Shown here: positions 1 through 7,281 of the stretch, piece by piece
Numbering within the stretch: position 1 is the first letter of the stretch
Layout: each line of letters begins with the position of its first letter
Virus record (IMG/VR): IMGVR_UViG_2541047844_000002
Coordinates: 1 to 7,281 of that record
Strand: one strand, 5' to 3'
Origin: a virus
Lineage: Duplodnaviria > Heunggongvirae > Uroviricota > Caudoviricetes
DNA: 7,281 nt
Translations under genes and position numbers: made by a program
Notes under the pieces: model-generated
What the model saw: only the letters and a program-made list of their open reading frames with translations
What the model was told of the DNA's origin: nothing
Databases searched by the model: none

Positions 1-14
1 TTGGTTTGGGAGAA
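1..14. other. Partial left recombination site (central dinucleotide plus inner half-site); outer half lies upstream of the window
   Basis: TT-GGTTTGGGAGAA is the exact reverse complement of 1857..1870. Confidence 0.65.
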
Positions 15-353
15 GCGGCTAAAAGGAATGTAGGGACAGGGGCGAATCAGATACCTGATATGGGTAGCTTCACGCTTTCTGTTTCAGGTACTGGATATCA
101 AAAATTACCATCAGGTTTTATTCTTCAGTGGGGCTCAATCGGCGCACCAGGCATTGCACAGGATGTAGTAACCCATTTCCCGATTGCATTTCCAAACAGA
201 TGTCTGCGTGTTTTGGTCTCACAAGACTACACACCAGATAGCGGGGCTGTTGGTTATATTGCCTGTGCAGGTTTTAGTCCCGACCCGGTTAAATTTATAT
301 CCAGAGCCAGTACTCCTGGCCTCGGCGCTTCATTTTTAGCGTTAGGCTGTTAA
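3..353 (+). CDS. Alternative tail-fibre C-terminal variable module (silent orientation, no own N-terminus); would fuse to H residues 1-276 after inversion
   Basis: The open frame runs from the window start in frame with the half-site codons G-L-G-E, matching the GLGE junction in H. The TTG start at 6 in the ORF track is probably an artefact. The fibre-tip-like sequence is followed 21 nt later by a tail-fibre-assembly gene. Confidence 0.7.
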
Positions 354-374
354 TTTAGCTATATGGAGTGAAAA

Positions 375-815
375 ATGAATTACATATATTCCGCGACTAC
401 AAACTCTTTCTATCCGCTGGAGATGAAAGAGGATTACACTCAAGCTGACTCATGGCCAGATGATGCTGTTGAAGTTGATGAGCAAGTGTATATTGAGTTT
501 TCCGGATTACCGCCGAAAGGAAAAATCCGTATCGCTGGAGAAAATGGTTTTCCTGCATGGTCTGAAATTCCACCACCAACACATGAGGAACAAATTGCTG
601 CAGCCGAATTGGAGAAGCAGCAATTGATTAATCAGGCCAACGATTATATGAACAGTAAACAATGGCCTGGTAAAGCGGCTATTGGTCGTCTGAAAGGTGA
701 CGAACTGGCGCAATATAATTTGTGGCTGGATTACCTGGACGCACTGGAACTGGTCGATACTTCCGGTGCGCCAGATATTGAATGGCCTACGCCTCCGGCA
801 GTTCAGGCCAGATGA
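375..815 (+). CDS. Tail fibre assembly protein (chaperone for the alternative fibre tip), P2 G / Mu U family
   Basis: 146 aa. A GGAG-like RBS (ggagtg) precedes the ATG. The C-terminal motif LDYLDALELVDTSGAPDIEWPTPP parallels LDYIDAVTATDTSTAPDVIWPELP in the convergent chaperone. Confidence 0.8.
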   Translation: MNYIYSATTNSFYPLEMKEDYTQADSWPDDAVEVDEQVYIEFSGLPPKGKIRIAGENGFPAWSEIPPPTHEEQIAAAELEKQQLINQANDYMNSKQWPGKAAIGRLKGDELAQYNLWLDYLDALELVDTSGAPDIEWPTPPAVQAR

Positions 816-1389
816 CATCCGGCGCGGTGCTGGTATCTGTTGCCGTCACCGCGTCAATGTAATCCAGCACAGCGTTAAGTCGGGTTGTTTCTGCCTGCGT
901 CAGTTTACGTCCGGCCTGCAATCTCAGTTGAATCAGACTGATGGAAGCCATTGCAGTATCAATCAGCGACTGGCGCTGTGCTTCTGCTGCATCTACTGCG
1001 GCGCTATGCTGTGTCTCGGTATCCGTCACCCATTTCTCACCATCCCATTTATCGTATGGCGTTGATGGGGCGATAGTGGTTGTATTTTCAGGGTAATCAC
1101 CCGGAGCGGTGATTTCTTTTGATTCTCCTGTTTCGGTGCTATAGACCGTTTCACCGCGATGATCTGGCACATATTCCCATGAGTTAAAATCTGCAGAACG
1201 GCAGATTGCATAACCAGCCTTATGTGTGCCAGGGGCATCTAAACAGGAATATGCAGGGATACCGACACCAATGGCAAGATATTCATTTGAAGTAGAAATA
1301 TATTCCCGAGTTTTACCATCATAGTTATAGACGGTAATATTCCCCGCCTTCGTGGCAATAAGCTCGCTATTTAATACGGCGTTATCCAT
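787..1389 (-). CDS. G: Tail fibre assembly protein (chaperone for the currently expressed fibre tip), P2 G-like
   Basis: 200 aa. Its start overlaps the H stop by 1 nt (TAATG). It carries the conserved C-terminal chaperone motif and sits where G sits after H in P2. Confidence 0.85.
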   Translation of the reverse strand: MDNAVLNSELIATKAGNITVYNYDGKTREYISTSNEYLAIGVGIPAYSCLDAPGTHKAGYAICRSADFNSWEYVPDHRGETVYSTETGESKEITAPGDYPENTTTIAPSTPYDKWDGEKWVTDTETQHSAAVDAAEAQRQSLIDTAMASISLIQLRLQAGRKLTQAETTRLNAVLDYIDAVTATDTSTAPDVIWPELPEA

Positions 1390-2696
1390 TATGCAGCCCT
1401 CACGATATAGTTAAATGCAATATTTCGTGGACGGGTTTCACTCCCGCCAGTATTACCGATACTCCCTCGTGAATGAAGTGTCGGTGATGGGATCAGACTC
1501 CCTCCTGTATTTGTGGCATCAAGTCCCCGTCCTTGTGTGTATGTCTTTTTGAAAATCGTAGCCAGTTCCCATTCATCTTTTGTGTCGTAACCATCATTGG
1601 CAACAACAATATGGCGGTGTTTTTCCAGCATCCCTGTCTGAATGCTCAATAAAACACGTCCTGCATCAATACCGCGCCCGTCATCCCAGCCACGAATAAA
1701 CTCACCACGTAAATCAGGCAATTTATTTGTCGGATAAGCCTTTGCCAGTTCCGGGTATTCTTCAGCAGAAAAAGCCGCACCGTTGCATTTCAGCCAGCCT
1801 GTTGGCGGTGTGGCTGAAGGCCATGGAACGGGCACACCAACAGGTAATGCAGAGCCTTCTCCCAAACCAAGGTATGTGAGAAGACCAGCTATATCCTTTC
1901 CACTCAAATGAGTCAGCGTCTCATCCAGTGGCTGCTTACCTGACAGCGCATTGTTAATGGTGGTGCTGAATTTCGGGTCATTGTTAATGGCTGCGGCAAT
2001 TTCTTTCAGTGTATCCAGCGTGGCAGGCGCACCGTTAATCAGAGCGGTAATAGCGGCCTGAACAAACTCAGTGGTCGCAATCCGCGTGGTGTTATTTCCT
2101 GCGGCAGGCGTCGGCGCTTTTGGTTCTCCGGTAAATGTCGGATTATGTTTCTGCGCATACTGGGTATGAGGATCCTGTGCGGCAATGTGGTTTCTCATCT
2201 GGTCATCCACATACAGCCTTAATTCCAGGACTTCATCATCCACGTATTTACGGGTCGCCAGTACCACCGACGGATCGATTTTCAGCGTAATAGCTTCGGT
2301 ATTCGTGACAACCAGAATCATGCGGATAGTCTGGGTACGACCACTGCCTTCCTGCAACTGCGGTTTGTACGTTTCCGGGCAGTTCGCCACCGCAATGAGT
2401 ACGCCTTCATCATCATAAAGCCCAATCTCACGGATCCAGAATCCGCCCTCGTTCTCAGGGATGATTTGCTCCGCAATAATCTGGCTCTGGTTGTTCGGGT
2501 CAACGCTCAGAAGATTCAGCGGCGCGATGCGTTTCTGGTTAATAAGTTTTGTCTGTGCCGGGTCTGGTGTCGGCAAGACACCATTTGCATCACCAACGGC
2601 CATTTGCGTCAGATTCAGCTTACTGCCGAGCATCGTCGCGTTAGCCAGCCGTGCCGCGCCCTGATTAGTCAGAATGGCGTAGTATTTCACTGTCAT
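1389..2696 (-). CDS. H: Tail fibre protein, P2 gpH-like (435 aa in current orientation); constant N-terminal part 1871..2696, variable C-terminal part 1389..1868
   Basis: The N-terminus has the gpH/Mu S-type conserved pattern (MAVGD..G.LP.P, GGFW.RE.GLYDD.G.LIAVAN, YKP...EGSGR.Q). The C-terminal part has a tail-collar-like motif (PTGWLKCNGAAFS..YPELA......LPDLRGEFIRGWDDGRG). Start overlaps the gpI stop (ATGA). Confidence 0.9.
   Translation of the reverse strand: MTVKYYAILTNQGAARLANATMLGSKLNLTQMAVGDANGVLPTPDPAQTKLINQKRIAPLNLLSVDPNNQSQIIAEQIIPENEGGFWIREIGLYDDEGVLIAVANCPETYKPQLQEGSGRTQTIRMILVVTNTEAITLKIDPSVVLATRKYVDDEVLELRLYVDDQMRNHIAAQDPHTQYAQKHNPTFTGEPKAPTPAAGNNTTRIATTEFVQAAITALINGAPATLDTLKEIAAAINNDPKFSTTINNALSGKQPLDETLTHLSGKDIAGLLTYLGLGEGSALPVGVPVPWPSATPPTGWLKCNGAAFSAEEYPELAKAYPTNKLPDLRGEFIRGWDDGRGIDAGRVLLSIQTGMLEKHRHIVVANDGYDTKDEWELATIFKKTYTQGRGLDATNTGGSLIPSPTLHSRGSIGNTGGSETRPRNIAFNYIVRAA
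1857..1882. other. 26-bp site-specific recombination (crossover) site inside tail-fibre gene H, hix/gix/cix-like
   Basis: TTCTCCCAAACC-AA-GGTATGTGAGAA has a 12+2+12 layout and closely resembles hixL as I recall it (TTCTTGAAAACC AA GGTTTTTGATAA). It encodes residues Y-L-G-L-G-E (275-280) of the fibre, at the junction of constant and variable parts. Confidence 0.7.
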
Positions 2697-3304
2697 GCGT
2701 TTACTCTCAGGTTATCAATTAAATGAATGGCCGAGGCCGGGAAATAATCCCCTCCGACAATAATGGCCTCCGGGGTGTAGGGATAAACCGTCAGGGCGTC
2801 GCCGTGATAGCATCCCGCACCAGCAAAAATGTTGCCGGTTGTACTTAAACTGATAGCCAGTCCCGTCAGATGGCGGCTTGCAGGTTTTGCATCAGCAACG
2901 AGACGCTCCAGCTCCTGATACATTTCCTCGGTAATACCCTGCTCAAGCACGCCAACAACGATACGGAACGTCCCCGGCTCCTCGTTGAGTTGCCACCACT
3001 CCCTCACCTCAATCAGATAGCCGAGCGGCTCCACCACGCGCCGGATTGCGCCTATAGTGCCCTTATGGCAGTGAATGAAATACGCATCGCGGATAACAGC
3101 GCGTTTTGTCGCTTCCGGCCATTTATCATCCCAGCGGTCAACCGAAAATGACCACGCCAGCCACGGCAGCAGATTTGCCGGGCAGGTGTCCGGGTTCCAC
3201 AGCTCACGAATACTGACCGGCGTTTTTTCAATTTCCGCACAGGCTTTTGCGGCGGCAACTTCAAGCGGTGATGAGCCGGTCGGCAGCAGTCGCGAATCAC
3301 TCAT
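2693..3304 (-). CDS. I: Baseplate assembly / tail protein I (P2 gpI-like)
   Basis: 203 aa. It lies between J and H as in P2 and is translationally coupled at both ends (8-bp overlap with J, 4-bp with H). Confidence 0.8.
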   Translation of the reverse strand: MSDSRLLPTGSSPLEVAAAKACAEIEKTPVSIRELWNPDTCPANLLPWLAWSFSVDRWDDKWPEATKRAVIRDAYFIHCHKGTIGAIRRVVEPLGYLIEVREWWQLNEEPGTFRIVVGVLEQGITEEMYQELERLVADAKPASRHLTGLAISLSTTGNIFAGAGCYHGDALTVYPYTPEAIIVGGDYFPASAIHLIDNLRVNA

Positions 3305-4205
3305 CCGAGCCTCCGGTCACAACGCGGTATTCGGTACAGAAAGACGCCTGCGTACTGTTGAGCACGATGTCGGCCAGCGGTGCAGCCAGTTCGACACGCT
3401 GCACGCCTTCCACATGCAAAGCGGCATAAATGGCAGACAGACGGATGTCGCGCCCCAGCCGGTGCTGTGCCGTGATGTACGCTTCCAGTTTTTTCACGGC
3501 AGCAGCGCGGATGGGTTCGCTTTCGGGACCAGGGTAAAGGTAAAGCGTGGCGTTTATCTGGTATTCAACGATGGCGGCAGACTGCACGGTCACGCGGTCG
3601 GCCACCGGCCTGACGTCCTCGCCATTAAGGGCGTTACGCACCACCGCCAGCAGGTCTTCGGATGCCACACCGTTATTTTCACGTGACAGCACAGAGATGG
3701 TGACACAGGCAGGAGACGGACTGGTGACAGAGATATCCGCGACACGCCCGTCGGCACTGCGACCATGATACTGATAGGCTCCCACCGACCCGGCGACGCT
3801 TAAACCTTCAAACGCCTGCTGAATACGCAGACGATAATCGGTGTCAGACTCCATCACTGCCGGTGTCGGCGGAATGGTCGAATCATCTGCCGGGGTGATA
3901 ATCAGGCGCGTGGTGTTGTAATTGGCACCAATCACATCAAGGTCATTACCGGCGGCACAGGCCAGCATCACCGCCCGTGCGGCCTCATTCACACGCTGAC
4001 GCCAGATAAGCTCACGATAAGCATTTTCCTCCAGCAGTTTGACGAGAGGCTCAGATTCCAGCGTCAGGGTACGGGCGACCGCCTCCTGCTGGTCTTCCGG
4101 GTAAAGGGAAATCAGTGTCGCCTTGCGTTCGGCAAGAATGGTTTCAAAGTCCAGCTCCTCGACCACATCCGGTGCGGGTAGCTGGTTCAGGTCGATAATC
4201 GGCAT
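3297..4205 (-). CDS. J: Baseplate assembly protein J (P2 gpJ-like)
   Basis: 302 aa, the size I recall for P2 gpJ. It lies between W and I. Confidence 0.85.
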   Translation of the reverse strand: MPIIDLNQLPAPDVVEELDFETILAERKATLISLYPEDQQEAVARTLTLESEPLVKLLEENAYRELIWRQRVNEAARAVMLACAAGNDLDVIGANYNTTRLIITPADDSTIPPTPAVMESDTDYRLRIQQAFEGLSVAGSVGAYQYHGRSADGRVADISVTSPSPACVTISVLSRENNGVASEDLLAVVRNALNGEDVRPVADRVTVQSAAIVEYQINATLYLYPGPESEPIRAAAVKKLEAYITAQHRLGRDIRLSAIYAALHVEGVQRVELAAPLADIVLNSTQASFCTEYRVVTGGSDE

Positions 4206-4209
4206 GGTT

Positions 4210-4557
4210 TCAACTCACAGGGATGGTTAACGAAAGTGGCTGGCCAGTGTCGTTGTGCCGGCCGGTTAACGTAACCGTCATTCGCCCGTCAAAACTGCGC
4301 GCCGTAGTGACGGATGACAGGGTGACGCGGGGTTCCCATTTCAGCACCGCCATGTAACAGGCGACCTTAATCTGCAACTCAAGCGCCGGGGTCTGCGGCT
4401 GGTCAATCATTGACGCCAGCAACGAGCCGTAATCACGACGCATCACCCGCGAGCCGACCGGTGTGCGCAGGATATCGCCGATACTCTGGCTGATATGCTC
4501 AAGGTCAGTGACAGTCAGGCCATCACTGCGATTCATTCCGAGATAACGCGCAGTCAT
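4210..4557 (-). CDS. W: Baseplate wedge protein W (GPW/gp25 family)
   Basis: 115 aa, the size of P2 gpW, in the conserved position between V and J. Its start overlaps the V stop (ATGA). Confidence 0.85.
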   Translation of the reverse strand: MTARYLGMNRSDGLTVTDLEHISQSIGDILRTPVGSRVMRRDYGSLLASMIDQPQTPALELQIKVACYMAVLKWEPRVTLSSVTTARSFDGRMTVTLTGRHNDTGQPLSLTIPVS

Positions 4558-5189
4558 AGAGGTCCCCCTGTTGTGCCGCCACTGTCGCCGGGGTGTTTAT
4601 GGGTATGAAGTACCTTCCCGTTTGATGAGAGTTCACCGCCGGTGTGTTCAATGTTGCCGCGCATCGTCCCGCCCTTCTGCACTTCCAGCGTGCCGGTAAT
4701 CAGCCTGTTGGTGCAGACCACCTCCGGTGCGTCCAGGGTGACGCGGGTTGATGCTTTCACCATGACCACCGGCACCGTGGCGGTAACAGAATCAGAAGCC
4801 GTCACGCTGGCCGTTTTAATTCCGCTTACCGTGAGTGCACTGGTTTCAGGTTCATACTCAATCACCGCCCCGTCAGGGAAACGGATATGCAGGGCATCCG
4901 CCGACGCCGACGGCGCGGGGTTATCGCCGGAATAAATCCCCGGCAGAACGAACGCCGTGTCGAGTTCACCGCCCACGGCCAGAATCAGCACCTGCTCCCC
5001 CACGGAAGGTGCCCACCATGTGCGCGAACGTCCGGCGCGATGGGTCAGCCACTGAAGCCAGTCGGTGCACATGCCGCCGGTCTGCACACGGCAGCGACCG
5101 GCGTTAAGGTCGGTTTCGACGATAATGCCGGTGCGGATCATGTTGCGCAGTGCGCGCGCGAGTTCCTGAATATTTGCGAGAGTGTTCAT
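4554..5189 (-). CDS. V: Baseplate spike / assembly protein V (P2 gpV-like)
   Basis: 211 aa, the size of P2 gpV, and the first gene of the V-W-J-I-H-G block. The Gly-rich C-terminus (HPGDSGGTTGGP) is typical of spike-apex proteins. Confidence 0.85.
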   Translation of the reverse strand: MNTLANIQELARALRNMIRTGIIVETDLNAGRCRVQTGGMCTDWLQWLTHRAGRSRTWWAPSVGEQVLILAVGGELDTAFVLPGIYSGDNPAPSASADALHIRFPDGAVIEYEPETSALTVSGIKTASVTASDSVTATVPVVMVKASTRVTLDAPEVVCTNRLITGTLEVQKGGTMRGNIEHTGGELSSNGKVLHTHKHPGDSGGTTGGPL

Positions 5190-5200
5190 AACGGGAAGGA

Positions 5201-5224
5201 TGCCGCCGGGTCATACCGGCGGCA
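5201..5224 (-). terminator. GC-rich hairpin between S and V (possible terminator of the upstream late operon or structure over the V translation start)
   Basis: Perfect 9-bp inverted repeat TGCCGCCGG-gtcata-CCGGCGGCA. It lies 32 nt after the S stop and 12 nt before the V ATG. No clean U-tract follows on the sense strand. Confidence 0.3.
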
Positions 5225-5255
5225 ATGTGACGATGAGGTGTCGGGAATGGCACAA

Positions 5256-5708
5256 CTAACGCTCAAGGTGAGCCAGGATAATCTCTTCAATCATCTGCAC
5301 ATCCTCACCGGTAAAGCCGAGCAGAGGACGCGCCGGATAATCAATTTTCTTACCGTCTTTCCGGTTTTCTTCCGACAGACCGAACTGATGCACGCTGGCG
5401 ATTTTCGGTGACTTTCCGCCGTAAAACTCCATTGATGCCTGTTCCGGGCTGGCGCGGATATGCAAAAAACGACTGGTGATAAGTTTCGCAAACATTTTTC
5501 GCTTAACGCGACCGGTCTTTTTTCTGGCGCTCTGCTGCTGGCGTGGCGCATAGGGTGTGCCATCCGGGGCTTTCTGTGCCATCACCCGGCGCTGCTGACT
5601 CTGCCGCAGACGTTTCGCCAGTTCTGCACTCAGTCGCCGACGCCCTGACGGTGACAGCGATTCAATCAGTCCGGCCAGCCGGTCTTCAAAACGCTTAAAC
5701 TCATTCAT
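5256..5708 (-). CDS. S: Tail completion / virion morphogenesis protein S (P2 gpS-like)
   Basis: 150 aa, the size of P2 gpS. It follows R with an 8-bp overlap and precedes V. Confidence 0.8.
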   Translation of the reverse strand: MNEFKRFEDRLAGLIESLSPSGRRRLSAELAKRLRQSQQRRVMAQKAPDGTPYAPRQQQSARKKTGRVKRKMFAKLITSRFLHIRASPEQASMEFYGGKSPKIASVHQFGLSEENRKDGKKIDYPARPLLGFTGEDVQMIEEIILAHLER

Positions 5709-6168
5709 CCCACTTGCTCACCAGTTCGCCATTGATATAAAGCTCCATCGGGCGGGTGACCGGCTCCGGCGGCGGGGGTTCCGGGATATTCTTCACATGC
5801 AGCGCGCCGTCCACCTCACTGACCAGCGTGCGCTCGGTCAGCATCAGGCTGATACTGATATCAAAGCTGCTGTCATTGTTGATGTCTGCATAAAACGTGA
5901 AGCCCTTTTTCTGGCCTGCGTCGGTGGTCATGATGTCGGGCTGATTTTCCCGCAGCCACGCCAGCACCGGCACGATGAGCAGGTCAAAATCACCAGTAAA
6001 GTCGGTCACAATGACATTGAGCGTGTAACGCTTTTCGAATGACAACGACGTCGCCAGTGTGGAGGCAATACTCCCGTTATCCACGAATATCCGCAGCATC
6101 TCGGGACTGGTTTTCAGCACCGTGACGGCATCAGTCAGCGCCCTGCGCAGGCTGTCGGGTTTGAGCAT
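5701..6168 (-). CDS. R: Tail completion protein R (P2 gpR-like)
   Basis: 155 aa, the size of P2 gpR. It starts with MLKPDSLRRALTDAV and contains FVDNGSI and LAWLRENQPDIMTTD motifs, which I recognise as gpR-like. It lies between the lysis genes and S. Confidence 0.85.
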   Translation of the reverse strand: MLKPDSLRRALTDAVTVLKTSPEMLRIFVDNGSIASTLATSLSFEKRYTLNVIVTDFTGDFDLLIVPVLAWLRENQPDIMTTDAGQKKGFTFYADINNDSSFDISISLMLTERTLVSEVDGALHVKNIPEPPPPEPVTRPMELYINGELVSKWDE

Positions 6169-6421
6169 CGTTTTCGTCCTGACAGTGTTTAATCATTTTT
6201 ACCTGGCTGGCACAGCGTGCCAGCGCGTTCTCAAGCTGCCGGATATCGGCACTTAAATCACCGTTCGTCTGCGGGTCACTGCCCGGCATCGGGCAAAGGC
6301 TCACTTTCGGGCAGGCGTTGTGGACAATCACTGGCGTCGGTGCAGGCCGGGCGCTGGTGCAACCGGCGCACAGCATCAGGCAGGCCAGCGCCGTACCAGC
6401 GGCGAAAATCTTCGTTTTCAT
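6131..6421 (-). CDS. lysC: Outer-membrane spanin lipoprotein LysC (Rz1-like)
   Basis: 96 aa. It has a signal peptide with a lipobox-like Cys (LACLMLCAGC), then a Pro-rich mature part. It starts inside lysB in another frame and extends into R, the nested P2 lysB/lysC arrangement. Confidence 0.75.
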   Translation of the reverse strand: MKTKIFAAGTALACLMLCAGCTSARPAPTPVIVHNACPKVSLCPMPGSDPQTNGDLSADIRQLENALARCASQVKMIKHCQDENDAQTRQPAQGAD

Positions 6422-6701
6422 TCAGTAACCTCGTGATGGTTTTCTCGCGCTGTGCTTCACGCTTCGCGGCGTTCTCCAGCTCCTGACGCAGTGCCACCTG
6501 CGCCAGCTCGTTTTTGTCTGCTCTGGTGAGGGCAACATGAAGCTGATTTTTCAGCATGGTGATGGTCGTCTGCTGCCCGTTGGCGACGTTGTTCGCCCTG
6601 TCCAGCGAGGCGCGCAGGCTGGCGTTTTCATGCTTCGCCAGAAACAGCCCCGCCACCGCCAGCGATAACAACACGACCAGCACAATCATCAGCTTTGACA
6701 T
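6276..6701 (-). CDS. lysB: Inner-membrane spanin LysB (Rz-like)
   Basis: 141 aa with an N-terminal transmembrane helix (MSKLMIVLVVLLSLAVAGLFLA) and a charged helical periplasmic region. It follows lysA with a 13-bp overlap. Confidence 0.8.
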   Translation of the reverse strand: MSKLMIVLVVLLSLAVAGLFLAKHENASLRASLDRANNVANGQQTTITMLKNQLHVALTRADKNELAQVALRQELENAAKREAQREKTITRLLNENEDFRRWYGAGLPDAVRRLHQRPACTDASDCPQRLPESEPLPDAGQ

Positions 6702-7114
6702 AATTCCCGCCCCTCAAGACGCTGACGACAGGCTTTACGTATCAGCCGGAAAAACAGCGACGCCACAAGATAAATCAGCGCGGTAAAAATCCACCCGGCA
6801 GCGACCAGCGAGATAAACGTCGCCACCATCACCACCAGACCCACCGCCCGTCTGCACCACGTCACCGGCTGCAAAAACAGCGACGTGACAATCTTCACGG
6901 CCAGCGATTCCGGCGGCAGCTCCCGCCCGTAGCGTTCAAGTACATACTCAGTGGCATACACGCCGACACCACCGGCAACCACACAGATAACCGTCGCCAG
7001 AATCGCCCAGGCAGCGACAAAACTGACGGCCACGCTCTGCGGGTAAATCAGGGACAGTGCCAGCATCAGCGCCAGCAACACGTTCAGCATCAGTGAAAGG
7101 GATAATTTCTTCAT
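6689..7114 (-). CDS. lysA: Lysis-timing membrane protein LysA (P2 LysA-like)
   Basis: 141 aa, very hydrophobic with several predicted transmembrane segments. It sits between the endolysin and lysB as in P2. Confidence 0.75.
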   Translation of the reverse strand: MKKLSLSLMLNVLLALMLALSLIYPQSVAVSFVAAWAILATVICVVAGGVGVYATEYVLERYGRELPPESLAVKIVTSLFLQPVTWCRRAVGLVVMVATFISLVAAGWIFTALIYLVASLFFRLIRKACRQRLEGRELCQS

Positions 7115-7128
7115 GGTGTTTACTCCGT

Positions 7129-7281
7129 TTAAGCCGGTACGCCGCCAGCGGTACGCCAGACGGTGACCAGTTTTTCCAGTGAATGTTCACGCTGACCGTA
7201 ACCGGCACCCGGCAGGGACGCCCAGATATTGCGACAGCGTGAAATGGCGCGCTCAATGCGTCCCGCCCGGATGTCATCCAG
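7129..7281 (-). CDS. K: Endolysin (phage lysozyme, P2 gpK-like), C-terminal 50 codons only; 5' end outside window
   Basis: The open frame from the window edge translates as LDDIRAGRIERAISRCRNIWASLPGAGYGQREHSLEKLVTVWRTAGGVPA, then stops (TAA, complement of 7129..7131) 14 nt before the lysA start. It is in the position of K in the P2 lysis cassette. Confidence 0.65.
   Translation of the reverse strand: MDDIRAGRIERAISRCRNIWASLPGAGYGQREHSLEKLVTVWRTAGGVPA

Follow-up and report, generated by a model that had tools for sequence, protein, structure and literature searches.

Gene content and organization of the locus

The left part of the 7,281-nucleotide window (the whole stretch of DNA analysed here) consists of a tail-fibre gene, H, two tail-fibre assembly (chaperone) genes that face each other and a second, silent fibre tip, with P2-type baseplate genes upstream of H (Table 1). 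H encodes a protein of 435 aa (1389-2696, minus strand) in which the motif YLGLGE occupies residues 275-280. The silent tip reads G-L-G-E-A-A-K from position 3 and ends at a stop codon at 351-353, and neither open reading frame of the silent module is disrupted in the window. Each tip is paired with its own chaperone, and the two chaperone genes converge with an overlap of 29 nt. The expressed and alternative tips have no detectable similarity when compared with each other, and the two chaperones share only ~70 C-terminal residues at 38% identity. This is the layout of an invertible tail-fibre gene: a constant part outside the segment and, inside it, two tips that can each be joined in frame, each with a chaperone. 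A reading of the DNA without database searches (the sequence-only reading) had proposed two convergent tip-plus-chaperone modules between crossover sites, and the open reading frames and domain matches bear this out. It had also proposed that inversion would exchange the last 159 residues of the fibre for 116 others. In-silico inversion fuses H in frame to the alternative tip and yields the expected 392 aa, so both the length and the frame hold; GLGE is common to both tips, however, so the residues that truly differ number 155 and 112.

Table 1 Features of the window, with positions and strands
Feature	Position	Strand	Remarks
Invertible segment, core to core, ~1.87 kb	1..1870	.	Found opposite way round between identical flanks
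Invertase-proximal site, inner half and TT core	1..15	.	Left arm of 15-bp repeat; cut by window start
Silent alternative fibre tip, 116 codons, Gp53-like_C	3..353	+	Starts GLGE; promoterless; no own start in window
Tail-fibre assembly protein, 146 aa, Caudo_TAP	375..815	+	Paired with silent tip
Tail-fibre assembly protein, 200 aa, TfaE-like, Caudo_TAP	787..1389	-	Paired with expressed tip
Variable tip of H, currently expressed, residues 281-435, Collar domain	1389..1856	-	
Distal 26-bp crossover site, TTCTCCCAAACC AA GGTATGTGAGAA	1857..1882	.	Inside gene H; unique, near-palindromic
Constant N-terminal H, residues 1-275 and part of codon 276, Phage_tail_fib	1871..2696	-	Outside segment
P2-type baseplate genes I, J, W, V	2693..5189	-	Upstream of H, same strand

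The surroundings are those of a P2-type tail operon. The baseplate genes match the domains Tail_P2_I, Baseplate_J, GPW_gp25 and Phage_base_V, and 99%-identical loci carry P2_Phage_GpR, Phage_tail_S, Phage_base_V, GPW_gp25, Baseplate_J, LysA and LysC. The order lysis - R - S - V - W - J - I - H - chaperone is that of the Peduovirus tail cluster, organized as in phage pro483. In this P2-like (Peduovirus) prophage the segment has the tail-fibre genes on one side and the sheath gene on the other; relatives also encode sheath, tube, tape-measure, capsid and terminase proteins. The baseplate genes are presumably the context from which H and its attached tip are transcribed. TGT-N12-ACA, the P2 late-promoter dyad, gave 0 matches across the window; a late promoter upstream of V is accordingly a presumed source of transcription. 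Candidate sigma-70-type promoters for the silent module and candidate terminators showed no excess over shuffled expectation (4 versus 4.5 and 4 versus 2.9, respectively).

Inverted repeat and crossover sites

Positions 1-15 (TTGGTTTGGGAGAAG) are the perfect reverse complement of positions 1856-1870, giving an inverted repeat of 15 bp, one more than the 14 counted in the sequence-only reading, which had rightly placed an inverted partner at the window start. Even with 2 mismatches allowed, a scan of the window for the repeat 14-mer finds just the two copies, one on each strand, and none of 200 shuffles of the window (0/200) yielded two matches to it; the perfect 15-bp match and the shuffles rule out a chance origin of the repeat. 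The window begins precisely where the repeat has its outer edge.

The right arm of the repeat overlaps a 26-mer (TTCTCCCAAACCAAGGTATGTGAGAA) that occurs once in the window, at 1857-1882, confirming the hix/gix-like site proposed at codons 275-280 of H (YLGLGE). Its core dinucleotide (1869-1870) lies within codon Leu276, and the site departs from the palindromic consensus TTCTCNNAAACCNNGGTTTNNGAGAA at 1 of 22 specified positions. At the left end the window contains only the inner half and core of a site, and no invertase gene. With the left outer half taken from relatives, the locus has two 26-bp imperfect palindromes that are inverted relative to each other and share a central dinucleotide (AA when both are read in the same sense), as in the Hin/Gin/Cin/Pin family. 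Every other 26-mer in the window is more than 7 mismatches away from the consensus, and a search of the window for extra half-site copies (≤2 mismatches) returned none besides the outer half of the same site. The locus accordingly has two sites only and differs from multi-site, shufflon-like regions such as Min of p15B or the P2-like prophage of enteropathogenic strain EPEC E2348/69 that has three repeats.

Alignment with known sites, a check suggested with the original proposal, gave a 26-bp pattern common to Mu gix (TTATCCAAAACC TC GGTTTACAGGAA) and P1 cixL (CAATCCTAAACC TT GGTTTAAGAGAA), and at each site the inner half and AA core match both e14 P-segment sites without a difference. A site sequence is no proof by itself, because the 26 bp encode the conserved LGLGE motif and a close variant (TTCTCCCAAACCAAGGTTTGTGCGAG, encoding NLGLGE) is present in HK97 stf, with no invertase beside stf-tfa in the locus examined.

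A serine invertase adjoins the segment in near-identical relatives

We compared the window with 8 of the 24 contigs that encode an identical H protein (best DNA identity 99.2%). As no contig among the eight matches the window at 100%, we infer the sequence upstream of position 1 from near-identical relatives. The outer half-site CGTTTATGAAAA (site-strand reading) precedes position 1 in every intact contig examined (7/7, at 97.4-99.2% DNA identity) and completes the proximal site as TTTTCATAAACG TT GGTTTGGGAGAA; a missing outer half had been named at the outset as grounds for abandoning the idea of a switch. Directly beyond position 1, the relatives encode a serine invertase of 197 aa with Resolvase and HTH_7 domains and Ser9 in the motif GYVRVS. 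This enzyme shares 87% identity with PinE of e14 and 78-79% with Cin of P1 and Gin of Mu; among solved structures, Gin gives the best match (3uj3, E = 1e-94). Systems of the Hin/Gin/Cin/Pin family have a serine recombinase of ~190 aa beside the segment, with an N-terminal catalytic domain (active-site Ser9/10) and a C-terminal helix-turn-helix, and the 197-aa protein of loci 97-99% identical to the window, encoded outside the window itself, is of this kind. In the relatives' invertase gene, positions 19-90, which correspond to the enhancer annotated in P1 cin, agree at 56/72 positions with cin, 53/72 with gin and 61/72 with pinE; as this is coding sequence, such conservation is not specific to an enhancer.

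Because the invertase gene lies outside the window, we infer activity in the window's own copy; with the left outer half-site also outside, that copy may have a defective or absent invertase. The locus could then be a frozen relic, descended from an invertible segment but with its invertase missing, mutated or unexpressed and its second tip carried as dead cargo. The window does end at a crossover core with the invertase beyond it, and decay is seen among relatives: one identical-H contig (L008; GCA_023055925.1) has a nonsense codon (W61*) that truncates the invertase, another (L011) has an intact invertase but IS66 inside tfaE, and two complete genomes have IS903B or IS1A under the matched 2.7-kb region. 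We nevertheless regard a relic as unlikely, given that the invertase is intact in seven of the eight contigs, six of which also have both sites undisrupted (6/8), and that the silent module retains its two open reading frames. Moreover, PinQ of prophage Qin inverts the e14 segment in trans (PMC12529663); because invertases of the family can act in this way, local loss of the enzyme need not freeze the switch.

The segment occurs in both orientations

Junction queries of equal length against complete E. coli genomes recovered the flipped junction intact in 30 genomes and the window's orientation in 37. The predicted alternative form thus occurs in real genomes, where it is annotated as a fibre gene of 1179 nt (392 aa), exactly the length foreseen from the sequence-only reading, and the constant part of H is collinear in both states. 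The sister isolates GPEC1209 and GPEC1210 share one prophage and differ in it by inversion of this segment alone: the segment itself is 100% identical between them, as are the flanks over 11,560 and 12,845 bp (24 kb together). The inversion breakpoints fall inside the 15-bp repeat, and where the alignments overlap, a single base disagrees, the first of the outer half-site. Presence of the segment in both orientations is a further property shared with the Hin/Gin/Cin/Pin systems.

These breakpoints bear on the possibility that the repeat is a by-product of the LGLGE motif being encoded on both strands, with inversions arising by general homologous recombination. The HK97 stf gene, with the same motif and a near-identical 26-mer, has no invertase beside stf-tfa at the locus examined, as this explanation would have it. 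The sites at our locus, however, are identical to characterized Pin crossover sites, including the non-coding outer half beside the invertase; an invertase gene was always adjacent in the loci examined; and the breakpoints in the sister isolates lie exactly inside the repeat. A repeat of 15 bp is also far below the length that RecA-dependent recombination uses efficiently. General recombination was rejected on the breakpoints and the adjoining invertase, and a motif by-product is extremely improbable.

A probable two-site inversion switch in a P2-like tail cluster

The window very probably comprises most of a two-site inversion switch of the Pin/Gin/Cin type in the tail cluster of a P2-like (Peduovirus) prophage. 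In the proposed scheme, the small serine DNA invertase encoded just beyond position 1 would bind the two inverted 26-bp sites, cut both at the central AA/TT dinucleotide, rotate the ends and rejoin them, reversing the 1.87-kb segment. The constant part of H (residues 1-276) would not move and would still follow the baseplate genes V-W-J-I. With the segment oriented as in the window, it would be read with the 155-residue Collar-domain tip, followed by the 200-aa TfaE-like chaperone; after inversion, it would continue in frame into the unrelated 112-residue Gp53-like tip, followed by the 146-aa chaperone, to give the fibre of 392 aa. A lysogenic culture would then release virions with either of the two receptor-binding tips, and the exchange probably changes which bacteria the phage attaches to. 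By analogy with Gin, Cin, Hin and Pin, the cleavage chemistry, dependence on Fis and an enhancer, transcription from the H side only and a change of host range would all be expected. Likewise, homology suggests a reaction that would depend on the invertase, Fis and supercoiling and proceed by a 2-bp staggered cut at the core.

Comparison with known inversion systems

The principle of the Mu G, P1 C and e14 P segments, which the sequence-only reading had invoked for a P2-like tail cluster, is supported, with e14 P the nearest comparison because its TfaE-type module is ~90% identical in DNA. The two loci share the order of a constant fibre part, a tip, a chaperone, an opposite-strand chaperone and tip, and then the invertase; the 29-nt overlap between convergent chaperone genes is also the same. 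The invertase-proximal (in e14, pinE-proximal) site, as completed from relatives, is identical in both (TTCTCCCAAACCAACGTTTATGAAAA), whereas the outer half of the distal site is GGTATGTGAGAA in the window and GGTTTTCGAGAG in e14. The second module matches e14 only from window position 638 on, the Gp53-like tip being without an e14 DNA match, and the invertase of the relatives is 13 residues longer at the C-terminus than that of e14. Inversion of the e14 segment has been detected in cultures (PMC4272514). e14 is a defective lambdoid element, next to mcrA and integrated in icd, with a decayed fibre gene (stfE, annotated as a pseudogene). The switch described here is instead fused to a P2 H-type N-terminal domain and sits in a P2-type tail operon, surrounded by genes I, J, W, V, S and R and lysis genes, with sheath and tube genes in relatives. 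The window locus is a homologue of the e14 switch and not e14 itself.

The kinship with e14 raises the alternative that inversion mainly serves the bacterial host, with one orientation yielding a fibre-derived protein that blocks receptors and so shields the lysogen against infection by other phages. Both the sites and the TfaE-type module have close homologues in the P segment of e14, whose inversion is reported to make the chimeric StfE2, a protein that blocks adsorption of phage T2 (PMC12529663). We consider a role primarily in host protection very unlikely: the P2-type tail operon around the segment is complete, its lysis, baseplate and fibre genes are intact, the relatives have the structural and packaging genes listed above, and nothing points to expression of H in the lysogenic state. 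A classical role in the virion is the simplest because the segment sits in such a complete operon. It also seems quite unlikely that the flip extends beyond virion host range, with one orientation yielding, by analogy with StfE2, a fibre protein that, if expressed in the lysogen, would mask outer-membrane receptors and guard the host against unrelated phages. A similarly unlikely possibility is that the position of the window start at the repeat edge reflects a sequenced population of mixed orientation.

The Mu G segment with Gin and the P1 C segment with Cin follow the same plan, with a constant N-terminal fibre part outside, two tips with chaperones inside and a small serine invertase adjacent. 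These systems belong to other phages (Mu and P1) and have larger segments (~3 kb and ~4.2 kb, respectively), and Mu has a different core dinucleotide. The inverted repeats of P1 are long (~0.6 kb) compared with 15 bp in the window. The stf-tfa region of HK97 and HK106 resembles the expressed module closely, matching window positions 735-1881 (expressed tip and chaperone) at 88-94% DNA identity and ending at the 26-bp site. In HK97, however, there is no second module, inverted partner site or invertase at that locus; the fibre is fixed and its N-terminal part is unrelated.

Among the closest known systems are also P2-like phages and prophages that have an invertase beside the fibre genes, namely pro483, Escherichia phage S164, the 'P2' of O157:H43 T22, Fels-2 and those of EPEC E2348/69. 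Peduovirus pro483 has the same order of I, H, chaperone, inverted chaperone and tip, invertase and sheath gene. The annotated invertases of the P2-like members are 96-98% identical to the enzyme of the window's relatives, and that of Fels-2 is 84% identical; the Fels-2 invertase (Fin) is said to be functional, from work by Kutsukake et al. in 2006. The tip modules vary among the P2-like members (H of pro483 is 1200 nt in the deposited orientation), and S164 differs in having lost most of the second module. Inversion has been observed by whole-genome sequencing in cultures of two P2-like prophages of EPEC E2348/69 (PMC4272514), one of which has three repeats and four states, against two sites and two states here.

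Implications for annotation

Novelty is lower than the sequence-only reading implied, as genome records of P2-like phages already annotate the arrangement and experiments have shown inversion in P2-like prophages. Phage pro483 and the P2-like prophages of EPEC E2348/69 are earlier examples of this type of switch, and nothing in it is biologically new; tail-fibre inversion by invertases of the Pin/Gin/Cin type is textbook knowledge. The example does show that a site-specific inversion switch can be recognized, and its product predicted, by reading raw sequence alone. For annotation, products of 435 and 392 aa are both valid forms of the fibre gene in such prophages, and a free-standing 'gp53-like' CDS called by a pipeline is the silent half of the switch. 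Assemblies may also break at the invertible segment or differ by it.

A probable invertible tail-fibre segment in a P2-type late region

The locus is very probably a Pin-type invertible tail-fibre segment, and it is of the simple, two-state type because only two sites occur there. The minus strand carries every long open reading frame between 787 and 7281, which together make up a P2-type late region; domains P2_Phage_GpR, Phage_tail_S, Phage_base_V, GPW_gp25, Baseplate_J, LysA and LysC were found on the remaining genes in loci 99% identical to the window. The two convergent modules predicted between the repeats from sequence alone, each a fibre tip plus a chaperone (tail-fibre assembly protein), are borne out by open reading frames and Pfam domains, and the two assembly genes converge with a 29-nt overlap.

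Features of the P2-type tail cluster and its fibre segment
Feature	Position	Strand	Domain
Lysis genes	first in late region	minus	
R	5701-6168	minus	
S	5256-5708	minus	
V	4554-5189	minus	
W	4210-4557	minus	
J	3297-4205	minus	
I	2693-3304	minus	Tail_P2_I (Pfam)
Fibre gene H, 435 aa	1389-2696	minus	Phage_tail_fib, residues 1-150; Collar, 287-334 (Pfam)
Fibre assembly protein, 200 aa	787-1389	minus	Caudo_TAP (Pfam)
Silent tip frame	first window bases to stop 351-353	plus	Gp53-like_C fibre domain
Second assembly protein, 146 aa	375-815	plus	

The segment is bounded by a 15-bp inverted repeat, with 1856-1870 the perfect reverse complement of 1-15; the inverted partner proposed at the window start thus stands, at 15 rather than 14 bp. 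Its 14-mer has exactly two copies in the window, one on each strand, with up to two mismatches allowed, and none of 200 shuffles contained two matches. The proposed 26-bp distal site (1857-1882) lies inside H as described, at residues 275-280 (YLGLGE) with its central AA within the codon for Leu276. It occurs once in the window and departs from the palindromic consensus TTCTCNNAAACCNNGGTTTNNGAGAA at 1 of 22 specified positions; no other 26-mer within the window comes within seven mismatches of that consensus. Read from position 3, the plus strand gives 11 residues of the silent tip frame, which is open to its stop, and an in-silico join of constant H (2696 down to 1871) to window 1-353 yields an uninterrupted protein of 392 aa. 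This is the length that the sequence-only reading had predicted; its exchange of 159 for 116 residues becomes 155 for 112, because GLGE occurs in both fibre forms. No similarity was detectable when the two tips were compared, and the chaperones are alike only over their last ~70 residues (38% identity). An 18-nt inverted repeat (89%; 725-742 and 851-868) that brackets the chaperone overlap (787-815) reflects their homologous C-terminal motif, LDYLDA or LDYIDA, encoded on opposite strands.

Elsewhere in the cluster, the S-V gap (5190-5255) is 66 nt without cargo in the window and is occupied differently in relatives: by a 741-nt hypothetical gene in two loci (L001, L005), a 786-nt gene on the opposite strand in a third (L004), and a gene for a 508-aa protein with weak AAA and faint TIR_2 matches in a fourth (L012). 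The gap looks like a hotspot of variable insertions, which may include defence genes.

Left crossover site and invertase

Both the outer half of the left site and any invertase gene are missing from the window. Its best complete-genome matches are E. coli chromosomes (97-97.7% identity across 1-2700), in which a 594-nt 'recombinase family protein' gene lies 68 nt upstream of the base equivalent to position 1 and is followed by sheath, tube and tape-measure genes. Of 24 contigs that encode exactly this 435-aa H protein, eight were compared; seven are arranged in this way and have 97.4-99.2% DNA identity to the window over its full length. Absence of the outer half-site had been named beforehand as a possible refutation of the switch. 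In 7/7 contigs, addition of the bases preceding position 1 gives a full 26-bp site, read on its own strand as TTCTCCCAAACC AA CGTTTATGAAAA, and in 6/7 the adjoining gene encodes an intact 197-aa protein. This protein has Resolvase and HTH_7 domains and an active-site serine located in GYVRVS, belongs to the 'DNA invertase' family of PHROG (E = 9e-101), and has Gin (3uj3, E = 1e-94) as its closest solved relative. It is 96-98% identical to annotated DNA invertases of the P2-like phages S164, MET_P1_103_31, pro483 and O157:H43 'P2', 87% to PinE of e14, the cryptic prophage of E. coli K-12, and 78-79% to Cin of P1 and Gin of Mu. Identity to the Fels-2 invertase, for which Goldberg et al. 2014 refer to Kutsukake et al. 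2006 (PMC4272514), is 84%.

The switch has decayed in some relatives. The eighth contig (AP025747.1; 7502-9925 of its locus) has an IS66 element within the TfaE-type chaperone gene tfaE, the invertase of GCA_023055925.1 (8764-9357 of its locus) is inactivated by a nonsense codon (W61*), and two complete genomes have annotated IS903B and IS1A transposases under the 2.7-kb match. In RefSeq the silent tip appears as a free-standing 130-aa 'gp53-like domain-containing protein' (L001, 5961-6353), equal to window 1-353 plus 40 nt upstream, with its ATG start in the spacer adjoining the invertase; the switch has probably given rise here to an annotation artefact, not a real gene.

Both orientations among complete genomes

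A post-inversion junction query (reverse complement of 1-415 plus 1871-2300; 845 nt) was searched in 5,426 complete E. coli genomes, a junction being counted as flipped if matched in one piece over at least 80% of the query. The flipped junction was found in 30 genomes (identity up to 99.4%) and an unflipped junction of equal length (1456-2300) in 37. Flipped genomes have a fibre gene annotated as 1179 nt (392 aa), then the 146-aa chaperone, with the Collar tip and TfaE-type chaperone on the opposite strand, adjoining the invertase. Two chicken isolates, GPEC1209 and GPEC1210, show the flip most clearly: in both the prophage adjoins pflB, flanking sequences of 11,560 and 12,845 bp are 100% identical, and the 1.87-kb segment is inverted. 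Their alignments overlap within the repeat only, and the inverted alignment has a single mismatch, at the base that begins the outer half-site and so outside the segment; the exchange therefore lies within 1-15 and 1856-1870, the position that Pin-type crossover at the core demands. The window starts at the exact outer edge of the 15-bp repeat, which the preceding base in relatives (G) ends. This left end may be a contig end produced by the switch itself, since mixed orientations in the sequenced population would break the assembly graph there.

The switch is already known: the Peduovirus pro483 annotation has I, H, chaperone, then chaperone and tip, 'DNA invertase' and sheath, in the same order, and dozens of RefSeq genomes have near-identical loci. 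Goldberg et al. 2014 (PMC4272514) saw inversion in cultured bacteria, at e14 and in a pair of P2-like EPEC E2348/69 prophages, of which one has a two-state switch of the simple kind and the other three repeats.

Proposed mechanism and function

By homology to Gin, Cin, Hin and Pin, invertase dimers would bind both sites, an enhancer within the 5' portion of the invertase gene, bound by Fis, would assemble the synaptic complex, both sites would be cut at AA/TT with a 2-bp stagger, and a half-site pair would turn 180 degrees before the ends rejoin. The stretch equivalent to the annotated P1 cin enhancer is conserved, matching cin at 56/72 positions and pinE at 61/72, but it also codes for protein, so that the conservation is not specific to an enhancer. 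Transcription from the H side only would express the module adjoining constant H and leave the other silent, and P2 biology suggests a late promoter upstream of V as the driver of H; promoter-like sites in 1-2800 are no more numerous than expected. Inversion would be predicted to change receptor specificity, because the tip domains are unrelated and Mu and P1 provide precedents. A host-protective role would be a less ordinary reading, to which nothing within the sequence points; according to Kirigo et al. 2025 (PMC12529663), inversion of the homologous e14 segment gives rise to a protein that keeps phage T2 from adsorbing. That this copy still switches is likely, if somewhat less certain than the assignment of the locus, with the invertase seen only in relatives.

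Relation to e14 and to lambdoid fibre modules

Reference sites were taken from public sequence records, and the gix-like character proposed for the window's site was borne out: Mu gix and P1 cixL have the same pattern as the e14 sites and those of the window and its relatives.

Crossover sites compared
Site	Sequence
e14, adjoining pinE	TTCTCCCAAACC AA CGTTTATGAAAA
e14, within stfP	TTCTCCCAAACC AA GGTTTTCGAGAG
Invertase-proximal, window relatives	TTCTCCCAAACC AA CGTTTATGAAAA
Distal, window (1857-1882)	TTCTCCCAAACC AA GGTATGTGAGAA
Mu gix	TTATCCAAAACC TC GGTTTACAGGAA
P1 cixL	CAATCCTAAACC TT GGTTTAAGAGAA

The pinE-adjoining site matches the invertase-proximal site of the relatives exactly, the distal site shares the inner half and core of both e14 sites, and e14 tfaE-stfE has ~90% DNA identity to the window's TfaE-type chaperone and the flanks of its tip. 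The window's switch is thus closely homologous to the e14 P segment and set in a P2-type tail operon. The tfaP/tfaE overlap in e14 is likewise 29 nt.

The stf-tfa genes of the lambdoid phages HK97 (1501-2662 of its locus) and HK106 are 88-94% identical to 735-1881, the expressed tip and chaperone, a similarity that runs as far as the 26-bp site and no further. In HK97 stf a near-identical 26-mer, TTCTCCCAAACCAAGGTTTGTGCGAG, encodes NLGLGE, and no invertase is annotated adjoining stf-tfa in the 4.2-kb HK97 locus. Because the similarity ends there and HK97 has the 26-mer without an annotated invertase, the 26-mer is also a conserved fibre-module joint, and the crossover site a probable joint for horizontal module exchange between P2-like and lambdoid phages. 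The 26-mer alone would not prove inversion; the case for inversion is made by the partner site in inverted orientation, the invertase alongside and the flips that were observed. We note that ~1440-1655 (roughly H residues 347-418, near the C terminus of the expressed tip) has no DNA match in two relatives (L003, L004), e14 or HK97, with sequence on either side 88-95% identical; it resembles a receptor-binding patch exchanged inside a module that is otherwise shared.

Follow-up and report, generated by a model that had tools for sequence, protein, structure and literature searches.

Tail-fibre switches of the Gin/Pin type entered the textbooks in the 1980s, and the biological weight of a further example is small for that reason. 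In E. coli K-12, the P segment of the e14 element with its invertase PinE is attributed to Plasterk and van de Putte 1985, as cited in PMC4272514. Using sequencing and PCR, Goldberg et al. found that both orientations of the e14 segment coexist within cultures of MG1655, and that two P2-like prophage loci of EPEC E2348/69 likewise occur in both orientations (PMC4272514).

The DNA studied here (the window, meaning the whole stretch that was analysed, 7281 bp) is the late-gene region of a P2-like E. coli prophage, ending in a 1.87-kb invertible tail-fibre segment. Its switch is a member of the long-known Gin/Pin/Cin/Hin family, for which cases in P2-like E. coli prophages are already published (PMC4272514). 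We consider it very probable that bases 1–14 are half of the left crossover site of such a Gin/Pin/Cin/Hin-type tail-fibre switch, with the invertase gene lying just outside the window. That an invertase should be found there had been proposed in an initial annotation made from the sequence alone, and this prediction of a neighbouring gene proved correct in every relative examined.

Our comparison draws on related loci, designated here by L numbers. Close relatives are 97–99.2% identical over the whole window, the value of 99.2% being reached by draft assemblies, and complete E. coli genomes are colinear with window positions 1–2700 at identities of up to 97.7%. Between the window and either of two relatives, L004 and L010, just 1–3 positions differ over window 1–3400.

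The tail-fibre gene H and its two C-terminal modules

The minus strand of the window carries the genes LysA, LysB/LysC, R, S, V, W, J, I and H, followed by the gene for a 200-aa chaperone. This is the P2-like late order LysA-LysB/LysC-R-S-V-W-J-I-H-G, which continues with the sheath gene FI; in relatives, the sheath, tube, tape-measure, D and ogr genes come after the invertase. Pfam families for the identical late gene set were found in L074 and L004.

Two side observations concern the prophage as a whole. The S–V intergenic region of the window (5190–5255) is a 66-bp gap with no gene, and relatives have varied cargo genes at this place: L007 encodes a 508-aa protein with faint Pfam hits to AAA and TIR, L001 has a hypothetical protein of 246 aa, and the products in other relatives range from 261 to 357 aa. 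The gap looks like a prophage cargo or defence hotspot. In addition, the same fibre and invertase block is found on non-chromosomal records of 66–216 kb in complete E. coli assemblies (NZ_CP018956.1, NZ_CP104682.1 and NZ_CP146689.1), which suggests P2-like elements on plasmid-like replicons, or else unplaced contigs.

The tail-fibre gene H consists of a constant N-terminal part, common to both orientations in L023 and L024, and a variable C-terminal part, while a second, silent C-terminal module is located at the left edge of the window on the opposite strand (Table 1). The silent module lacks its own start codon and lies in frame with the crossover, such that plus-strand reading from base 3 carries on the H frame across the core (...LLTYLGLGE|AAKRNVG...). 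Because bases 3–353 continue the H frame, a flip would give H an alternative C-terminus. Indeed, a simulated flip of bases 3–1868 yielded a 392-aa H ending in the Gp53-like_C domain, and the flipped genomes L024 and L067 carry annotations of the fused H. With a constant N-terminus and two in-frame tips that are placed head to head, each with its own chaperone, the locus has the architecture of a tail-fibre host-range switch of the Mu G, P1 C and e14 P type. The gene for the 200-aa chaperone shows about 90% DNA identity to e14 tfaE. The two chaperone genes converge, their 3′ ends overlapping by 29 nt at 787–815, and e14 tfaP and tfaE are arranged likewise.

Table 1 Features of the invertible tail-fibre segment and its crossover sites. 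Coordinates are window positions unless a related locus is named.
Feature	Position	Strand	Remarks
H, tail fibre, whole ORF	1389–2696	-	Phage_tail_fib and Collar (Pfam)
H, constant N-terminal part, about 271 aa	1883–2696	-	Pfam Phage_tail_fib, aa 1–150
H, variable C-terminal part, now expressed	1389–1856	-	Collar domain, aa 287–334
Silent alternative H C-terminal module, 116 aa	3–353	+	Gp53-like_C, PF21882, E = 3.7e-15
Tail-fibre assembly chaperone, 146 aa, paired with the silent module	375–815	+	Caudo_TAP, E = 1.5e-37
Tail-fibre assembly chaperone, 200 aa, TfaE-like, paired with the expressed module	787–1389	-	Caudo_TAP, E = 5.1e-33
Core crossover dinucleotide TT of the left site	1–2		Complementary to AA at 1869–1870
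Inner half-site GGTTTGGGAGAA of the left 26-bp site	3–14		Reverse complement of 1857–1868
Right 26-bp crossover site, inside H, codons about 272–280	1857–1882		Homologous to the H-side site of relatives
Contigs breaking at the crossover	Ends of L071, L072 and L076		Independent assemblies; the window scaffold stops at the core itself

Two observations on this block stand apart from the switch itself. RefSeq records give the silent, promoterless tip as a free-standing 130-aa "gp53-like domain-containing protein" (L001:4961-5353, L023:7961-8353). The annotated 130-aa ORF begins 40 nt before window position 1, with its start codon in the invertase spacer, and extends to window position 353, passing through the crossover site. 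The silent tip is routinely mis-annotated in this manner, as a free-standing "gp53-like" gene across the crossover site, and the call of a free-standing gene is probably an annotation artefact. Separately, a relative 99% identical to the window carries an IS66-family element with three ORFs within the 200-aa chaperone gene (L006:7475-10234, AP025747.1).

Crossover sites and the invertase gene in relatives

The 14-mer TTGGTTTGGGAGAA is present only twice in the window, at 1–14 on the plus strand and at 1857–1870 on the minus strand, and a repeat search of the window detected it as a 15-nt inverted repeat with 100% complementarity (1–15 versus 1856–1870). Matches to the 14-mer were seen in 0/200 dinucleotide-preserving shuffles, and we reject a chance match on the basis of these shuffles together with the exact natural flip between GPEC1209 and GPEC1210 described below. 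A multi-site, shufflon-like layout was likewise rejected, since the site is present in only two copies in the window. At its H end, the repeat is part of a 26-bp near-palindrome at 1857–1882, TTCTCCCAAACC AA GGTATGTGAGAA, which is two mismatches off a perfect dyad and has a chance expectation of 0.

The initial annotation held that the window edge cuts the left recombination site, so that the core dinucleotide and the inner half-site alone lie inside the window. Our data agree on both counts: bases 1–14 are an exact inverted copy of 1857–1870 within H, and they comprise the TT core at 1–2 and the half-site at 3–14. The edge does cut the site as described, but it is no arbitrary window cut, being instead the end of a scaffold that falls at the crossover core. 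On the plus strand the cores read TT at the left site and AA at the right site, and the two sites are therefore in inverted orientation; bases 1–2 are the final two bases of a Leu codon CTT, which the H frame completes after inversion. The locus accordingly shows the Din-family arrangement of two inverted 26-bp imperfect-dyad sites with matching 2-bp cores, the outer half of the left site being seen in relatives only.

This outer half-site, TTTTCATAAACG with one variant TTTTCTTAAACG, is located in relatives immediately 5′ of position 1, where the annotation had placed it, and completes the 26-bp site. The pattern TTTT C(A/T)T AAACG was found in 25/25 fetched loci with a complete left site. In the same 25 loci, a serine recombinase gene follows after a 67-nt spacer. 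This gene occupies about −68 to −661 on the opposite strand, is directed away from the segment, and opens with MLIGYVRVSTNDQ.... Among these 25 ORFs, 22 are complete at 197 aa, two run off the fetched DNA and one has a nonsense codon. The contiguous arrangement of invertase, site and silent tip (1400-nt query) was found in 98 complete E. coli genomes, and the best 60 E. coli matches are all annotated with a "recombinase family protein" adjoining a "gp53-like" gene.

The relatives' protein contains the Pfam domains Resolvase (PF00239) and HTH_7 (PF02796), with Ser9 present. Alignment with Mu Gin gives 79% identity over 184 aa (E = 6e-95), with Ser9 and Met114 in common with wild-type Gin (Met114 being the wild-type Gin residue, PMC3575834), and 157/184 residues (85%) are identical in e14 PinE. 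An adjacent Ser9/10 recombinase with resolvase and helix-turn-helix domains, as expected for a Din-family switch, is thereby seen by proxy, in relatives only, the gene lying beyond the window. Most of what had been predicted for the invertase holds in these relatives. The gene was expected within a few hundred bp upstream and lies 68 bp beyond position 1 in 25/25 of them; it was expected outside the segment and beside the silent module, and the gene order is so, as in Mu and e14; and the N-terminal resolvase domain and C-terminal helix-turn-helix are both in place. The predicted size of 180–190 aa was too small, the actual length in relatives being 197 aa. A scan of the spacer and the invertase gene found no sigma-70 consensus promoter. 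A search of genome contigs for related loci returned 80 distant invertases from other phyla, and Salmonella hin and the E. coli loci were absent from this set.

The enhancers of Gin, Cin and Hin reportedly lie within the 5′ end of the invertase gene, in work said to go back to Kahmann, to Huber and to Johnson and Simon, all in 1985. At the corresponding end of the relatives' invertase gene, we noticed two G...C 15-mers that are 49 bp apart, at nt 22–36 (GTGTCAACAAATGAC) and nt 71–85 (GCGCAGGATGCGAGC), the first of these candidate Fis sites being centred about 97 bp from the crossover centre. A block, TCAACAAATGACCAG, is invariant in 7/7 sequences aligned with Mu and e14, and the shorter TCAACAAATGACCA is invariant in 5/7 diverse invertase genes. 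Synonymous-site conservation across seven invertase genes is 0.52 at the enhancer versus 0.44, a weak signal that ranks 16th of 112 windows. By homology and position, and by analogy with the described systems, a Fis-dependent enhancer at the invertase 5′ end is likely.

These elements can be assembled into a proposed mechanism. The 197-aa serine invertase, most like e14 PinE and Mu Gin and presumed to be encoded 68 bp beyond position 1, would bind as dimers to both 26-bp sites and cleave at the central AA/TT, after which 180-degree subunit rotation and religation would leave bases 3–1868 flipped. In the present state, the N-terminal 276 codons of H would be joined to the Collar-type tip and its 200-aa chaperone; in the silent state, they would be joined to the Gp53-like tip and its 146-aa chaperone. 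The receptor specificity of the phage would be expected to change with the tip. By analogy with Hin and Gin, synapsis would be expected to require supercoiling of the DNA together with an enhancer, bound by Fis, within the first ~90 bp of the invertase gene.

Inversion in relatives and the end of the scaffold

The sibling E. coli genomes GPEC1209 and GPEC1210 (L023 and L024) share their source, and their prophages occupy one and the same chromosomal place. In an 18.7-kb comparison, the two differ at 1426 positions, all of which lie between the repeats; with the equivalent of window 3–1868 reversed, there are 0 differences over the same 18.7 kb, and the exact boundary of the flip falls inside the repeat. 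Since the two are identical once exactly this segment is flipped, the switch is active. Among complete genomes (colinear coverage of at least 80% each), 40 have the orientation of the window and 28 are flipped, and the drafts L019, L061 and L067 are flipped as well. Real inversion at the sites, a further Din-family feature, is therefore observed in relatives, both in the L023/L024 pair and in the 40 versus 28 genomes.

To place the end of our sequence in this context, the window has to be viewed as an assembly product. It is the entire scaffold KE701101.1 of GCA_000459475.1, stored in reverse orientation, and it is identical to the stored copy apart from one N in the latter. Three other contigs end past the first core base, by 141 nt (MEGAHIT k141), 55 nt and 30 nt (Logan contig). 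A de Bruijn graph that branches at two alternative neighbours would leave an overhang of exactly k (or k-1) nt. Our scaffold probably stops at the core since two continuations faced the assembler at that point, which could reflect the presence of both orientations or a second copy of the module or its flank in the genome.

That the scaffold ends at the core since the sequenced culture held both orientations is quite possible, though somewhat less likely than not. The switch would then be flipping in the source strain. A somewhat doubtful but serious alternative is that the scaffold end is unrelated to inversion, arising from low coverage or from a repeat of the invertase flank elsewhere, as in e14 or a second P2-like prophage; its coincidence with the core would then carry no information. 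The e14 element shares the 26-bp site and is 81% identical in its invertase region, matching places per E. coli genome have a median of 1–2 and number up to 12, and the junction 1870/1871 is unbroken in the same scaffold, all of which is consistent with an unrelated break. Such a break, however, would have to fall base-exactly where the two possible continuations diverge, and contigs of independent assemblies break off at a distance of exactly k (or k-1) nt from the first base of that core. If both orientations were indeed present in the culture, contig ends of draft assemblies that coincide exactly with short inverted repeats, or lie exactly k nt past them, could provide a cost-free, genome-wide detector of active invertible segments. 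Draft assemblies break at such switches; when a contig ends in a fibre gene or an invertase, the partner contig should therefore be sought rather than the gene taken as absent.

A further question is whether the switch is frozen in the source strain, with the sites and both modules kept and the invertase mutated, deleted or replaced, in which case bases 1–14 would be a relic, or would be used only with an invertase acting in trans, such as e14 PinE. We regard this as improbable, although natural examples are found among relatives. In L003 (L003:8764-9357, GCA_023055925.1), the invertase carries TGG -> TAG at codon 61 (W61 to stop); in L017 (L017:9800-12700, CP019256.1), the silent tip and invertase are replaced by an IS26-type/aac(3) block; L059 is without the whole segment; and the source record itself ends at position 1. 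Against these cases, the invertase is intact in 22/23 relatives readable to the gene end, all of the 60 top E. coli matches have a recombinase annotated beside the silent module, the window shows no damage in either site or either reading frame, and a scaffold end exactly at the core fits two junction contexts in the reads. Judging from sequence comparison, the source strain likely, but not certainly, has an intact invertase, as the gene carries a nonsense mutation in one relative and is missing from another.

The exceptional relatives merit description in their own right. L003, with 98.2% identity to the window and an identical H protein, is a natural switch knock-out. The block in L017 consists of two IS26-type transposase genes around an aminoglycoside acetyltransferase gene (PF02522), i.e. 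a resistance cassette in a P2-like prophage. In L059 (L059:12640-12800, GCA_900447915.1), a precise deletion has removed the whole invertible segment. A hybrid site, TTCTCACATACC AA CGTTTATGAAAA, fuses the constant part of H to the invertase flank, with the two cores as endpoints, and H ends after 278 aa. Serine invertases should not delete between inverted sites, and the L059 deletion stands in contrast to this expectation.

It is extremely improbable that the 14–15-nt inverted repeat is a mere coding motif (LGLGE) of two diverged, opposed fibre-gene copies: the repeat does fall in coding sequence, and a YLGLGE flanking peptide is common to both modules, but the repeat ends exactly where the module boundary falls, it fits the 26-bp Gin/Pin site layout and is identical to the e14 site, the base-exact natural flip bounded by these repeats refutes the idea in relatives (GPEC1209/GPEC1210), the precise deletion in L059 has its endpoint at the same cores, and both orientations are common among complete genomes.

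Comparison with described switches

With an active inversion system in its relatives, the window can be set beside the described members of the family. The e14 P segment has the same order of elements, namely fibre constant part, tip, chaperone, inverted chaperone, inverted tip and invertase, and its pinE-proximal 26-bp site is identical to the invertase-side site of the relatives, TTCTCCCAAACC AA CGTTTATGAAAA. Its tfaE/stfE part has about 90% DNA identity to window 638–1439 and 1638–1882. However, e14 is a defective lambdoid element, whereas the window is a P2-like (Peduoviridae-type) late region; PinE has 184 aa, compared with 197 aa for the relatives' invertase, which has a 13-aa C-terminal extension; and the second tip of e14 is StfP, where the window has the Gp53-like module.

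The G segment of Mu carries alternative S/S′ tips with U/U′ chaperones, similar to the paired modules of the window, and gin is located just outside the segment, beside the silent tip, as is the relatives' invertase. The Mu site gixR, TTCCTGTAAACC GA GGTTTTGGATAA, aligns with the relatives' site, and the 5′ ends of the genes align closely. In contrast, the gix core is GA and the core here is AA, the G segment measures about 3 kb compared with 1.87 kb for the window segment, and the fibre modules and phage family of Mu differ from those of the window.

EPEC E2348/69 provides a P2-like prophage with, as here, an invertase by inverted repeats in the fibre gene (PMC4272514). Against a query consisting of the invertase plus the silent module, it shows 86.6% identity over 93% of the query, i.e. 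about 13% divergence. At one of its loci there are three repeats and four variants, as against two sites in the window.

Hin/hix of Salmonella flagella and Cin/cix of P1 use the same recombinase subfamily, 26-bp sites and a 2-bp core. The Hin enhancer, which comprises two Fis sites, is situated about 100 bp from the nearest site, hixL (PMC3798978), and the candidate here lies at about 97 bp, a likeness by description. Hin is encoded inside its own segment and flips a promoter, whereas in the relatives of the window the invertase lies outside the segment and it is a coding module that is flipped.

Follow-up and report, generated by a model that had tools for sequence, protein, structure and literature searches.

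The 7281-base stretch of DNA analysed here, referred to throughout as the window, carries tail, baseplate and lysis genes of a P2-like prophage on its minus strand. Homologues of the P2 genes lysA/B/C, R, S, V, W, J and I are present, together with a 435-aa tail fibre (the H homologue; 1389..2696, minus strand) and a 200-aa tail-fibre assembly protein. Over all 7281 bases, the nearest matches among public sequences are E. coli prophages with 97–99.2% identity to the window. The G+C content is 45–51% in the segment that occupies positions 1–1870, compared with 55–61% in the rest of the window.

The fibre gene is composed of a constant and a variable part. The constant N-terminal part (1869..2696, minus strand; 276 aa) is of the P2 H type and matches Pfam Phage_tail_fib over residues 1–150 (E = 1.4e-62). 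It runs into the tip that is now expressed (1389..1868, minus strand), a domain of the T4 gp37–gp12 type that matches Pfam Collar (E = 4.5e-15) and T4 gp37 in the PDB (2XGF; E = 8.5e-17), with further similarity to gp12 and to StfE of the e14 prophage. The TfaE-like 200-aa chaperone of this tip follows at 787..1389 on the same strand (Caudo_TAP, E = 5e-33). A second cassette of the same design lies on the plus strand. The two are convergent, each consisting of a variable part followed by its own Caudo_TAP gene, and their chaperone genes overlap by 29 bp.

The plus-strand cassette begins with a frame (3..353) that is open from the window edge and comprises 116 codons followed by TAA. Its first residues, GLGE, are supplied by the crossover site described below, and in the present orientation the frame is not fused to the constant part. 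The encoded tip matches Pfam Gp53-like_C (PF21882) over residues 34–116 with an E-value of 3.7e-15 and 56.7 bits (cut-off 24.9). In several PHROG tail-fibre families it aligns with the very end of the profile (e.g. positions 413–532 of 534; the last ~100 profile positions), which identifies it as a C-terminal fibre module. An AlphaFold2 model built from 25 homologues was of moderate quality (mean pLDDT of 70.4). Its top five PDB matches were to gp53 of Acinetobacter phage AP22 (PDB code 4MTM) and the C-terminal foot of the R1/R2 pyocin fibre, with Foldseek E-values of 5e-5 to 2e-4, a probability of 1.00 and TM-scores of 0.45–0.59, and a PDB search with the sequence only returned the same proteins (E = 1e-3 to 1e-2). 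The predicted fold of the tip thus resembles the fibre feet of R-pyocins and AP22 gp53. Among homologues of the tip the first half is nearly invariant and the second half is very variable, as expected for the receptor-binding end of a fibre, and in the Mu-like phage vB_EcoM-720R4 an allele of this same tip forms the C-terminus of the expressed fibre. Similarity between the alternative and the expressed tip was limited to a BLASTP E-value of 0.11, and the two belong to different Pfam families (Gp53-like_C and Collar). Their unrelated folds suggest that the receptor specificities of the two tips may differ.

A 21-nt spacer (354..374, plus strand), in which a GGAG ribosome-binding site can be read at 364–367, separates the tip from a gene for a 146-aa TfaP-like tail-fibre assembly protein (375..815, plus strand), with the GGAG placed 7 nt before the ATG. 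The protein matches Caudo_TAP (PF02413; E = 1.5e-37, 129.1 bits, cut-off 22.1) and phrog_188 (E = 2.7e-66). A PDB sequence search with it gave nothing meaningful (best E = 0.81), and its placement relies on Pfam, PHROGs and the published architecture of Mu Tfa. According to the model published for Mu Tfa and Pam3 gp25 (PMC9608196), the fibre tip is bound by an N-terminal domain that varies, and trimerization is driven by a helical C-terminal domain that is conserved. The two chaperones of the window agree with this model, in that their C-terminal 72 residues are 38% identical and their N-terminal parts are unrelated. It is therefore reasonable to regard the 146-aa protein as the putative dedicated chaperone of the 116-aa tip.

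Both frames of the cassette are intact, without stop codons, in every full-length copy among 33 fetched loci. Three of the loci (L010, L014 and L019) are prophage remnants that retain the invertase and the intact tip but have lost the 146-aa chaperone gene beyond its first 63 nt. Between the tip and its most distant allele, that of vB_EcoM-720R4 (78% nucleotide identity), there are 44 synonymous and 33 non-synonymous changes, giving a dN/dS of 0.16. Close alleles of the tip differ by 14 synonymous versus two non-synonymous changes, and for the 146-aa chaperone dN/dS is about 0.1. The cassette is, judged from these ratios, under purifying selection. A decayed pseudogene, the alternative named alongside the original prediction of a tip cassette at this position, was rejected on the intact frames together with dN/dS values of 0.16 or lower.

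Crossover sites and the two orientations

A perfect 15-bp inverted repeat, TTGGTTTGGGAGAAG, is found at positions 1–15 and 1856–1870 and bounds a segment of 1870 bp. Each copy contains the inner half-site and central dinucleotide of a 26-bp crossover site, with matching TT/AA cores. The left site reads TTTTCATAAACG-TT-GGTTTGGGAGAA; its core TT and inner 12-bp half-site make up the arm at 1..15, and its outer half, TTTTCATAAACG, lies just outside the window and was read in relatives, the full 26-bp site being readable in loci L003 and L021. The right site, TTCTCCCAAACC-AA-GGTATGTGAGAA, is located inside the fibre gene at 1857–1882 (1856..1882 when the whole repeat arm at 1856–1870 is included). 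Both inner half-sites and both core dinucleotides are perfect. The window repeat is identical to the crossover repeat of the e14 P segment, TTGGTTTGGGAGAAGG, which has been mapped experimentally as the segment boundary (PMC12529663). No third copy was detected in the window when up to three mismatches were allowed, and a shufflon-like multi-site system was rejected on the presence of exactly two copies.

The repeat encodes GLGE in both fibre frames, so that an exchange at the central dinucleotide joins the end of the constant part, ...DIAGLLTYL, to either tip without a frame shift. The junction LTYL|GLGE is in frame for both tips and is seen in both orientations. To find the second orientation, a query was assembled from 400 nt of the constant part and 400 nt of the cassette, arranged as expected after inversion. 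About 30 complete E. coli genomes carry this flipped junction in contiguous form, with identities reaching 99.5%. The annotation of two of the fetched loci (L005 and L006) gives it as a tail fibre of 392 aa with a 146-aa Tfa behind it, and the TfaE-like gene and the Collar tip there adjoin the recombinase. Pairwise BLASTN of the window against L005 gives an inversion with ends exactly at the 15-bp repeat, and only two residues separate the L005 protein from the flipped fibre that the window predicts. The opposite junction, in which the gp53-like tip adjoins the invertase side, occurs in 112 of 5,426 complete genomes, ~25 of them at the identity level of the P2-like copies (~97% or more). At that level roughly 25 copies carry the alternative tip in the silent and 20 in the expressed position, and both orientations are thus comparably common among close P2-like copies.

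Assemblies of single isolates also yielded the segment as stand-alone contigs, exactly 1870 or 1837 bp long and with the repeat at both ends; one of these contigs was present in 19 samples. On its own, a repeat of 15 bp is not long enough to break a k = 31 assembly graph, and a mixture of orientations within the culture is the simplest cause of such contigs, although two identical copies of the segment in one genome could in principle produce them as well. Inversion-based phase variation within cultures has been demonstrated experimentally for e14 and for P2-like E. coli prophages (PMC4272514). Base 1 of the window coincides with the crossover, as do the ends of the stand-alone 1870-bp contigs, yet the window runs on through the right-hand site; that its start marks an assembly break is unproven.

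Systems of this type have a Fis-dependent recombinational enhancer in the 5' part of the invertase gene. Since the source-genome window begins at the left crossover, the invertase, the enhancer and the outer half-site lie outside it, and the view of the invertase and of that half-site is supplied by relatives. Near-identical relatives carry a recombinase gene (197 aa; Resolvase/HTH_7) that reads away from the segment, with its start 67 bp from window base 1 on the left. Identity of the encoded protein is 87% with PinE, 80% with Gin and 78% with Cin. Eight loci carry an identical 435-aa fibre, and in seven of these the invertase is intact and identical; the eighth (L020) has a nonsense mutation, from which it follows that locked copies exist. 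By extension from the relatives, the source genome probably carries an active invertase too.

The same segment is present in Mu-like prophages, where homology to the window extends from base 1 to 1873, that is, to the crossover site. Homology with the flipped relatives and with the Mu-like prophages breaks at the right crossover site. The swapping of tail-fibre modules between phage families is a long-established idea, and the occurrence of the segment in Mu-like prophages together with its differing G+C content leads us to read it as behaving as such an exchanged module.

We propose, with a probability of roughly 85%, that positions 1–1870 invert as a unit and thereby switch the tail fibre of a P2-like E. 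coli prophage between two states, as in the e14 Pin, Mu Gin and P1 Cin systems. The constant part of the minus-strand H homologue ends at a 26-bp crossover site and, in the present orientation, runs into the Collar-type tip and then the TfaE-like chaperone gene, with the gp53/R-pyocin-foot-like tip and its own chaperone on the opposite strand. A PinE-like serine invertase encoded to the left of the window, as in the relatives, would recombine the inverted sites at the central TT/AA and flip the 1870 bp. The flip would join ...LTYL to the tip that starts with GLGE, creating a 392-aa fibre with a different distal domain; this fibre and the chaperone that matches it would be co-translated from the P2 late operon. 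Phage or tailocin-like particles assembled in the flipped state would then be expected to recognize a different surface receptor.

Most of the original prediction is borne out by these results. It had described a tip encoded by a plus-strand frame starting at a recombination half-site, and the frame at 3..353 is indeed open, of 116 codons, a member of Gp53-like_C and headed by the perfect repeat. The 146-aa assembly chaperone placed directly after the tip is confirmed by its Caudo_TAP match, and the lack of sequence relationship to the expressed tip by the BLASTP comparison and the different Pfam families. The idea that inversion brings the alternative tip into frame with the constant part is upheld by the ~30 flipped genomes, the annotated 392-aa fibres and the breakpoints at the repeat.

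The alternative tip in its unfused position

The original prediction also held that the cassette is silent and that the tip has no independent N-terminus, and neither of these points is secure. In all ten near-identical P2-like loci the tip frame extends upstream by 14 codons to an ATG located 40 nt to the left of the window, giving MMPVARYLCIFINV-GLGE, and e14 is arranged likewise, with a leader that begins ATGATG; the leader is MMPVARYLCIFINV in the P2-like loci and MMPFACYFFIFINV in e14. PGAP calls the resulting 130-aa ORF in relatives a 'gp53-like domain-containing protein'. In Mu-like prophages with an identical tip, an in-frame stop stands two codons before GLGE and there is no leader. 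A potential independent N-terminus is available in the ten P2-like relatives and is lacking in the Mu-like prophages. As to silence, the tip is unfused in the window orientation and no promoter was found upstream of it or of the leader in scans of window positions 1–2000 and of the invertase-to-tip region of L003, scans that also missed the invertase's own promoter and whose promoter and terminator counts were near those of shuffled sequence. Against silence stand the ATG leader of the relatives and the reported expression of a comparable protein from e14. This protein, StfE2, arises after inversion by fusion of the stfE leader to the gp53-like StfP tip in the invertase-proximal position; Kirigo et al. 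(2025; PMC12529663) report that it is produced, lowers the adsorption of T2 and confers protection from several phages.

By analogy, the cassette might be expressed as a 130-aa leader–tip protein, probably with the help of the 146-aa chaperone, that masks outer-membrane receptors in the lysogen in the manner of StfE2. Such a role would be compatible with the switch, and we consider it unlikely. It is favoured by the ATGATG leader that is in frame in all ten P2-like loci and in e14, by the annotation of the 130-aa ORF, by the identical construction of StfE2 with its reported block of T2 adsorption and by the orientation of the window, which matches the StfE2 configuration. The tip, however, is only 27% identical to the StfP tip, and the support for StfE2 consists largely of plasmid over-expression and docking (PMC12529663). 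The promoter scans of the window and of L003 gave no promoter-like site upstream, which for simple scans is weak evidence, and a GGAG abuts the leader ATG at a poor spacing. The leader differs from that of e14 by four non-synonymous changes against one synonymous change, a pattern that suggests that it is not constrained as a protein. The Mu-like prophages keep an identical tip behind a stop codon and without the leader, indicating that the conservation of the tip is independent of stand-alone expression. In its fullest form this proposal would have the silent cassette expressed from the invertase-proximal ATG as a receptor-masking protein assisted by the chaperone, so that one inversion toggles both the host range of the prophage and the defence of its host; we hold this version to be improbable to the same degree. 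If it were true, the StfE2 mechanism of the defective e14 prophage would be a general property of intact P2-like prophages.

A frozen relic, in which the invertase of the source genome has been lost or inactivated or a site has been damaged, leaving the cassette permanently unexpressed and awaiting decay, appears slightly less probable still. The position of the invertase outside the window leaves room for such a history, and individual relatives illustrate it: the nonsense mutation in the L020 invertase, the truncated remnants L010, L014 and L019 described above, and L023, in which an IS66 element is inserted in the gene for the 200-aa chaperone. The perfect inner half-sites and core dinucleotides of the window argue against it, as do the intact and identical invertase in seven of the eight loci that share the 435-aa fibre and the intact ORFs with their signature of purifying selection. 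Moreover, other Pin-family invertases in the same cell can act in trans on the same repeat (PMC12529663). A chance pair of ORFs, or a mis-assembled or duplicated fragment of a fibre gene without any switch, has only the run of the frame off the window edge in its favour and is effectively ruled out by the strong domain matches, the identical architecture in dozens of independent complete genomes and the breakpoints exactly at the repeat.

The two-state switch is thus the reading that we retain. On this reading the locus is a clean and intact case of a P2-like prophage, of a kind widespread in E. coli, that is programmed to switch its host range. The practical lessons are modest: gene callers report the unexpressed tip as a separate protein of 130 aa, assemblies break at this segment, and fibre-based prediction of host range for such prophages must weigh both tips.

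Comparison with known systems

Switch systems of this kind have been on record from the 1980s onwards, and the cassette itself is present and annotated in many public genomes. For comparison with the classical examples, the Mu G (S/U, S'/U', gin) and P1 C (S/U, S'/U', cin) regions were fetched and searched by BLASTP with all four cassette proteins. Features in common with both are a two-state inversion, driven by a serine invertase of the Gin family to judge from the relatives, the location of one site inside the fibre gene and a separate Tfa gene behind each variable part. The C-terminal domain of Tfa is conserved, at about 30% identity to U'. The relationship to Mu and P1 is limited to these chaperone C-domains and the invertase: neither window tip is similar to the Sv or S'v parts of Mu and P1 (all E-values above 2), and the homology to the Mu S' and P1 S' tips suggested with the original prediction is absent. 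For the 116-aa tip there was no BLASTP match to Mu S, Mu S'v or P1 S'v at E-values up to 10, and P1 S gave only fragments of 9–11 residues (E = 3.9 and 9.0). The segments also differ in size (1.87 kb in the window against about 3 kb for Mu and 4.2 kb for P1), and beyond the central AACC..GGTT core the window sites depart from the gix and cix sequences.

The best sequence and fold matches of the 116-aa tip, the R-type pyocin foot and AP22 gp53 (PDB codes 6CL5, 6CL6, 6CT8, 6CXB and 4MTM), are more distant in sequence, at about 20% identity, and the TM-scores of 0.45–0.59 were obtained with a model of pLDDT 70. They resemble the tip in being distal receptor-binding domains of P2-type fibres that need a separate chaperone. 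A further known system is that of the invertible fibre loci in P2-like prophages of E. coli E2348/69 (Goldberg et al., 2014; PMC4272514), in which an invertase and inverted repeats generate alternative fibre C-termini and experiments found the variants side by side within a single culture. One of those loci has three repeats and four variants, whereas the window has two sites.

The closest counterpart is the e14 P segment of E. coli K-12 (stfP–tfaP / tfaE–stfE / pinE). E14 is a defective lambdoid remnant with a constant part of 97 aa, whereas the window holds an apparently complete P2-like tail module with a 276-aa constant part of the P2 H type; relative to the K-12 reference, the window is in the 'inverted' orientation, with the StfE-like tip expressed. 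The alternative tips of both systems belong to Gp53-like_C. In the window this tip is only 27% identical to that of StfP (E = 1.6e-5), so that the search against e14 produced a weak match, to the only related tip among those of Mu, P1 and e14. The remaining components correspond more closely. Both systems have the crossover repeat TTGGTTTGGGAGAAG(G), a common gene order and convergent chaperone genes that overlap by 29 bp. Identity amounts to 92% between the 200-aa chaperone and TfaE, 87% between the invertase of the relatives and PinE and 62% between the expressed tip and StfE; for the 146-aa chaperone and TfaP it is 61% and confined to the last 96 residues (51–146). The 130-aa product predicted in the relatives carries the divergent tip and has the same construction as StfE2 of e14 (Kirigo et al., 2025; PMC12529663), a short invertase-proximal leader joined to a gp53-like tip in a non-fibre position.

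Exchange within the invertible segment

Across 19 loci, drawn from P2-like as well as Mu-like prophages, the gp53-like tip (window 3–353, plus strand) is 100% identical in nucleotide sequence, but the adjacent TfaE-like gene (787–1389, minus strand) diverges by 6–10% among these loci. Judged from the sequences, this disparity suggests either that the tip allele has spread recently or that mosaic recombination has occurred within the segment. Window 1441–1654, the central part of the expressed Collar-type tip, gave no BLASTN match in the Mu-like loci or in L005 and L006, two relatives carrying the segment in the flipped orientation, and both of its flanks match these loci at 92–97%. We interpret window 1441–1654 as a replaced block within the Collar-type tip. 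The G+C content of the invertible segment (45–51%, window 1–2000) compared with that of the remaining P2-like module (55–61%, window 2800–7281) is consistent with horizontal exchange of the segment as a module.

Three related loci (L010, L014 and L019, about 5378–6432) hold the remains of prophages that retain just a Pin-like invertase, the gp53-like tip and, from the chaperone gene of the tip, its first 63 nucleotides. These remnants are 100% identical to window 1–437, the remainder of the prophages having been deleted or broken up by an IS21-family element.

Invertase and segment orientation

The invertase is intact and identical in seven of the eight loci that share the identical fibre. In the eighth, L020 (8764–9357; GCA_023055925.1), where the adjoining prophage region is otherwise 98% identical to that of the window, the invertase gene contains an internal stop codon and this copy is therefore probably locked in the orientation of the window.

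Stand-alone contigs of the segment from isolate assemblies (L028, L029, L032 and L033) begin exactly at window base 1; such contigs are 1870 or 1837 bp in length, with the 15-bp repeat at their ends. The shared start of the window and these contigs suggests that the presence of both orientations in the cultures causes assembly graphs to break at the crossover. The window, unlike the stand-alone contigs, runs on past the right-hand crossover site.

S–V spacer and lysis genes

Homologues of P2 S and V are separated by a spacer of only 66 bp (window 5190–5255). In relatives, this interval holds an extra gene (L024, 1899–3425; L003, 9267–10007) encoding either a 508-residue protein, whose matches to AAA are weak and to TIR faint, or a 246-residue hypothetical protein, and it looks like an insertion hotspot for cargo or defence genes. 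On the minus strand (window 6131–6421 and 6276–6701), the Rz1-like LysC frame lies partly inside the Rz-like LysB gene in a different reading frame, an arrangement that is usual for P2-type spanins.

Convergent chaperone genes

In a prophage 99% identical to that of the window (L023, 7475–10234), the TfaE-like chaperone gene is interrupted by an IS66-family element, an insertion that would prevent the Collar-tip fibre from being assembled and leave the gp53-like cassette intact. The convergent chaperone genes share a conserved C-terminal motif (LDYLDA or LDYIDA), and its coding on opposite strands gives rise to an 18-nucleotide inverted repeat (window 725–742 and 851–868; 89% complementary). 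The 3' ends of these genes overlap by 29 bp (window 787–815), exactly as do those of the chaperone genes in the E. coli K-12 element e14.
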